Shown: positions 1-64,000 of the stretch, piece by piece
Layout of the letters: each line of letters starts with the position of its first letter
Numbering within the stretch: position 1 is the first letter of the stretch
Assembly: GCA_965195345.1 (NCBI GenBank)
Contig: OZ239628.1
Span: 864,001 to 928,000, forward strand
Source of the DNA: an uncultured Thiomicrospira sp.
GTDB lineage: Bacteria > Pseudomonadota > Gammaproteobacteria > CAKMZV01
Direction: 5' to 3'
Length of the DNA: 64,000 nucleotides
The notes under the pieces: generated by a model
Databases searched by the model: none
Told to the model about the DNA's origin: nothing
What the model saw: the letters and a program-made list of their open reading frames with translations, nothing else
Position numbers and translations under genes: made by a program

Positions 1-342
1 TTTAGGTTGCTTGGGGTGCACGGAAGGAGGTAAGACTTGTGCCGCTCGCCAATGAGCAAAACGTCTAAATTTTCCTTGGTTCACTTCGCATTTATCAACC
101 CATAATTCACCTATGCTTATTGTTTGTGTTGCACGTCTAAACTGATTAAGGAATGTCTTTGAAGAAGTAAGATATGGTAAGTTTTTTTGCAGAATTTCGT
201 CAAGAGGATGTACAAATGTATTTTCTTCTGTGGTAACCTCAACGAGATCAAGAGCGGTTGGAGGAAGATAAATCCAACGCCACCAGATGCTAAAGAGCAC
301 AATAATTATGAAGGTAAGGATGGTGAAAAAACGAAATTTCAT
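1..342 (-). CDS. Membrane-anchored protein, probable FGE-sulfatase (SUMF1/EgtB/PvdO-like) domain; 5' part only, runs off the window edge
   Basis: Not in the ORF track. Translated by hand from the ATG at 342, directly after the upstream TAA at 343-345. It gives 114 open codons: MKFRFFTILTFIIIVLFSIWWRWIYLPP...ISIGELWVDKCEVNQGKFRRFAHW. It has an N-terminal TM helix, and LWVDKCEVNQGKFRRF resembles the FGE-sulfatase F.id..EVTn..y..F motif. Confidence 0.6.
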   Translation of the reverse strand, partial: MKFRFFTILTFIIIVLFSIWWRWIYLPPTALDLVEVTTEENTFVHPLDEILQKNLPYLTSSKTFLNQFRRATQTISIGELWVDKCEVNQGKFRRFAHWRAAQVLPPSVHPKQPK

Positions 343-2103
343 TTAAGCTATAGCAGTTTTTTTCTTTATTCTTTGTAGAAAGAGTAGGAGTGCTACAAGA
401 ATAAACAGCCACATAAATGGGATTATTTGCAGGCGATGATCTTGTTTGCTTAAATCAGGATTGGAAACGGGGAGCTGATTAAGTGCGAGTTGGTTAGGTC
501 CAGCAGCAATGAGTAGGGAGTCGTCTTCCACTGAAGCGTAAATGAAACCCATACTGATGTCTTCTAGTCGGTTGTCAAGGATAGCAACAGGTCGCCATTT
601 CAAATGTGTATTTTGAAATTGTTCAGGATGTACTATTAGCGCATAGCCTTTGGGGAAATCGAGCAGTTCACCCTTATAGAGACTAGGGTAGAGTCGCATC
701 AACATGGAGGGTTGTACGGATTTCGTGTCTTTCAAGTTTTCTAACCATGAAGTAGGTTGGTGAATACGTAGGACATTTTTAGGTAATGGTTGATTGCTTT
801 GAATAAGATATGTATTGTTGTTTTCTTGTAAAAGATTTTCTTTTTCATGTAGTTTGGGGTATGTGTCTGGAACACCTGTATCATAAAGTTGGGATAGTTT
901 TTCAACTAAGGCATAATTTTCAAAGTTGCTTAAATCATCTTTGCTTTTGGTGATACTAAAAAGTAATTCTTTAGCTTGCCTGAGTTCTAAAGTCTGTTCT
1001 TTTTCAGCTAACTTTAGCATGGAAAAAACGTAAGTTAAGATGACGCGATTGTATTGTTCGAGAGGCAGAGTAATAGTTTCGCCACCACCTTGTTGTTTGC
1101 CATTTTCTTGCTGAGATTTGGAATTTGGCACGCGTAGATTGAAAGAGCGCGAGTCACCATTGCCAGCTCCGCCAGTTAATTCAGATGCATCCAGTCCACG
1201 TGATTCTGCCATAGCACCAACTAATGCTTCAAATAAGGAGGAGGGTTTTTGATTGCTTTCTTGTTCATTTCCTCCAGATTGGTTGGTATTTTGTTCGGGT
1301 TGTTGTTCAGCATCTCCTCCTTTCGATGGGGGTAGGAGTTCATCGTATTGCAACGCTTCCATCATTTCAGCATTAGCAAGTTCAGCTCCTGCCAGTTGCT
1401 GATCTTGTTGGTTTTGGTCGCCTTCTCCTTGAGAATTATTCTGATTTTCGCTGGGCTCTAAACCTGCTCCCTCAAGACTTTCTCCTTCAGCGTTATCTAC
1501 TTCTTGTGATTCCTGTGCTTCAATGCCTGCTATTGTTTCATCTTGTAATAATTTGTTTTCTAAGGGCTTTGTTTTTTCACCTAAATAATGCCAATGTCGC
1601 GGTCTTATGTCGTGCTCTTGTAGAATTCCTAAAGCCAAATAGTATTCACTGACCGAATAAACATCAAGGCGAATATTAAGGCGTTCTTCTTTATTTAAAG
1701 AGCGTAGATAGCGATCAAAAGCGTTGTTTTCTCGTAATAATTCGTTGCGATAAATTTTAGTATTTGATTTGAAAATTCGAATATGATTGTTATGCATTTC
1801 CACTATCGGGTATAGGTGCGGTTGACAATCATGTGGTATTGCGCATGAATGATAGTCATGAAGTCGAGCAGGTGGGCTTGATGGTAGATCATTGAAGACT
1901 ACGGAGGTGGCTATCTGACGCGCTAATATCGATGTGAGGTCGTTGTTTTTCTTAATTTCTTCTTCTGCTCTTTTTTGTTGTACGCTGAGTGTGATAATTA
2001 TCAGAATTAGAATGACCGCTACACTGTTTGCCAGTATGTCAGCAAGTGCAACCCCACCTTGAGAGAGGAGGGAAAATGGTTGTGCTTTACGAATTCCACT
2101 CAT
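343..2103 (-). CDS. Hypothetical two-TM protein with MotB/ExbD-like Asp-containing N-terminal helix (586 aa)
   Basis: N-terminal TM ALADILANSVAVILILIIITL, His/Cys cluster HDYHSCAIPHDCQPH, long E/Q/N/G-rich linker and a C-terminal TM followed by RIKKK. Abuts both neighbouring genes. Confidence 0.6.
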   Translation of the reverse strand: MSGIRKAQPFSLLSQGGVALADILANSVAVILILIIITLSVQQKRAEEEIKKNNDLTSILARQIATSVVFNDLPSSPPARLHDYHSCAIPHDCQPHLYPIVEMHNNHIRIFKSNTKIYRNELLRENNAFDRYLRSLNKEERLNIRLDVYSVSEYYLALGILQEHDIRPRHWHYLGEKTKPLENKLLQDETIAGIEAQESQEVDNAEGESLEGAGLEPSENQNNSQGEGDQNQQDQQLAGAELANAEMMEALQYDELLPPSKGGDAEQQPEQNTNQSGGNEQESNQKPSSLFEALVGAMAESRGLDASELTGGAGNGDSRSFNLRVPNSKSQQENGKQQGGGETITLPLEQYNRVILTYVFSMLKLAEKEQTLELRQAKELLFSITKSKDDLSNFENYALVEKLSQLYDTGVPDTYPKLHEKENLLQENNNTYLIQSNQPLPKNVLRIHQPTSWLENLKDTKSVQPSMLMRLYPSLYKGELLDFPKGYALIVHPEQFQNTHLKWRPVAILDNRLEDISMGFIYASVEDDSLLIAAGPNQLALNQLPVSNPDLSKQDHRLQIIPFMWLFILVALLLFLQRIKKKTAIA

Positions 2104-2631
2104 TCATTTATCAATGGTGCGTTTGATGCGCGCAGGTAAATCTTGAAGCCGAACAGTTGACAGTAAATCTTCGTTGGCAATCATCCAGCCAATGCTAATA
2201 ACTTGGTTTGGCCATTTGCTACGCATACAGTTACGTGCTTGCGCCATGGTATTAACGCCGTTATCAAGAATAGCGAATATAAGTTGTTGCTTGCTCGATT
2301 TGGCATATATTTTTTCAATATAACGCATGAATGGATTGTCTGTGGAACAGATTGAGCTTGTTGGAATTGTTTCGTTGGTTTCAATGATTTTTAATTTGTC
2401 AGGGTAGGCGAGGACTACTAATCCTTCGCTGCCGTTTTGCCAAGAAACTTTGTATTTTGCTCCTTCGGTGGATCGGTCAAGCATGGCACGAATGTCTTGA
2501 GAAACAATAAGATTGACAAGAATTAAGATGATTATAAGTAATGCCAGTGCACCACCAAATACTTCAACCATGGGTGCATCTATTTCACTACCAGCAGTGC
2601 GGGATGTGCGTTTTTTTGCCTTAAATGCCAT
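2104..2631 (-). CDS. ExbD/TolR-like single-TM protein (175 aa)
   Basis: Basic N-terminus, then EIDAPMVEVFGGALALLIIILILV, resembling the ExbD IN.TP..DV.LVLL helix with Glu at the Asp position. Overlaps the upstream MotA/ExbB-like gene. Confidence 0.6.
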   Translation of the reverse strand: MAFKAKKRTSRTAGSEIDAPMVEVFGGALALLIIILILVNLIVSQDIRAMLDRSTEGAKYKVSWQNGSEGLVVLAYPDKLKIIETNETIPTSSICSTDNPFMRYIEKIYAKSSKQQLIFAILDNGVNTMAQARNCMRSKWPNQVISIGWMIANEDLLSTVRLQDLPARIKRTIDK

Positions 2632-3685
2632 CTTGAGCTCTTAGACTTTCTTCAATTTGTAGGATGTTTTTTTCTTCCCATCGATACAGTAACGTTTGCG
2701 TTAGAGCAAGAATGATTGAGAGAGAGAGCGCAATTAGAGTGGTATCAAATGCAATACCCAAAGGTTCAAGTGCGTTAGCGAGAAGTTGAGAAAATTCAGA
2801 GTCATTATTTGCCAATATTGCGCTTAGTCCTTCGGTTGCAAGGGATATGCCCAAAACAGTGCCAATAAATCCAAGGATGGGAATTGCCCAATTAATGTAA
2901 CGCGGTAAGATATAAAAGGCTTCAAATTGTGCCCAAATCATTTCAAACAATCCATCGATTTTTTTTGAAGATTTTTGTACCTGAGAGTAGACTTCGTCAA
3001 AGATAGACTGTTTCATGGTTAAATTTTTGAATTCAAAAATGAGGAGAATCCATTTACCAACAAGAATTATCAAGCCCCAATAGAACAGCGATAGTGTGAT
3101 TGGAGGGATAATGCCTCTTTGAATAAATTTTGGGGCAATAGATACGATAAAGCTTATATCAGTTGCTTGCAGCCATGTAAGTGTCAATCCACAAGCTATA
3201 AGTGCAACGCAGAAGCTAATAACTACGGGAGGACCACGTAAAACGTTTTCAATTTCATTGTTAAGGGAAGTAGTGGATTCGATTGTGGTTCGTCTTTGCA
3301 GCAGTATTAGCTGTTGTGTTGCAGCAACAACCAGAGCCAGTAATAGCACTAATAAATGATCGGATATGTTGGGGCGTATATCATTCAAAATAGAACTCCA
3401 AAGACTGCTCGATACTATTACAGTAATAAGAACTAATGCAGTGGTTTGTCCATGCAATGCAAGTTGATGGTAACTGTTTTTTAGAAGGGCAAAAACGCTT
3501 GGGATGGCAAGTATCACACCAAGGAGTGTAATTAAGTATGTCCAGTTGAAGGCGTTAGCTATTATGCCTAAGCACACTATAGGGATGATGGCAGAAATTG
3601 CGTAAGAAACTTTAGGAATGCCAGTCATAGGAGGTGTTTGATTTTGCATATATTTGGTTATTAAATGAATAAGTTTTGAAAACAA
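2621..3685 (-). CDS. MotA/TolQ/ExbB proton-channel family protein with extra N-terminal TM helices
   Basis: C-terminal motifs WAIPILGFIGTVLGISLA and LGIAFDTTLIALSLS. About 8 hydrophobic segments in total. Start is either TTG 3685 or ATG 3649. Confidence 0.8.
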   Translation of the reverse strand: MFSKLIHLITKYMQNQTPPMTGIPKVSYAISAIIPIVCLGIIANAFNWTYLITLLGVILAIPSVFALLKNSYHQLALHGQTTALVLITVIVSSSLWSSILNDIRPNISDHLLVLLLALVVAATQQLILLQRRTTIESTTSLNNEIENVLRGPPVVISFCVALIACGLTLTWLQATDISFIVSIAPKFIQRGIIPPITLSLFYWGLIILVGKWILLIFEFKNLTMKQSIFDEVYSQVQKSSKKIDGLFEMIWAQFEAFYILPRYINWAIPILGFIGTVLGISLATEGLSAILANNDSEFSQLLANALEPLGIAFDTTLIALSLSIILALTQTLLYRWEEKNILQIEESLRAQDGI

Positions 3686-3878
3686 GTTACGCTAAGAATG
3701 TATGCTCTCCCTCTGTAAAGGGGATGCATAAATCCGTATTTTAACTTTTACATCGTATTATAGTGTTCAAAGATTATTAAAGAATTCAAAGATTGTAGTG
3801 TTCGAATTGTACAGTAGAGTAAAATGCGCATGCTTTTAGAAGCAGGTTTTTATGTCAGTAAATTACGCACACTAAATT

Positions 3879-5684
3879 ATGTCCAATCAGGATCAAATCA
3901 GAAATTTCTCTATCATTGCGCACATAGATCATGGGAAATCGACCTTATCAGATCGAATTATTCAATTTTGTGGGGGGCTTGAACAACGTGAAATGAAAGC
4001 GCAGGTGCTTGATTCTCTCGATATTGAAAGAGAGAGGGGCATCACTATTAAAGCGCAATGTGTTTCGTTAACATATAAATCTAAAATCGATGGAAAGACG
4101 TATTATTTAAATTTTATTGATACACCAGGGCATGTGGACTTTTCTTATGAAGTGTCGCGCTCCTTAATGGCTTGTGAAGTCGCATTGTTGATTGTAGATG
4201 CATCTCAAGGTGTAGAGGCGCAAACGATTGCAAATTGTTATGCAGCGATGGATGCTGGATTGGAAGTGCTTCCAGTTTTAAATAAAATAGATTTGCCAGC
4301 AGCTGATTGTGAAAGGGTTCGTGCTGAAATCGAAGATACAATAGGAATTGATGCGGCAGAGGCGCTTGGAGTGAGCGCAAAGACAGGAGAAGGTGTTGAA
4401 GCGTTATTGGAGCAGCTTGTGCAGTTTACTCCTGCGCCTACAGGTGATCGAGATGCTCCTGCAAAGGCATTAATCATAGATTCTTGGTTTGATAACTATT
4501 TGGGCGTGATTTCTTTAATTCGTGTGTTTTCTGGTTCTCTATCCAAAGGCGAACGAGTTCGCGTGATGTCAATAGGGAGTAATCATGAAATAACTCAAAT
4601 TGGTCAGTTCACGCCAAAAAGAGTTCCGAGAGAATCTCTTTCAGCGGGAGAGGTTGGATATCTTGTGGCAGCGGTAAAAAACATACATGGCGTACCCGTT
4701 GGAGATACTTTAACAGGGCATGATTTGCCTTGTGATGCGCCTTTAGAAGGATTTCGATCTATCCAACCAAGAGTGTTTGCAGGTCTGTATCCTGTCAGTA
4801 CAGAAGATTACGAAGACTTTAGAGAGGGTTTGGAAAAGCTTTGTCTTAATGATTCGGCTCTACAGTATGAACCTGAAACATCCGATGCGCTTGGCTTTGG
4901 ATTCCGCATAGGTTTTTTGGGCATGTTACATATGGAAATTGTACGTGAACGGCTCGAAAGGGAGTATGATTTATCATTGATTACCACTTCCCCGACGGTG
5001 TTGTATCGTGTGGAAACACGTGATGGGGAAATTATAGAAGTTGAGAACCCTTCAAAAATGCCTTCACCTGGTGAATACGTCAATGTGTATGAACCGATGA
5101 TTAAGGCAAATATCTATGCGCCTGAAGAGTATATAGGGAACATAATAACACTATGTATTGAGAAGAGGGGCATTCAAGAGAATTTGAGTTATGTCGGCAA
5201 ACAAGCGCACTTAACGTGGAATTTACCTTTAAATGAAGTGGTCGTTGATTTTTTTGAACGTCTAAAATCATGCAGTCGCGGTTACGCTTCAATGGATTAT
5301 GAAATGGCAGGCTACTCAGCTTCTGATTTGATTAAAATGGATGTGTTAATTAATGGGGAAAATGTTGATGCTTTGGCTTGTTTAATGCATAGAGATCGAT
5401 CGCAATCTCGAGGCCGTGCTTTGATTGAGAATTTGCGCGACAGGATACCAAGACAAATGTTTGAAATAGCCTTGCAGGCTGCCATTGGTGCAAAAATTAT
5501 TGCACGAACTAACATCAGGGCATTGCGTAAAAATGTTACTGCTAAATGTTATGGAGGCGATGTTAGTCGCAAAAAGAAGCTACTGGAAAAGCAAAAAAAA
5601 GGGAAGAAGCGGATGAAGTCAATAGGTCGAGTTGAAGTGCCTCAAGATGCTTTTTTGGCTATCCTAGATAATAGAGGAGATTAG
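3879..5684 (+). CDS. lepA: Elongation factor 4 (LepA)
   Basis: [28 protein letters not shown] and the C-terminal [18 protein letters not shown]. Confidence 0.98.
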
Positions 5685-5685
5685 T

Positions 5686-6633
5686 ATGATGGTATTGCTT
5701 TGGATGGGGCTTGCATCTTCACTCTCCATTTTTTTAGGTTCAGCGATTGGATTTTGGATGTCAGTAACGTTCGAAGCAGCATTGACTTGTGTAACAGCGT
5801 TTTGCGGTATTTTTTGGTTTGGAGATTTAATTCTTTCTAAAAGAAAGAAAGATGGGAGTGAACCCAAAACAAAGAATGATGGGAGTGAGCCCAAAACAAA
5901 GAATGATGAGAGTGAGCCCAAAACAAAGAAGGATGGGAGTGAGCCCAAAACAAAGAAGGATGGGAGTAAAGACGATAAGGAAAAAAATTACATAAATTCA
6001 TTGGGTTCAATTTTTCCGGTTTTATTCTTTGTCTTTGTGCTTAGATCATTCTTTTTTGAACCGTTTCGAATTCCCTCAGGCTCTATGTTGCCGTCATTGC
6101 ATGTGGGTGATTTTGTTTTAGTGAATAAGTTTGATTACGGCATTCGCTTGCCGATAACAGGAAGTCGAATTTTTGGAAGTGGACAACCTGATAGAGGTGA
6201 TATTGCTGTTTTCCGCTATCCAAATGATCCAGATACGGACTATATAAAACGTATTATAGGGTTGCCTGGAGATCAATTGTCGATAATTGAGGGGCACATT
6301 TATTTAAACGGGAAATCGGTTCCTGTTGATTTTAAAGGCGCTTATAACGGGAAACAACGGGATCTTGTTGGTGGCAGGACAAATTTGAGTTTAGAAAAAA
6401 TGGGCGATAAAGAGTATTCCATTTTAAATTTATCTAAGGGTACTCCTAAACGGTCCATTACTATAACGGTTCCTGAGGGACAGTATTTTGTTATGGGTGA
6501 CAACAGAGACCATAGTAGTGATAGTCGTTATTGGGGATTTTTGCCGGATAAGTTTTTGAAAGGGAGAGCTTTATTTGTATGGTTGAATTGGGGTGATGAA
6601 TTTGACCTTAGCAGAATAGGGACTTCTTTGTAA
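5686..6633 (+). CDS. lepB: Signal peptidase I
   Basis: FEPFRIPSGSMLP (catalytic Ser), DYIKR (Lys) and GDNRDHSSDSRYWG. Follows lepA. Confidence 0.95.
   Translation: MMVLLWMGLASSLSIFLGSAIGFWMSVTFEAALTCVTAFCGIFWFGDLILSKRKKDGSEPKTKNDGSEPKTKNDESEPKTKKDGSEPKTKKDGSKDDKEKNYINSLGSIFPVLFFVFVLRSFFFEPFRIPSGSMLPSLHVGDFVLVNKFDYGIRLPITGSRIFGSGQPDRGDIAVFRYPNDPDTDYIKRIIGLPGDQLSIIEGHIYLNGKSVPVDFKGAYNGKQRDLVGGRTNLSLEKMGDKEYSILNLSKGTPKRSITITVPEGQYFVMGDNRDHSSDSRYWGFLPDKFLKGRALFVWLNWGDEFDLSRIGTSL
5851..5967 (+). repeat. 27-bp in-frame tandem repeat (4 full copies plus a partial) inside lepB
   Basis: Unit gatgggagtga(a/g)cccaaaacaaagaa(t/g) starts at 5851, 5878, 5905 and 5932, with a partial copy at 5959. Encodes DGSEPKTK[N/K]; the third copy has DES. 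Confidence 0.95.
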
Positions 6634-6733
6634 TATTTTCGATTGGTTGTGAGATTTTTCTAAACTTTTAGTAAATGAATAAGTAATGCATACCTTTTTA
6701 TTTGAAGAAAAGGTTAAGTAACAGGTTAGACGA

Positions 6734-7102
6734 ATGCCTATATTTTTTTTGATTTGGTTCCTTCTTGAACTGTGGTTGTTGATCAGTGTAGGAGGAGAAA
6801 TTGGTTTTTTATGGACCGTATTTGAATTTATATTATCAGCGATGATTGGAATTATGGTTTTAAGGTTGCAAGGAATAATGTTATTCGCTAGGATAAGGGA
6901 GGCGATGCAACATCAAATCCAAGTACAGGTAAATCAAATAGGTTTGTTGCTTAGAGGTTTGGGGGGGATATTTTTGATTATTCCGGGATTTTTAAGTGAT
7001 GTTATAGGAGTGCTGCTGTTGCTTCCTTTCATACATCAATTGTCACTTTTATTTTTCCGTAAAAACACCCGTACAAGAATTAAAATTATTGAGGACGATT
7101 AG
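6734..7102 (+). CDS. fxsA: FxsA family membrane protein
   Basis: LELWLLISVGGEIG and GGIFLIIPGFLSDVIGVLLLLP match the FxsA pattern. Confidence 0.85.
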   Translation: MPIFFLIWFLLELWLLISVGGEIGFLWTVFEFILSAMIGIMVLRLQGIMLFARIREAMQHQIQVQVNQIGLLLRGLGGIFLIIPGFLSDVIGVLLLLPFIHQLSLLFFRKNTRTRIKIIEDD

Positions 7103-8117
7103 TCACAAGATGGAGCATTTTAAATATTTCTCCCATTTGATCGGGCATCACTAAGCGTTTGATGGATTGAGCGGTTTTAAGTCGATCAATTTCAGACATT
7201 TGAGTTAAATTAATCGTCGCCAAACCGTTTTCTAACAGGAATCCTCGTTGATTCTGGAAATTTTGCATTTGCCAGTGCGAGTGATCAAGTAAAGCTGAAA
7301 AGTCAATGTCGCAAGTGATGTCACAATTGCCAGTTGCATTGAGAGGGTCGTGATGAATATGATGCTTTTGGTAGCAACGTATTCCTGAAGTGGAGGTTAG
7401 TGCTAATTCCTTTAGCGTCATTCCATAATCAAATATTAATAGATGTTGAGCGCATTTTGCTAGTGCACCAAGCCATCCCTGTAGATTAGGGTTGTAGAGA
7501 TACTCCCTATCACTTGGCCAATCTTTCAAATAATCTCTAAGGATACAGGTGGGTTCTTCTTTTTTCCAGTGCAGTGATAATTTCTCATTTTCCACATCAA
7601 TATACGCCTGCTCCCAACAAACAGAATGCCTCCAACGTTCAAACGGCATTGCATCAACAACTTCATTAGCGAGGATGATTCTGGGTAGATTGTCATTTGG
7701 TAGAGAAGTCAACCATTCGACATTATCAAATTCAGCAAGTTGTAATTTTTGTGATGAAATATGCTCAGCACTGAGTTCAAGTATTTGATATTTTCCCATA
7801 TTTAAATGCGGAATCAAATAAGAAGCCAAAGAACCACTACCTGCGCCGAGTTCCAAAATGCAATAGGAGGAAAGGTTTGGAATTTTCTCTTGCAAATAAT
7901 TTGCGATGCACTGTGCATATAAAGGACTTTCTTCAGGTGCTGTTATGAAATCCCCATGTTCACCAATTTTGATTGTGCCATTATGGTAGTATCCATAGGT
8001 TGGATGATATAAACTCAAATTCATGTATTCAGCAAATGTTATCGGAGAATTATTCTGAATACGCTCTTTTATGAGTTCAACAAGTTCTTTTCTTGAACTA
8101 AAGTTATTAGGGAGCAT
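7086..8117 (-). CDS. SAM-dependent methyltransferase, MidA/NDUFAF7 family
   Basis: ITFAEYMNLSLYHPTYGYY, GDFITAPE, ILELGAGSG, ANEVVDAMP, DITCDIDF and MGEIFK. Confidence 0.9.
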   Translation of the reverse strand: MLPNNFSSRKELVELIKERIQNNSPITFAEYMNLSLYHPTYGYYHNGTIKIGEHGDFITAPEESPLYAQCIANYLQEKIPNLSSYCILELGAGSGSLASYLIPHLNMGKYQILELSAEHISSQKLQLAEFDNVEWLTSLPNDNLPRIILANEVVDAMPFERWRHSVCWEQAYIDVENEKLSLHWKKEEPTCILRDYLKDWPSDREYLYNPNLQGWLGALAKCAQHLLIFDYGMTLKELALTSTSGIRCYQKHHIHHDPLNATGNCDITCDIDFSALLDHSHWQMQNFQNQRGFLLENGLATINLTQMSEIDRLKTAQSIKRLVMPDQMGEIFKMLHLVTNRPQ

Positions 8118-8553
8118 TCAAACGATGTAAGTGAGAACAATCGAATTGCTCAATAATGGTTTTCCAATGCAGCCCTAAAGTTGGATGGGTGCCATCAGGG
8201 AATAAATCAAGCATTATCTGAATAGCAAAAGGGTATTTGCTGATGTCTGTGTGCGGTAGTTTGGACGTTTCCATACTCCCATAAATGTATAGATCTAAGT
8301 CAATATCATTGTGTGTGGCTTTTAAGTCACGTTCAATGCGTTTGATTTTTTTTCTAAAGCTTTCAAGTGGAAGAGGTGTTTCTCCAGCGATCCCTATATT
8401 TGAAAATATTTTCCCACTGTTTTTCACGCAAGGGCTGCGATAGATCGCACTTATACGATGGTTTGTTAACGCGCTTTTAAGTGTTTGTAAACTAATTGAT
8501 AGCGACTCTTCAGGTTTGATGCAGGATCCTACACCAATAACGGCTAATGGCAT
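8107..8553 (-). CDS. folK: FolK (HPPK)-like protein, divergent
   Basis: VIGVGSC, SAIYRSP, FSN, DIDLDLYIYG and LPH. The loop-3 region is shortened. Confidence 0.7.
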   Translation of the reverse strand: MPLAVIGVGSCIKPEESLSISLQTLKSALTNHRISAIYRSPCVKNSGKIFSNIGIAGETPLPLESFRKKIKRIERDLKATHNDIDLDLYIYGSMETSKLPHTDISKYPFAIQIMLDLFPDGTHPTLGLHWKTIIEQFDCSHLHRLNAP

Positions 8554-8562
8554 ATGGCGTTT

Positions 8563-9783
8563 TTAAGCCGATTTGAGTTTTTCCACGATGAGTGTTGCGT
8601 TCGTGCCCCCAAAGCCAAAGCTGTTGGACATAAATGTATTGATTTCCATATCTGCCCGTTTTCTTAAAATAGGCATGTTAGCTGCTTCAGGATCGATTTC
8701 TTCAATATTTATTGATTCACAAGCGAAATTTTCTTCTTGCATAATTAAACAATAGATCAGCTCTTGAATTCCCGATGCACCCAAAGAATGTCCTGTCATT
8801 GATTTTGTTGAGCTTAAAGGTGGCATATTTTTAGGAAAAACTGCTTTTAGAGCTTCTAATTCTCGGATGTCTCCAATTGGTGTGCTGGTTCCGTGTGCGT
8901 TAATGTAATCGATTTTCTTCCCTTTATTCATGTCGATTGCTTGTTGCATGCATCGCTTAGCGCCATCTCCTGAAGGTTGTACCATATCATAACCATCAGA
9001 AGTAGAGCCATATCCTACTATCTCACCATATATCTTGGCATTACGCTTAAGCGCATGTTCAAGTTCTTCTAACACGACTATTCCCCCACCGCCAGAAATT
9101 ACAAAACCGTCTCTATTTGCATCATATGCTCGGGAGGCTTTTTCGGGGGTATCATTGTATTTTGATGATAAAGCACCCATGGCATCGAAAAGAACGGATT
9201 CCGTCCAATGCAATTCTTCCCCTGCACCAGCAAAGACAATATCTTGCTTGCCAAATTGGATGAGTTCGGCGCCATGGCCAACACAGTGTGCTCCTGTAGC
9301 ACATGCGCTACTGATTGAGTAGCTAACTCCGTGTATTTTAAAAGGTGTGGCCAAACAAGCTGAAGCTGTGCTCGACATTGTGCGCGTTACTCTATAAGGG
9401 CCTACTCGTTTTACGCCTTTTTCAAGCAACAGGTTAGCAGACTCAACGACATTGGAAGTAGATGCCCCTCCCGAACCAACTACGACACCTACTCTGCTGT
9501 TTGACTCGTAGTGTTCAGGTAAAAGATTCGCATCAGCAATGGCATCGCTCATTGAAAGATAAGAAAATATTGCGGTGTCACTCATGAAACGCAGTGTTTT
9601 CCGAGGTATTAATTCAGGGTTGTAAGTGGGATTACCATGTACTTGAGAGCGAAATCCAATTTCTTGATATGTGGGCGCTGCACTTATGCCTGATTTCCCT
9701 TCAAATAAATGTTCTTTAACGCTTTCTTTAGTGTTTCCTATACAAGAAACGATTCCTATACCAGTTATTACTACTCTACGCAT
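8563..9783 (-). CDS. fabB: Beta-ketoacyl-ACP synthase I
   Basis: [32 protein letters not shown] and [10 protein letters not shown]. Adjacent to fabA. Confidence 0.95.
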
Positions 9784-9796
9784 ATTTTCTCATTAT

Positions 9797-10327
9797 TTAA
9801 AAATCTTTAGTTTCTTTAAACAGTCCTACTCTAAGATCACTGGCTGAATAAATTGCTTTGCCGTCAACAATTAAAATTCCGTCAGCTATACCCATGCAAA
9901 GTTTTCGATGGATAACGCGTTTGAAGTCAATTTGATAACTAATTTTTTTACAATCAGGGACCACTTGACCAAAAAATTTTAATTCCCCAGCACCTAATGC
10001 TCGACCTCTTCCTTCTCCGCCTGACCAAGCAAGAAAGAAACCAATCAGCTGCCACATAGCATCCAGTCCAAGGCAACCAGGCATTACAGGGTCGTCTTCA
10101 AAATGGCATCCAAAAAACCAATGGTCTTTTTTGATATCAAGCTCAGCATGAGTATGCCCTTTCTGATAACGACCACCTGTTCTGGATATCTGAGTAATAC
10201 GATCAAACATTAATAAAGGTGGTTGAGGCAATTGGGCGTTTCCTGGGCCAAATAAATCGCCTTTTCCACACTTGAGTAAATCGTCGTATCCGTAAAAATC
10301 TTTTGGTTGAAAATTCATGATGGACAA
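9797..10327 (-). CDS. fabA: 3-hydroxydecanoyl-ACP dehydratase/isomerase
   Basis: [10 protein letters not shown] and [25 protein letters not shown]. Confidence 0.97.
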
Positions 10328-10373
10328 TTATACCTTCTTACACGGAATTCATGGTGTTAGGTGATCAAAGAGT

Positions 10374-11084
10374 TTATTTTTCCCAAGAAGGAATGATAGG
10401 ATTACCCATCGAAGTCATATATTGTTCATGAAGAATTCGTTCTTTTGAGTGCACTTTAATAGGTAATAGTACGGAAGGGTCAAAGGATGTTAGTGATTCG
10501 GAGATGTCTTCATTATGTTTTGAATTTCTTTTAAAAAGAATGTTTTGCCCACTTGTTAAAGCCAAGTAGACTTGAGCAAGTAGATCACAATCTATTAAAG
10601 CGCCGTGCAAGGTTCGGTTTGAATTGTTCACTCCAAACTTCTGGCATAAAGCGTCCAGGCTGTTTCGCCCACTGGGGTATCTTTTGCGCGCCATTTCCAA
10701 AGTGCAGCTTATATGAGAATAATGCTCTATCTGATGGTATTTTTCAGGATCTAATTTTTTTAACTCATGATTGATGAATCCAACATCGAATGAGGCATTA
10801 TGAATGATTAGCCGACTTCCTTTAATGAAGTTTAAAAATTCATCCGCTATTTCTGAAAATAAAGGCTTGTCGAGCAATTCGCCTAAAGAGATTCCATGAA
10901 TTCTTTCAGCATCGACTTCAATTGGGCGTTCTGGGTTTATAAATTCATGGAACTTTCGATCAGTTACTGTCCGATCAATCATTTCTATAGCGGCAATTTC
11001 AATGATTCGGTTGTCATCGCTTGTTCGAAGTCCCGTCGTTTCTGTATCTAAGATTACTAAACGCTCATTTTCAGTTTTTATCAT
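10374..11084 (-). CDS. dnaQ: DNA polymerase III epsilon subunit
   Basis: LDTETTG, IHNASFDVGF, NSLDALC and LHGALIDCDLLAQVYLALTSGQ. Confidence 0.95.
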   Translation of the reverse strand: MIKTENERLVILDTETTGLRTSDDNRIIEIAAIEMIDRTVTDRKFHEFINPERPIEVDAERIHGISLGELLDKPLFSEIADEFLNFIKGSRLIIHNASFDVGFINHELKKLDPEKYHQIEHYSHISCTLEMARKRYPSGRNSLDALCQKFGVNNSNRTLHGALIDCDLLAQVYLALTSGQNILFKRNSKHNEDISESLTSFDPSVLLPIKVHSKERILHEQYMTSMGNPIIPSWEK

Positions 11085-11128
11085 GCGAGTTATTTTCGCT
11101 TTTACTGATTTACTTTGCTTGAAAATTT

Positions 11129-11146
11129 AACAGATAATTATCTGTT
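11129..11146. promoter_or_regulatory. Perfect 18-bp palindrome in the dnaQ/slyD divergent region, candidate operator
   Basis: aacagataattatctgtt is its own reverse complement and lies about 45 bp upstream of the dnaQ ATG. Confidence 0.45.
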
Positions 11147-11350
11147 TCTGATAACAAGCGGTTGCAGAGTTTCTAAAAGATTAGTACCCATGTTTTTTAC
11201 TTAAAAATCAATAACAAACTTCAATGTATGAAGTGTTTTTGGGGGACAATAAACACATTGGCAGTGATTTGCTAAACGCCCTTAAATGGCGTGCAGCGTA
11301 CTTGCAATGAACTAGGTGTTCCATTCTTAATTTAAAACATTCGTACTTAA

Positions 11351-11782
11351 ATGCATAATAAAAAGCGGAGATTAACGATTACGTACTTAGTCAAGAACCA
11401 AGATGGTGCTGTTGTTGCCAGTAATGAAAAAGATGGCGAACTCATTTCTTACACAGAAGGGGCTGAAGAAATAGTCAGAGGTTTAGAGGTTTTTTTAATG
11501 GACAAAGAGAAGGGTTTTTGTGGAACGGTCACAGTTGCGGCTGAAGATGCATTTGGAATACATGACCCTGAAACAGTTATAGTGGCTCAGCCGCATCACT
11601 TTGATGACTCCGATGTGAAGGTGGGAGATGAAGTTATGGGCAGCGATGAGTACGAAGGAATAGTTTTTCGAGTGGTGAAAATGGATTCAGAAGGAGTGAC
11701 ATTGGACGCGAACCATCCTTTAGCAGGAATGGACTTAACCTACGAAGTGGAAGTCATTCAGGTTCAAGAAGTACTTGTATGA
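11351..11782 (+). CDS. FKBP-type peptidyl-prolyl isomerase, SlyD/SlpA-like, without His-rich tail
   Basis: IVRGLE, AEDAFG and VTLDANHPLAGMDLTYEVEV. Confidence 0.85.
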   Translation: MHNKKRRLTITYLVKNQDGAVVASNEKDGELISYTEGAEEIVRGLEVFLMDKEKGFCGTVTVAAEDAFGIHDPETVIVAQPHHFDDSDVKVGDEVMGSDEYEGIVFRVVKMDSEGVTLDANHPLAGMDLTYEVEVIQVQEVLV

Positions 11783-12348
11783 AAATTTTCACTCGCTTAT
11801 ATGACTGGGTATTATCTGTAAGTGCTCGACCACGGGCTAAGCAGTTTTTAGGTGTATTGAGTTTTGCTGAGTCTTCGTTTTTTCCTATTCCACCTGATGT
11901 TATGTTGATGCCAATGAGTGTGGCTAATCCATCTAAGTGGTTCAGTCTTGCATTACTAACTACAATTACTTCAGTTTTAGGTGGACTGTTAGGCTATGTT
12001 TTGGGAGTCATTGCAATTGATTCAATATTGCCTATTATCGAACAATATGGTTATACTAAATCGTATTATCAAACGCTTGAGTGGTTTGAGAATTATGGTG
12101 TTTTGATTGTTTTTCTTGCAGGTGTAACGCCAATACCTTATAAAATATTTACAATAGCATCAGGTGCTTTTGGAGTGAATTTGATAGGATTTATAGTCAT
12201 GTCACTTTTAGGCAGAGGAGTTCGTTTTTTTCTGGTTGCTTTTTTGAGTGCACGATTGGGTGCTATCGTTGCCAATAAATTAAGAAAGTATTTTGATAGG
12301 ATTGGTTGGTTTTGTGTTTGTTTGATTGTTGTTTGGATACTGTATTAA
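11779..12348 (+). CDS. yqaA: YqaA/DedA family membrane protein
   Basis: LSFAESSFFPIPPDVMLMPM, AGVTPIPYKIFTIASG and GRGVRFF. Confidence 0.9.
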   Translation: MKIFTRLYDWVLSVSARPRAKQFLGVLSFAESSFFPIPPDVMLMPMSVANPSKWFSLALLTTITSVLGGLLGYVLGVIAIDSILPIIEQYGYTKSYYQTLEWFENYGVLIVFLAGVTPIPYKIFTIASGAFGVNLIGFIVMSLLGRGVRFFLVAFLSARLGAIVANKLRKYFDRIGWFCVCLIVVWILY

Positions 12349-12354
12349 AAGTCA

Positions 12355-14037
12355 ATGAAATTTTTTAGTATTATCATTATTCTATTATTGTTTTCTGCGT
12401 GCACAAGCACAGCACCTCAAGAGAAGAAAACAGTTGAGATTCTAGACGCAACAGAAAAGTCCGAGTCGTCTAATCTTGTTCGTGAAGTTAAAAATGATTC
12501 AAGTCGATCTAATGAAGAAGGTAATGTTGTCGTTAGTAAAATTACTCCTTCGAAAATTAGCACTGAAGGAACGGAAAAAGAAATTTTCGCAAACGAATCA
12601 CAGGATGGTAAACAATCTTTGAATCAACAATTGGTAACGTTCTGCAAACAGCCATTTGCTTTGCTCAGCAACAAGAATGTTTTGAAACAACTTATTGAAG
12701 AATGTGACTGGAATATTGAGTATATTCTTAAAATAAACGAACTTACTAATTTGGAAGATTTTGCGCGACATCGACCAGTAACACTGCCAGCAGCGGTGCA
12801 GAAAAGATCATTTGAAAAACATCTTAGACCAGAAAATATTTCAAGAGTAAATTGTGGCAGTAGCTATGCGATTGTTGATAAAGGTCATACATTAACCAAC
12901 ATTGCCAATCAATGCGATTGGAACATAGAACAAATGGCCATTATTAATGGATATCAGAGAATGGATGAAGATTTGTATATCGGTCAGACATTATTAACTC
13001 CTGAAGTTATCACAGAATTAAAAAGAAAGATGAGATTGAAATCTGAATCAATTCAGCCTGATGCACAACAAAATTCAAGTGTAGATCGGCTTTCTGTAAG
13101 TACTCAGAGAAACACTTTTGAACAACTAAATACTGATAGCTCTGCTAATAGTTTCCCTTCTTATTGCACCTATGATAAGTATGTATTAAAGGCACCTATT
13201 TTGTTGAGTCAGTTGGCGGCTAAATGCGGTTTTAATCCTCGTTATCTTGCCCACTTGAATCAATCCAAAGCAAATAAAAAATTTCAAACGAGTGATGTTG
13301 TTTTATTTCCAGCTATAGTAAGTAAAGATGTTAAGAAAAGGGTGTTTAAAAAACCATTCCCCGTAAAAAACTGCTCCAAGAAATATCATAAAGTTAAGGC
13401 GGGAGAGAGCATTGCTAAAATAGCTATAGCTTGTCAATGGGATTATCGCCATTTACTTACTCTGAATAAAATGAAAGCGACTCAAATTCTTGAAGTGGGG
13501 CAGAAATTGCTTTTCCCGAATGCCTTATATTTGAGGGGAAGGGGGAAAAGTGTTTTGAAGACCGATGTTGGAAACAAAAATAAAAGTCCCATCAAAATCG
13601 CCAGCTTTTCTAGAATGTTGAAAAAAGAAGACTGCATTCGAAGTGTATGGCGTGTATTTTCTAACACAACGGTTGACGAGATAGCGACGGTGTGTGGATG
13701 GAAGCGTGAAACGCTTATGCTCTTGAATGGTTGGGGTACAAATAATAGACTGATTAAAAAAGAGGTGATTCTATTACCTAAAATATTTGAATTAGTGCGC
13801 AAACGATATAAAGTTGGTGTTGAAAGCGAAGATAAAAAACGAAAAAGCAAACCTTCTTTTGAGTGCAATAAGAAAAGAATAACTTCCCAAAAAGATATTG
13901 CATTACAGACTATTGCTGAAAAATGTGGGTGGCATATTCAGTACTTATTACTACTGAATGATTTAACTCCTCAACAACGAGATACTAAGAGGAGTCAATA
14001 TGTACTGCCCCCTATATTGTCTAACGCCCCATCATGA
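12355..14037 (+). CDS. Lipoprotein with six Cys-paired LysM-like repeats
   Basis: Lipobox LFSA-C. Clear LysM units YAIVDKGHTLTNIA...LYIGQTLLTP and YHKVKAGESIAKIA...LEVGQKLLFP, plus four divergent copies. Confidence 0.8.
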   Translation: MKFFSIIIILLLFSACTSTAPQEKKTVEILDATEKSESSNLVREVKNDSSRSNEEGNVVVSKITPSKISTEGTEKEIFANESQDGKQSLNQQLVTFCKQPFALLSNKNVLKQLIEECDWNIEYILKINELTNLEDFARHRPVTLPAAVQKRSFEKHLRPENISRVNCGSSYAIVDKGHTLTNIANQCDWNIEQMAIINGYQRMDEDLYIGQTLLTPEVITELKRKMRLKSESIQPDAQQNSSVDRLSVSTQRNTFEQLNTDSSANSFPSYCTYDKYVLKAPILLSQLAAKCGFNPRYLAHLNQSKANKKFQTSDVVLFPAIVSKDVKKRVFKKPFPVKNCSKKYHKVKAGESIAKIAIACQWDYRHLLTLNKMKATQILEVGQKLLFPNALYLRGRGKSVLKTDVGNKNKSPIKIASFSRMLKKEDCIRSVWRVFSNTTVDEIATVCGWKRETLMLLNGWGTNNRLIKKEVILLPKIFELVRKRYKVGVESEDKKRKSKPSFECNKKRITSQKDIALQTIAEKCGWHIQYLLLLNDLTPQQRDTKRSQYVLPPILSNAPS

Positions 14038-14085
14038 TTGTGAACGCACATCGTGATTGTTCGCCACGCATAATTATTAATTAAA

Positions 14086-15291
14086 ATGAATTCAGTTATC
14101 ATCATTGGTTCTGGGCAAGCAGGATTACAAGTAGCTTTAAGTCTTAGAGAATATGGGTATGAAGGGACTGTAACTTTATTCGGTGATGAGCCTTTATTAC
14201 CGTATCAACGTCCTCCATTGTCTAAAGGATTTCTTACTGGCGCATTTGAACAAGAGCGTTTGATTTTACGTGAGTTAGATGTGTTGACAAAAAAACGCAT
14301 TGTTTATATCAATGAGCGAGTGACTTCTATAGATCCAGAGAATAATTCCATCGCAACAGATAATAAAAAATATGTTTTCGATTTCTTAATTTTGGCGCTG
14401 GGAGGACAAGCAAGAATCCCTTCTATAGAAGGGGCAGAATTGAATGGGGTAATCGGTCTGCGCTCTTTAGCGGATGCACAAAGAATTAAAGAGCAGTCAA
14501 AGAAAACACAAGACGTTGTTGTGTTGGGTGGTGGTTTTATTGGACTTGAAGTTGCGGCAAGTATGCGTTCTCTTGGTAAAAATGTTCATGTAATAGAGGG
14601 AGCAGATCGCTTATTAAACAGAGTAGTATGCGCTGATATGAGTCAATTTTTTATGAAGCTGCATGCTGATGAAGGTGTAGATTTTCGATTGAATACATCA
14701 ATTGAGAAAATCTCTGGAAAAGGCAAGGTGGAACAAGTTATTCTCAGTGACGGTGAGGTCATTGAAACACAGTTGGTGATTGTCGGAGTAGGGCTGCATG
14801 TTGACGAATCCATGATGTCGGCTGGAGGAATAGCTTGTGATAGAGGGGCTTTGGTTAATGAAAATGCGCAGACTGTGCGGAAAAATATATATGCAATAGG
14901 CGATTGCAGTGTTCAGCCACACTACAGAGATGGACGAATGATTCGCATAGAGTCAGTGCAAAATGCCATTGATCAAGCGAAAAAAGTAGCTGCTCATATT
15001 ACGGGCGTTGAATTGAGAAACCAACCGATTGTTCCATGGTTTTGGAGTGATCAATTTCATGTTAAATGGCAAATGGCAGGGTGGAACGATCCTTTTGATG
15101 TCTCTATTTGCAGGGGTGGGGCAGACAAGTTTTCAATATTTTATTTAAAAAATCAACGCATGCAAAGTGTCGTTAGTATAAATAGTCCTGCTGATCATAT
15201 GATGGCAAGAAAACTGTTGCTATCCGCTGATAAGCAGTATGATGCTAAATTATTAGCCGATAACACCGTATCTTTAAAGTCACTGTTATAG
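14086..15291 (+). CDS. FAD/NAD(H)-dependent ferredoxin reductase (putidaredoxin reductase/HcaD-like)
   Basis: IIGSGQAG, PYQRPPLSKGFL, VLGGGFIGLEVAA, AIGDC, RIESVQNA and VPWFWSDQ. Confidence 0.9.
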   Translation: MNSVIIIGSGQAGLQVALSLREYGYEGTVTLFGDEPLLPYQRPPLSKGFLTGAFEQERLILRELDVLTKKRIVYINERVTSIDPENNSIATDNKKYVFDFLILALGGQARIPSIEGAELNGVIGLRSLADAQRIKEQSKKTQDVVVLGGGFIGLEVAASMRSLGKNVHVIEGADRLLNRVVCADMSQFFMKLHADEGVDFRLNTSIEKISGKGKVEQVILSDGEVIETQLVIVGVGLHVDESMMSAGGIACDRGALVNENAQTVRKNIYAIGDCSVQPHYRDGRMIRIESVQNAIDQAKKVAAHITGVELRNQPIVPWFWSDQFHVKWQMAGWNDPFDVSICRGGADKFSIFYLKNQRMQSVVSINSPADHMMARKLLLSADKQYDAKLLADNTVSLKSLL

Positions 15292-15486
15292 TTTTTTTAA
15301 AACTTGTCAAACGCCGATCAAACGCATAGTGCTAATCTGAAATGGCTTTTTCTTTAGTATCCGCGCGTTTCAGTCTTTGACCAACCCAATAAGAATTTTT
15401 TCAGCAATTTCTGCAAATAATGTTCGGATGATTTTAATAGACATAGTAATGTGATCTGTTCGTATAAGTTGTGATGAGCCATAATT

Positions 15487-15606
15487 TCACTATAAAGTAA
15501 AAGAAAATGGCAAATAGAGCATTGTTAATCGTGATGGCAATGGCATGAGTGTGTTGGACTCATGTATTATATTTATTCAAAAAAATCACTATAAAGTCAA
15601 AAGAAA
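15487..15606. repeat. Imperfect ~20-bp direct repeat flanking a 7-bp inverted repeat, upstream of an OMP gene
   Basis: tcactataaagt-aaaagaaa (15487-15506) and tcactataaagtcaaaagaaa (15586-15606), with catgagt-N7-actcatg at 15544-15564. Confidence 0.6.
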
Positions 15607-15787
15607 GTTAATTAAAGAAGCGCATATGATTATATATAAACTCTGAAAAAAATTATCCGAAGATTTACTCTTAATATCTTTAATTTTCAGGGATTGCTGA
15701 GCGTTAAAGATTGTTGAAAATACTTCGAAAAAACTTTAAATTATTGAATATAATTATTTAATATTTCTAAACTTAAATGGTTTCAAA

Positions 15788-16396
15788 ATGAATAAAATAA
15801 AAATCTTTCTCTTGTTGATGATTTTCACTGGGTCTGCTTGGTCTGCTTCAGGTGTGGAAATAAGTCTGTCTGATGAAGATATCAATCTTGGTTTATTTTC
15901 AAGCACTTTGTTTGAAGATACTGATAAAGAGGACGAACGTTATGGTGATGTTTATGCTCATGTTAACTTTTTGATTGCTGATCAAGGGAATAGAAATGTG
16001 CTGGATGGGATAATAGAGGTGAGCCGACAAATTCCATTAGAAAGCAGTAGGTTTGCTTTTGGAGTAGGTCTTAGGCCTCTGTATGCTCGATTCGAAAGAA
16101 ATGATCGTGATCAGGACGTTGTTGCTTTGCAATTGGGTGGTAAGGGAGGATACGACTTTTCAGTTGGGGAAGAGATTGATATCTACATTCAAGGAAGTAT
16201 TTATTTTGCTCCCAAAATACTGACTTTTTCTAATCAGTTTGCAAGCGTAGTATATGCAAATTTTCAGGTAGGCATTTATGTAATAGCAAATACTGCTTTT
16301 TACATTGAGTATGAAAGCGAAGAAATTGAAGCTGAGGAAGGAGAAAATGTTGAAATAGTGAACGGTGTTTTATTTGGGCTGCGCATAGGATTTTGA
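15788..16396 (+). CDS. YfaZ-like outer-membrane beta-barrel protein
   Basis: Signal peptide (AWS-A), amphipathic beta strands, IYFAPKILTFS motif and C-terminal Phe (GLRIGF). Confidence 0.65.
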   Translation: MNKIKIFLLLMIFTGSAWSASGVEISLSDEDINLGLFSSTLFEDTDKEDERYGDVYAHVNFLIADQGNRNVLDGIIEVSRQIPLESSRFAFGVGLRPLYARFERNDRDQDVVALQLGGKGGYDFSVGEEIDIYIQGSIYFAPKILTFSNQFASVVYANFQVGIYVIANTAFYIEYESEEIEAEEGENVEIVNGVLFGLRIGF

Positions 16397-16431
16397 CGTA
16401 TGAAATTTGATGGAGGAGTGATTTTTGAGAC

Positions 16432-16791
16432 TCAATTGAGCACAGTGTAACCTCTGTTGCTTAGACAATTTCTAATAACTTTATCTTTCTTTTTATCAGA
16501 TTCTCCATAGCCACCCAAAGCCCCTAAAGAAGAACCAACTCCCGCTCCCGTTAGTGCAGAGTCTTTTTTCCCACTGAGCGAACCGATTACTCCGCCAACT
16601 AAAGCGCCTCCTAGTGCGGATTCCGCAATTTCTCCAGTTGTGTCCACTTGGTTAGCCAATTCGGTGCATTGCGCTAGATCGGAGTTATATTTTTCAGGAT
16701 CAACCCCGTATGTATCTACAATCGCTCGGGGTGTGCTAGAACATCCACTAAACAAAAAAAATATTGACAAAATAAGGCATGTTTTTTTCAT
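16432..16791 (-). CDS. Glycine-zipper lipoprotein
   Basis: Lipobox LFSG-C, GGALVGGVIG...GAGVGSSLGALGG, DLAQC and NCLSNRGY. Confidence 0.8.
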   Translation of the reverse strand: MKKTCLILSIFFLFSGCSSTPRAIVDTYGVDPEKYNSDLAQCTELANQVDTTGEIAESALGGALVGGVIGSLSGKKDSALTGAGVGSSLGALGGYGESDKKKDKVIRNCLSNRGYTVLN

Positions 16792-16861
16792 GATTCTATC
16801 ATCCTGTGCGATTACAATGAATTTTTAAGACACCCTTAATTATAAATTAGTTGAAAGTAAT

Positions 16862-17107
16862 ATGGCTTTGAAAATAAACGATAGTTGCGTTAACTGTGAT
16901 ATGTGCGAACCAGAATGTCCCAATGAGGCAATTTACATGGGCGATGTTGTCTATGAAATTGATCCTGATAAATGCACTGAATGCATAGGTTATTATGACA
17001 AGCCCACTTGCCAGAAAGTATGTCCAATTACGAAATGCGTCGTTCTTGATCCTAATTATATTGAAACTGAAGAACAGCTTCTATCAAAATTAGCAGGACT
17101 GTTGTGA
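16862..17107 (+). CDS. yfhL: YfhL family 2x[4Fe-4S] ferredoxin
   Basis: CVNCDMCEPECPNEAI and CTECIGYYDKPTCQKVCP. Confidence 0.92.
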   Translation: MALKINDSCVNCDMCEPECPNEAIYMGDVVYEIDPDKCTECIGYYDKPTCQKVCPITKCVVLDPNYIETEEQLLSKLAGLL

Positions 17108-17718
17108 AGCCCGTTTGGTGGGAAGATGCCAAAATCTATTTATGCAAGAGTGACCCCATACTTTCAAAGATCATAGAGTGTTATCCTGAAAGCATTTTAT
17201 ACAGGAGCTCTGATGCTTTTTCTGCATTGGTTAATTCTATAATTGGTCAACAGATTTCGGTTAAAGCCGCTCATGCAATTCGTGGGCGATTACAAAGTCA
17301 AATTGGATTCACTTCATCTATTCTTCACAACGCGCCGATAGAAACGCTAAGATCCGTTGGACTCTCTTCACAGAAAGCAGGCTATATAAAAAACATTGCA
17401 CAATGGTTTGAACTCAATGCAGTTGACGAGCAATGGTTTGAAAAAACGGATAATTCGATTATTCGGTCAGAGTTGCTAAAAATAAAGGGAATTGGGAATT
17501 GGACTGTCGAAATGTTTGAGATGTTTTATCTTCTTGACGCAAATATTTTTCCGAAGGGTGACTTGGGACTTATTAAAGGGATTGAATCGGCCTATGCTGT
17601 CAATAGACTTGAAGCAAAGGAGTTGCTGCTTGAGTTGGAGAAAAAATGGAGTCCTTATTTAAGTGCTGCTACATGGTATTTATGGCGTAGTCTTGATCCT
17701 AAAGAAGTAAACTATTGA
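17104..17718 (+). CDS. DNA-3-methyladenine glycosylase II (AlkA-like, HhH-GPD)
   Basis: IIGQQISVKAA, LLKIKGIGNWTVEMF, FPKGDLG and WSPYLSAATWYLWRS. Confidence 0.9.
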   Translation: MKPVWWEDAKIYLCKSDPILSKIIECYPESILYRSSDAFSALVNSIIGQQISVKAAHAIRGRLQSQIGFTSSILHNAPIETLRSVGLSSQKAGYIKNIAQWFELNAVDEQWFEKTDNSIIRSELLKIKGIGNWTVEMFEMFYLLDANIFPKGDLGLIKGIESAYAVNRLEAKELLLELEKKWSPYLSAATWYLWRSLDPKEVNY

Positions 17719-17741
17719 TTTTTTTGTGAGAATAATTTCAA

Positions 17742-18650
17742 TTACTTTTCAATAATTGAGAGTTCCTTTCCTCTTTGAAGTACAAAATCTCTAAATGCCC
17801 GCACGACTGGTGAAAGTCTTTTTCCTTTGCAGTGCACTAAATTCCAATGCTTTTGAATAGGTGTGCCGACAATGTCCAGTATGACCAAAGAATTGTTTTG
17901 TAATTCCATGTCAATGGTGTGAATAGAAGACAAGCCAAGCCCAAGACCCGCAGCTACCGCTTTTTTAATTGAATCATTGCTATTTAGTATATGCTCAATT
18001 TTGGGTGTTTTTCCTGTCAGAGAGAAAAAATTTTCAAGAGCTGAACGTGTTCCTGATTCAGGTTCTCTTGCAACAAAGGTTTCATTTTCAATGGCATCAA
18101 GGCTAATGTCTTCTTTTTTTGCAAGTGGATGGTCAGGAGGAGCAATGATTACTAAAGGATTTCTCAGAAATGGTTCTACCACAAGATCTGCACGTTCTGG
18201 CATTTGACCTATGATTACAACATCAACAGTATTATTAACCAAATTTTCTACTAACGTTTTACGATTGGTTACTTCAAAATCGAACTGTACAGAGGGGTGA
18301 ATTTTTCTAAAATCGGCAAGCAAATTTATCGAAAAGTGATTGGCTGTGGTGGTTACTGCTACTTTCAATCGACCTTTTTTTAATCCTCTAAGTGCCTGCA
18401 TCGACTCATCAGCTTCTTCAACGAGTCGTAGAATTGATCGGCTGTAATGACGAAACTCTTCACCTGCTTCAGTTAAGAATACTTTTTTTCCTATAAGCTC
18501 AAATAACGGCAGATTGATTTGATCTTCAAGCTGACGAACTTGCATGGATACTGCAGGTTGACTTAAATAAAGTAGCTCGGATGCTTTTGTATAGCTTGAA
18601 GTTTCGGCAACTTTTTCAAATACTTCAAGTTGTCTTAAAGTTACTCGCAT
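17742..18650 (-). CDS. LysR-family regulator, CbbR/CmpR-like
   Basis: TLRQLEVF...SYTKASELLYLSQPAVSMQVRQLE...GKKVFLTEAG, NPLVIIAPPDHPLA, REPESGTR and GKRLSPV. Confidence 0.85.
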   Translation of the reverse strand: MRVTLRQLEVFEKVAETSSYTKASELLYLSQPAVSMQVRQLEDQINLPLFELIGKKVFLTEAGEEFRHYSRSILRLVEEADESMQALRGLKKGRLKVAVTTTANHFSINLLADFRKIHPSVQFDFEVTNRKTLVENLVNNTVDVVIIGQMPERADLVVEPFLRNPLVIIAPPDHPLAKKEDISLDAIENETFVAREPESGTRSALENFFSLTGKTPKIEHILNSNDSIKKAVAAGLGLGLSSIHTIDMELQNNSLVILDIVGTPIQKHWNLVHCKGKRLSPVVRAFRDFVLQRGKELSIIEK

Positions 18651-18904
18651 TTAGACGGTTTGTATTGAATTTATTCCTATTGGCAACGAGGTGGTATTAT
18701 GACACATTTTGCCTGCGTCAATATACAAGTCCACTTTGTTTGCAAGTTGTTTTCACGATAAAACTACGGCATGGATGGTATTTATGGAGAGTGTGCCAAT
18801 GCACACCATATGACATAGTGTCGAATGAATATTTCTGAATTTAATGAAAATTTGTTATAGTGCGCGATATAAGGTTGAAATCTTTTGACAGAAGGAAAAA
18901 CATT

Positions 18905-19843
18905 GTGGTTTGTAAGTACAAAGTAGTTATGATAGGGCATCGTTTCATAGGGGATATGTTGATGGCTCAGCCTGCTATAGAGTGGTTGTCAGAATGTTCT
19001 GACTTTGAGACATATTTGATTGTTAAAAGCGACAGCGCTTTATGGATTAGTGCGAAATTTTTTCCGAAGAAGTTTATTTTCGTTTGCAAAGATAATAAAG
19101 CTTTGAAGAAAAAATTGATTGAGATTAATGCTAATATTGCCGTTCATTTTGATCGCTCGCTTGGTTCTGTAATTGCATCTGCATTTTCGGGAGTAAGATG
19201 CAGAGTTGGTACAAAGAGTGAGCTGAGGGAGTTTTTGTTGCATACCTATACGCCAATACTACCTAACCAGCATCATGTGGAGAGCAACTTGAAAGTGGTT
19301 GAGTCTTTGTGGAACTATTTGCAAAAAACACACACACATATAAATATTCCCAAATTGAAAAATAGTTTTCCGCGCATAGAAGGTTTTGCTCACTCCTGTG
19401 AAAAATCAGCTGTCATTCATATGGGAACAACGAGAGCTGCAAAAAATCCACCAAAACCGATTTATGTGAGCGTAATAAAACAAATTTTAGATGAAGGATT
19501 TAACATCACTTTAATTGGAGACGATAAAGACGGCGCTAAAGAGCTGATATTAGACTTTCCATCATTGGTCAACATGGTCGGGCAAACGTCACTTGAAGAT
19601 TGGTTTGAGCTAATAGCAAAAGCTTCTGTGGTTGTTAGTCCAGATACTGCGAGCATGCACATTGCTGCGGCATTGGGCATCAGAACAATAGCATTGTTTG
19701 GTAGTACAAATCCTCTTTTAACAGCAGGGCTTGGTAGTCAAGTCAAAGTAGTCAGTCATTCGGTGCCATGTTCGCCGTGTTATAGGGACATTTGCAAATT
19801 TAAAAAGTCTGATCAGCGGCATATGCAGTGCTTTAAAGTTTAA
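18905..19843 (+). CDS. Glycosyltransferase family 9 (LPS heptosyltransferase, WaaF-like)
   Basis: FIGDMLMAQP, NMVGQTSL, SPDTASMHIAAALG, ALFGSTNP and CSPC. GTG at 18905 has aagga upstream; the ORF is open from 18860. Confidence 0.85.
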   Translation: MVCKYKVVMIGHRFIGDMLMAQPAIEWLSECSDFETYLIVKSDSALWISAKFFPKKFIFVCKDNKALKKKLIEINANIAVHFDRSLGSVIASAFSGVRCRVGTKSELREFLLHTYTPILPNQHHVESNLKVVESLWNYLQKTHTHINIPKLKNSFPRIEGFAHSCEKSAVIHMGTTRAAKNPPKPIYVSVIKQILDEGFNITLIGDDKDGAKELILDFPSLVNMVGQTSLEDWFELIAKASVVVSPDTASMHIAAALGIRTIALFGSTNPLLTAGLGSQVKVVSHSVPCSPCYRDICKFKKSDQRHMQCFKV

Positions 19844-19924
19844 CAAAGCAAATATTAGATGCGGTTTCTCGCCTCTAATTTCTAACTTAAAATCACATTT
19901 ATGATGAGCGGTTAAAATAAGTTT

Positions 19925-21058
19925 TTACGATGGAGAATAAGGTTTCGATTTATTAAAGATTACTGATAGCAACCCATTCCCATTGTTAAGGGTGCTAAGT
20001 TTTTGTTCAAAATGTAATGTTAAGATGCTTGAAAATAACATTGAAATGACGACTACAAGCGAGCCAAGCGATAGAGTGGCAAGTCCGCTGACGCCTTGCC
20101 CCACAGAGCAACCTAATGCTAATACTCCACCAACGCCTTGCAAAGCGCAGCCCAAAAACTGTCTTCCTATAGGCATCCATTTTAGATCATTGACTATGTG
20201 AAGCCCGTAGCGCAATTGACTTAGCAGCGACCCGCCGAATACCCCAATAAGCAACACAACTCCAAATGAAATGCTACTAATGGAGAAACCGGATATTGTC
20301 AAGTCGACCCAACTACGCGCTGGACCAATAAATGATAGTCCGCGTAGATCAAGCCCTTTGTGAATAGGCTCTGCCCATTGGGCTGCTTCACGTGCCTCTT
20401 CGCCCACAAAAGAAGTCGTGATAATCCATAATAAAGCAGCAGCAAAACCGATAGTAATCGCTCCACGACTTTCCAAAGAAAAAACTCCCACCTGCTTCAC
20501 TAAAATTAAAATTGCAATCACCGCCAGAAGCAAAATGCTCGATTTAAACCATAATTCTTCAATAGAAAACGTATAGGATAATAATGTTGTTATATCTTGT
20601 GATACTGGGAGCCTGACGGTTGATGCTTCAATAAGAGGTGAGAAAAGGGCGCTTTGGTCGTAAAAAATATATGAGACCACTGCAACAACAAATATACCAA
20701 AGAAACCAGAAGTCTGACCACGTCCAGCACGCACAATCAATCTCATTGGGCAACTGCGTATAATCGCCATACCTATTCCAAAAATTAAACCGCCGATAAT
20801 TAAACGCCCTAATGCTAAGTTAGAAGAGCGGTGGTATATTTCTGAAAAATCCATTTCTCCAAATAACTCAGCACTAACCATTATGCTGGTGCTAATGCAT
20901 AGTGCTAACATCCAAGATTTCAACCGAATATTGCTGCCTCCAAAAACAAAGTCACTGATCGCTCCCGACTGGCAGTATGAGCTTACAGAAGCAGCATATC
21001 CAGCAATTAGTCCAATTACTAAGACAATAGAGAGTAAAGTTAAAATTTCATTTTCCAT
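19925..21058 (-). CDS. YeeE/YedE family sulfur-compound transporter
   Basis: Multi-TM protein with three Cys motifs: SSYCQSGAI, GGLIFGIGMAIIRSC and GVGGVLALGCSVGQG. Confidence 0.85.
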   Translation of the reverse strand: MENEILTLLSIVLVIGLIAGYAASVSSYCQSGAISDFVFGGSNIRLKSWMLALCISTSIMVSAELFGEMDFSEIYHRSSNLALGRLIIGGLIFGIGMAIIRSCPMRLIVRAGRGQTSGFFGIFVVAVVSYIFYDQSALFSPLIEASTVRLPVSQDITTLLSYTFSIEELWFKSSILLLAVIAILILVKQVGVFSLESRGAITIGFAAALLWIITTSFVGEEAREAAQWAEPIHKGLDLRGLSFIGPARSWVDLTISGFSISSISFGVVLLIGVFGGSLLSQLRYGLHIVNDLKWMPIGRQFLGCALQGVGGVLALGCSVGQGVSGLATLSLGSLVVVISMLFSSILTLHFEQKLSTLNNGNGLLSVIFNKSKPYSPS

Positions 21059-21157
21059 AACGTGAAACCGTTTGCTTATAAAATATTCTTGACGAAAAAA
21101 TGAACAATTGAATTAATTATAATACGTTGTAATTTCAAAAATTAGCTTGCTTGTTGA

Positions 21158-23452
21158 TCATCTATCTAAAATATCGATATTGTTTAGTGTTTTCCAACAC
21201 GCCTCAAACGTAGCAGGGGCGCATAAATTCTGACTGCTTCCAGTGGCATTGAACAAAGCATTTTTTATCGCAAGCCAAACAGAAATGGCAAGCATAAAAG
21301 GAGGTTCTCCAACGGCCTTCGATTTATAAATGGTGTTTTCAAAATTACTGTTATTCGGACGAATGTTTACGTTGAAATGTTTTGGTGTATCACCAATGCT
21401 TGGTATTTTATAGGTAGCTGGACCAGTCGTTGTAAGGCGTCCATCACTGTCCCATTGTAGTTCCTCAGTAGTTAACCACCCCATACCTTGAATAAAACCT
21501 CCAACAATTTGTCCCATATCTATTGCGGGGTTAAGAGAGGAACCAACATCATGCAGTATGTCGACAGCAAGCAGTTTGTACTCGCCAGTTAAGCAATCCA
21601 ATACTACTTCACTTAGTGCGACCCCATATGCGTAGTAATAGAATGGGGAACCTTTTGAAGTCGCAACATCAAAATGGATTTTGGGTGTTTTATAAAATCC
21701 ATTGCTAAACAGTTCAACTCGATTGGTGTAGGCTAAATGAATGAATTCATGAAAACTAAATTGTTTGTTGCCGATGTACACGGAAGATTCTTGGAAAATA
21801 ATTTCTTCCAGCTGAACAGCAAAGTGTTCTTTAGCAAAATGGATAAGATTATTCTTGATCTTCATACAAGCGTTGTACGTTGCCATGCCATTGAGATCAG
21901 AGCCAGAAGAAGCGGCAGTGGCAGAGGTGTTGGGAACTTTTGCAGTGCTGGCAGCCGATACTTTAATGGCGTCCAAGGTTACGCCAAAGACTTCGGCTAC
22001 AATTTGTGCGACTTTTGTATAAAGTCCTTGTCCCATTTCTGTGCCACCATGATTTACATAAATACTGCCGTCATGATATATATGAACGAGCGCACCCGCT
22101 TGATTAAGAAAAGTAGTTGTAAATGATATGCCAAACTTTACGGGGGATAATGCCAGTCCTTTTCTAAGGTACTTATTTTCTTTATTAAAGGCATCAATAG
22201 CCAAACGCCTCATTGCATAATCAGTATCGTTTATTAATTCTTCAGTTAGTTCCGATATGATGTTGTCTTCTATGACCTGCCCATAATGTGTTAAATTTTG
22301 AGGAGATTGTTTGCCATAATAATTGATTCGACGTATTTCGAGAGCATCCTTACTCAGAATTTGTGCGATGTTTTCAATGATGTTTTCTATTGCTAACATG
22401 CTTTGTGGGGCACCAAATCCTCTAAATGCAGTGTTGGATGCCGTATTCGTTTTGCATAAGTGTCCAGTGAAATGAGCGTTAGGTAAGTAATAGCAATTAT
22501 CGGAGTGGAAAAGGGTACGAGAGACAATGGCAAAGGAAAGATCAAGTGCGTAGCCACAACGAGCATAGTAATCTATTTTAACCCCGAGAATACGCCCATC
22601 ATCATCGAAGCCTACATCGTATTCAACATGGAAATCGTGACGTTTTCCAGTTAATTTAAAGTCCTCATTGCGAGGCAGTCGCGCTTTAACTGCACAATTA
22701 TTCCTTTTTGCGAATAAAGCGCAGATGCACGCAAGCTGACTTGAGTCGGTTTCCTTTCCGCCAAATGCTCCACCCATGCGACGATTTACTATTTCGACAC
22801 TGTGCTGAGCAACACCTAATATGTGTGCTACAAGGTGTTGTACTTCTGTTGGATTTTGTGTCGAGGAGTGCACCAACATTTGTTTATCCTCAAGTGGTAT
22901 GGCAAGAGCTGCTTGAGACTCAAGATAAAAGTGTTCCTGTCCGCCAATAGTAAACGTGCCCTTTAGGTTCTCAGGCGCATTTTTAATGGCACTCTCCGCG
23001 CTTCCAGATTGCATGACAATCGGTTCACGTAAAAAACTTGAAGCATTTTTAGCATCAAGTGGCGTAACAATTGGGGTATGTGACGTAATGTCGGCACGAA
23101 TTAATTTTGCAGCAAGTTGCGCTTGCTCTTCGCTTTTAGCAAGGATAGCGCATAAGGCTTGTCCGTAGAAAGACACATCGTTTTGTGCTAACAAAGGAGT
23201 ATCTTTTATTACTGGACCAATCAAATTATAGGTGATGTCTTCTGCTAGAAGAATATCTACAACACCTTCTACATTACGAGCATCTTCCAAATGAATGGCA
23301 TTTATAGTACCTTTTGCATATTGGCTTGTTGCAAAAGCAACATGTTTTGTTCCGATAGGTGCCGTTATGTCATCAACATAAATTGCTTCTCCACTGACAT
23401 GTTGCCATGCACTTTCGTGGTGCCTTTCAGATCCGATGATTGGTGCTTTCAT
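21158..23452 (-). CDS. xdhB: Xanthine dehydrogenase molybdopterin subunit
   Basis: HESAWQHVSGEAIYVDD, GGQEHFYLE, RRMGGAFGGKE, TAFRGFG and SKAVGEPP. Likely ATG at 23452; the ORF is open from 23470. Confidence 0.95.
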   Translation of the reverse strand: MKAPIIGSERHHESAWQHVSGEAIYVDDITAPIGTKHVAFATSQYAKGTINAIHLEDARNVEGVVDILLAEDITYNLIGPVIKDTPLLAQNDVSFYGQALCAILAKSEEQAQLAAKLIRADITSHTPIVTPLDAKNASSFLREPIVMQSGSAESAIKNAPENLKGTFTIGGQEHFYLESQAALAIPLEDKQMLVHSSTQNPTEVQHLVAHILGVAQHSVEIVNRRMGGAFGGKETDSSQLACICALFAKRNNCAVKARLPRNEDFKLTGKRHDFHVEYDVGFDDDGRILGVKIDYYARCGYALDLSFAIVSRTLFHSDNCYYLPNAHFTGHLCKTNTASNTAFRGFGAPQSMLAIENIIENIAQILSKDALEIRRINYYGKQSPQNLTHYGQVIEDNIISELTEELINDTDYAMRRLAIDAFNKENKYLRKGLALSPVKFGISFTTTFLNQAGALVHIYHDGSIYVNHGGTEMGQGLYTKVAQIVAEVFGVTLDAIKVSAASTAKVPNTSATAASSGSDLNGMATYNACMKIKNNLIHFAKEHFAVQLEEIIFQESSVYIGNKQFSFHEFIHLAYTNRVELFSNGFYKTPKIHFDVATSKGSPFYYYAYGVALSEVVLDCLTGEYKLLAVDILHDVGSSLNPAIDMGQIVGGFIQGMGWLTTEELQWDSDGRLTTTGPATYKIPSIGDTPKHFNVNIRPNNSNFENTIYKSKAVGEPPFMLAISVWLAIKNALFNATGSSQNLCAPATFEACWKTLNNIDILDR

Positions 23453-24902
23453 GATAGGTACTTTGGGCAAGATTAGTTATTGGTTGACCATCAAGTTGCA
23501 TTAAACTTTTGAAAACCAGCTGGGCTGCCATATCAAGTCGATACGCAGCACTAGCGCGCATATCGCTGATTGGAGTAAAGCCTTCATTTAAAATATTGTG
23601 CAATTCTTTTTTGATGTCAATGCGGGTTAATACTTCAGTTAATTCTTGCCCTTGTAGAAAGGCCTCTAAATGTTTTGATCGTTTAGGGATTTCAGCCATA
23701 CCGCCAAAGGCAATGGAGCAATATTTGATTGTATTTTCAACCAATGTTGCGTTAAATGCACACGAGACGGTAGAAATGTCATCATCGTATCTTTTCGATA
23801 TTTTGTGCATGATTAGATGCTGGTTTTTCTGTGCTTTAGGAATGCTTATTCTTTGTAGAAAAGCATCGGGAGAAAGTGCTGTTTTTTTGTAGCTTAGGTA
23901 AAAATCTTGAAGAGAGATTTTTTTGTCGCCGTGAGCATCGGTGAGTATGATGTGTGCACCAAGCGCAATAAAAGCAGGAGGTAAGTCGGCTATTGGAGAA
24001 GCATTGACTATGTTTCCGCCCAAAGTGCCCCAGTTTCGGATTTGATCAGAGGCGAAACGTTGTATGTAGGAAATAAAAGTTGGGAATTGTTTTATCAAAT
24101 GAGGTTGTGCATCGGTCAGAGAAACCATAGCACCAAAAACAATCATGTTATCTTGTTCTGTGATTTGTTTTAATTCTTCAACATGTTGTAAGCTAATAAT
24201 GTGATCAAAACGGTTGTGCAACTGGGTTAGTTCAAGGTTTAAATCAGTTCCTCCAGCGAGGATGCGAGCTTTGGGGTACTTGGCAATGCATTTGACAACG
24301 CTGTCAATGGATGTTGGATACGACACGTCGCTTACGTGGCGTTTGGCATTATTGATCTCTTGGAGTTTTTTGAAAATATCTTGTTGATTGCTGAGATAGT
24401 AATCAACGAAGCCTTGACGTTTTAATTCAAAAGAAGCAAGAGCAGATTCAATAATTGATCGATAACCTGTGCAACGACATAAATTGCCTGCAAGAGCACT
24501 CTCTATAATCTGTAAATTCGCATCATCACGATTTTGAAACAAGCAAAAGAGCGACATAATGAAACCTGGGGTGCAAAATCCGCATTGTGAACCGTGATAT
24601 TTGACCATAGTTTGTTGCACGGGATGAGTTTGTTCACCATCCTTCAACCCTTCAACAGTAATTAAGTGCTTGCCAGCCAATATGGATGATGAAGCAATGC
24701 AGGTATTGATGCTACGGTATCGTACGCCAGTGCCAATGCATTCTCCAATGACGGCTGTACAAGCACCGCAGTCGCCTGAAGCGCAACCCTCTTTAGTGCC
24801 TATCCACCCTTGTTGTCGAAGTAACTGTAGTACGGTAGTGTTGGCACAAGGTGTTGTAATCTTAATGGGTTGAGATTGTCGATTAAAAAGATACTGCATC
24901 AA
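23427..24902 (-). CDS. xdhA: Xanthine dehydrogenase Fe-S/FAD subunit
   Basis: GTKEGCASGDCGACT, QCGFCTPG, GNLCRCTGY, AGGTDL and KISKRYDDDIS. Confidence 0.95.
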   Translation of the reverse strand: MMQYLFNRQSQPIKITTPCANTTVLQLLRQQGWIGTKEGCASGDCGACTAVIGECIGTGVRYRSINTCIASSSILAGKHLITVEGLKDGEQTHPVQQTMVKYHGSQCGFCTPGFIMSLFCLFQNRDDANLQIIESALAGNLCRCTGYRSIIESALASFELKRQGFVDYYLSNQQDIFKKLQEINNAKRHVSDVSYPTSIDSVVKCIAKYPKARILAGGTDLNLELTQLHNRFDHIISLQHVEELKQITEQDNMIVFGAMVSLTDAQPHLIKQFPTFISYIQRFASDQIRNWGTLGGNIVNASPIADLPPAFIALGAHIILTDAHGDKKISLQDFYLSYKKTALSPDAFLQRISIPKAQKNQHLIMHKISKRYDDDISTVSCAFNATLVENTIKYCSIAFGGMAEIPKRSKHLEAFLQGQELTEVLTRIDIKKELHNILNEGFTPISDMRASAAYRLDMAAQLVFKSLMQLDGQPITNLAQSTYHESTNHRI

Positions 24903-25237
24903 CTGCCACGATAAGTTGAGTAGGAAAATGGAGAAATAAGCAGAGGAATATGATAATTTGCAGAGTCATCGTCAACTTGAAAACGGATGATGACATCATC
25001 AAGAAATGGGCTATGTACGTTGTTATCCGTGTAGTATCTGCCTACATCAAATACTATTTCATAGCTACCAATTTCTAACGACGATAATAACGGTTTATCG
25101 CAGCGGCCATCATTGTTGGTGCGTACTTTTGTAATTAAAGTCGATTGGTCGCCGTTCCTTTTATAAAGAGCGAGGGTAACGTTGGATGCTGGTTTTCCAA
25201 TCATAGTGTCGAGGACGTGTGTGCTTATTTTACTCAT
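24899..25237 (-). CDS. uraH: 5-hydroxyisourate hydrolase
   Basis: STHVLDT and C-terminal YHIPLLISPFSYSTYRGS. Confidence 0.95.
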   Translation of the reverse strand: MSKISTHVLDTMIGKPASNVTLALYKRNGDQSTLITKVRTNNDGRCDKPLLSSLEIGSYEIVFDVGRYYTDNNVHSPFLDDVIIRFQVDDDSANYHIPLLISPFSYSTYRGS

Positions 25238-25243
25238 ATAGAA

Positions 25244-26554
25244 CTACCTATTCTGATTTCTCTTGCTGTACTGTATTTTGCCGCATATATGTGTTTCGCT
25301 AATGAGTCTATCATCACCTAACATCATCAAAGCAAACAATTTTTCTTCAATTTTTGAAGTGACACTTAATCGTTCTTTGATCAATTCGGTTGCTTCAAGA
25401 TCGATAACGATAAAGTCCGCTTCTTTGCCTTTTTCAAAATTCCCAAGACAATCGTCAATGCTAAGTACCTTAGCAGCACCTAATGTGGTCAAATAAAAAG
25501 CTTTACTCGCTTCGAGACTGTATCCCTCTAATTGACATATTTTATAAGCTTGGTTCATTACATCGAACATTGAAAAAGAATCGCCTCCGCCAATGTCGCT
25601 TGCCAAAGCACATTCAATGCCGAACTTTTCAAGTTGCGCCAAATCAAAAAGCCCACTGCCCAGGAATAAGTTTGAAGAGGGGCACAGAGCAACTTTTGAA
25701 CCGCTATCACCAAGTAGTTTTAGCTCATCCATTTGATTGTGTATGCAATGTCCAAATACAGAGTGTTCGGACAAAATTTCGTAAGTATCATACACATCAA
25801 GATAGTTTTTATTATCAGGATAGAGCTTTTTCACCCAATTAATCTCGTCAACATTTTCATTAATATGCGTTTGTAATAGGACACTTTTCTGTGTTGCATT
25901 TCCTTGAAACTCTTTTAGCAATAGTCCCGCTAACCGAAGCTGTTCAGGAGAGGAGGTGGGTGCAAAACGAGGAGTTACTGAATATAACAATCGTCCATTG
26001 CAGTGCCATTTTTCAATAAGTTCTTTTGAGTGGCGATAACTCGTTTTAGCCTCATCACAAAGAGGCTCTGGTGCGTTTCGGTCCATCATGACTTTGCCAC
26101 CCAACATGCGCATGTTGCGTTCAATAGCTTCTTCAAAATAGGCATCAACAGAATGTACATGTGAGGTGCAAAAAGACATAGCAGTTGTTGTGCCATTACG
26201 CAAAATTTCTTCAAAAAATAATTTGGCAATTTCCTTGGCATAGCTTGCATTACAAAATTTCTGCTCTTCTACAAAAGTATAAGTATTGAGCCAATCGATT
26301 AATTTCTTGCCGTAAGAACCGATAATTTTATATTGAGGGTAGTGGAGATGTGAGTCAATAAAACCGGGCATAATTAACGCGTTTTGATACTCGGTGAATG
26401 GCGCATTAACAAATTGAGTATAAATATCATCAAAAGCCCCAACTTGTTCAATTTTTCCATCTTTGACGACCAATAATCCGTCTTCAAAAAACTCAAAATG
26501 CGTAGCATTTAAAGAATGAAAAATCGCTGCTCTGAATAGTTTCAAATTATTCAT
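25244..26554 (-). CDS. guaD: Guanine deaminase
   Basis: PGFIDSHLHYPQ, VTPRFAPTS, QTHINEN and CPSSNLFLGSG. Likely ATG at 26554. Confidence 0.95.
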   Translation of the reverse strand: MNNLKLFRAAIFHSLNATHFEFFEDGLLVVKDGKIEQVGAFDDIYTQFVNAPFTEYQNALIMPGFIDSHLHYPQYKIIGSYGKKLIDWLNTYTFVEEQKFCNASYAKEIAKLFFEEILRNGTTTAMSFCTSHVHSVDAYFEEAIERNMRMLGGKVMMDRNAPEPLCDEAKTSYRHSKELIEKWHCNGRLLYSVTPRFAPTSSPEQLRLAGLLLKEFQGNATQKSVLLQTHINENVDEINWVKKLYPDNKNYLDVYDTYEILSEHSVFGHCIHNQMDELKLLGDSGSKVALCPSSNLFLGSGLFDLAQLEKFGIECALASDIGGGDSFSMFDVMNQAYKICQLEGYSLEASKAFYLTTLGAAKVLSIDDCLGNFEKGKEADFIVIDLEATELIKERLSVTSKIEEKLFALMMLGDDRLISETHICGKIQYSKRNQNR

Positions 26555-27728
26555 TTGTTTTAAATTGTAAAATCCATTGTGCCAAAAGCACTCTTTCAGC
26601 ATCGGTCATTTTAGTTATATTGTTAAAAGGCATCGATTGGGTAGCAATTGTGCGTGCGTAGATGGCGTCAACGGATGCTTCTATTTGAGCTTGTGTATCG
26701 AGTTTAAATCCAGCGGGAGCTGTTTTGAATAACTGATCGATTGGAGAGGATGAATGACAGGTCACACATCTTTGGTGAATGATTTTTTTAATAACACCAA
26801 AGTGAACATGCTGATTATTTTCTACTTGTAATGTAGGTGGTTTGAGACCAAATATAAGACCAGCAAGCAAGAGAATGATGACGCTGATATGTCCCTTTAC
26901 AGGTTTATTTTCACTGTACAAATTGAATACATGGCGGATCACCATGGCGAGTATGCAAACTAATGAGAGAACCACCCAGTTATTTTCCACTTCATATATG
27001 AATGGAAAATGTCCGCTTATCATGAGAAAAACGACAGGAAGAGTGAAATAGTTATTGTGGCGTGAGCGAATGTAGCCTTTATAACCCAGTCGTTTGCTAA
27101 CAGGGGTTTTGTTAGTGCAGGCTTGAATGAGTTTTTTCTGGATAGGAATGATAACAAAAAAAACGTTTGCAACCATTATTGTTCCGATCATTGCACCAAT
27201 TTGGATAAACAATGCGCGAGATGTGAAAAAATGGTGATAGAAATACGCGGCAAAAGTAAATATTGTAATAATAATTGCAATCATTACATTGTGATTACTT
27301 GCAATCTTACTACGACATAAAAGGTCATAAATAACCCATGTGATGAATATTCCAGAAATGCTTAGAATACATGCCACCAAAGGGCTCATTCCGTTATCGG
27401 TAGCAATGAGGTAGGAAGAAGCGTTGAGATAATACACGACAGCGAGCAATGCCATGCCACTTAACCAAGTAACATAGGCTTCCCACTTAAACCAATGAAG
27501 AGGAGAGGGCAAGTCATCGGGGTAGGTGGTGTATTTCTCAAGGAAATAGAAGCCACCACCATGTACAGCCCAAAGTGTGCCTGCAATGCCTTGTCGTTGC
27601 GGTGGTTTGCGGTTGAGTTTGTTCTCAAGTGCATTGAAGTAAAAAGATGCTCCAATCCAAGCAATACCCGCAATGATATGCAGAAATCGTAGACTGAGGT
27701 GAAGCCAATCAATTAAATAAGCACTCAT
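26547..27728 (-). CDS. puuD: Membrane urate hydroxylase with C-terminal cytochrome c
   Basis: HIIAGIAWIGASFYF, WAVHGGGFY, LHWFKWEAY, RSRHNNYFTLP and CVTCH. Confidence 0.92.
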   Translation of the reverse strand: MSAYLIDWLHLSLRFLHIIAGIAWIGASFYFNALENKLNRKPPQRQGIAGTLWAVHGGGFYFLEKYTTYPDDLPSPLHWFKWEAYVTWLSGMALLAVVYYLNASSYLIATDNGMSPLVACILSISGIFITWVIYDLLCRSKIASNHNVMIAIIITIFTFAAYFYHHFFTSRALFIQIGAMIGTIMVANVFFVIIPIQKKLIQACTNKTPVSKRLGYKGYIRSRHNNYFTLPVVFLMISGHFPFIYEVENNWVVLSLVCILAMVIRHVFNLYSENKPVKGHISVIILLLAGLIFGLKPPTLQVENNQHVHFGVIKKIIHQRCVTCHSSSPIDQLFKTAPAGFKLDTQAQIEASVDAIYARTIATQSMPFNNITKMTDAERVLLAQWILQFKTNE

Positions 27729-28246
27729 AAAAAAATTCGTGCTTTAGGTTCATTGAAGTAGTGCTCAATACAAATTTGTTCAGGACGTGTTGGTGTATTT
27801 GTATCAGCGCGATCAATGACAATGAAAGCTTCATCGTCAAGTGAACTAATCAATGGATAATGCCATGTATTGCGATGGAAATTGATACCTTGTTTACCGT
27901 TTGTTGTGAAGGATGTAATGCTTTCAATATCCGGTTCAGTATCTCCTTGAGCAACCACAACAATAAATGGATGGGCGCTTTTTGGTATAAAAGCTTGGCT
28001 GAATGGATGTTTTTCTAACATGTCTATGTAGATAGGAGAGGGGCGTTTAAAACCAATAAATAAATGAACGCCAGTTCGACCATTCAAAAATGATGAATCA
28101 ATATTAGTAAGGTTAGCGTATTTTTTAGTGTATCCATTGTTGATGAGAGTGTGTGGCTTGTTCTCGATAGTAATGATTTCTCCAAAGGGGGCAAATTTTT
28201 TTTCGCTAATTGGTTGCGCTACTAAATTTATCATTGTCGATTTCAT
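27725..28246 (-). CDS. allA: Ureidoglycolate lyase
   Basis: FAPFGEII, MLEKHPFSQAFIP and QGINFHRNTWH, plus operon context. Confidence 0.88.
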   Translation of the reverse strand: MKSTMINLVAQPISEKKFAPFGEIITIENKPHTLINNGYTKKYANLTNIDSSFLNGRTGVHLFIGFKRPSPIYIDMLEKHPFSQAFIPKSAHPFIVVVAQGDTEPDIESITSFTTNGKQGINFHRNTWHYPLISSLDDEAFIVIDRADTNTPTRPEQICIEHYFNEPKARIFL

Positions 28247-29244
28247 TTTCTGAACTGCCCGAAAAGTTTGAGGCGAGCGATGCCTCCATCGGGATAGATA
28301 TTGATGCGTATGTAATTAATAGTATCGTGTTTTGAGACGTATGTGTTATTGAAGACGTGTGTGCAATTCATATCCAAGGGCGTTTTTAGAACTAATTCAG
28401 GCCAATACATGCTTTGGGAAATAATGGCTTTTTCGGTAGTCGCTTGTACATTCGCTGCTTGAATGGAAAAAGCATGAGGGAAATTTCCTTTAAAAAAACG
28501 TGTGTCAACGCAAAGATGTTTGATGTGCGCTGGCTTAGCGAGGCGAATGATGCCCCAGTCGTTTCCAGGCTCGCGCCTACGTCTTGTTTCCCAGCCATCA
28601 GCCATGTTCAATGGTTCGTGCTCAAAAAGAATATTTTCAAGACAACCGAAGTGTTCGTCGTTGGCATAGAGCGCATGGGCACCGTTGTATATGGAAATTA
28701 CGTTGGAATCCTTTTCATTGAATAGCGTCTCATCAAAATGCACTTTGCCATAAGCTCGAAAGCGAGCGATGCCTCCGTCTGGGTACATTGTTATCTTAAG
28801 GTGCGTTATTTTTTCATTGCTTGAAGCGTCGAAAAAATTGTGTGTGTTTCCTTGTAAATCAGTGGGTGCTAGCAACGATAACGATTTAAATAAACAATCG
28901 TTCTCTACAAAAGCTTGTTCTTGTTCAACAGATAAATTAAAACCCTCAATTGAAATTGCAGGCGTGTAATTTCCAGTAAAGTGACGAGTATCAATGTCAA
29001 ATTCAGTTATGGAACCGCTTGCTCCCAATCGTAAGTAGCAAAAATCATTTTTACCATCACGTCTGCGTCGCGTTTCCCATCCGTCCATCCATTTGCCATT
29101 ATCATCGTATTTTCCTTCGATGAATAAAGGTTCAGAGGTTTGTAACATCCTATCAGCAGCTCCGAAGAATTCATCGCTGCAATGAATAACAGTTGTTCCA
29201 AGCGCGCCGCTTGCGAGATTGGTTAATGATGTTTTTTTTGACAT
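28243..29244 (-). CDS. alc: Allantoicase
   Basis: Duplicated DGWETRRRR and YPDGGIAR motifs. Confidence 0.95.
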   Translation of the reverse strand: MSKKTSLTNLASGALGTTVIHCSDEFFGAADRMLQTSEPLFIEGKYDDNGKWMDGWETRRRRDGKNDFCYLRLGASGSITEFDIDTRHFTGNYTPAISIEGFNLSVEQEQAFVENDCLFKSLSLLAPTDLQGNTHNFFDASSNEKITHLKITMYPDGGIARFRAYGKVHFDETLFNEKDSNVISIYNGAHALYANDEHFGCLENILFEHEPLNMADGWETRRRREPGNDWGIIRLAKPAHIKHLCVDTRFFKGNFPHAFSIQAANVQATTEKAIISQSMYWPELVLKTPLDMNCTHVFNNTYVSKHDTINYIRINIYPDGGIARLKLFGQFRK

Positions 29245-29250
29245 ATTTTT

Positions 29251-29778
29251 TTACTTTTTGGTCGTGTAAATTTGTTGTATTCGTATTCCTGCAATTTTAT
29301 TTATTTCTTCGAGAGCTTGAGAATACTCAATAAATGTTTCATTGTTAATCCGTTGTTTAAATACGTCAATGATTTCAATTTTACTACGCCCCATCACCGC
29401 TAATATGAAAGGAAAAGAGTGTTTCTTGACATAATCTTGATTTAGTGTATTGAATAAAGCAATTTCCTCATCATTGCAGGAATTCAGTCCCGCAGATTTT
29501 TGTTCAACTGTAGAATGTTCAGTTAAAACGTTTTGCTGCATTTTTTTTCCAGCCAATAGAGGATGAGCCAAAATAAGCCCTTCCAGTTTGTCACCATCTG
29601 CAGCCAACATGGTTTCGCTAAGTAACTGGTGGAAGGAATTTAGATCATTATATTTGCTGTTAGAACAAACTTTTGGGTAAGCGCTTTGTGCGACCCATGG
29701 GGCATGTTCGTATAGACTTGCAAAAGCCTCCATATAACTTTGTTCGCTGAATTTTCCAAGATCGTGGGGATAGAGCAT
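29251..29778 (-). CDS. uraD: OHCU decarboxylase
   Basis: LYEHAPWVA, AHPLLAG, STVEQKSAGL, FPFILAV and EINKIA. Confidence 0.92.
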   Translation of the reverse strand: MLYPHDLGKFSEQSYMEAFASLYEHAPWVAQSAYPKVCSNSKYNDLNSFHQLLSETMLAADGDKLEGLILAHPLLAGKKMQQNVLTEHSTVEQKSAGLNSCNDEEIALFNTLNQDYVKKHSFPFILAVMGRSKIEIIDVFKQRINNETFIEYSQALEEINKIAGIRIQQIYTTKK

Positions 29779-29820
29779 GCGTTATTGGTTCAGGATTAAA
29801 ATAGGAGTAAAGATAGCATT

Positions 29821-30735
29821 TTAGAAATGGTTGTGCCAATGTTTTGCTATATCTATGCGAGAGCAATACCAAATGCGATCAAAGTTTTTAGTGTACTCAA
29901 TAAACCGTCTTAAAGCCATTATACGACCGGGTCTGCCCAAAAGACGGCAATGCATGCCTACTGACATCATTTTTGGTGCCTGCTCTCCTTCAAGATACAA
30001 AGCATCGAAAGTATCCTTTAAATATTGATAAAACTGTTCGCCACTATTGAATCCTTGAGGGGTGGCAAAGCGCATATCATTAACATCCAAAGTATAGGGG
30101 ATAATTAGATGTTTATTGCTAACATCATCAGCCCAGTAGGGCAAATCATCATTGTATGCATCGCTGTCGTATAAAAATCCACCCGTTTCAACGATTAACC
30201 GACGAGTATTAGGGCTATTTCGCCCTGTGTACCAACCTTGTGGTGCGCGGCCAGTGAGGTTATGGATTATGTCGATGCTTTTTTTAATGTGCTCTTTTTC
30301 GGTTTTTTCATCTATAAACTGATAATCTATCCAACGATACCCATGCGAGCAAATGTCGTAGTCTCTATCTGCAAGGTAACGTGCTAATTGAGGGTTTCTC
30401 TGCAAGGCCATCGCAACAGCAAAGATAGTAATGGGAATGTCAAAGGATTCAAAAAGCTTTAGCAATCGCCAGATGCCAACACGTGAACCGTATTCGTAGA
30501 TAGACTCCATGCTAAGATGACGATCGTCTCGATAAGCTGTGGCAGAGATTATTTCTGATAGAAACGTTTCTGAATGACTGTCTCCATGGAGGATGCAACT
30601 TTCGCCGCCTTCCTCGTAATTCAGTACGAATTGCAGGGCGATTTTTGCTTGTCCTGGCCATTTAGGATCGGGTGGGTTATTAGCATAACCCACTAAATCT
30701 CTTGGGTATTTTTGATTGTATGTTTGCTTGATCAT
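29821..30735 (-). CDS. puuE: Allantoinase PuuE (polysaccharide deacetylase fold)
   Basis: YPRDLVGY, QFVLNYEEGGE, SMESIYEYGSRVG and GMHCRLLGRPGR. Confidence 0.95.
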   Translation of the reverse strand: MIKQTYNQKYPRDLVGYANNPPDPKWPGQAKIALQFVLNYEEGGESCILHGDSHSETFLSEIISATAYRDDRHLSMESIYEYGSRVGIWRLLKLFESFDIPITIFAVAMALQRNPQLARYLADRDYDICSHGYRWIDYQFIDEKTEKEHIKKSIDIIHNLTGRAPQGWYTGRNSPNTRRLIVETGGFLYDSDAYNDDLPYWADDVSNKHLIIPYTLDVNDMRFATPQGFNSGEQFYQYLKDTFDALYLEGEQAPKMMSVGMHCRLLGRPGRIMALRRFIEYTKNFDRIWYCSRIDIAKHWHNHF

Positions 30736-31419
30736 CTATAGGTCTCTATCAAAAGAGGCGCGATCTGGATTAATCAGCCATTGATGTAAAGAATAAGCAC
30801 TATCCATTAAAGCAATAGGGGAGAATTGCTTCAGTTGTGCCACCGAGTGTGCTCCATATGTCATACCTATTGAGTCCATGCCTAATGTTGCTGCCATTTC
30901 TAGATCGAAAGTAGTATCTCCTATCATCAAAGCTCGTTCTACAGGGGTGTCCATCGTTAATAAAATTTCTTCAAGCATTAACGGATCGGGTTTGCTGCGT
31001 GTTTCATCGCAAGTGCGTGAAGTGTGAAAATAATGAGAAAACCCAGTTACTTCAGCGCTTAAGTCTTTGTCCAACCCTCGGCGACTCTTCCCAGTAGCGA
31101 CAGCAAGTTCAAAGCCTCGACTTTTCAAGTCAATAAGCATTGTTTCAATGTCAGGGTAAGGAGCGCTTGTTGAAGAATTAAGGTGTATGAACTGTTCTAT
31201 ATAAGCTTTATTAATTTGATTGCGAACGTCATCGTTTTGATCTGGGTGTAGTTGAGCGATGGCTTGGTGTAAGCCGAGCCCGATAATTTGACGAATTTGA
31301 TTGTATGTTTGTGGAGAGACACCTGCTTGTTTTTGAGCAGCTTGCATGCAATTAACAATGCGTGAACTGGAATCCATAATCGTTCCATCCCAATCAAAAA
31401 TAAGAAGAGAGTATTGCAT
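30736..31419 (-). CDS. HAD-IA phosphatase (phosphoglycolate phosphatase-like)
   Basis: FDWDGT, VATGKSRRGL, SKPDPLML and IGDTTFDL. Confidence 0.88.
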   Translation of the reverse strand: MQYSLLIFDWDGTIMDSSSRIVNCMQAAQKQAGVSPQTYNQIRQIIGLGLHQAIAQLHPDQNDDVRNQINKAYIEQFIHLNSSTSAPYPDIETMLIDLKSRGFELAVATGKSRRGLDKDLSAEVTGFSHYFHTSRTCDETRSKPDPLMLEEILLTMDTPVERALMIGDTTFDLEMAATLGMDSIGMTYGAHSVAQLKQFSPIALMDSAYSLHQWLINPDRASFDRDL

Positions 31420-31769
31420 AATTGTTTATAGTGAATTATAGTAATTAATGAACATATTCATAGTGTCCTCATATTCAACCGATAACTAAAGTAGCGATGT
31501 TAATGTCCCAGCTGTGAAGTAAACATTTTTGGAAGCTTCTTTTTTTAACATTTACAGTCTAAAACAGCGTTGATCACCTAACATTATATAGCCATAAATA
31601 CGGGTGAGGCGTAGTCTTGTGTCTGCTAATTGATTAGATTTTGTGATGTTTTTTTTAAAAGTTGAAAGCGCGGTGATCAAATGAAGAAATGTGATTTTAA
31701 GGGAAATCATTTTTTTTGAAGTTTTTGTGACATCTTATCTCATTTTCATTAGAGATTTTATAAAGTAAT

Positions 31770-31778
31770 TGGTATAAT
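31770..31778 (+). promoter_or_regulatory. Extended -10 promoter element upstream of the cox operon
   Basis: TGGTATAAT (TGn plus TATAAT) about 100 bp upstream of the likely coxB ATG at 31875. Confidence 0.5.
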
Positions 31779-31874
31779 TGCGCCCACTCAAAGGTAAGGG
31801 TGTGTTTTTAAACACCTTTGCTGAGTAATAAAAACTTTAGCCTACCTAATTCTTATCATTCTGGAGAAACCTCA

Positions 31875-33029
31875 ATGCGTGAATGGTTCATTCGTTTTAC
31901 GTCGTCATTTTGCTTGATGACTCTCGCAACATCTGCGTCAGCCAATATAAACTCGTCCAATGGGTACAATTTACCTATAGGAGTCACCTCTTTGAGTCGA
32001 GATATTTACGATCTGCATATGATAATTTTCTGGATTTGTATTGCTATTGCATTACTTGTTTTCGGAATAATGGCGTATTCAATAGTTAATCATCGTAAGT
32101 CCAAAGGGGTAAAAGCTTCACAATTCCACGAAAGTACAACTGTTGAATTGATTTGGACGATTGTCCCTCTTCTTATTTTGACAGCAATGGCAGTTCCAGC
32201 AACTAAAGTGTTGCTTGACTTAGAAGATAGTTCAAAATCAGATATTTCTATTAAAGTGACTGGTTTTCAATGGAAATGGAAGTACGATTATGTTGATGGG
32301 GAAGCAGAAGGAATTAGTTTCTTTTCAAATCTTGATGACCGATCACGTCAAGAACTAAAGGATTCTATTGATAAAGGAGTAACACCAACCTATGAGAAGT
32401 ATTTGGTTGATGTGGACAATGAACTGGTTTTACCAATTAATAAAAAAGTTCGATTCCTCGTTACATCAAATGATGTGATTCATGCTTGGTGGGTTCCAGA
32501 TTTAGGAGTGAAGCAAGATGCTATTCCTGGTTTTATCAATGATACGTGGGCGAAAATTGACGTACCTGGAGTGTACAGAGGAAATTGTGCAGAATTGTGT
32601 GGCAAGGATCATGCCTATATGCCAATAGTTGTGCGTGCTTTACCTGAAGCAGAATATACACAGTGGGTTGCTTCAAAGAAAAATGCTGAACAAGCTGCCT
32701 CGGCAAATGCAGATAAAGTATTTACCAAAGAAGAATTGATTACGAAAGGAAAAGCTATTTATGCCCGTAATTGTGCCGCATGCCATGGTGCAACTGGAGC
32801 AGGCATTCCAGGTGTGTTTCCAGCAATTACAGGAGGTGCTATAGCTACTGGACCAATCGATGCGCATTTGGACATAGTTTTAAATGGTGTGGCTGGAACT
32901 GCTATGCAAGCCTTTAAAGAACAATTGTCTGATGTTGATATAGCGGCAGTTATTGCTTTTCAGCGTAATGCATTGGGTAATAGTGTAGGGGATTTTTTAC
33001 AACCTTCTGAAGTGAAAGCTAAACGTTAA
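31875..33029 (+). CDS. coxB: Cytochrome c oxidase subunit II with C-terminal cytochrome c
   Basis: DVIHAWWVP, CuA motif CAELCGKDHAYM and CAACH. RBS ggaga precedes ATG 31875. Confidence 0.95.
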   Translation: MREWFIRFTSSFCLMTLATSASANINSSNGYNLPIGVTSLSRDIYDLHMIIFWICIAIALLVFGIMAYSIVNHRKSKGVKASQFHESTTVELIWTIVPLLILTAMAVPATKVLLDLEDSSKSDISIKVTGFQWKWKYDYVDGEAEGISFFSNLDDRSRQELKDSIDKGVTPTYEKYLVDVDNELVLPINKKVRFLVTSNDVIHAWWVPDLGVKQDAIPGFINDTWAKIDVPGVYRGNCAELCGKDHAYMPIVVRALPEAEYTQWVASKKNAEQAASANADKVFTKEELITKGKAIYARNCAACHGATGAGIPGVFPAITGGAIATGPIDAHLDIVLNGVAGTAMQAFKEQLSDVDIAAVIAFQRNALGNSVGDFLQPSEVKAKR

Positions 33030-33068
33030 TAGAAACGTTAAAGAACCTTTAAATCTAAGGAGAAAACA

Positions 33069-34685
33069 ATGGCAACAATATCATCACCTAGTAAACATCA
33101 TGTACATCACGGACCAGACAAAGGACTGATGCGCTGGGTCAGGACAACGAACCACAAAGACATTGGGACTTTGTACATGTGGTTTTCTTTTCTTATGCTG
33201 CTAACTGGTGGATTTCTTGCCATGATTATTCGTGCTGAGTTATGGGCTCCTGGTCTGCAAGTAGTTGATCCACAATTTTTCAATTCACTAACTACTATGC
33301 ATGGTTTGATCATGGTTTTTGGTGCGATTATGCCTGCTTTTGTAGGTTTGGCTAATTGGCAAATACCCTTAATGGTTGGTGCGCCAGACATGGCTTTGCC
33401 TCGGTTGAATAACTGGAGCTTTTGGATTTTACCGTTTGCCGCAATGATGTTGATTAGCACTTTCTTTATGGACGGTGGTGCACCAGCTTCAGGCTGGACA
33501 ATGTACGCCCCTCTTTCAACGACTTATGGTACTCCAAGCGTTGACTATATGATATTCGCCATTCATTTATTAGGTTTTTCTTCTATCATGGGTTCCATCA
33601 ATATCATTGCTACCATTCTTAATATGCGTGCTCCTACTATGCGTTTAATGGATATGCCTTTGTTTGTGTGGACGTGGTTGATTACTGCATTTTTGCTCAT
33701 CGCAGTTATGCCTGTTCTTGCGGGTACTGTAACGATGATGCTAACCGATCGTAATTTTGGAACCAGTTTTTTTGATGCGGCTGGTGGTGGTGATCCAGTA
33801 ATGTTTCAACATATATTTTGGTTTTTTGGACACCCTGAAGTATATATTATGATATTACCTGCTTTTGGCGTTGTTTCTCAAATCATCCCAACATTTGCAC
33901 GTAAACCTCTGTTTGGATATAGCTCTATGGTGTATGCGACAGCATCGATTGCTATATTATCTTTTCTTGTTTGGGCTCATCATATGTTCTTAGTGGGAAT
34001 GCCTGTTGCAGGACAGCTTTATTTTATGTATGCTACTATTTTGATTTCAGTACCAACAGGCGTTAAGGTATTCAATTGGATTGCCACAATGTGGAAGGGA
34101 GCGATGACTTTTGAAGTGCCGATGTTGTGGGCAATATCTTTCGTTGTACTCTTTACAATTGGTGGACTTTCTGGACTGATGCTAGGAGTAGTACCTGCCG
34201 ATATTCAATATCATGACACCTACTTTGTAGTAGCGCATTTTCATTACGTATTGGTTACGGGTGCATTATGGTCAATTATTGCTGGAGTCTTTTACTGGTT
34301 TCCAAAATGGACAGGGCGTATGTACAATGAGACCTTAGCCAAAATTCATTTTTGGTGGGCATTGGTTTCAGTTAATGTGTTATTTTTCCCTCAACATTTT
34401 CTTGGATTAGCTGGGATGCCACGTCGTTATGCAGACTACTCTATTCAATTTACGGATATGAACGCACTCTCTTCTTTCGGGGCGTTCGCATTTGGTGCTT
34501 CATTCATTTTGCTGACGTACATTATTATAGACGGTATTGTGCGTGGAAAAAAAGTCAACGACCCTCAAGTTTGGGGCGATCATGCGAAGACATTAGAGTG
34601 GCAAGTTGCTACTCCTGCTCCTTATCATACCTACGAAACACCACCAAGTGCTGAGTTGGTAAAAGTCTCTTCACAAAATGGCTAA
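33069..34685 (+). CDS. coxA: Cytochrome c oxidase subunit I (A1 type)
   Basis: NHKDIGTLY, FWFFGHPEVY, VWAHHM, VVAHFHY and GMPRRY. Confidence 0.98.
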   Translation: MATISSPSKHHVHHGPDKGLMRWVRTTNHKDIGTLYMWFSFLMLLTGGFLAMIIRAELWAPGLQVVDPQFFNSLTTMHGLIMVFGAIMPAFVGLANWQIPLMVGAPDMALPRLNNWSFWILPFAAMMLISTFFMDGGAPASGWTMYAPLSTTYGTPSVDYMIFAIHLLGFSSIMGSINIIATILNMRAPTMRLMDMPLFVWTWLITAFLLIAVMPVLAGTVTMMLTDRNFGTSFFDAAGGGDPVMFQHIFWFFGHPEVYIMILPAFGVVSQIIPTFARKPLFGYSSMVYATASIAILSFLVWAHHMFLVGMPVAGQLYFMYATILISVPTGVKVFNWIATMWKGAMTFEVPMLWAISFVVLFTIGGLSGLMLGVVPADIQYHDTYFVVAHFHYVLVTGALWSIIAGVFYWFPKWTGRMYNETLAKIHFWWALVSVNVLFFPQHFLGLAGMPRRYADYSIQFTDMNALSSFGAFAFGASFILLTYIIIDGIVRGKKVNDPQVWGDHAKTLEWQVATPAPYHTYETPPSAELVKVSSQNG

Positions 34686-34782
34686 GAGGAACAACCGTGG
34701 AGTGTGGATAACTTTCTTTGTATTGTTGGCGATATCAGTTGGCATATTTGCATATACTATAATGCACGGAGTTACTGTATAA
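34678..34782 (+). CDS. Small single-TM protein (34 aa), probable cytochrome oxidase small assembly protein/subunit
   Basis: Below the ORF-track cutoff. MAKRNNRGVWITFFVLLAISVGIFAYTIMHGVTV*. Its start overlaps the coxA end and its stop directly abuts the ctaG ATG. Confidence 0.75.
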   Translation: MAKRNNRGVWITFFVLLAISVGIFAYTIMHGVTV

Positions 34783-35382
34783 ATGGACGGTCAAAAAAAT
34801 AAACTGGCATTAAAACTATTGGTTATTCCAATATTGATGTTTGGTTTTGCTTTCTTATTAGTTCCTTTGTATGACGTGTTATGTGAGGTGACAGGATTGA
34901 ATGGACGTTCCTCCAGTTTGACCGAAGCGAGTGATGAGCAGTTTAAGGTTGCTACAGAACGAAGCATAAAAGTAAAATTTCTGTCAAGTGTAGCAACGGG
35001 TTTCCCAGTCAATTTCTATCCAAAGCAATCGACGATCGAAATGCACCCTGGTCAAGTTGTAACGGTTTACTATATTGCTGAAAATCGATCGGATGAAGTT
35101 CAATATGGCCAAGCAATTCCTAGTGTTGCTCCTGAGTCTGGGGCCTCTTGGTTGAAAAAAGTAGAATGTTTTTGTTTTAACGAACAGCAGTTTGCAGCTA
35201 GAGATAGGGTTGAAATGCCCGTTCAACTGGTAATTGATCCAGAAATTGATGCAGATATAGAGGAATTGACTTTATCTTATACATTTTTCCCGAAAAAAAA
35301 CGTTGATAAAAAGACCCCCGAAAATGAAAGTGTTATCAGAACGCATTCAGACAAGGGTATAAAAGAATATAAAAGAGAATAA
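34783..35382 (+). CDS. ctaG: Cytochrome c oxidase Cu chaperone CtaG/Cox11
   Basis: MFGFAFLLVPLYDVLCEVTGLNG, KVECFCF and TLSYTFF. Confidence 0.95.
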   Translation: MDGQKNKLALKLLVIPILMFGFAFLLVPLYDVLCEVTGLNGRSSSLTEASDEQFKVATERSIKVKFLSSVATGFPVNFYPKQSTIEMHPGQVVTVYYIAENRSDEVQYGQAIPSVAPESGASWLKKVECFCFNEQQFAARDRVEMPVQLVIDPEIDADIEELTLSYTFFPKKNVDKKTPENESVIRTHSDKGIKEYKRE

Positions 35383-35414
35383 AATATAACCACCTGAGAT
35401 TGAAAGGAGAAAAA

Positions 35415-36290
35415 ATGGCTAATAATCCAAATGCTTATTACGTACCACATGGCACCAATTGGCCGATCATAGGTTCTATTGGACTTGCTGTGATGCTGGG
35501 CGGTTTTGCTAGTTTTTTGCATGGCTCTTCATTCGGATCTCCTATGATGATCATTGGATTAGCAACCGTATTAGTCATGATGTTCGGTTGGTTTTCTCAA
35601 GTTATCTCTGAGTCACAAAAAGGCAAATACAATGCACAAGTAGATATGTCCTTTAGGTGGGCGATGGGCTGGTTTATTTTTTCTGAAGTTATGTTTTTTG
35701 CAGCCTTCTTTGGTGCATTATTCTATGCGCGAGTCTTATCAGTACCATGGCTTGGAGGAGAAGACACTGGCGCACTAACAGCACAATTTCTTTGGCCAGA
35801 ATTTAAAGCTACATGGCCATTGCTGGAAATGCCAGATACTACAAAGTATGTGGTGCCTAATGGAGTCATTCCAGCCTTTCAAATTCCGCTTTTAAATACT
35901 CTTTTGTTATTATCATCAGGTGTAACTATTACTTGGGCACATCATGCGCTCAAAGCTGGTAATAGAAAACATTTGATTATGGGTATGTGGGCAACGGTCG
36001 CTCTGGGTTTATTGTTTCTTGGTTTTCAAATCTATGAATATGGGCATGCGTATAGCTTTTACAATTTGAAACTCGATTCAGGCATTTACGGTTCAACATT
36101 TTTCATGTTAACAGGGTTTCACGGTTTCCATGTTACTCTGGGAACAATTATGTTAATTATTATTACTTTTAGATGCATGAGTGGACATTTCAGTAAAGAG
36201 GGGCATTTTGCTTTTGAAGCAGTCGCTTGGTATTGGCACTTTGTAGACGTTGTTTGGTTGGGATTGTTCATATTTGTCTATTGGTTATAA
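35415..36290 (+). CDS. coxC: Cytochrome c oxidase subunit III
   Basis: WFIFSEVMFF, TGFHGFHV and WYWHFVDVVW. RBS aggaga precedes ATG 35415. Confidence 0.96.
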   Translation: MANNPNAYYVPHGTNWPIIGSIGLAVMLGGFASFLHGSSFGSPMMIIGLATVLVMMFGWFSQVISESQKGKYNAQVDMSFRWAMGWFIFSEVMFFAAFFGALFYARVLSVPWLGGEDTGALTAQFLWPEFKATWPLLEMPDTTKYVVPNGVIPAFQIPLLNTLLLLSSGVTITWAHHALKAGNRKHLIMGMWATVALGLLFLGFQIYEYGHAYSFYNLKLDSGIYGSTFFMLTGFHGFHVTLGTIMLIIITFRCMSGHFSKEGHFAFEAVAWYWHFVDVVWLGLFIFVYWL

Positions 36291-36307
36291 TATTCTTCCG
36301 ATTTTTT

Positions 36308-36343
36308 AAATAAAAAAGCCCGAAGCTACGGGCTTTTTTATTT
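36308..36343 (+). terminator. Rho-independent terminator after the cox operon (bidirectional form)
   Basis: Perfect 15-bp inverted repeat aaataaaaaagcccg-aagcta-cgggcttttttattt. Confidence 0.88.
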
Positions 36344-36363
36344 CAGAGTAAAATGCAACGTCT

Positions 36364-38034
36364 ATGAACATTCATCTTAAACAAGAAGTAAAAACCAAAT
36401 ACGGCATTGTAGAGCTCACTATCTCTGTTGAAAGTGATCAGGCTATTGCTGATATTCGATTAGGCGATCGCTTTGTTTCAGAATTGAGGCAAGCATACGA
36501 TGCAACATTGCCGAATAAACCACAAATTCAAGGACTCAAGAAAAAAGCGTTAGAAGCGATTGAGCGTGAAGAAAATATACGTCGTCGTTTGAAACTATGT
36601 GCTTTACGAACAACTGGTATTGCGTATCCTAATACATTCAAACCTCAAAATAATTGCGCTGAAATTTATTCCAATTGGTCAGAACTGGATGGGGAAGAAT
36701 TAGAGAAGAAAAATATTACTGTTTCGATTGCTGGCCGTTTATTTGGTCAACGTGTAATGGGCAAGGCGGCGTTTGCAGAGTTGAGAGATTACCATAAGAA
36801 TATTCAATTATATTTAAATCGAGATAATTTGCCCCAAGAACAATACAGTACTTTCAAGCAAATGGACATCGGTGATATCATTGGTGTGGAGGGGACGCTT
36901 TTTCGAACTGAAACAGGTATGCTAAGTATTTCAATTACGCATATTGAATTATTGGCGAAAGCATTAAACCCATTACCAGATAAATATCATGGATTGCAAG
37001 ATATAGAACAACGCTATCGTCAACGCTACGTTGACCTTATTGTTAATGACAAAGCAGCAATGGTGTTCAAAAAACGCAGCGAAATAATCATGTTTATACG
37101 TAATTATTTCATAGGGAGAGATTATTTGGAAGTAGAGACACCGATGATGCACTCCATTCTAGGGGGCGCAGCTGCGAAACCATTTACTACACACCATAAT
37201 GCGTTGGATATGGATTTATACTTGCGTATTGCCCCAGAACTTTATCTTAAACGATTGATAGTGGGGGGATTTAATCGAGTTTTTGAAATAAATCGTAATT
37301 TTAGGAACGAAGGATTATCCACTAAACACAATCCTGAATTCACGATGCTCGAGTTTTACCAAGCTTATGCAACCTATGAGGATTTCATGGAGTTGACTGA
37401 AAATCTCTTTAGGGCGTTAGCTAACAATATTTTTAATTGCCAACAGATAGTATGGCAAGAACACGTCCTTGATTTTTCTAAGCCATTCAAGAAAATATCT
37501 ATGCGTGATGCAATCATTGAAAATTACACTGAATTGAATAAAGACAATGTTGATGATAGATCTGAGCTGATTCAAGTGATGAATTCTTATAAATTGGCAA
37601 CGAAAGAAGAATGGGGTGTTGGTAAGCTGCAAACCGAATTGTTCGAAGCGCGTGTTGAAGAGCAATTATTACAGCCTACTTTCATTACGCAGTACCCTAT
37701 TGAAATATCACCACTTTCACGCAGGAATGACAAAGAATCAAACATAACCGATCGTTTTGAATTGTTTATAGGTGGTCGTGAAATTGCCAATGGTTTTTCT
37801 GAGCTTAATGATCCTGAAGATCAGTCTCAGCGGTTTAAGGAGCAAGTGGAATCAAAGAAAAGTGGGGATGACGAAGCGATGGAATACGACTCGGACTATA
37901 TTAATGCATTGGAATACGGTATGCCACCAACAGCGGGTGAAGGGATAGGAATTGATCGCTTGGTTATGCTATTTACTGATACAGCTTCCATTAGAGATGT
38001 ATTATTGTTTCCTCTCATGCGTCCAAGCGGATAA
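36364..38034 (+). CDS. lysS: Lysine--tRNA ligase (class II) with N-terminal extension
   Basis: [27 protein letters not shown] and [16 protein letters not shown]. Confidence 0.97.
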
Positions 38035-38056
38035 ATTTAGAAAATCAAGGAGAAAT

Positions 38057-38830
38057 ATGGGATTCTTAAAAAATAAAAAAGCATTAGTCATCGGAGTAGC
38101 AAATGATAAGTCAATTGCTACAGGGATTGCCAAAGCGCTGCATCGTGAAGGTGCAGAACTCTGTTTGACATACCAAACTGAAAAATTACAATCGCGCGTT
38201 GAAAAGTTGGCAAATCAGCTTGACACGACATTTGTACTACCATTGGATGTGACAAAAGAGGATGAGATGCAAGGCGTTCATGATGCCATTGCCAAACGTT
38301 GGGGACAGGTTGACATTGTCGTTCATGCGGTTGCATTTGCTCCTAGAGAAGAATTAGAAGGAAATTATCTTGAAGTAGGTACTCGTGAAGGCTTTCAAAT
38401 GGCACATGATATAAGTGCTTGGAGTTTTGTCAGTCTTGGGAAAAGCCTTAAACCACTTATGAAAGAAAATTCAGCGATGTTGACTTTGACATACCTTGGG
38501 GCAGTACGTGCTATCCCTAATTATAATGTCATGGGAATCGCTAAAGCAAGCCTTGAAGCAGCAACACGATATATGGCGAGCGCTGCTGGAGAAGATGGAA
38601 TACGTGTCAATGCTATTTCAGCAGGACCTATACGTACGCTTGCAGCCAGTGGCATAAAAAACTTTCGTGAATTACAAAGTAAATCTGCTTCAGTTACTCC
38701 TCTAAGACGTTGTGTAACTATTGATGAAGTGGGCAATGCTGCGGCATTTTTATGCTCTGACTTGGCTTCGGGCATTACGGGAGAGATACTTTATGTTGAC
38801 GGAGGATACAATATTGTTAGTAGTGCATGA
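38057..38830 (+). CDS. fabI: Enoyl-ACP reductase FabI
   Basis: GVANDKSIA, YNVMGIAKASLEA and AGPIRTLAASGI. RBS aaggag precedes ATG 38057. Confidence 0.96.
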   Translation: MGFLKNKKALVIGVANDKSIATGIAKALHREGAELCLTYQTEKLQSRVEKLANQLDTTFVLPLDVTKEDEMQGVHDAIAKRWGQVDIVVHAVAFAPREELEGNYLEVGTREGFQMAHDISAWSFVSLGKSLKPLMKENSAMLTLTYLGAVRAIPNYNVMGIAKASLEAATRYMASAAGEDGIRVNAISAGPIRTLAASGIKNFRELQSKSASVTPLRRCVTIDEVGNAAAFLCSDLASGITGEILYVDGGYNIVSSA

Positions 38831-39538
38831 ATGAGTAGTGAAAAAAAAGCCTTTGATGCTTGGCAGTGGTTATTGAGGCAACGTTCTGGGCGTATACTTA
38901 TGCTTTGGGAACGTAGGCGTTTAGTTGAGTTATTGAAGCAAACGGGCGCACAAACAATTTTGCAGATTGGCAAATGCTCTTTGTCTTTTCCTAAAATTGC
39001 TTTACCCTTTTCCACTATTGTCAGGTTGTCGTCGTTCGAAAATGTTAAGAACTTTGATGTTTTCAGCAGTGTGCAACAGTGTGGCATCGAAAACCAATCG
39101 TTTCAAGTAATCATATTACAGCATACGCTTGATTGGGCGGATGATCCTAAAAAAATATTTGATGAAGTGTGGCGCATTTTGCAACCGAACGGGTTGTGCT
39201 TTATTCTCATTAGTAATAGATCTTGGTTTGCACAAAAAATACTTGGAGATAAAAATTATCGAAGCAGTTTGAAAGACTTGCAAAAAATTCATAGGAAAGA
39301 TTTGCGCCAGTATTGGTTAGATAAAGGTTTTTTTGAAATATACAAGCAAGGGATACTCGGCATGATGGTTTGGAGGATGCGTTATTTTAATGTATTCGCT
39401 TTTTTGGGGCTAACACAGTTGATTGTTCTGAAAAAAGAATTGGTTGGAGTAAGAATGAAGTCAGTGACAGGTAAGGTGAAAATAATGGGTTTAGCGCCTA
39501 CACAAGTGGCTCGTAGCAGCAACTCAGATGTTGCTTGA
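38831..39538 (+). CDS. YafS-like class I SAM-dependent methyltransferase (divergent)
   Basis: ILQHTLDWADDPKKIFDEVWRILQPNG and its position upstream of rnhA. Confidence 0.7.
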   Translation: MSSEKKAFDAWQWLLRQRSGRILMLWERRRLVELLKQTGAQTILQIGKCSLSFPKIALPFSTIVRLSSFENVKNFDVFSSVQQCGIENQSFQVIILQHTLDWADDPKKIFDEVWRILQPNGLCFILISNRSWFAQKILGDKNYRSSLKDLQKIHRKDLRQYWLDKGFFEIYKQGILGMMVWRMRYFNVFAFLGLTQLIVLKKELVGVRMKSVTGKVKIMGLAPTQVARSSNSDVA

Positions 39539-39580
39539 TTTTCAATTGATGGTTCTTTGAAATTCCTTACTAAAATTCGT

Positions 39581-40021
39581 ATGAAAAGCGTAATAATATA
39601 TTCTGACGGAGGTTGTCGAGGAAATCCTGGTATTGGAGGTTGGGGAGCATTACTTTTTCATGGAAAGACAGAAAAATCATTAAGTGGACATGCATTGAAT
39701 ACAACAAACAACCGCATGGAATTGACTGCTGCTATTGCAGCGTTGGAGTGTTTAAAAGAACCGTGCGAGGTTAAAGTTGTAACTGACTCTAAATATGTAT
39801 GTCAAGGTGCACTTGAATGGTTGCCTAACTGGAAAGCCAAAAATTGGAAAACAGCCAATAAAAATCCTGTGAAAAATCAAGATTTGTGGGAAAAAATTGA
39901 CAATCAATTAAATATTCATAAAGTTTCTTTTGAATGGGTAAAGGGGCATGCGGGACATCCAGAGAATGAACGCGTTGATGCACTTGCCAATGCTGAAATG
40001 GATTTGATTGCACAAAAGTAA
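39581..40021 (+). CDS. rnhA: Ribonuclease HI
   Basis: [25 protein letters not shown] and [15 protein letters not shown]. Confidence 0.97.
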
Positions 40022-40023
40022 AA

Positions 40024-42312
40024 ATGATATCCTACCTTGCTAAATTTATAAATCCCTCACAGACAAATGCTCAATTGGCTTTTGCATTGTGTCTGGGTGT
40101 TTTTGCTGGCTTGTTACCGTTTCCTTTCTGGCTCTTCATTTTAATATTGTATGTGGCGATGCGAGTGCATACGCTTTTTTTTGCTTTGGCATGGTTGATG
40201 ACAGGATTTATCACTTTGCTTTTACGCCCGTTATCTGATTACTTAGGGTATCAGATTTTGCTCAATGCCGATTTTCTTGACTTTTTTACACATGCTTATA
40301 ATAGTGCTTTATGGAGAACAACACATTTTGATGACACCGTTGTAGCAGGGAATATGTTCATTGCATTAATTTTTGCAATGGCAGGTTGCGTAATAGTTTA
40401 TGTGTTGATATACAAGTATCGATCAATTCTTTATAGCCGTTTTACGGAAACAAAATTTGGTGAGAAAATACTTTCCTCGATTTTTGCTGAATGGTTTAAA
40501 GAGAGGACGGAACCTATTGAGAGGGTAAATTTACTTTCTAAAAAAAGACTGATAACTATTGTAAGTGTTTTTGTACTTATTTTATTCATGTGGTCTTTTG
40601 TTGTGCCATACTATTTAAAGAACCAAATTAACGCGCGATTAAGTATGCAATGGGGTGCTCCTGTTAATATATCAGATATCTCAATTTCATTATTTCCAAT
40701 AAAAATTCATGTTCAAAATATTAGCATTGCAGATTTATACGATAATCGTTTCAATCGTGTGGAAGCATCTGATATTACGATTATATTTAATGCACTGGAC
40801 TTGATAGCTGAACGCTTGGTCATAGAGGAGTTGACGTTGAAAGGTTTGTATTTTGATAGAAAGCGTACTGTGCCATATCAACAGAAAAGCACATCACTTT
40901 CTTTGAGTGGAAAAAAGAAAAAAGGCGAAAATGACCTTAATATATTGTTGACAAAGGAACCTGACTTTGAAAAATTATTGTCCCATCACTCCCTTCCTAT
41001 GACGCAAGAAATTGAAATGTTAGAGGAGCGTCTAGAGGGTGAAGAAAAAGAAATATCTGTTCGAGAAAACATAGTTAATGCTTTGTTAAATGTGGAGTAT
41101 TATAGAAAACAGATAGAAGTCCTCAGAGGGAATGGATTGCGAAATATGCAAGACTTTAATGAATTGCGCAAAGAACTTTTTAAAATTCGAAATCACATTA
41201 ACAACGATCAACGTATTGTTATAAAGGCAACAGATTGGGTAAATCGTCAAATAACCTCAATCAAAGACGATTTGACGGCTTTGGATAAAACGGTAGATGG
41301 TGATGCAAATGCCCTTTTGAAATTATATGAATATGATAAAGGGCGGCTTCAAAATATTGCTAAACTGCTGTATGAAGATGAGATGTTTAATTACTTTCAT
41401 CAGGCACAAGAGTGGATAGAAGACGTCACCATAACAATAAGCAAATGGAAAGAAAAGAAAGAAGATACTGGTTACCAGTACCAAGGGCGTAAAATTTTAT
41501 TTCAAGAAGACGATCCGCAACCTGCATTTAATATTAAGCATTTAATTGTTGATACACAAGTGGGGGATAAAAAATGGGTAGTTAAAGGTGAGGATTTACA
41601 CTTTGAGAAATTTCTTAACAAAAAAGCCATGCTTACTATTACAGAAAAAAACACCACCAGCCCGATTCGTATCATAGGCAGTGTGAATTACAATCAATCT
41701 GGTGCAATTTCTTTTGAATGGGATCTTGAAGAACGAATGGTGCCCGTTAACCAACGTACGTTATTAAATGCGGTGCATTTCCCAATAATTATTGGGAGTG
41801 CAATTGAATCGATAAAGGGGACGCTTTCTATTTCGCACGATCGTATCCTAAATGGACGATTACAGTTGGATTATAGAGACGTAGTGTGGGATACTCGTAA
41901 ATATCGCCAGCTTCCTAAAAGTGTCCAAGTAGTCAAAGCATTAAATGGGATCAAAGATTACTCTGTTATCATCACAATTTCGGGCAGTATAGAAGAACCA
42001 AGCATCGAATTTTCATCAAGCATTAACAAGGGTTTATCAATTGCTATGGATGAAACGCTTGATGAAGTGCAAAAGGAATACAAAGAAAAAATAGAAAAAT
42101 ATTTGCAGAAAGAAAAAGAAAATCAATTGCCGAGTGTAATTAATATCTTAACCTTGTTGAATATGTCAAAACAAGCATGGGTTCAAAAAAACAACAGCTT
42201 AGAGATTATTGTCAAAGAAAATTTGGAACCTATGTTCAATGAGCTCGAAGCGTTCAGAAAAAATTTTGAAACGAAACATTTAAAAAAACATCAAACGATT
42301 CAAAAAAACTGA
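40024..42312 (+). CDS. Fused TIGR03546-like membrane domain and TIGR03545-like (AsmA-type) periplasmic domain
   Basis: N-terminal QLAFALCLGVFAGLLP and AYNSALWRTTHFDDTVVAGN. After a further TM come a beta-rich GAPVNISDI...VIEELTLKG region, a coiled coil, YQGRKILF and a C-terminal ISGSIEEPSIEFSSSI. Confidence 0.7.
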   Translation: MISYLAKFINPSQTNAQLAFALCLGVFAGLLPFPFWLFILILYVAMRVHTLFFALAWLMTGFITLLLRPLSDYLGYQILLNADFLDFFTHAYNSALWRTTHFDDTVVAGNMFIALIFAMAGCVIVYVLIYKYRSILYSRFTETKFGEKILSSIFAEWFKERTEPIERVNLLSKKRLITIVSVFVLILFMWSFVVPYYLKNQINARLSMQWGAPVNISDISISLFPIKIHVQNISIADLYDNRFNRVEASDITIIFNALDLIAERLVIEELTLKGLYFDRKRTVPYQQKSTSLSLSGKKKKGENDLNILLTKEPDFEKLLSHHSLPMTQEIEMLEERLEGEEKEISVRENIVNALLNVEYYRKQIEVLRGNGLRNMQDFNELRKELFKIRNHINNDQRIVIKATDWVNRQITSIKDDLTALDKTVDGDANALLKLYEYDKGRLQNIAKLLYEDEMFNYFHQAQEWIEDVTITISKWKEKKEDTGYQYQGRKILFQEDDPQPAFNIKHLIVDTQVGDKKWVVKGEDLHFEKFLNKKAMLTITEKNTTSPIRIIGSVNYNQSGAISFEWDLEERMVPVNQRTLLNAVHFPIIIGSAIESIKGTLSISHDRILNGRLQLDYRDVVWDTRKYRQLPKSVQVVKALNGIKDYSVIITISGSIEEPSIEFSSSINKGLSIAMDETLDEVQKEYKEKIEKYLQKEKENQLPSVINILTLLNMSKQAWVQKNNSLEIIVKENLEPMFNELEAFRKNFETKHLKKHQTIQKN

Positions 42313-42403
42313 AAAACATTATTAGATTTGAGAAAAAATAGCATAATGCTATTAAAAAGATTTTTTAATTTGATCGCACCATTTTAAAGCGAATTAAGAA
42401 ACT

Positions 42404-43000
42404 CTAAACTTCGGGTATTAAGAGTACAGTAACTTGCAATGGCCCATGTGCCCCCAAAATCAAAGTTTGTTCAATATCAGCTGTTCGAGAAGGACCTGAT
42501 ATAAAGATAACTTGAGAAGACATTTTATCGACAACTAGCGTGTCAAATACATCACTTAGGCGATTAACAAGTTGATTTTCTCCAACTACAGCAAAATGAT
42601 GAGCAGGTAAGATAGCAACACTTTGAGGATGGTGAGCTTGAGACTGCAAAACCAAAGTGCCTGTTGCGCAAATCCCATAACTAACGCCAGTGAGTCCATA
42701 TGCATCATTTTTTTCCGCTTGGCCAAATACAGGAGAAATTCCGACTTTTCCCCAATCAAGATATGAATAAACTTCCCACATTCTAAGTTGCGAATCACAG
42801 CCTATAATGTTTCTAATCTTTTGTGGAATCCCATCTGCCGTATTCAGCTCAACGAGATCAGTATTACTTTTCTTGCATGCATCTCTAAACATTTCAATAG
42901 GATTGGTGATAATCTTTTTTTGAACATGGGGTCTTTCAACTGGCGTTTGAATTGAGCGACTATTGCGCAGATTCTTGAGAATAATATCGCGACTAGACAT
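42404..43000 (-). CDS. lutC: Lactate utilization protein C (LutC/YkgG)
   Basis: ATGTLV and FISGPSRTADIEQTLILGAHGP. Confidence 0.9.
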   Translation of the reverse strand: MSSRDIILKNLRNSRSIQTPVERPHVQKKIITNPIEMFRDACKKSNTDLVELNTADGIPQKIRNIIGCDSQLRMWEVYSYLDWGKVGISPVFGQAEKNDAYGLTGVSYGICATGTLVLQSQAHHPQSVAILPAHHFAVVGENQLVNRLSDVFDTLVVDKMSSQVIFISGPSRTADIEQTLILGAHGPLQVTVLLIPEV

Positions 43001-43002
43001 GC

Positions 43003-44382
43003 TTAATTCCTCGGTTTGGGCAAGAAACGATTACTGAACCAACCAAATTGTATAACTGGTATTTTTTTGATTACATTCCCAGATGAAATAAAGCACAGAA
43101 ATAAACGACTTAAACGAATGCTCATTCGATAGAGCATAGGATGCATCGCTAAGAAACTACATATTTTAACGGTTACTTTTTCGAGATTTGGACGCATGTT
43201 TTGTTCAACTTGATCTAATCGCAGTTGATGCAGTAGTTTAGGTAAGGGGATTTTTACGGGGCATACTACATGGCATTGGCCGCATAAAGTAGCAGCATGT
43301 GGCAAATCAATGGACTGCTTCATGTCAGTATATAACGAAGTCAATATTGCGCCCATCGGTCCAGGATAAACCCACCCATAAGCATGCCCTCCAACGTGCT
43401 GATAAACAGGACAATGATTCATGCAAGCTCCGCATCGAATACAGCGCAGCATATCTTCATAATTTGATCCAAGCAAAGAACTACGTCCACTGTCTATTAA
43501 GACAAAATGCAGTTGTTCAGGATGTTCTTCTTCCGATTTCAACGATCTAGAGGTTAATGTAAGGTAATTGGAAATTGCTTGACCTGTCGCAGAACGTGGT
43601 AATAATTCAATAATATCCGCGGCATCTTGTAGCGTCCCAAGCACCTTTTCAATACCTACTAAGACCACTCGTATTTTTGGTAAGATTGACGTGAGACAGC
43701 CATTCCCTTCATTTGTCACAATTCCGACACTACCCGTTTCGGCAACCAAAAAATTGGCACCGGTAATACCCATGTCCGCATTTATAAATTTTTCGCGTAA
43801 TACACTGCGCGCTTGGCGAGTTAAGTCTTCAATGCTATTTGCAGGTTCAGAGCCTCGATGATGCTCTTTAAAGAGTTTTCTGACGTCATCAACATTTTTG
43901 TGTACGGCGGGAGCAACTATGTGAGATGGCGGTTCTTTGGCTAATTGTAAGATGTATTCGCCCAAATCAGTTTCAGTTACTTCAAAACCTTTTTGCTCAA
44001 GTGCTTGATTAAGATTGATCTCCTCTGAAATCATTGATTTGGATTTAATAATACTCTTAACATTATTGGAAAAGGCAATTTTTTCAACAATAGAGCACGC
44101 TTCTTCTTCGTCTAACGCCCAATGAACAGTTGAACCATTTTTTTGAGCATTTTTCTCAAAAGTTTCAAGGTAATCAGCCCAATGTATTAGTGTTTGGTTA
44201 CGAATCCACTCACCTAATTGGCGTTGCTCTTCAAAATTCCCAAGAGTCTCGTCATAAAGAGCTATTGCTGAGGATCGATGGTGTGTGAACTTATGCTGTG
44301 CATTTTTCATCGCTTGACGCAGAAATGGATTTTCTAACGCTTTATGAGCATTTTTCCGAAAATGAATGCTTTGTTGTTGCAT
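43003..44382 (-). CDS. lutB: Lactate utilization Fe-S protein B (LutB/YkgF)
   Basis: KSKSMISEEI, ETDLGEYI, PSHIVAPA, CIRCGACMNHCP and LCGQCHVVCPVKI. Confidence 0.93.
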   Translation of the reverse strand: MQQQSIHFRKNAHKALENPFLRQAMKNAQHKFTHHRSSAIALYDETLGNFEEQRQLGEWIRNQTLIHWADYLETFEKNAQKNGSTVHWALDEEEACSIVEKIAFSNNVKSIIKSKSMISEEINLNQALEQKGFEVTETDLGEYILQLAKEPPSHIVAPAVHKNVDDVRKLFKEHHRGSEPANSIEDLTRQARSVLREKFINADMGITGANFLVAETGSVGIVTNEGNGCLTSILPKIRVVLVGIEKVLGTLQDAADIIELLPRSATGQAISNYLTLTSRSLKSEEEHPEQLHFVLIDSGRSSLLGSNYEDMLRCIRCGACMNHCPVYQHVGGHAYGWVYPGPMGAILTSLYTDMKQSIDLPHAATLCGQCHVVCPVKIPLPKLLHQLRLDQVEQNMRPNLEKVTVKICSFLAMHPMLYRMSIRLSRLFLCFISSGNVIKKIPVIQFGWFSNRFLPKPRN

Positions 44383-44386
44383 ATTC

Positions 44387-45106
44387 TTAAATCGATTGCG
44401 CCAAAATTTCAGTCACATGCATGACTTTTACATTATTGTGTCCTTCGTACATCAACTTCCCCTCAATATTCAACATACATCCCACATCCCCCATAGCAAT
44501 AATTGGACTGCCATTTTCTAATATTTTTTGACATTTCTCACTGGCAATGCTCGACGATATTTCACCGAATTTAGTTGAAAAAAGACCGCCAAAACCACAA
44601 CATTGTTCACAATCAGTCATCTCAATTATAGTATGCCCACATTGTTCGAGCAGTAAGCGCGGTTGTTCTTTAATGTTCATCTCGCGTAATCCGGCACAGG
44701 AATCATGATATGTGAGTGTTAGTGGAGTAGCACTTAGCGGCAGTTGAATTGAACAAATATCTATCAAAAATTCGCAAATTTCAAAGCATTTTTCGGCATG
44801 CTTTATAAGTTCAGTATTGCTGGAATCTAATTCTTGATAGTGCTTGCGCATCATACCAGCACACGATCCAGAAGGAATGATTACATAGTCGCAGTGCATA
44901 AATTCAGACACACACTTACGTGCTAGTGCAAGGCTTTGTTTTTGATATCCCGCGTTCCAGGCAGGTTGTCCGCAACAGGTTTGTGATTTTGGAAGAACCA
45001 CTTCAAATCCAAGATATAAAAGAAGTTTTGCAGTGGCTTGGCTAACCGATGGCCTCATCGATTCAACCAAGCAAGTGGAAAATAATCCAATAACTTTTTT
45101 AGTCAT
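44387..45106 (-). CDS. lutA: Lactate utilization protein A (LutA/YkgE, CCG domains)
   Basis: QTCCGQP, PSGSC, YHDSC and CCGFGG. Confidence 0.92.
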   Translation of the reverse strand: MTKKVIGLFSTCLVESMRPSVSQATAKLLLYLGFEVVLPKSQTCCGQPAWNAGYQKQSLALARKCVSEFMHCDYVIIPSGSCAGMMRKHYQELDSSNTELIKHAEKCFEICEFLIDICSIQLPLSATPLTLTYHDSCAGLREMNIKEQPRLLLEQCGHTIIEMTDCEQCCGFGGLFSTKFGEISSSIASEKCQKILENGSPIIAMGDVGCMLNIEGKLMYEGHNNVKVMHVTEILAQSI

Positions 45107-45349
45107 TTGTTAAAGATGATGAAATATAGGTGTACAGCAATTAAGTTAGTAAGTAAAGTTATACTATTTACAAAGCATTATAGTCATTAACAAAGAAAAT
45201 AGCCTTTTTAAAGAACCTCTCTGAATGTAATTATTGTTTTGGAAGAATCGGTGATTATGTGCAAAAGTGCTAAAATATGCTTGTTGATGACCGTTCATTG
45301 ATGCGCATTTACAGGCAATATTACGTTGAATAAGTAGGATAGATATCTG

Positions 45350-46051
45350 ATGAAAACGATAGGCATGTTAGGAGGTATGAGTTGGGAGTCGACGATTTCT
45401 TATTACAGAATGCTCAACGAAGGAGTAAAGACTAAATTAGGTCAACTTCATTCAGCCAAAATTATTCTTTTCAGTGTGGACTTTGAAGAGATTGCTCGGT
45501 TACAGAAAACATCGGATTGGGAAAGTGCAGGGAGAATATTGGCTTTAGAAGCTGAAAAGATAGAAGCTGGCGGAGCAGATATGTTACTAATCTGCACTAA
45601 CACCATGCATAAAGTAAATGACTTGATAACGAAGAATCTTTCAATTCCAACGGTACATATCATTGACGAAACGGCGCGTGTGCTGTTAGAAAAAAACGTT
45701 AAAAAAGTTGGTCTACTGGGCACTCGCTACACTATGCATGATGGTTTTTATCATAGTTATATGCTGGATAAGCACGGAATTGAAACCCTTGTGCCATCGG
45801 ATACCGTGCAGTTAGAAATTAATCGTATTATTTTTGAAGAGATTTGCCTTGGAAAAATAAAAGAAGAGTCACGGGAATACTATTTGCAAGTGATACAAAG
45901 TTTACACCAAGAAGGAGCGCAAGGGATCATACTCGGGTGCACTGAAATTGCTCTTTTAATTCAACAAAAGCATACAGATATTCAATTGTTTGATAGCACA
46001 AAAATTCATGTAGACGCTGCACTGTTCAAAGCGTTATCTTTAGTTGGTTAG
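45350..46051 (+). CDS. Aspartate/glutamate racemase family protein (YgeA-like)
   Basis: IGMLGGMSWEST, ICTNTMH and ILGCTEI. Confidence 0.92.
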   Translation: MKTIGMLGGMSWESTISYYRMLNEGVKTKLGQLHSAKIILFSVDFEEIARLQKTSDWESAGRILALEAEKIEAGGADMLLICTNTMHKVNDLITKNLSIPTVHIIDETARVLLEKNVKKVGLLGTRYTMHDGFYHSYMLDKHGIETLVPSDTVQLEINRIIFEEICLGKIKEESREYYLQVIQSLHQEGAQGIILGCTEIALLIQQKHTDIQLFDSTKIHVDAALFKALSLVG

Positions 46052-46930
46052 AGGGCTATTTTTTAGGACATTTAATTTTTTAATATGCTCAGGTCCTATT
46101 CCGCAACATCCACCAATGATAGAAGCACCAGCACTTTGCCATTGATGCGCAAATTCGAAATACCTTTCTGGAGTAAGTTCTTCACGAATTGGTGAAATTT
46201 CCTCGTTTGCATTCCTCATGGCTTCCAAAGGAGGGAAAGCATTAGCATACACTCCGATTTGAAAAGACTGGCTTGTCATCGTATTTGTCATTGTCACAGC
46301 ATCAAGCATTACTTCAGGTTGAGAGCAATTGAACAGCAATGCATCGACCTCATCAGAAGAAAACATAGGTAGTACGTCAATCAATTTTTCCCCTGAACGC
46401 AGACAAGGCATTCCAGATTCTGCTTCATCTTGCAGCGACATACTAATCCAAAGGGGCTTTCCACAACCAAAAAACACATCCATGACTGATTGAATTTCTG
46501 CCTTACTTGACATTGTTTCAGCAAGTATGATACTGGAATAGGGGCAAAGGCAATCGGCAAACATTTCCAGCATGGGTGTTGCTTTTTTAGCATCAAAAAG
46601 AGCCGGCTTATAGGAACCAAACATTGGAGGAATACTTGCTGCTACTTTAATATCATGGTTCGCTTGCAATTTTGCTTCAGAGGCTAGTTTCCCAGATAAA
46701 GTTAATAGACTCGGCGCCAATTCATTAAAGCATTCTTCTCCGATGTGAAAAGGAACTAATGCATAGGAATTTGTTGTAATGACATCGGCACCAGCTTGAA
46801 CGTAAGCGGTGTGTGCTTCAAGAACAGACTCAGGTTTTTCCAACAAAGCTTTGGCAGACCATTCTGGTTGAGCAAATGGAGCGCCCATTCGTTCAAGTTC
46901 TCTGCCCATGCCGCCATCAAGAATAATCAT
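46040..46930 (-). CDS. Homocysteine S-methyltransferase family protein
   Basis: ILDGGMG, AGADVITTNSY, FNCS, GVYAN and IIGGCCGIGPEHI. Confidence 0.9.
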   Translation of the reverse strand: MIILDGGMGRELERMGAPFAQPEWSAKALLEKPESVLEAHTAYVQAGADVITTNSYALVPFHIGEECFNELAPSLLTLSGKLASEAKLQANHDIKVAASIPPMFGSYKPALFDAKKATPMLEMFADCLCPYSSIILAETMSSKAEIQSVMDVFFGCGKPLWISMSLQDEAESGMPCLRSGEKLIDVLPMFSSDEVDALLFNCSQPEVMLDAVTMTNTMTSQSFQIGVYANAFPPLEAMRNANEEISPIREELTPERYFEFAHQWQSAGASIIGGCCGIGPEHIKKLNVLKNSPLTN

Positions 46931-47036
46931 GTGCTAAATTATAAGAGGAATTGGTCAACTATGTTGAAGACAGTGGTAGAATTCCTTTGCAGAGTTCCTA
47001 CTGTAAATGTAATAGTTCACGAAAATAACTTTATTT

Positions 47037-47582
47037 ATGAAAATAACTGCCTTTGCTGCTAGTAACAGTCGCACATCGATTAATAAAAGTTTAGTGCAAT
47101 ACGCTGCTAAATTTCTTAAGGTTGCCGATGTAAATTTGCTTGATTTGAATGATTTTGAATTACCTGTTTTTAGTGAAAAATTAGAAGAGGAGATTGGTCA
47201 ACCACCTCAAGCTCATGATTTCCTTGCAAATATAGCCGCCAGTGATGGAGTATTGGTGTCTTTTGCTGAACATAATGGAAATTACAGCGCAACTTATAAA
47301 AATACTTTTGATTGGGCGTCTCGAATTAATCCTAAAGTGTATCAAAAGAAACCTGTGACAATTATGTCTACTTCTCCTGGTGGTCGTGGAGGGAAAGGCG
47401 TTCTGTCGATTGCTTCAAGCCAATTACCTTTTTTTGATGCCGAAGTGGTTTCTTCCTTCAGTCTACCCAATTTTTACGAAAATTTTGACTTAGATAAATT
47501 ATGCATAACCGAATCTTCTCTCGATGAGGAGCTGCAGGTTGTGATGATGGATTTTGAGAAACGAATTAAAATGGCGATCTAA
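47037..47582 (+). CDS. NADPH-dependent FMN reductase family protein
   Basis: AASNSRTSINK, AEHNGNYSATYKNTFDWASR and STSPGGRGG. Confidence 0.88.
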   Translation: MKITAFAASNSRTSINKSLVQYAAKFLKVADVNLLDLNDFELPVFSEKLEEEIGQPPQAHDFLANIAASDGVLVSFAEHNGNYSATYKNTFDWASRINPKVYQKKPVTIMSTSPGGRGGKGVLSIASSQLPFFDAEVVSSFSLPNFYENFDLDKLCITESSLDEELQVVMMDFEKRIKMAI

Positions 47583-47623
47583 ATTGATTATCAAAGTGTC
47601 GTCACTAACCATTATAAAACCAC

Positions 47624-48574
47624 ATGAATCATCTTGATTTTGAAGCTCCTATAGCAGACCTTGAAGAGAAAATAACTGAGTTGAGCCGTCTTGGCACAGA
47701 GTCTGGGATGGAAATTACTGAGCAGACGTTGAAGCTAAAAGAAGAGAGTCGGAAGTTAACCGAAAAAGTTTTTCGAAATTTGACTGATTGGCAAATAAGC
47801 AAGTTAGCCAGGCATCCGCTACGCCCTTATACTCGGGATTATATAAAATATATTTTCACAGATTTTAATGAATTGCACGGAGACCGTCATTACAAGGATG
47901 ACAGTGCTATTGTTGCAGGAATTGCACGCATTCAAGGTCGTTCAGTAATGGTTATTGGACATGAAAAAGGGCGTTCAACAAATGAAAAGATAAAACAAAA
48001 TTTTGGCATGCCCAGACCCGAAGGTTATCGTAAGGCTTTGCGTTTAATGCAGTTGGCTGAACGGTTTGGCATTCCAGTAATTACATTGATAGATACACCA
48101 GGGGCACATCCAGGCATTGATGCTGAAGAACGCAATCAAAGCGAAGCGATAGCGATTAACTTGCGAGAGATGTCTATGTTACGTATTCCCATTATATGCA
48201 CTGTTATTGGCGAAGGCGGTTCGGGAGGTGCATTGGCTATAGGGGTTGGCGATCATATTATGATGATGGAGTTTGCTGTTTATTCGGTTATTTCACCGGA
48301 AGGATGTGCTTCGATTTTATGGAAAAGTACGGAGAAAGCACCAGAAGCGGCAGAAGCATTAGCTCTGACGGCTCCTAAATTATTAAAACAAAAAATCATT
48401 GATGAAATTGTTCCCGAACCATTGGGAAGCGCTCATCGATCTTATGAAACAGCAGCACTCAATCTACAATCTTCATTGGTACGCGCATTAGATAAGTTTT
48501 GCGCAATGGATGTTGATAAGTTAGTGCATTTGCGTTATGAAAAACTTATGAATTACGGTAACTTTCAGGGTTGA
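47624..48574 (+). CDS. accA: Acetyl-CoA carboxylase carboxyltransferase alpha
   Basis: [32 protein letters not shown] and [15 protein letters not shown]. Confidence 0.97.
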
Positions 48575-49827
48575 AGAAAAGCGTACCTTCTGATCAGTTA
48601 TTGCTGAATCATTTATTATCATTCTTTAATAGTTGGGACGACATCAGTGCCAATTCGCCTCTTTATGTGGGATTGAGCGGCGGAGTAGATTCAGTCGTTT
48701 TATGTCATGCACTGCACTCAATGCTGTCATTGACCCAACGCTCATTTACTATTGTTCATATTAATCACCAGTTGCAAGATAATGCTGATGAATTCGTTCA
48801 GCAAAGTCAATCGCTTGCGCGAAAACTAAACGTACCGATTGTTGTGGAAGAAGTGCAGGTGGATAGTCAGCCACGCACCAGTATAGAGGCACAAGCGCGG
48901 GCAGTGCGTTATAAGGCATTCACAAAATTGTTGGAACCAAATGCTATGTTGCTATTGGCGCACCATCAGGATGACCAAGCAGAAACGTTTTTACTAAATG
49001 CATTGCGTGGTGCTGATATAAATGCCTTAGGAGGAATGCAAACGTTAAGGAAGCATAAAACTATATGGATTGGGAGACCAATGTTGCAAATAGAACGTAA
49101 AGATATTCTGAACTACGCTAGCATGTTTGATTTGCAATGGTCAGAGGATACGAGTAATACAGACGAAACGATCAAACGTAATTTTTTACGTCATGGAGTG
49201 CTTAAAAAAATCGAAGAGAATTTTCCAGAAAGTTCTAAAATGTTAGCCCGTAGCGCAAGTCGCTTGCAAGTTATCAATGCCCATATACAAGATGAAGCAG
49301 AGGCTTTTTTACAGACACAAACTAATGAATACATTTTGTCATTAGCAGGGTGGAGAGCTTTATCACCTGCGTTAGCTATGGCTGTGTTGAGATTATGGTT
49401 CCAAAAATATAGCGTACCAGCTCAGAGGCAATTGAATGAATTGGTTAGACTTTTCAGAAAAGAAAATGGGCGAGGTGAATTTCGATGGCGTTCAGAGCGA
49501 GGAGAAATCATTTGCTTTGTGTGGCATGATTATGTATTTTTATATTCTCATGAGCAATTGATGGGAACCTCCCCTATAAAGTATTTGCTGAGTGATGGTT
49601 ATGAGGTTCGATGCCGAGTCTCAGGGCAAAGAGTATTATTTAAAGGGCAATCTCGGCAGGTTAAAACGCTTTTGAAACAGATGGGCGTGTTTCCATGGTG
49701 GAGGGATAATTTCCCGATTTTATTTAAAAATGATAGTGCTGTAATGTTGGGAAATTTATGCTTGGATAAATACGAGCATTCAATTAAATTGATTGCTTCA
49801 TCTCCTTATCAATTAGGAGATTTATAA
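48571..49827 (+). CDS. tilS: tRNA(Ile)-lysidine synthetase
   Basis: [25 protein letters not shown] and RNFLRH. Follows accA. Confidence 0.93.
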
Positions 49828-49866
49828 ATAGAAAAAAGAAAGTGTTTGCGTAAAACAAGTTGAGGG

Positions 49867-50982
49867 TTACTCCACTTGGCTTTCTTTTGGAATGTCTACA
49901 TCAATAGTGTATTCATGTATTAAAATATTATCGTCAGCATACACTTGAGTGGTGAGAGTTCCTTTTGAACTCGCTGGGAAAACATACGCTGTGTAAATAC
50001 GCCAACGATTTCCACGAATCAAAAATTTTTTTTGGTTGATAATTTGATCATTGAACACCCATTGATGGCGAATGCTATGATCTTTGAAATTTCTAATGTT
50101 CGTATAGAAATAAACAATTTCATTATTGTCTATTTTTTCCAATGCTTCACCAGGTACACGGTCAACTACTGAATGTGTAAATAAAGGAGATGTAATTTTT
50201 AATTTTAGATAATCACTAGACAACGAAGACGTTGAGTGACTTTCATTCGAAGTATTCTTCGAAGCGCTCGTTGTATCATTATTGTCTATTATGGTTTCTT
50301 GATTTTGACTCAACAATTCTTTCTTTATTGGTTGAACATCTTTTTTGAATGTGGCACTGGAAGGTTCTTTAATTTTGAGCTCCTGCTCATTCTTTGCCTC
50401 ATGATCGTTGCTTTCTAATGCAGATGCACTTTCTATTTTGGTTGAACTATGGATCACATCTACACTTAGTATTGTTGGGACTGGAATTTTAGTTTCTTGT
50501 TGTTTTTTTTGTAACACAGCATCAAACGATTGATCGCGTGTACTCTTCCTTGCCTGTATGTTTTCTGATAATGCTGGCTTTTCAGGTTTATTTGTTTGAT
50601 CTTTTGAAGTCAATGAAGATGAGGTATTATCATTTGTGTTTGAGGAATCTGGCTTTGACGTTTTAGAAGCGGTAATTGAAAAAATAGGTATATACTTATC
50701 GTCCGTCAAGTTTCGATAGTTGAAATAACCAATGATTGATAAGAGTAAGAGAATCAGTAGTCCCCATAAGATGGACTTACTCGGGTTAGCGTGCGATATG
50801 CCTGCCGATTTGCAACCTGCTTTCCAACCATTTATCCATTTTCTTTTCAATGCTGCAGACGATAGATACCTATGAGAGCAGTATGAAGAGTCCATGCCTG
50901 CATTTCCTTTGTTAAATCCATCCTCATAGGCTGAACGTAATTCTTCAGAAGAATATTTTTTTTGATTACTATCAGTTGTCAT
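49867..50982 (-). CDS. Bitopic membrane protein: Rmf-like N-terminal domain, TM, S/T/K/E-rich linker and DUF2914-like C-terminal domain
   Basis: AYEDGFNKGNAGMDSSYC...KRKWINGWKAG, TM ILWGLLILLLLSIIGYF and the C-terminal VYFYTNIR...IRHQW...FLIRGNRWRIYT. Confidence 0.65.
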   Translation of the reverse strand: MTTDSNQKKYSSEELRSAYEDGFNKGNAGMDSSYCSHRYLSSAALKRKWINGWKAGCKSAGISHANPSKSILWGLLILLLLSIIGYFNYRNLTDDKYIPIFSITASKTSKPDSSNTNDNTSSSLTSKDQTNKPEKPALSENIQARKSTRDQSFDAVLQKKQQETKIPVPTILSVDVIHSSTKIESASALESNDHEAKNEQELKIKEPSSATFKKDVQPIKKELLSQNQETIIDNNDTTSASKNTSNESHSTSSLSSDYLKLKITSPLFTHSVVDRVPGEALEKIDNNEIVYFYTNIRNFKDHSIRHQWVFNDQIINQKKFLIRGNRWRIYTAYVFPASSKGTLTTQVYADDNILIHEYTIDVDIPKESQVE

Positions 50983-51087
50983 TTAATCTACAGGACTGGA
51001 ATTTTTTTTCTAATCGGTTTTTAATCCAATTAATGGGCATCTGCATTTACTTCTCTTCATTAAAATACATTGTATATCATTCAAAGT

Positions 51088-52008
51088 TTAACGTCCTTCA
51101 CATTGTTTTTTACAACGATTTACGGCAAGCACCGAACTAAAAAAACCGATGAGGATTGCAAAGGAAAAACAGTATAGATAGGCAGCGTTTAAATGCAAAA
51201 TTTGAACGTCACCTGCAGTGGCTGTTACAAGCAAGTTATTAATGACTTCAATGCTCCCCCAACTAATGCCAACGGCACAAAGAGTGCCAATAAATCCAAG
51301 TGAAGTGCCCCAAATTATAAATGGTTGATACAACTGAGTAAGCGTAGCTCCAAGTAATAGATTTATCGCTACTTCGTCGCGTTTTATTTGGATATGTTGA
51401 CTTAAAGCGTGATTTAAAATCAACCAGATAGCCACGATGAATACAGCACTTAGAAACCAGACCAAACGCTCTCCTAAAGTAATTAATTCTTGCACATGTG
51501 ACACCCATTCTTCATTGATATCTACTTCATAAACCATTTCGTCTTCAAGTAGTAATGATTTAAAAGAGAGGATTTGTTGCAAGCTTGATTGAACCGTTGG
51601 ATTAAGGATTATCAGATCGTGCAATGGGTTGTATCCAAGTAATTCAAGGGAGGCTTTTATGTCTTTTTCACCACGATATTCTTTCAATTCCTCAATAGCA
51701 TCGTCGCGTGAGATAAGGACAGGATTATTCTTTATAACACTGCCATAGGTCGCAATCATTGAATTGATGCGCTCCAAAGTTTCGGTACGTTCAGATGCAT
51801 TATTTGTATGTAAAAAGACAGTAATTTGTTTGTGTGCTGTTTGTACTCCGAGCCAATTATTGGAATTAATTAACAATGTAAGCCCAAGCAGGGGTACGCT
51901 AAAACTTGCAGCGATCACCAATATAGTCAGAAAGCTGTTGGAAAAAGTCATTTTCACATCAACCCAAAAGTTATGGTATCCGGTTGGTGTACTGGTTTTA
52001 TATTTCAT
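51088..52008 (-). CDS. ftsX: Cell division permease FtsX
   Basis: LTILVIAASFSVP, NPLHD, EEWV and RDEVAINLLLGAT. Follows ftsE. Confidence 0.85.
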   Translation of the reverse strand: MKYKTSTPTGYHNFWVDVKMTFSNSFLTILVIAASFSVPLLGLTLLINSNNWLGVQTAHKQITVFLHTNNASERTETLERINSMIATYGSVIKNNPVLISRDDAIEELKEYRGEKDIKASLELLGYNPLHDLIILNPTVQSSLQQILSFKSLLLEDEMVYEVDINEEWVSHVQELITLGERLVWFLSAVFIVAIWLILNHALSQHIQIKRDEVAINLLLGATLTQLYQPFIIWGTSLGFIGTLCAVGISWGSIEVINNLLVTATAGDVQILHLNAAYLYCFSFAILIGFFSSVLAVNRCKKQCEGR

Positions 52009-52694
52009 TGTACAAAGCCATTTTTCAATTTGATTTCATGAAATGCATGTGATTTTTTGAATCGCTCAACCAGTGCAATTTCATGCGTTGCAATCATAAT
52101 ACAAGTTTTTCGTGTTTGATTGATACTAATCAATAATTGCATGATTTTTTCAGATAAATCGGGATCGAGATTTCCGGTTGGTTCATCGGCTAATATGATT
52201 TTAGGATGACGTACTAACGCTCGTGCCAAACCAATGCGTTGTCGTTGCCCTGCAGACAGCGATAAAGGGTTGTATAGAGCATATTCGCGCATTTTAACTA
52301 ACGATAGTGCAGCTTCTACTTGACTTGAAAATTCACTTTTAGGGACGCCATTTAAATGCAGGGCAAGAGCAATATTATCTTGAACGTTCCGATCATTCAA
52401 AAGCATTGGTTCTTGAAAAACGATGCCCAATTTTTGACGATAGGAAGGAATTTGGTGATTTGAAGTTTTATTCAAACTATTACCAGCGACGTAAATTTCG
52501 CCATTTGTTGGTCGCTCCATTAAAGCTAATAATTTAAATAAAGTGCTTTTGCCTGCTCCTGAGGGTCCCGTTACAAAAGTTAATGAATTTGGTGCGACTC
52601 TGAAAGTAATGTTTTTTAACGCATCATGATGCGTAGGATGCGCGGGGTAACGCTTGGATACGTTGTCAAAATGAATGAAATTTTTATCAGACAT
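52005..52694 (-). CDS. ftsE: Cell division ATP-binding protein FtsE
   Basis: GPSGAGKST, LSAGQRQR and LADEPTGNLDP. Lies between ftsY and ftsX. Confidence 0.92.
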   Translation of the reverse strand: MSDKNFIHFDNVSKRYPAHPTHHDALKNITFRVAPNSLTFVTGPSGAGKSTLFKLLALMERPTNGEIYVAGNSLNKTSNHQIPSYRQKLGIVFQEPMLLNDRNVQDNIALALHLNGVPKSEFSSQVEAALSLVKMREYALYNPLSLSAGQRQRIGLARALVRHPKIILADEPTGNLDPDLSEKIMQLLISINQTRKTCIMIATHEIALVERFKKSHAFHEIKLKNGFVQ

Positions 52695-52726
52695 TTATAA
52701 ATAAGTTAAAGGGTACGAATCTGTTA

Positions 52727-53623
52727 TTATCCATTGGGGTGTTCCTCTAATAATGCGCTTATGAATTCTTCGGCATTAAATAATTGTAAGTCATCTATTT
52801 TTTCCCCCACACCCAGATAAATGATTGGTAAATCTAGGATGTGAGCAATGCTGAGTAAAGCGCCACCTTTGGCAGTGCCGTCTAACTTACTGGCTATAAC
52901 ACCAGTAATAGGAACGATGTCCTTAAATGCTGCAATTTGTTTAACACCATTTTGCCCACTACCTGCATCAATAACCATCCAAATGTCCGGCTCTATTAAG
53001 GCATCTACTTTGTTTAGAGTGCGGATGATTTTTTCTAACTCGTTCATTAAATGCTTTTGATTATATTGTCTTCCTGCAGTATCTATAATGAGAATGTCGT
53101 AATTCCGAGCTTTCGCCATCTCTAATGCAGTGTAAGCAATAGCTGCAGGATCAGTGGTGTTTTTGTCAATAAATACATCGACATTGCTTTGAGAGCCCCA
53201 GCTAGAAAGTTGTTCATGGGCGGCTGCACGAAAAGTATCGCCACTTGCCAATAAAATCTTTTTCTCAGAAGCAGAGAATTTTTTTGCTAATTTACCAATT
53301 GTGGTTGTTTTTCCAGCGCCATTGACGCCAGCCATTACAATAACGTGCGGGAGAGGATGAGTTTTTTCGTTGTTAGAAGTATGGTTAAACATTGACAGCA
53401 TTACTGTAGAGATTGCTTTGATAGGATCTTCAGTTTTGAGCATGCGCAGTTGTTTAATAATATAATCAGTTGTATCAATGCCAACATCTGCGGATAGGAA
53501 TTGATCTTCAAGTGCGTTTAATGAGTCTTCATCTATTTTTTTTTGTGCAAAAAAAGAATTGAAGTTTAAACGCCTTTTGGTTTTGATTAGAGAATCGTGA
53601 AGAATTTGTTTGAATGACGGCAC
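52727..53623 (-). CDS. ftsY: SRP receptor FtsY (NG domain, lacking the long acidic A domain)
   Basis: GVNGAGKTTTIGKLA, DTFRAAA, DTAGR and KLDGTAKGG. Probable GTG start at 53623; the ORF is open to 53686. Confidence 0.93.
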   Translation of the reverse strand: MPSFKQILHDSLIKTKRRLNFNSFFAQKKIDEDSLNALEDQFLSADVGIDTTDYIIKQLRMLKTEDPIKAISTVMLSMFNHTSNNEKTHPLPHVIVMAGVNGAGKTTTIGKLAKKFSASEKKILLASGDTFRAAAHEQLSSWGSQSNVDVFIDKNTTDPAAIAYTALEMAKARNYDILIIDTAGRQYNQKHLMNELEKIIRTLNKVDALIEPDIWMVIDAGSGQNGVKQIAAFKDIVPITGVIASKLDGTAKGGALLSIAHILDLPIIYLGVGEKIDDLQLFNAEEFISALLEEHPNG

Positions 53624-53653
53624 AACTAATTTTAAAGAGTGAGTATTAATTAT

Positions 53654-55018
53654 ATGGCTAGATACAGTGAGTATAGCAGTTTGCAAGTGGTTTTGTTCAG
53701 TCTATTAAGCATATTTATGTTGTCAAATTATAACGCTCATGCTGCTGATTCGCCTGTGCATGAAAAAAAACTTGCGAATGGATTCAGAGTGTTTGTAAAG
53801 GTTGATAATCGATCGCCAGTGGTATCTTCACATGTTTGGTATCGAGTTGGTTCAGTCGATGAATATAGTGGGTCTACAGGATTGTCTCATATTCTTGAAC
53901 ATATGATGTTTCGTGGTACAAAAAAACACCCTAAAGATGCATTTTCGAAGATTGTTAATCAATTTGGCGGAGAGCATAACGCATTTACATCTCGAGATTA
54001 CACCGGTTACTATCAAACCATTGGGTCAGAGCATTTAGAAAAGATGCTTGAGTTGGAAGCAGATCGTATGCGTAACGTTATTTTTGAACAAAAAGGCTTT
54101 GAAAAAGAGCGTGATGTAGTTGCAGAGGAACGTCGATATCGTGTTGAAGATAAACCGCTTAATAGACTTAATGAATTATTCTATGCGACTGCTTATGTTA
54201 CCAGTCCATATCATCATCCAATTATCGGATGGATGAAAGACATAGAGGAGACTCAAATTGATGACTTATACCAATGGTATAACCGATTCTACACACCAAA
54301 TAATGCATTATTAGTGGTTGTTGGAAAAGTGAAGCCAAAAGAAGTGTTTGCTATGGCCGAGGCAACATTTGGAAAAATCAAGCCGAATGTCATGAAGCCT
54401 CTTAAGACGCGCCCTGAAATTCCTCAAAAAGGAGAGCGTAGAGTGGTAATGGAAGCTGATGTTGATTTGCATTATGTTTTGATGGGGTATCACGTCCCCA
54501 GTTTGAAAACAGCGACACAAGATCAGTTGAAAGATGTGTATGCGCTTGATGTTTTATCAGGAATTCTTTCAGGCAGCAGTAGCGCACGTTTGCCAAAAGT
54601 GCTGGTACGTCGTGATAAAGTTGCTAGTAAAGCAAGCAGTTATTACAATATGACTTCTTTAAAGAGTGCTTTGTTTATACTGGATGGGATAGCCGCTCAT
54701 CAAGGCAGTACTTTGTCGGTCGAGCAAGCATTGAATGAAGAAATTGATAGACTCAAAACGGAGTTAGTCAAGGTTGAAGAGTTGGAACGAATAAAAACAA
54801 ATATAAAAGCATCTGAAATATTTCAAAAAGATTCAATTTTTTATCAGGCATATGAAATAGCTTTACTTGAAACAATCGGTGTGGGTTGGAAATTAACTGA
54901 TAAGTATTTAAAAAACATCTCCATGGTTACACAAGAAGATTTACAGCGAGTTGCACGTAAATACCTAGTGAAAAATAACCGTACCACAGCTGTGCTTAAC
55001 CCAACGGAGGAACGCTAG
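53654..55018 (+). CDS. M16 zinc peptidase, catalytic subunit
   Basis: WYRVGS, HILEHMMF (HXXEH), NAFTSRDYT and EERRYR, with a signal peptide. Start uncertain (53639, 53654 or 53717). Confidence 0.9.
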   Translation: MARYSEYSSLQVVLFSLLSIFMLSNYNAHAADSPVHEKKLANGFRVFVKVDNRSPVVSSHVWYRVGSVDEYSGSTGLSHILEHMMFRGTKKHPKDAFSKIVNQFGGEHNAFTSRDYTGYYQTIGSEHLEKMLELEADRMRNVIFEQKGFEKERDVVAEERRYRVEDKPLNRLNELFYATAYVTSPYHHPIIGWMKDIEETQIDDLYQWYNRFYTPNNALLVVVGKVKPKEVFAMAEATFGKIKPNVMKPLKTRPEIPQKGERRVVMEADVDLHYVLMGYHVPSLKTATQDQLKDVYALDVLSGILSGSSSARLPKVLVRRDKVASKASSYYNMTSLKSALFILDGIAAHQGSTLSVEQALNEEIDRLKTELVKVEELERIKTNIKASEIFQKDSIFYQAYEIALLETIGVGWKLTDKYLKNISMVTQEDLQRVARKYLVKNNRTTAVLNPTEER

Positions 55019-56337
55019 TGTTTCAATTTTGCAAGAATATTCTTTTAACTTTTCTTTTTTTCGCACCTGCTTCATTAGTATGGGGGCAAGACGCGTTTCC
55101 AGAACCAGAGTCTTGGGTTAGTGAAAGTGGGACGCAGATTCGTTATCTTTACGCACCTGAATTAGACATAGTTGATATTCAGATTGTTTTTTCAGCGGGT
55201 TCAGCGCGTGATGGAAAAAAGGCAGGTGTTGCTTCCATAACCAATGCGCTTCTTGCTCATGGAAGTAAGGTGTTACCAGAGGAAAAACTGAATCATAGTA
55301 TGGACGGATTGGGAATACATTGGTCGGTAAGAAGTTTACGTGATATGGCAATTTTAACGTTGAGAAGTTTGAATGATGCTGATCATTTGGATAAAGCAAT
55401 AGGACATATTTCTCATATCCTGAGTGAACCACATTTTCCTCAAGAAGGGCTGCAACGGATTATAAATAGTCGTACTGTTGAATTACGCGCGCTTGCCAGT
55501 CGAGCGTCCTATGTTCTCGATAGAGCTTGGTGGCAGAAGCTTTACCCTAATCATCCTTATGCTTCTCCTCCGTATGGAACAATTGAATCCTTGGCAAGTA
55601 TTCAAAGAGATGATCTGGTTTCGTTCCATAAAAAATATTATGTGACTAAAAATATGACCATTGCAATGGTTGGTAACATCAGTAAAGAAAAAGCTCAAGC
55701 TATTGCAAAACGATTGACAAGCAATCTTCCTAAGGGCAAGAAAGCAGCAGAGTTGCCTCAACCTGAAGCATTAAATGCAGCTGAAGAGTTCATCGAAGTT
55801 GATGCAAAGCAAGCGCATATTCGTATGGGTACTTTAGGTGTATCAAGATATGGAAGTTTACGCCACTATACTGCACTGTATCTCGCCAATTATTTGCTTG
55901 GGGGTAATGGACTCGTGTCTGATTTAAGCATTGAAGTACGAGAGAAAAGAGGTCTTGCCTATAGTGTCCATAGTAGCTTTAGACCCATGGCATCACGAGG
56001 TCCTTTCAGTATTTCTTTGCAAACACGCAGTTCTAAAGAAAAAGAGTCCATTCAAGTAGTGAATGATACGTTAAGTAAATTTGTGGATACTATAGACGAA
56101 GAAAGAGTTAATGAAGCTCGTGAAAGCATCCTTGGAAAATTTATTTTAGGTTTAGATAGTAACGCAGAAATGGTTTTATATCTCGGGTTAATGGGGTTCT
56201 ATAACCTTCCAAATAGTTATTTAAATAATTTCATCAAGGAGATTGAAACGCTTGATGCTGAATTCGTACGCGAAACATTCAAGCGCTATCTTGCTAATAA
56301 TTCTTTAGTCTTGGTGAGTGTAGGTAACGGAATCTGA
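55018..56337 (+). CDS. M16 peptidase-like non-catalytic subunit
   Basis: AGSARD, HPYASPPYGT and EVREKRGLAYSV. Lacks HXXEH. Confidence 0.88.
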   Translation: MFQFCKNILLTFLFFAPASLVWGQDAFPEPESWVSESGTQIRYLYAPELDIVDIQIVFSAGSARDGKKAGVASITNALLAHGSKVLPEEKLNHSMDGLGIHWSVRSLRDMAILTLRSLNDADHLDKAIGHISHILSEPHFPQEGLQRIINSRTVELRALASRASYVLDRAWWQKLYPNHPYASPPYGTIESLASIQRDDLVSFHKKYYVTKNMTIAMVGNISKEKAQAIAKRLTSNLPKGKKAAELPQPEALNAAEEFIEVDAKQAHIRMGTLGVSRYGSLRHYTALYLANYLLGGNGLVSDLSIEVREKRGLAYSVHSSFRPMASRGPFSISLQTRSSKEKESIQVVNDTLSKFVDTIDEERVNEARESILGKFILGLDSNAEMVLYLGLMGFYNLPNSYLNNFIKEIETLDAEFVRETFKRYLANNSLVLVSVGNGI

Positions 56338-56358
56338 TAATCATCGGAACTAAAATTG

Positions 56359-56910
56359 ATGAAAAATGGCACTACTCGGGTGATTAGTGGTATACATGGT
56401 TCTAGAAAAATATCCTTTTTACCAATTAAAAATTTGCGGCCAACAACGGATAGAATTCGTGAAACTCTATTTAATTGGTTGCAAAATTCTATAGCTGGTA
56501 GCTATTGTCTTGACGCATTTTCTGGGTCAGGTTCTCTTGGAATAGAGGCATTATCAAGAGGAGCATCCTCCGTTAAGTTTATTGAAAAGAATAAGGCACA
56601 GTGCAGTCATTTGCAAAAAGAGTTATTCAATTTAAAAATCGATATTGAGGCTATTAATGCTGATTTTTTTGCATGGGCAAAATCACAAAATGAGCAGTTT
56701 GACGTCATTTTTCTCGATCCACCTTTTTTAGAAAATTTCTGGCAAAGGAGTTTTGACACTATTGCATCTAATAATATTATTAAGATGAATGGGCATGTTT
56801 ACTTGGAACACCCGTCTAATATAGAGATGAGCTACGCTAATTGTTGGAAACTAATAAAATCAGAAACCTATGGCAGGGTGTCATTTAATCTTTTGCAGAA
56901 AGTAGCGTAA
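56359..56910 (+). CDS. rsmD: 16S rRNA m2G966 methyltransferase
   Basis: LRPTTDRIRETLFNWL, DAFSGSGSLGIEALSRGA and FLDPPF. Confidence 0.94.
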   Translation: MKNGTTRVISGIHGSRKISFLPIKNLRPTTDRIRETLFNWLQNSIAGSYCLDAFSGSGSLGIEALSRGASSVKFIEKNKAQCSHLQKELFNLKIDIEAINADFFAWAKSQNEQFDVIFLDPPFLENFWQRSFDTIASNNIIKMNGHVYLEHPSNIEMSYANCWKLIKSETYGRVSFNLLQKVA

Positions 56911-56938
56911 CACTACTTTAAATAGCGAAGGGCCATTA

Positions 56939-56975
56939 AAAAAAGCCGTGATTTAAGAAAAACCACGGCTTTTTT
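56939..56975. terminator. Bidirectional Rho-independent terminator between convergent rsmD and the AGCS gene
   Basis: aaaaaagccgtg-N13-cacggctttttt. Confidence 0.85.
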
Positions 56976-56992
56976 AGTTAACTTTTTTATGT

Positions 56993-58354
56993 CTAGATGG
57001 ACATACGTTGTTGGTTATCGAAGTAATCTCGAGTTACTTTGAATACCATGGGTGCTAATAGAATAAGCCCGATAAGGTTTGGAATGGCCATTAATCCATT
57101 CAAGGTGTCGGATAGGTTCCATACAAGTTGTACTTCAAAGTTAGCAAATGATAGTGCAGCAACGACCCACATAACTCGATAAATTATAAGTGTCTTTTCA
57201 CTGAATAAAAATTGCCAACATCTTTCACCATAGTACGACCAACCAAGGATTGTAGTGAAGGCAAAAACAGCTAGAGCGATTGTAACTATGTACTCACCTC
57301 CAGGAATGCTATTTCCAAAGGCGAGAGAAGTTAAGGCTGCTCCATTTTCACCTGAAGTCCATGCGCCTGAAGTCAGTATCACTAATGCAGTCATAGTACA
57401 AACGATTAAAGTATCTATGAACGTGCCTAACATTGCAATTATGCCTTGTTTTACAGGATTGTCTGTTTGAGCTGCTGCGTGTGCTATAGCGGCAGAACCC
57501 AAGCCAGATTCATTTGAAAATACACCTCTTGCAACCCCAAAACGAATTGCCGCGGCTACGGCAGCACCTGCAAACCCACCTGCTGCTGCTGCTGGATTAA
57601 ATGCATGATAGAAAATCAATCCAAAAGCATGTGGTATTTCTGAAATATTAATTATGAGAATAACAAATGCGGCGCCAATGTATAGGACGATCATGGTGGG
57701 AACCAGCTTTCCTGCAACTTCTGCTATGCGTTTAATACCACCAAAAATAACGAAAGCGACTAAAGCTGCGACAATAATTCCCGTGATATAGGTTGGAACA
57801 TTAAAGTTAGTAACTAAGACAGCTGCCATTGAGTTAACTTGAACTGCGTTACCTATGCCAAAAGCAGCGATTGCTCCAAAAATTGCAAATGTAATACCCA
57901 ACCACTTTCCTAATCCTGGAGCCGATTCGCCAACACCATTACGAAGGTAATACATTGGACCGCCAACGTACTTTCCATCGGCATCTACTTCTCTGTATGT
58001 AACAGCACAAACCGCTTCAGCGTATTTAGTTGCCATTCCAAACAGCGCAATAACCCACATATAGAAAATAGCGCCTGGACCACCCAGTGCAATTGCGGTT
58101 GCGACACCAGCAATATTACCAGTACCAACTGTCGCAGATAAGGCTGTCATTAAAGCATTAAATGGTTTAACTTCTCCAGCTCCTGTAGATTCACTTTTAT
58201 CGAAGAGTAATTTGAAACCATATCCAACTTTACGCCAAGGCATAAAAACCAGACCTAAAGTAAGTAAAAGACCCGTAAATCCAAGAGCAGATAGCATAGG
58301 TGGACCCCATGCAAAGCTATTAACACTGCTTATAAAATTGTTTAAAGATTCCAT
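56993..58354 (-). CDS. Alanine/glycine:cation symporter (AGCS family)
   Basis: ATVGTGNIAGVATAI, GGPGAIFYMW, GGPMYY, RGVFSNESGLGSA and NGLMAIPN. Likely ATG at 58354. Confidence 0.93.
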   Translation of the reverse strand: MESLNNFISSVNSFAWGPPMLSALGFTGLLLTLGLVFMPWRKVGYGFKLLFDKSESTGAGEVKPFNALMTALSATVGTGNIAGVATAIALGGPGAIFYMWVIALFGMATKYAEAVCAVTYREVDADGKYVGGPMYYLRNGVGESAPGLGKWLGITFAIFGAIAAFGIGNAVQVNSMAAVLVTNFNVPTYITGIIVAALVAFVIFGGIKRIAEVAGKLVPTMIVLYIGAAFVILIINISEIPHAFGLIFYHAFNPAAAAGGFAGAAVAAAIRFGVARGVFSNESGLGSAAIAHAAAQTDNPVKQGIIAMLGTFIDTLIVCTMTALVILTSGAWTSGENGAALTSLAFGNSIPGGEYIVTIALAVFAFTTILGWSYYGERCWQFLFSEKTLIIYRVMWVVAALSFANFEVQLVWNLSDTLNGLMAIPNLIGLILLAPMVFKVTRDYFDNQQRMSI

Positions 58355-58455
58355 AGTTTTTCCTATTAAAATATTAAATTTAAAAAACAAAAAACGAATT
58401 GTTTCTATGATGTTAAGGCAAATATAACACAGAATGAATGCGTTGGCTATTTAAA

Positions 58456-59373
58456 TTATAGAAAGTGCTGGAGTATTTTTTTAAAGGGTAAATCTCTATT
58501 GAGATCGTTTCCTTCGGTTTCAATTCTAACGACCTCTGGAAAACGGTTGAGCCATGTCTTTTGTTTTTTAGCCAGTTGAGATGTCGCTATAATGGTTTTT
58601 TCAATGGCAGTTTCACGGCTATAATCTCCGTCAAGGTACTGCCACCATTGACGATAACCAACTGCGCGAATAGATTGCGAATCTTTGGTTAAATCTCCAC
58701 GCAATCGTAATCTTTCAATTTCATCAGAGAAACCACTTTCAAGCATTTTTATAAATCGCATTGCTATTATTTGTCGATGCTGTTCTCGGTTTTGAGGTAC
58801 GATTGCTACGGCTTTGTATTGATAGGGAAATGAATGCACTTCTTTGTAATAATCGTGTCTGCTTTTCCCACCGTTCTGCTGCACGCACAGAGCTCTAATA
58901 ATTCGTTGGTGATCTTTAGGATGGAGAAGAGATGCACTAAGTGGATCTTTTTCTCTAAGTAAGGCAAACAAAGCGTCGCTTCCTTGCTCTGCGAGGATGT
59001 TTTGGAAGTGTAAACGTTGTTTTTCCTCACTTCTTGGTAATTTTGACAAGCCATGCAAAAGAGCGTTAAAGTAGAGCATCGTGCCACCAACAAGAATAGA
59101 AGGCTTCCCATTTTCTCTATTTTTTTGTATCAATGCATTTGCTTGATCTACAAAAAGAGCAACAGAATATGATGCGTTTGCATCTAAAATATCGATTAAA
59201 TGATGCTTTACACCTTGCCGTTCTTCTTCCGTTGGCTTAGCTGTACCAATGTTCATGCCACGATATATCATAGCAGAATCAACACTTATGATATCGCAAT
59301 TCAATTTTTTTGCTAATCTAATGGCTAAGTCTGTTTTACCAGTAGCTGTCGGGCCCATCAATGCGTATATCAC
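58456..59373 (-). CDS. miaA: tRNA dimethylallyltransferase
   Basis: GPTATGKT, SVDSAMIYRGMNIGTAKP, VGGTMLY and AVGYRQ. Confidence 0.96.
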   Translation of the reverse strand: MIYALMGPTATGKTDLAIRLAKKLNCDIISVDSAMIYRGMNIGTAKPTEEERQGVKHHLIDILDANASYSVALFVDQANALIQKNRENGKPSILVGGTMLYFNALLHGLSKLPRSEEKQRLHFQNILAEQGSDALFALLREKDPLSASLLHPKDHQRIIRALCVQQNGGKSRHDYYKEVHSFPYQYKAVAIVPQNREQHRQIIAMRFIKMLESGFSDEIERLRLRGDLTKDSQSIRAVGYRQWWQYLDGDYSRETAIEKTIIATSQLAKKQKTWLNRFPEVVRIETEGNDLNRDLPFKKILQHFL

Positions 59374-59380
59374 GACCTTT

Positions 59381-61135
59381 TTACTGTCCGCGCTTAAACC
59401 AGCTATTCATTTCGGACATATTGAAATTTCGAATTATGGGGCGCCCGTGGTTACAGACTTCTCCTGATTCTGTGTTTTCAAGTTGACGCAAAAGAAGATT
59501 CATTTCGGTAATATTCATTGGTCGATTGGCTCGCACTGCAGCATGACAGGCGATGGTGGAAAGAAAAGAATCAATATTTGTTTGAATGCGCTCTGAATGG
59601 ACACTTTCCAAAGATAAATCAGATAGGGCGTCAAGAACTGTTTTTTTAATGTCAGAATTAATCAAAATGGAAGGTATCTGTCTAATGATTGCAGCGCTAT
59701 TGCTGGCTGGTTCTATAATGAATTTGAGCGATTCAAAATGACTTTGATGCATTTGGAGAACACTAAATTCGTTCGCGCTTAATGAAAGGCTAATAGGAAC
59801 TAGTAATTGTTGGGCAGTCAAGCTTGTAGCGTCTAAATGTTTCTTAAGTTTTTGGTAAAGAATACGTTCATGTGCCCCATGTGCATCAACAACACACATA
59901 CCATTTTGCGTCATGCTGATAATGAATACACCATGAATGTAGGCGACAGCTTCTCCCAATGGATGCTCTGTATCAACCGAAGTGTACTCAAGTGGATTTG
60001 AATCTTTTACAAAGAGCGCGTAATCTTGAAACGACTGAGGATTGTTGCTTGAGTTCGCTTGATATGAAGAATAACTTGCTTTTTGCATTGGAAGTTTGGG
60101 ATTTTCTAATACGGGAATATTTTTTTTGACTAGAGGAGTGCCTTTAGCACTGTCTTTAATTGGTCGGGTAATAACATGGTGTATCGCTTGTTGGATGAAG
60201 GAAAATATATTCGTATCACGAAATCGAACCTCTGATTTTTCAGGATGAACGTTAACATCAACGGCGTTTGGAGGCAGTTGTAAATAACAAATGAATGCAG
60301 GGAATCGGTCGTGGTACATTTGATCGCGGTAGGCTCTTTTAGCGGCACCTGAGAGTAGTTTGTCACGTACTATTCGATTATTAACAAACCAATATTGCAT
60401 GTTTCCTTGTGGGCGCGAGAAGACAGGTTTTGCCAAAAAACCATGCAATCTTAAATCACCTTGTGTAACGTCAATGGCAATCATTGACTCTTTAAATTCT
60501 TCGCCGCATATTTGAAGAATACGCTGCTTGAATGACTCTTCGTCAGTACCTGCTGCGCATTTGAAAACATTGCGTTGATTATGAGATACGCTAAACCCAC
60601 AATGAGGCCAGCCTAAGGATAATCGGTGTATGGTATTTAGACATTGGCGAAATTCGGTTGATTCCGAACGCATAAATTTGCGTCTTGCTGGTAGATTGTA
60701 AAACAGCTCGCGTATAGAGACATTAGTACCCACAGTACCTGCTGACGGTTGAACGTCACCATCACTAAACTTCCAACTGTGTGGAGCATCCGCTGTGCGA
60801 GAAGTAATTGAAAAATGACTGACAGCATTTATACTTGCTAAAGCTTCCCCTCTAAACCCTAACGTTTCAATGGACTCAAGATCGGATGAAGAAGCTATCT
60901 TACTGGTTGCATGTGACCACACAGTACGAGGCAAATCTTCCTTATCAATGCCGTGTCCATTATCATTAACAATAATGCTTTTGAGCCCGCCTTTTTCAAG
61001 ATGAATATTGATTTCAGTAGCATTAGCATCGATGGCATTTTCAATTAACTCTTTGATGACGGATGCTGGACGTTCAACAACTTCACCTGCAGCTATCTGA
61101 TTAGATAATTCATTTGATAGAAGTTTGATTTTCAT
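59381..61135 (-). CDS. mutL: DNA mismatch repair protein MutL
   Basis: NQIAAGEVVERPASV, GFRGEALASI and DVNVHP, plus endonuclease-type motifs DAHGAHERILY, ACH and CNHGRP. Confidence 0.97.
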   Translation of the reverse strand: MKIKLLSNELSNQIAAGEVVERPASVIKELIENAIDANATEINIHLEKGGLKSIIVNDNGHGIDKEDLPRTVWSHATSKIASSSDLESIETLGFRGEALASINAVSHFSITSRTADAPHSWKFSDGDVQPSAGTVGTNVSIRELFYNLPARRKFMRSESTEFRQCLNTIHRLSLGWPHCGFSVSHNQRNVFKCAAGTDEESFKQRILQICGEEFKESMIAIDVTQGDLRLHGFLAKPVFSRPQGNMQYWFVNNRIVRDKLLSGAAKRAYRDQMYHDRFPAFICYLQLPPNAVDVNVHPEKSEVRFRDTNIFSFIQQAIHHVITRPIKDSAKGTPLVKKNIPVLENPKLPMQKASYSSYQANSSNNPQSFQDYALFVKDSNPLEYTSVDTEHPLGEAVAYIHGVFIISMTQNGMCVVDAHGAHERILYQKLKKHLDATSLTAQQLLVPISLSLSANEFSVLQMHQSHFESLKFIIEPASNSAAIIRQIPSILINSDIKKTVLDALSDLSLESVHSERIQTNIDSFLSTIACHAAVRANRPMNITEMNLLLRQLENTESGEVCNHGRPIIRNFNMSEMNSWFKRGQ

Positions 61136-61160
61136 GGAACTAACGCAAAATTTGCGATAA

Positions 61161-62573
61161 TCAATTATTAGGGATCACTAATACTTGTCCGATAAGGATA
61201 TCATTGGTTGTTAAATTATTTCGTTTTTTCAAGTCGGTTACTCGAATGTTGTAAAGTTGAGCTATGTGATATAGCGTATCTCCATTCTGAACACGATATT
61301 CTTCTTCTTCTTCCTTAGAGTCGAACTTGGGTAGCGAGCGGCGCACAATGAGGTGCTTATTTTTGTATTCGCGCAATCCTTTGAAAATTGTTTGTGCGAT
61401 ACGCTTTTGTACAGTTTTTGAGGATAATCGCTTAGCATCTTCTTTGTTGGTGATAAATCCAGTCTCAATTAATATAGCAGAGATTGATGAACGTAAAACA
61501 GCAAAGTTTGCGCTATGTGTTTTTTTAAATGCAATAGGTCCTATAGAGGATAAATTTTTCAACATGATTTGTGCAAGCATTGCGCTTTGATTGCTTTTGG
61601 CTTGCAATTGGATTTCAGATAAAGCTTTTTTGAGATCACTTGGCATGTTGTCGAAGTCAACATCAAATCCGTCTACAATGTTTTGATTTCTAGCTAATCC
61701 CCTTGCTAGCGCGTCAGACGCTTTTTCAGAAAGCGTATATACAGATGCTCCTTTGATTTCTGGGTTGGACGGTAGGGCATCGGCGTGAATTGAAATAAAA
61801 ATATCAGCACCTGCTTGATTTGCTCGTTTTACGCGCTCCATAAGAGGTATTTTCTTATCAGTTTGCCTAGTAGCTTCCACGTCAAAGTAAGGGTCTTTCT
61901 CAAGAATCTCAAAGAGAATGCGAGAAATACTCAAGACTATGTTTTTTTCCGTCACACCATTGGCTTGGGCTCCTGGATCAATGCCTCCATGGCCCGGATC
62001 TAAAACAACCTTCGCTTTTACTTGAAATGTTTTTTCTGCGGAATTAATGTCAAGGGGTTTGTCTGTTGCAGGTGTTGATTTTAAATCCAAATCTGATGAT
62101 GAATCGCCGTTCGGTTGATCTTTCTTATAGTAACCTTTGGTAGAGGGTTTGCCAAATATTACCACTAATTGATTATTTCCTTTTTCGGTAATTAATACAT
62201 CATCAATTTCGACGTCTTTATACAAATCGAAAACAATTCGGGTTGTGAGAAAACCATCTTCTAGTCGCACTCCAGTGCGAATGTTTTTCAATATGGCATC
62301 ATCTAAATTTCGGTCAAGTTTAACGCGCGTTTTTGCATCTTTGATATCAATAACATATCGAAATGGCTTTCCTTCTCCAAAATTAGCTTGAAGCTTAAAA
62401 GCTTTATATTCAAATGATTTATTTGCATTGATATTAGCTTGAGCAGTTTCTTGATCTGCAGAATAGCTGATGTGAACGCCTAAAATAGTCGTCACTGCAT
62501 AAGACCATGTAGGGAACAGTAGAGAAAAAAACAGGGCAAGCAGAATGTAAGAGACTTTGAAATTATTTTGCAT
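61161..62573 (-). CDS. amiB: N-acetylmuramoyl-L-alanine amidase (Amidase_3 with C-terminal LysM), AmiB-like
   Basis: VLDPGHGGIDPGA, TEK, FISIHAD, ANFAVLR, LIETGF and the LysM YRVQNGDTLYHIA. Lies between tsaE and mutL. Likely ATG at 62573. Confidence 0.88.
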   Translation of the reverse strand: MQNNFKVSYILLALFFSLLFPTWSYAVTTILGVHISYSADQETAQANINANKSFEYKAFKLQANFGEGKPFRYVIDIKDAKTRVKLDRNLDDAILKNIRTGVRLEDGFLTTRIVFDLYKDVEIDDVLITEKGNNQLVVIFGKPSTKGYYKKDQPNGDSSSDLDLKSTPATDKPLDINSAEKTFQVKAKVVLDPGHGGIDPGAQANGVTEKNIVLSISRILFEILEKDPYFDVEATRQTDKKIPLMERVKRANQAGADIFISIHADALPSNPEIKGASVYTLSEKASDALARGLARNQNIVDGFDVDFDNMPSDLKKALSEIQLQAKSNQSAMLAQIMLKNLSSIGPIAFKKTHSANFAVLRSSISAILIETGFITNKEDAKRLSSKTVQKRIAQTIFKGLREYKNKHLIVRRSLPKFDSKEEEEEYRVQNGDTLYHIAQLYNIRVTDLKKRNNLTTNDILIGQVLVIPNN

Positions 62574-63034
62574 AGCTTTTACATTGTAAGCCAAAATTAT
62601 TGTTATCTTGTTGTTGTATGCGGATTTTTCGAGTGTTTTTATCAACATGCTCCATTTCTACTAGCATGTCAGGAGCAGGGAGCACAGTAGATACTATTTT
62701 TGGCCATTCTATAAGTGTTATAGATCGGGGAGTTAAACAAGAATAAAAATCAAATGCTTCTAATTCAAAAGGATCTAAAACACGATAAAAATCCGCATGA
62801 TTGATGGCTAATCCATCACTGCTTTTGTAGATGTTAAGCAATTCATAAGTTGGACTCTTCACTAAAACTTCACCACATAAAGTATGAATGAATGATCGGC
62901 AAAATGCGGTCTTACCAGCGCCTTGCTCCCCTTGTAAAAACAGCATGAGAGTGGCATTTCCTATTTGTTGAGCCAAGTCATCGGCTAGTTTACTGGCAAT
63001 GGATTGTGTTTGTGACAAGCAAGTTGCCGTTATT

Positions 63035-63042
<8 letters not shown>
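62563..63042 (-). CDS. tsaE: tRNA threonylcarbamoyladenosine biosynthesis ATPase
   Basis: GEQGAGKT, VKSPTY, HADFYR and LIEWP. Confidence 0.93.

Positions 63043-64000
<958 letters not shown>

Follow-up and report, generated by a model that had tools for sequence, protein, structure and literature searches.

A four-gene cassette in an uncultured Thiomicrospira sp., most likely for a motor not described before and related to the ion-driven Tol/Ton/flagellar-stator machines

The window analysed, a stretch of 64,000 nucleotides from an uncultured Thiomicrospira sp. (contig OZ239628.1, positions 864,001 to 928,000), starts with a cassette of four ORFs, g1 to g4, which are all on the minus strand in the ORF list of the window. 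The features of the cassette are the following, in window coordinates.

3686..3878, no strand: intergenic region between g1 and lepA, 193 nt, divergent
2621..3685, minus: g1, MotA/ExbB/TolQ-type channel protein, 354 aa ORF with a TTG start
3161..3685, minus: extra N-terminal module of g1, residues 1-175, five hydrophobic segments
2624..3148, minus: ExbB/TolQ-like core of g1, residues ~180-354, three membrane helices and a cytoplasmic helical insert
2104..2631, minus: g2, putative small B-type subunit, 175 aa, one N-terminal membrane helix and then a periplasmic domain of ~125 aa
2497..2583, minus: trans-pore-type helix of g2 (IDAPMVEVFGG...), PMVEVF motif, Glu23 codon GAA at 2563-2565
343..2103, minus: g3, putative large B-type subunit, 586 aa, membrane anchors at both ends
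1969..2058, minus: trans-pore-type helix of g3 (GGVALADILANS...), ALADIL motif, Asp22 codon GAC at 2038-2040
1519..1866, minus: TolR-like alpha/beta periplasmic domain of g3, residues ~80-195, invariant H82, Y84, E102 and H170-W171-H172
1162..1509, minus: linker of g3, residues ~199-314, acidic, Gln/Gly-rich, disordered
454..1146, minus: second periplasmic domain of g3, residues ~320-550, helical part 348-408 and beta-rich part 418-540
349..447, minus: C-terminal membrane helix of g3, followed by a short basic tail
1..342, minus: first 114 of the 522 codons of g4, FGE-domain protein, open at the left edge of the window, with 1,227 nt more beyond

A preliminary description of this DNA had reported four minus-strand genes with overlapping or zero-gap junctions, and this is confirmed: g1 shares 11 nt (2621-2631) with g2, and the g2/g3 (2103/2104) and g3/g4 (342/343) junctions have zero gap. 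Leftward extension into the genome, which had been proposed, completes g4 to 522 aa (G000:C1:862774-864342) and places the end of the operon at a tRNA-Met past g4, beyond which lie a split integrase and then a genomic island. The cassette comes without a standard partner of the Ton, Tol, Zorya or T9SS systems. The earlier statement that the window has no TonB, Tol or flagellar gene holds for the families searched genome-wide: the other MotA_ExbB, ExbD and TonB_C matches are at 0.41 Mb and 1.69 Mb and none inside the window (0.864-0.928 Mb). The host genome has its own tolQRA at another site, and no TonB-dependent receptor was found in it. The region between g1 and lepA is presumed to be the promoter region of the operon; a consensus scan of 3686..3878 gave no site above shuffled expectation.

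The four-gene order is kept in 5/5 related genomes and in 14 of 15 genome loci. The cassette also occurs in 7/80 metagenome loci, and all four genes are present on the four contigs of sufficient length (4/4). This recurrence of gene order, which the preliminary description had put forward as a check, is more than chance. In the genome G130 the four genes are scattered at 0.35, 1.12, 1.17 and 1.96 Mb and all intact, so that even there, despite the broken operon, the FGE protein g4 is retained; it is co-conserved with g1 to g3. No fifth conserved neighbour was found across the cassette loci compared, whose flanks vary, and no published description of the four-gene cassette was found in the literature. 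The set is retained in a few uncultured marine bacteria and its distribution is patchy (14/400). Patchiness, variable flanks and an integrase-bounded island starting just beyond the adjacent tRNA-Met would suit a Zorya-like anti-phage defence or other mobile conflict system, a reading that is nevertheless very improbable: the tRNA-Met separates the cassette, on the chromosome side, from the island, and the cassette is present in 4/4 searched genomes of the family and is retained in small genomes of 1.5-2.7 Mb.

Both Pfam and the fold place g1 in the MotA/ExbB/TolQ type, for which ExbB/TolQ channel motifs had first been seen in its sequence. It reaches 25.3 bits against Pfam MotA_ExbB over residues 266-345, above the gathering score of 22.9. 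An alternative ATG start at 3647-3649 would give a protein of 342 aa, which is the length of a database protein 99% identical to g1. The protein has eight hydrophobic segments, and its AlphaFold2 model has a pLDDT of 93.2. The core, residues ~180-354, superposes on ExbB, TolQ and ZorA with Z of 10-11.4, rmsd of 2.7-3.4 and ~166 residues aligned (VIA-align), a match that spans nearly the whole chains of the targets and is exemplified by ExbB 5sv0_C (Z 11.4, rmsd 2.7, 166 aligned). Rows 1-16 of the structural match list, and 20 of its top 21, are ExbB, TolQ or ZorA. In the orthologue alignment, the invariant residues of the last two membrane helices are T276 (GFIGTVLGI) and D314, T315 and T316 (AFDTTL). 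The TM2 motif aligns on GLFGTVWGI of TolQ, weakly (E 0.0022); the g1 profile gave no match to solved structures by sequence, and Foldseek alone gave nothing at E <= 0.001. The N-terminal module has low sequence conservation and no counterpart in ExbB/TolQ.

The ring protein resembles that of Zorya ZorAB by its core fold, with ZorA among the structural matches of g1 (Z 10.0-10.1), and by weak PADLOC matches of g1 to ZorA1 (E 0.0011) and ZorA2 (E 0.012), which speak for the defence system. Against it, g1 stops directly after its last membrane helix and therefore has no long cytoplasmic tail of the ZorA type, no ZorC/ZorD-like or other nuclease/effector gene is present, and g2, g3 and g4 have no PADLOC match.

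g2 and g3 each have a short basic N-tail and then a membrane helix, and the acidic residue that had been noted in each helix proves to be invariant: Glu23 in 23/23 sequences of g2 and Asp22 in 51/51 of g3, where L20, L24, A25 and N26 are invariant as well. In hhalign comparisons (29-sequence alignment) both residues fall on the conserved Asp of ExbD/TolR, weakly for g2 (E 0.0028) and not significantly alone for g3, and a 4-residue insertion follows the acidic residue in both proteins alike. Direct profile comparison with ExbD/TolR is weak (probability 10.9% for g2 and 1% for g3), the match to the single TolR sequence is not significant, and each protein is below every Pfam ExbD or MotB model. 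g2 has no Pfam or NCBIfam match and g3 no Pfam family match.

The region ~80-195 of g3, modelled with pLDDT of about 90, has as best structural match the periplasmic domain of E. coli TolR (5by4_A, rank 1 of 48,161 chains), with a modest Z of only 6.4, rmsd of 3.7 and 93/105 residues; among the results of the wide search, long-helix matches are numerically level with it (Z about 6). The linker has pLDDT below 50 and is variable and gapped in the alignment. The second periplasmic domain has pLDDT mostly above 90 and no recognised relative in structure/profile searches, in which it was never queried singly. Anchored at both ends, g3 would thus loop through the periplasm from one membrane attachment to the other, a topology difficult to square with a ring that turns freely against the axle. 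The aligned acidic helices support g2 and g3 as two different, putative B-type proteins.

A heterodimer of the two, as the preliminary description had suggested, passes the controls in complex prediction. g3(1-190) with g2 gave a median score of 0.62 (runs 0.67, 0.46 and 0.62) vs 0.24 for the best of three controls, a mark which 116/157 solved complexes and 2/215 mismatched pairs reached when the method was calibrated; partner pLDDT is at least 64 and the runs share at least 49% of contacts. The predicted interface follows both membrane helices and puts g3 148-178 against g2 118-161, which are the best-conserved periplasmic segments of g3 and g2. The prediction, which scored the hetero pair, supports pairing of g2 and g3. 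The other possibility is a single B-type axle, with g3 as an accessory or transducer outside the ring like TolA/TonB, or two motor species, g1+g2 and g1+g3. A single axle would most likely be a g2 homodimer, because no other protein of the cassette is as well conserved as g2, which is far ahead of g3 (48-76% vs 31-49% identity in related genomes). The two membrane anchors and long linker of g3 suit a tether better than an axle, and in the wider family of related motors the helix of the first partner often has no acidic residue, so that pairs with one 'active' helix exist. This arrangement is rather unlikely, since Asp and Asn of the g3 helix are invariant (51/51) in the same register as ExbD/TolR, the predicted contacts follow both membrane helices, and g2 and g3 are always retained together, even dispersed.

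g4 has, as described earlier, an N-terminal hydrophobic membrane anchor (window 280-336) and FGE-sulfatase similarity, in two stretches (E 2.4e-41). In 19 orthologues neither GG motif is followed by a conserved pair of cysteines, which points to g4 being probably a binder rather than an enzyme. The anchor has no cysteine, so g4 is not a lipoprotein. The comparison with GldK/GldJ made in the preliminary description is an analogy only; the T9SS GldL/GldM motor is likewise encoded beside a non-catalytic FGE-fold protein, GldK/PorK. As a relation to GldK it fails: g4 matches the GldK model weakly (30.5 bits, E 2.3e-07), where the cut-off is 350, gets better scores with the EgtB and SenA models, and shares no homology past the FGE fold. 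A gammaproteobacterial analogue of the gliding core GldKLMN has hardly any probability, as GldK/PorK is lipidated and g4 is not, the fold of g1 is that of ExbB/TolQ, and the conserved surroundings of the cassette include no outer-membrane or GldN-like partner.

Instead, the FGE-like domains of g4 could sense damage or a ligand in the periplasm and control the passage of ions through g1, or pass on a signal by other means, which would make the cassette an envelope sensor or gated channel and not a force generator. Non-catalytic FGE-superfamily proteins do serve as periplasmic signalling adaptors, such as TagR in the H1-T6SS pathway of P. aeruginosa (PMC13713981), and at the distant locus L065 a kinase-FGE fusion adjoins a related MotA-like gene. 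Such a sensor is improbable, because the cassette has no kinase, response regulator or cytoplasmic output domain, all four proteins have a membrane or periplasmic location, and no conserved neighbour is able to carry a signal.

The cassette is most likely an undescribed relative of ion-driven Tol/Ton/flagellar-stator motors, and the reading in the preliminary description is supported in all the parts that these analyses could probe. Ion-driven 5:2 motors include MotAB, ExbBD, TolQR and ZorAB, and the four genes probably encode one inner-membrane motor of this type. g1 would form the ring, with an ExbB/TolQ-like core, pore-lining threonines and the extra five-segment module. The axle would be a g2-g3 heterodimer and not a homodimer, in which the N-terminal helices of g2 (Glu23) and g3 (Asp22) would be adjacent within the g1 pore and, above the membrane, the TolR-like domains in the periplasm would pair up, the remainder of g3 forming the doubly anchored loop of linker, second domain and C-terminal helix. 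The lectin-like output, g4, would be an inner-membrane-anchored tandem of two FGE/C-type-lectin-like domains whose probable ligand is a glycan, peptidoglycan or protein in the periplasm, and on which the motor would act; its tie to the motor is suggested by synteny and co-retention. We infer stoichiometry, ion flow, rotation and coupling to g4, and the likeliest cellular role would be envelope maintenance or remodelling in small-genome bacteria.

The cassette shares with TolQ-TolR(-TolA) and ExbB-ExbD(-TonB) the ExbB/TolQ fold and GxxGTVxGI motif in the g1 core, short-tailed single-pass partners whose helix carries a conserved acidic residue, and a TolR-like periplasmic domain in g3. The order channel, helix proteins and N-terminally anchored periplasmic protein is that of tolQ-tolR-tolA, with g4 in the tolA position. 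In contrast, the cassette has two unlike partners rather than one, with a 4-residue insertion behind the acidic residue; in g2, Glu replaces the canonical Asp, which is unusual in the ExbD/TolR family. The N-terminal module of g1 and the second domain and second anchor of g3 are also different. Where those systems have TolA or TonB as third component, the cassette has a tandem FGE-like protein, and no Pal, TolB or TonB-dependent receptor partner is attached to it.

The gliding motor AglR-AglQ-AglS of Myxococcus has one TolQ-like protein and two different TolR-like proteins. AglQ and AglS are ordinary ExbD/TolR-family proteins and partners of the Glt gliding complex, whereas the cassette partners do not reach the ExbD model and have no gliding genes as conserved neighbours.

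In the published vWA-head motors, as in the cassette, a TolQ-like gene precedes those of two different partners whose pore helices are TolR/ExbD-like. The paper on these motors describes vWA heads and has 0 occurrences of FGE or sulfatase domains; family scans found no vWA domain in the cassette, and both cassette helices are acidic. The gene layout of the vWA-head motors is shared by the loci of distant g1 relatives in metagenomes, where a MotA-like gene is found with two Pfam-less single-pass proteins, some adjoining BatA_N genes, and g2 is related to the second partner of these loci (hhalign probability 90.6%, E 1.3e-06, 133 columns). The cassette itself forms a small separate family, with 31 representatives of g2 among 1.84 billion proteins.

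The four cassette genes lie on the minus strand in the first 3,685 bases of the window, and their layout is exactly as the preliminary description gave it:

2621-3685, minus strand, g1, ORF of 354 aa, channel-type protein
2104-2631, minus strand, g2, ORF of 175 aa, B-type partner
343-2103, minus strand, g3, ORF of 586 aa, B-type partner
1-342, open at the window edge, minus strand, g4, ORF, FGE-domain protein

g1 and g2 overlap by 11 nt, while the g2/g3 and g3/g4 junctions are gapless. Leftward extension of the contig, which had been proposed as a check, completes g4 at 522 aa. Beyond g4 comes a tRNA-Met(CAT) gene, and past it lie two pieces of an integrase and an island that encodes a STAND NTPase and a patatin, so the operon is formed by only these four genes. 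The genome is a single contig of 1.92 Mb, in which the window corresponds to G000:C1:864001-928000. On the other side, a 193-nt gap separates g1 from a divergent lepA-lepB pair. A scan for promoters and terminators returned fewer sites than shuffles do. No RNA sequencing runs are listed for this DNA, which is present in four runs of one study.

The longest g1 ORF begins at a TTG codon, and a 99%-identical database protein of 342 aa fits a start at the ATG located 36 nt downstream; window 3647-3685 spans the two start codons. The island beyond tRNA-Met (L002:1-13309, which is G000:C1:849001-862309 of the same genome) has an integrase split into two ORFs, a STAND NTPase of 1,250 aa, a patatin-like phospholipase and repeated Gly/Ala-rich fragments that have small hydrophobic ORFs after them. 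The ORF after lepA, at window 5686-6633 on the plus strand and in the lepB position, has near-identical short repeats around 5850-5960, which are DGSEPKTKN-like units placed after the first hydrophobic stretch, and the opposite strand has a matching repetitive ORF.

The cassette is real and conserved. The same four-gene order is found in 5/5 related genomes, the neighbourhood check that had been proposed. Of the genome loci retrieved by the g2 profile, 14 of 15 keep it, and four of these loci belong to the same related genomes. The g1 profile retrieves 80 metagenome loci, seven of which have the order, and all four genes are present on the 4 contigs that are sufficiently long. No fifth gene common to the cassette loci was found. 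All named cassette records are metagenome-assembled genomes of uncultured Gammaproteobacteria. The best conserved protein is g2 (48-76% identity), whose family is very small: clustering at 90% identity gives 36 clusters, and a set of 1.84 billion proteins contains 31 representatives. In an even sample of the class, 14/400 genomes carry the g2 profile, most of them 1.5-2.7 Mb in size; in an even phylum-wide sample 0/400 other genomes carry it, which indicates rarity and does not imply absence from the phylum. The sole locus with g2 by itself (L032) is in genome G130, where the four genes are scattered, each intact and with a strong match, at 0.35, 1.12, 1.17 and 1.96 Mb:

G130:C1:347429-348442, g1
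G130:C1:1120113-1120619, g2
G130:C1:1173853-1175376, g4
G130:C1:1959667-1961319, g3

Retention of all four genes after the break-up of the operon is the strongest genomic sign of joint function. Together, retention in small genomes and completeness when scattered point to selection on the whole set. LepA of two compared genomes, G004 and G067, is 77% and 65% identical to LepA of the present genome, while cassette identity is higher in G067 than in G004 (59.9% vs 51.4% for g4, 49% vs 43.6% for g1); this mismatch of the sequences hints at horizontal transfer or unequal rates.

The stand-alone g2 of G130 comes after a helicase-like ORF of 1,357 aa. In another compared genome, G257, a g2 match is reported with one in-frame TGA (G257:C1:1808838-1809335), and 8 matches to the g4 profile indicate many FGE-domain paralogues.

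The g1 protein matches the Pfam MotA_ExbB model (PF01618) over residues 266-345 with 25.3 bits (gathering score 22.9, E 1.4e-05); at the same place, a six-frame scan of the genome gives 21.7 bits, slightly below the cut-off. In the AlphaFold2 model, which was built with 46 homologues and has a pLDDT of 93.2, residues ~180-354 superpose by VIA-align on near-complete ExbB, TolQ and ZorA chains (Z 10-11.4, rmsd 2.7-3.4, ~166 residues), and these families take up the first 16 rows and 20 of the first 21. For helical proteins a Z below about 13 is not decisive; the match is given weight since whole chains are covered, all from one family, and the Pfam match points the same way. The g1 profile has 0 matches at E <= 1 among solved structures, and Foldseek alone returns nothing at E <= 0.001 for the g1 and g3 models, the structural matches being from VIA-align only. 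The model predicts an ExbB/TolQ-type fold with three membrane helices and a long cytoplasmic helical insert, preceded in the first 175 residues by five additional hydrophobic segments that are absent from ExbB and TolQ. T276, in the GFIGTVLGI motif, and D314-T315-T316 are invariant in 46 sequences and belong to the last two helices; the T276 motif aligns, weakly, on the GTV motif of TolQ. T276, T315 and T316 are inferred to line the pore. The protein terminates at residue 354, directly after the last membrane helix, and is without the long cytoplasmic tail of ZorA.

The g2 and g3 proteins have no Pfam, NCBIfam or PADLOC match, and ExbD (PF02472) does not match either of them even at E <= 1. 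Since this model is unmatched, they are taken only to work like members of the ExbD/TolR family and are not filed in it. In both, the N-terminus is a short basic tail that leads into a single membrane helix, and the acidic residue of this helix is invariant, as Glu23 in 23/23 g2 sequences and as Asp22 in 51/51 g3 sequences. When compared by hhalign with an ExbD/TolR alignment of 29 sequences built from related genomes, both residues fall on the conserved Asp of the family, with weak scores (E 0.0028 for g2, 0.055 for g3), and both proteins have the same 4-residue insertion after the acidic residue. The acidic residue is Glu in g2, whereas that of the family is Asp. The g2 profile is not significantly similar to the single TolR sequence of the genome itself, and against solved structures the g2 and g3 profiles give chance rows only (E > 0.5). 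In the ESM Atlas, the clusters closest to g2 are unnamed; the closest named one is called ExbD on 10% of its members, with a score of 0.78, and is a lead only.

The g3 model (pLDDT 75.3) has five parts:

N-terminal helix
~80-195, alpha/beta domain
199-314, disordered acidic linker
~320-550, confident second domain
C-terminal membrane helix

Of 48,161 chains, the one that matches the whole model best is 5by4_A, the E. coli TolR periplasmic domain, with a modest Z of 6.4 (rmsd 3.7, 93/105 residues), which ties with long-helix matches in the wide search. It is given weight because it is the sole globular match in the list of 50 from that search, covers most of TolR and belongs to a family that was expected beforehand. 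For the second domain, profile and whole-model structure searches return no relative, and no new fold is claimed.

Direct profile comparison of g2 with g3 gives E 0.0037, or 0.00085 with a deeper alignment, at a probability of 9-24%, so that their relatedness is suggestive only. When the complex of g3(1-190) and g2 is predicted alongside controls, the median score is 0.62 (runs 0.67, 0.46 and 0.62), a mark that is reached by 116/157 solved complexes and 2/215 mismatched pairs in the calibration of the tool, and the best of three controls is 0.24. The partner pLDDT is at least 64 and the contact agreement between runs at least 49%. The predicted interface is formed along both membrane helices and by residues 148-178 of g3 against 118-161 of g2, which are the best-conserved periplasmic segments of their families. 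The models support, short of demonstrating, binding of g2 to g3 as a heterodimer.

The g4 protein, described beforehand as membrane-anchored with an FGE-sulfatase-like motif, has indeed an N-terminal anchor and two FGE-sulfatase stretches (PF03781, E 2.4e-41), and among PDB sequences it matches FGE/SUMF, OvsA and CalU17 (E 5.6e-08 to 6e-05). The anchor is without cysteine, so a lipoprotein signal is absent. Catalytic FGE enzymes have a copper-binding cysteine pair near the C-terminal end of the domain, which is needed for catalysis. Among 19 g4 orthologues no conserved cysteine pair follows the GG motif in either domain, a comparison based on the motif, as no residue-level alignment to a catalytic FGE covers this region. 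Invariant cysteines are limited to C147 and C262, both in domain 1, with none in domain 2. A sulfatase-maturation operon is considered improbable, since g4 is without the cysteine pair. The T9SS core is also rejected, since g4 scores 30.5 bits against a cut-off of 350 on the GldK equivalog model and its anchor has no cysteine; on the EgtB and SenA models, too, g4 is far under the cut-offs.

Two more single-domain FGE-sulfatase genes are present in the genome, at G000:C1:1454731-1455456 and 1062920-1063621, in open frames of 262 and 344 aa, and both outscore either g4 domain on the Pfam model.

A standard Ton or Tol system beside the genes, which the preliminary description had named as evidence against a new machine, was looked for and none is attached. 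For Tol-Pal, no TolA, TolB or Pal is found among the conserved neighbours, there being none beyond the four genes, and the genome has its own ybgC-tolQ-tolR-tolA at 1.69 Mb. For a Ton motor, there is no TonB-dependent receptor (PF00593, 0 matches in the 99.7% complete genome), and the single genome-wide match to TonB_C (PF03544) is the C-terminus of TolA, under the cut-off. The cassette is therefore neither Ton nor Tol. Zorya is rejected on the tail-less g1 and the absence of an effector from the cassette, and PADLOC matches are confined to g1, at E 0.0011 and 0.012, with none for g2-g4. As far as the literature was covered, a description of the four-gene cassette was not found, and supplementary files of PMC12204202 might list such operons. 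No relevant paper was found that pairs FGE or sulfatase-modifying factor with MotA, ExbB or TolQ; FGE and sulfatase have 0 occurrences in Williams-Jones et al.

The best reading of the cassette is an ion-driven motor of the 5:2 type, in which g1 would form the ring and the g2-g3 heterodimer would be the axle, the two partner helices inside the ring pore. The g4 protein, which has the gene position of TolA, may be a ligand-binding output, its link to the motor being suggested by synteny. Points against this reading are the weak ExbD/TolR statistics of g2 and g3, the Glu of g2 instead of Asp, and the two membrane anchors of g3, which fit badly with free rotation. A further proposal, which we hold tentatively, as somewhat more probably wrong than right, is that the cassette represents a functional class of its own among Tol/Ton-like motors. 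Its axle, a heterodimer made asymmetric by Glu and Asp, would turn inside a ring protein of eight segments, and the motor would act on a tandem lectin-like (FGE-fold) protein anchored in the inner membrane, which would grip a periplasmic glycan, peptidoglycan or a partner in the outer membrane. If true, host-associated marine bacteria with reduced genomes would have an energised function of the envelope that is absent from all described systems.

Flagella, nutrient import, maintenance of the outer membrane, gliding, type 9 secretion and one phage defence all run on ion-driven 5:2 motors, and each new motor output is informative on how bacteria transfer energy across the periplasm. The cassette would add an obligately asymmetric axle, with one Glu helix and one Asp helix, which bears on the alternation of two proton sites, as well as an axle subunit with a membrane anchor at each end and a lectin-like FGE-fold output. 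It is compact, with four genes and no further conserved partner, and its transfer to a laboratory strain would make the working of a heterodimeric axle directly testable.

The remaining 73 of the 80 metagenome loci have more distant MotA-like genes, and in most loci that reach far enough downstream this gene is followed by two Pfam-less single-pass proteins, as in these examples:

L054:4525-7548, wider-family locus
L118:5521-8775, wider-family locus
L103:4961-8239, wider-family locus

The helix of the first partner is often without an acidic residue, and the second partner has an Asp...Asn motif as in g3. By hhalign, g2 matches these second partners with a probability of 90.6% (E 1.3e-06, 133 columns) and the N-terminal part of g3 matches them with 76.7%; the second partners match ExbD/TolR with 53%. 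Neighbouring genes vary (BatA_N, GYF_2, PEGA, Sel1, a C-type lectin), and FGE domains are found in a few loci. These loci and profile comparisons indicate that the cassette is a compact, distinct branch of a large, little-studied group. The wider family suggests that pairs of unlike axle proteins are frequent and have been overlooked. If the proposal of a functional class of its own is true, no member would be better defined than the cassette in a far larger, undescribed group of motors with a ring plus two unlike axle proteins, found in many metagenome loci.

The diverse MotA/ExbB-like genes of loci L046-L118 have the two channel motifs of g1, PILGFIGTV and AFDTTL. The genome of the cassette has a second MotA_ExbB gene, of 259 aa (L036, G000:C1:405935-409258), with a 373-aa ORF before it and a 239-aa ORF after it, the latter apparently MotB/OmpA-like.

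Follow-up and report, generated by a model that had tools for sequence, protein, structure and literature searches.

Ribosome modulation factor (RMF) is taken to be a soluble factor of small size that is confined to gammaproteobacteria, and a gene in an uncultured Thiomicrospira sp. raises the question of what such a fold is doing at the head of a membrane protein. The gene lies in the window, by which we mean the whole 64,000-nucleotide stretch of contig OZ239628.1 that was analysed (Table 1). The initial annotation described an RMF-like domain joined through one transmembrane (TM) helix and a low-complexity linker to a DUF2914-like domain, and it offered two readings: that the protein tethers or silences ribosomes at the membrane, or that the Rmf fold has been put to new use as a module for interactions, with a link to SRP or division.

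Table 1. The RMF-DUF2914 gene, the parts of its predicted product and the neighbouring genes, in window coordinates.
Feature	Position	Strand	Basis
Whole gene (stop codon included), 371-aa bitopic membrane protein P0001	49867..50982	-	ORF list and translation
RMF-fold head, residues 11-60, predicted cytoplasmic	50803..50952	-	Pfam RMF (below cut-off), head profile, pLDDT, Foldseek and VIA-align
Single TM helix, residues 67-94, hydrophobic core 71-87	50701..50784	-	AlphaFold2, Kyte-Doolittle
Linker, residues 95-254, predicted periplasmic, low-complexity, S/T/N/K/E-rich	50221..50700	-	pLDDT <50, gappy alignments
DUF2914 domain, residues 255-365, C-terminal Ig-like beta-sandwich	49888..50220	-	Pfam PF11141, pLDDT >90
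ftsX	51088..52008	-	Pfam FtsX E=7.2e-9; TIGR00439 E=1.5e-36, below its cut-off
ftsE, overlapping the ftsX start	52005..52694	-	Pfam ABC_tran E=1e-33
ftsY (SRP receptor), short form, 319 aa, TTG start	52727..53686	-	Pfam SRP54 E=3e-71 and SRP54_N
tilS, convergent	48571..49827	+	Pfam ATP_bind_3, TilS, TilS_C

The proposed anatomy is borne out by Pfam and by the AlphaFold2 model, in which helices at residues 12-27, 37-40 and 43-60 (pLDDT >90) and the TM helix at 67-94 are followed by a stretch with pLDDT <50 (residues 96-254) and a beta-sandwich with pLDDT >90 (residues 255-365). The head fold ends only about six residues before the TM helix, whose core has a Kyte-Doolittle score of 2.56; a second hydrophobic window is absent. 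The linker is conserved neither in length nor in sequence and forms the unconserved, gappy stretch of both alignments. Each of 11 fused proteins has one TM helix, with the N-side flank more positive than the C-side in all of them, and the N-terminus is therefore predicted to be cytoplasmic, not periplasmic. The start codon is the first ATG past the upstream in-frame stop, the stop codon lies 39 bp from that of tilS, and a gap of 105 bp separates the gene from ftsX, directly upstream on the same strand. Pfam matches to FtsX, FtsE (ABC_tran) and FtsY (SRP54) upstream confirm the ftsYEX context that had been proposed. Scans of positions 49700-51300 for promoters (7 promoter-like sites against 6.0 +/- 2.5 expected) and terminators (a single terminator-like site, on the opposite strand, where 1.0 was expected) were uninformative, and Rfam gave no match in the window. 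Four sequencing runs, all from one study, carry the locus, with no RNA run among those listed.

The head is truly homologous to RMF and has a single origin. Taken alone, the protein stays below the cut-offs of both family models, with Pfam RMF (PF04957) matching at E=4.2e-4 (20.8 bits, cut-off 27.9; residues 11-57 on profile positions 5-49 of 53) and NCBIfam RMF (NF011162) at E=6.5e-4 (19.5 bits, cut-off 40). All five orthologues match Pfam RMF at E<=5e-4, and two relatives, P0016 (32.0) and P0006 (28.5), exceed its cut-off. When residues 1-66 were compared by phmmer with 177,635 PDB sequences, only two matches were obtained at E<=10, both of them RMF (E=0.016). Searched against the PDB, a nine-sequence head profile picked up E. 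coli RMF (E=3.3e-9, covering its residues 3-50) and Vibrio RMF (4.5e-4), the best unrelated match being 0.012; over 401 genomes of the class, canonical RMFs rank next after the fused proteins. The RMF fold was also seen in a separate tail-anchored family. Structural comparison points the same way. The AlphaFold2 model of the head is a two-helix RMF fold (pLDDT 84.9), for which RMF chains take Foldseek ranks 1-3 against the PDB (TMt 0.77, 0.73 and 0.59, with E only 0.1-0.3 owing to the small size of the domain) and in VIA-align RMF comes first among 48,161 chains, with Z 6.1 (next Z 5.4) and an rmsd of 2.9 Å over 51 aa. The fold core is kept (G22, F23, G26, A28-G29, W49, G52-W53); in a 10-sequence alignment G22, W49, G52 and W53 never vary, and G26, A28, G29 and G56 scarcely do. 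In the tree the fused heads form one group (support 88/92, recovered in 98% of bootstrap trees) placed beside the canonical RMFs (support 93/87).

Among known systems RMF itself (E. coli RMF in PDB 6H4N, 4V8G and 9IOT; Vibrio RMF in 2JRM) thus offers a homologous fold and the nearest tree group, with the common core motif G-[YF]-x-x-G-x-[AS]-G ... W-x-x-G-W. The surface is another matter: RMF, soluble and about 55-60 aa long, has a strongly basic N-terminus and helix 1, whereas the fold here is the head of a far longer membrane protein and is acidic or neutral in that region. In the structural study of Beckert et al., five RMF residues (Arg3, Lys5, Arg8, Arg11 and Arg15) make bonds to the backbone of 16S rRNA, helix 2 and the loop hold the 3' end of this rRNA, and the cavity that RMF occupies is ringed by S2, S7, S9 and S21 and covered by S1. 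The phmmer alignment places K9, S11, E14, S17 and D21 at these five bonding positions, so that four are non-basic and two of them acidic. At RMF positions 3, 5 and 6 a basic residue stands in 5/5 canonical RMFs but in only 1/10, 0/10 and 0/10 fused heads, respectively; position 15 is acidic in nine of the ten; and the net charge of the N-terminus and helix 1, +3 to +5 in RMF, falls to between -6 and 0 in all ten. As far as the aligned residues tell, the basic N-terminus and helix 1, which RMF inserts between 16S rRNA helices, is lost or inverted in the head. Because these rRNA-gripping charges are lost, the head probably does a job other than that of RMF, and it is most likely not a canonical 30S-binding, 100S-forming RMF. 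Helix 2 and the loop of the fused heads are still basic (net +1 to +5), with a basic residue at position 45 in 8/10 and at position 37 in 5/10, and the inter-helix loop is three residues longer in all ten (35 against 32-33 residues). Given this basic helix 2 and loop, the head may make a non-canonical contact with RNA or the ribosome.

At the other end of the protein stands DUF2914 (PF11141), a domain of no known function to our knowledge; of the three papers that mention it, the two listed concern other matters, to judge by their titles. Pfam places it above its cut-off of 23.6 bits (28.0 bits at residues 302-357 of the protein; 31.4 bits in a six-frame search of the genome), and all five orthologues match; the conserved residues are F268, P277, T294, H306, W308, F320, G324, W327-R328 and G341. 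Structural searches with the C-domain return generic Ig-like sandwiches only, with many ties at Z 9-11 (RhoGDI, the Wzt carbohydrate-binding domain, CARDB, macroglobulin and glycosidase accessory domains), from which no specific function follows. ESM Atlas yields only DUF2914 clusters, with scores of 0.88, and no PDB entry matches DUF2914 by sequence, the full-length profile matching only RMFs at E<=1. Nearly all of the 501 representative proteins that match at E<=1e-3 do so through the DUF2914 domain. Among the best 150 representatives an RMF-like head occurs in only nine. A crude hydropathy scan places a signal peptide or TM helix before DUF2914 in 127, which predicts an extracytoplasmic domain, while 102 have nothing in front beyond a signal peptide or N-terminal anchor. 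P0004, P0024 and P0025 carry clear Sec-type signal peptides, tandem DUF2914 copies also occur, and the same TM-linker-DUF2914 chassis carries other heads, Arm-DNA-bind_3-like in P0049 and P0097 and other short ones elsewhere.

The fused architecture is conserved but rare. Twelve distinct proteins were found, all in MAGs or metagenomes, and two-domain orthologues are present in each of the four other genomes of the window's family. Further searches added little: a word-indexed homologue search at near length returned the query alone among 4,038 candidates, a locus search with a five-sequence alignment returned four loci, seemingly the same four relatives, and a metagenome scan with an alignment of the fused proteins gave 141 pattern matches, none of them a relative. 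The literature search, with supplements outside its scope, agrees with the initial annotation in finding no description of an RMF-TM-DUF2914 architecture in print; the supplement of a preprint on hibernation-factor evolution may list RMF variants. Since P0016 and P0006 pass the Pfam cut-offs for both RMF and DUF2914, domain databases should already show the architecture, though without a name.

The fused gene adjoins ftsX or ftsY in four of the five genera examined. It follows ftsX in G000, G001, G002 and G004, and in G081 it stands between ftsX and a sigma-70 family gene, read as rpoH, in the order ftsE-ftsX-fused gene-sigma gene, with overlapping stops and starts (4 nt between the fused and sigma genes). 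In G269 it lies after ftsY and before a gene for an SLT_4 lytic transglycosylase lipoprotein, and in the fifth genus (G003) it follows an AFG1-like ATPase gene. Where DUF2914 stands alone, in genes of G013 and G038, the neighbouring genes are unrelated. FtsX was considered as an obligatory partner and rejected, because G269 keeps the fused gene and two queries found no FtsX orthologue in this 99% complete genome; FtsEX is thus not obligatory. A complex prediction with FtsY, FtsE, FtsX and the head scored 0.00 against a mark of 0.32, without controls, and is evidence neither way.

Could the head nevertheless act on ribosomes? A membrane-tethered factor for hibernation or translation control, whose head binds the small subunit, perhaps non-canonically through the basic loop and helix 2, and which holds or silences ribosomes, possibly on a periplasmic cue or together with FtsY, is rather unlikely in our view. 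It would suit a head that is a true homologue placed nearest to the canonical RMFs, the basic residues kept at positions 45 and 37, and the position next to ftsY in G269. The search for a separate rmf that the initial annotation had proposed found none in the window's genome (1.92 Mb, 99.7% complete), where the fused ORF is the only RMF-family match at E<=1; the fused gene is likewise the only such match, with no stand-alone rmf, in 5/5 genomes of the family. A missing rmf is not unusual, however, as only 10 genomes out of 300 sampled from the class have a canonical gene above the Pfam cut-off. The window's genome also encodes one short HPF-type protein (a 107-aa frame), a type that in E. coli needs RMF for 100S formation, according to a recent preprint (bioRxiv 10.1101/2025.11.04.686544). 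Membrane-tethered hibernation factors do exist: in E. coli YqjD, ElaB and YgaM a ribosome-binding domain is tethered to the inner membrane (bioRxiv 10.1101/2024.08.16.608256). The concept is all that is in common. These proteins, which show no sequence relationship to the fused one, are anchored by a C-terminal tail, lack a periplasmic domain and attach to the 50S subunit at the tunnel exit, whereas in the fused protein 277 residues follow the TM helix; their family gave no Pfam match to it at E<=10. Against a ribosomal role stand above all the residues at the five rRNA-bonding positions and the acidic-to-neutral N-terminus and helix 1, which leave the suggestion of tethering or silencing unsupported at residue level. 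In addition, with the RMF cavity enclosed by proteins as far as Beckert et al. describe it, and the head so close to the TM helix, the 30S subunit would need to lie flat on the membrane. A more elaborate version is quite unlikely: the head would use the conserved loop and basic helix 2 to grip the small subunit or the 16S rRNA 3' end, and an Ig-like sensor in the periplasm, held on a long leash, would set the parking and release of ribosomes at the membrane beside the SRP receptor and FtsEX. It goes with a corollary, which we hold jointly with it and at the same low level: as sister groups, the fused heads and the soluble RMFs would share a recent ancestor, and either form could be the original.

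Two further possibilities place the function elsewhere. If the protein were only a periplasmic scaffold, with its function wholly in DUF2914 and the tether, the head would be a captured and drifting domain that has no specific partner and serves only anchoring and topology. The interchangeable heads of the family, most of whose best representatives make do with a signal peptide or anchor, would fit this, but the head is as conserved as the C-domain across proteins that are 20-33% identical overall, and it is predicted with pLDDT >90. Such conservation and a confident fold argue against a drifting domain, and we judge this possibility unlikely. A regulator resembling an anti-sigma factor or linked to SRP, whose head sequesters a soluble regulator, with sigma-32 as a candidate, and releases it as set by the periplasmic domain, appears highly improbable. 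Single-pass anti-sigma factors likewise have a small N-domain in the cytoplasm, followed by a TM helix and a periplasmic domain, and the gene order in G081, with its overlap between the fused and sigma genes, recalls E. coli, where rpoH, the gene for sigma-32, follows ftsX. Yet no anti-sigma domain family in Pfam or NCBIfam matched the protein, a sigma gene is adjacent only in G081, and in the genome of the window the fused gene stays with ftsX, some 767 kb from rpoH; binding of sigma-32 by the head is itself a candidate idea only.

The reading that we prefer, and to which we give about an even chance, is that of a single-pass inner-membrane protein of the DUF2914 family, N-in and C-out, with interchangeable cytoplasmic heads, of which the one here is a repurposed RMF fold. 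The constant part of the family would be the extracytoplasmic C-terminal Ig-like sandwich, often linked to a signal peptide or anchor by a long disordered tether. As to partner and function, we infer that the periplasmic DUF2914 domain would bind an envelope component, that the linker would span the periplasm, and that the head would act as a membrane-proximal cytoplasmic adaptor for a putative partner, the whole being co-inherited, and probably co-expressed, with the ftsY-ftsE-ftsX cluster. The idea of an Rmf fold reused as an interaction module for SRP or division fits the evidence better than ribosome tethering, given the neighbourhood of ftsX or ftsY in four of the five genera. On the other side, the conserved gene order may reflect inheritance without function, the ftsYEX-rpoH order itself being old. 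FtsN, DamX and DedD are bitopic SPOR-domain divisome proteins in which a small N-domain in the cytoplasm is followed by one TM helix, a long disordered linker in the periplasm and a C-domain that is small and globular. Their layout and genetic link to cell-division genes resemble those of the fused protein, but their C-domain is SPOR (PF05036) rather than DUF2914. Replacement of FtsN, EnvC or an amidase by the fused protein was considered and rejected: the window's genome carries two SPOR proteins (at other loci), four M23 peptidases and one Amidase_3, and these genes leave no obvious gap in the division machinery for the protein to fill.

A conserved membrane protein, then, also carries the RMF fold, as its cytoplasmic head. 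The head's stripped rRNA-binding charges are a warning against transferring the annotation 'ribosome modulation factor' from Pfam matches, and the fused head amounts to a natural experiment that separates fold from function within RMF. Should the head bind ribosomes after all, it would represent a second, independent kind of membrane-tethered hibernation factor. For DUF2914, the ftsY/ftsEX cluster provides the first consistent genomic anchor and thereby a starting place for experiments.

The window protein combines an RMF-like head, a single transmembrane (TM) helix, a linker and a DUF2914 domain, an anatomy proposed in the initial annotation and on which Pfam, AlphaFold2 and hydropathy agree. 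The DUF2914 match (residues 302-357) lies above the Pfam cut-off at 28.0 versus 23.6 bits; the RMF match falls below it (20.8 versus 27.9 bits, E=4.2e-4) but its alignment spans nearly the whole model, with profile positions 5-49 of 53 on residues 11-57, and the NCBIfam RMF model matches at E=6.5e-4. A full-length AlphaFold2 model built on a 10-sequence alignment shows head helices at 12-27, 37-40 and 43-60 (pLDDT >90), followed by a TM helix that spans 67-94, disorder from 96 to 254 (pLDDT <50) and a confident beta-sandwich at 255-365; by hydropathy, residues 71-87 form the only TM core. Because the head-side flank of the TM helix is more positive than the opposite flank in 11/11 fused proteins, an N-in/C-out topology is predicted rather than a periplasmic N-terminus.

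The head is homologous to RMF, as first suspected: profile, phmmer and structural searches all return it. With residues 1-66, phmmer against all PDB sequences gives two matches at E<=10, both RMF (E=0.016). A profile of nine heads reaches E. coli RMF at E=3.3e-9 (RMF residues 3-50) and Vibrio RMF at 4.5e-4, with the top unrelated chain at 0.012; over 401 genomes of the class it ranks the fused proteins first and the canonical RMFs next. The Pfam RMF model is matched by all five family orthologues (best E 9.9e-5). RMF also tops both structural searches. When the head was modelled alone (pLDDT 84.9), RMF chains took Foldseek ranks 1-3 (TMt 0.77, 0.73 and 0.59) at E-values of 0.1-0.3, weak as a stretch of about 55 residues would lead one to expect, and an independent aligner placed RMF first of 48,161 chains (Z 6.1, rmsd 2.9 A over 51 residues), by a small margin over a runner-up at Z 5.4. 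The core of the fold is kept, G22, W49, G52 and W53 being invariant and G26, A28, G29 and G56 nearly invariant in 10 sequences.

The genome of the window is a single contig of 1.92 Mb (99.7% complete), and the position of the fused gene downstream of ftsYEX is confirmed by its neighbours. Its start is the first ATG past an upstream in-frame stop.

Coordinates of the fused gene, its neighbours and related loci (the window is C1:864001-928000)
Feature	Sequence	Coordinates	Strand	Remarks
Fused gene	window	49867..50982	-	single ORF, 371 codons
ftsX	window	51088..52008	-	Pfam-confirmed; 105 bp before fused gene
ftsE	window	52005..52694	-	Pfam-confirmed
ftsY	window	52727..53686	-	Pfam-confirmed; short product (319 aa), TTG start as listed
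tilS	window	48571..49827		Pfam-confirmed; convergent with fused gene
Amidase_3	window	61371-62009	-	AmiB/C-like, 498-aa frame; ~10 kb from ftsYEX
rpoH locus	C1 (L044, outside window)	1680422-1682581		rpoH scores 353 bits against TIGR02392
G081 fused locus	L034	2-3135		ftsE-ftsX-fused gene-sigma gene
G269 fused locus	L053	275-2965		ftsY-fused gene-SLT_4
Tail-anchored RMF-like gene	L035	1411-1815	+
Tail-anchored RMF-like gene	L039	1426-1809	+
Tail-anchored RMF-like gene	L042	1438-1785	+
Tail-anchored RMF-like gene	L043	684-1061	-
Tail-anchored RMF-like gene	L037	1438-1827	+

Neighbours were examined in five genera, and in four of them the fused gene adjoins ftsX or ftsY, with proteins merely 20-33% identical. 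In the window's genus (g1; G000, G001 and G002) it follows ftsX and faces a convergent tilS; in G004 (g3) the order is ftsE-ftsX-fused gene, and in G003 (g2) it follows an AFG1-like ATPase gene. G081, from another family, adds a sigma gene behind the fused gene, with overlaps of 14 and 4 nt; this sigma gene carries Pfam sigma-70 regions 1.2, 2 and 4 and is read as rpoH from its sequence, and the head-to-tail packing suggests translational coupling in that genome. In G269, from a third family, the fused gene stands between ftsY and a gene for an SLT_4 lytic transglycosylase lipoprotein, its stop sharing one base with the start of the latter; FtsY there has 424 aa, with an N-terminal region that is long and acidic. 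It is with ftsYEX, not with rpoH, that the fused gene is linked, since rpoH lies ~767 kb away in the window's genome, where a different FtsX-family permease frame (424 aa, probably LolC/E-like) is found about 1 kb upstream of it. FtsEX as an obligatory partner is ruled out because G269 (99% complete) has the fused gene and yielded no FtsX orthologue to searches with the window's FtsX or TIGR00439, the sole match being partial and within a 421-aa permease frame. For the head together with FtsY, FtsE and FtsX, co-folding returned no answer. There is no obvious vacant divisome role in the window's genome, because two SPOR-domain proteins, four M23 peptidases and one Amidase_3 are present.

The fused architecture is genuine and conserved but rare. 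Scanned in full with HMMER, 1.84 billion representatives yielded 501 matches at E<=1e-3, almost all of them through the C-domain only, and the head HMM matches nine of the best 150. Six-frame genome searches add the proteins of G081 and G269, and the G001 protein is distinct from representative P0002, giving 12 distinct fused proteins, all from MAGs or metagenome assemblies and named, where a name is given, 'hypothetical protein'. Among 41 relatives, all four other genomes of the family carry the two-domain protein and four further genomes have C-domain-only matches. The architecture should already be visible in domain databases, since P0016 and P0006 pass the Pfam cut-offs for both DUF2914 and RMF (RMF scores of 32.0 and 28.5 bits, respectively). 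The initial annotation knew of no description, and none was found in the literature on DUF2914, RMF-like or CrpP-like proteins; DUF2914 is mentioned in three papers, two of which concern unrelated topics to judge from their titles, and in the main text of a preprint on hibernation-factor evolution, supplements aside, the word 'transmembrane' is absent. In a short, unrooted tree of 22 RMF-like domains (46 columns, leaving out three further rows and the G269 head), one branch sets the ten fused heads apart (support 88/92; 98% of bootstrap trees); they join the canonical RMFs (93/87) and are separate from a tail-anchored acidic group. A loop three residues longer than that of RMF (35 versus 32-33), common to 10/10 fused heads, fits a single origin.

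Many Pfam RMF matches in the class are non-canonical (loci L020, L033, L036, L040, L031 and L041). Small proteins of neutral or acidic character account for some of them, and one of these, at L020, exceeds the cut-off with 46.6 bits; the match at L041 is spurious, within a FeoB-like frame. A basic MKRQKRD-type N-terminus occurs in only five ORFs among 22 genomes with RMF matches at E<=1e-3. Other gammaproteobacterial genomes encode a further RMF-like family bound to the membrane. Its members are 115-134 aa long; the RMF-like domain, which is acidic (motif EGY...NPY...W.EGWW), lies close to the N-terminus, and a hydrophobic tail anchor forms the C-terminus. The genes next to them are variable, not ftsYEX, and on the tree these proteins stand apart from both RMF and the fused heads.

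Could the fused protein be a membrane-tethered ribosome binder, as the initial annotation envisaged in proposing that it could tether or silence ribosomes? The fused gene is the sole RMF match in each of the five family genomes, none of which has a stand-alone rmf, and the only S30AE-family protein of the window's genome is of the short type (107-aa frame). However, the missing rmf is unremarkable, because canonical rmf scores above the cut-off in only 10/300 sampled class genomes. According to Beckert et al. (bioRxiv 10.1101/382572), the site of RMF is a cavity that S2, S7, S9 and S21 surround beneath S1, with helix 1 slotted between h28 and h37/h40, Arg3, Lys5, Arg8, Arg11 and Arg15 hydrogen-bonded to the 16S backbone, and the 3' end of 16S rRNA held by the loop and helix 2. 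The equivalents of the five basic residues in the window protein are K9, S11, E14, S17 and D21 (phmmer alignment of residues 1-66).

Between five canonical RMFs from genomes and ten fused heads the charge pattern is inverted. Positions 3, 5 and 6 are basic in all canonical proteins versus one, none and none of the fused heads, position 11 in 4/5 versus 1/10, and position 15 is basic in 3/5 versus acidic in 9/10; net charge from the N-terminus to the conserved glycine is +3 to +5 versus -6 to 0. The loop and helix 2 are still basic (+1 to +5, versus -2 to +2 in RMF), which leaves room for ribosome binding, but only about six residues separate helix 2 from the TM helix, a setting in which positive charge would be expected in any case, and the acidic helix 1 points away from the membrane. 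Because the tether is so short, insertion into the 30S cavity would be possible only if the subunit lay on the membrane and S1 were displaced. Of the four testable features that define a functional RMF, the window protein lacks three and keeps the fold. The head probably does not work in the canonical RMF way, and a ribosome tether is unlikely.

The rest of the DUF2914 family bears on what the head may do instead. Among the best 150 representatives, the first 30 residues include a hydrophobic segment in 102, and in 25 a TM helix comes after a longer N-domain, so that the crude hydropathy scan predicts DUF2914 outside the cytoplasm in 127; the scan finds no such segment in the other 23, some of them fragments. 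In structural searches the C-domain comes out as a generic Ig-like sandwich (Z 9-11, many ties) resembling RhoGDI, the Wzt carbohydrate-binding domain, CARDB, macroglobulin domains and glycosidase accessory domains, and sequence matching to the PDB found no solved structure in the family. Other members share the chassis of cytoplasmic head, TM helix, long acidic or Ser/Thr-rich linker and DUF2914: the heads of P0049 and P0097 are Arm-DNA-bind_3-like (29.2 and 25.0 bits), P0037, P0074, P0129, P0132 and P0142 have short conserved, beta-strand-like N-termini, and P0008 and P0068 combine a pilin-like N-terminus and ankyrin repeats with two DUF2914 copies. Since the heads vary on a shared chassis, the periplasmic domain seems to carry the common function and the heads to serve as adaptors. 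FtsN, DamX and DedD have a similar overall layout, with SPOR where the fused protein has DUF2914. The best reading, to which we give about even odds, is that the fused protein is a bitopic protein of the envelope, linked to the ftsY/ftsEX cluster, in which the RMF-fold head would have been repurposed.
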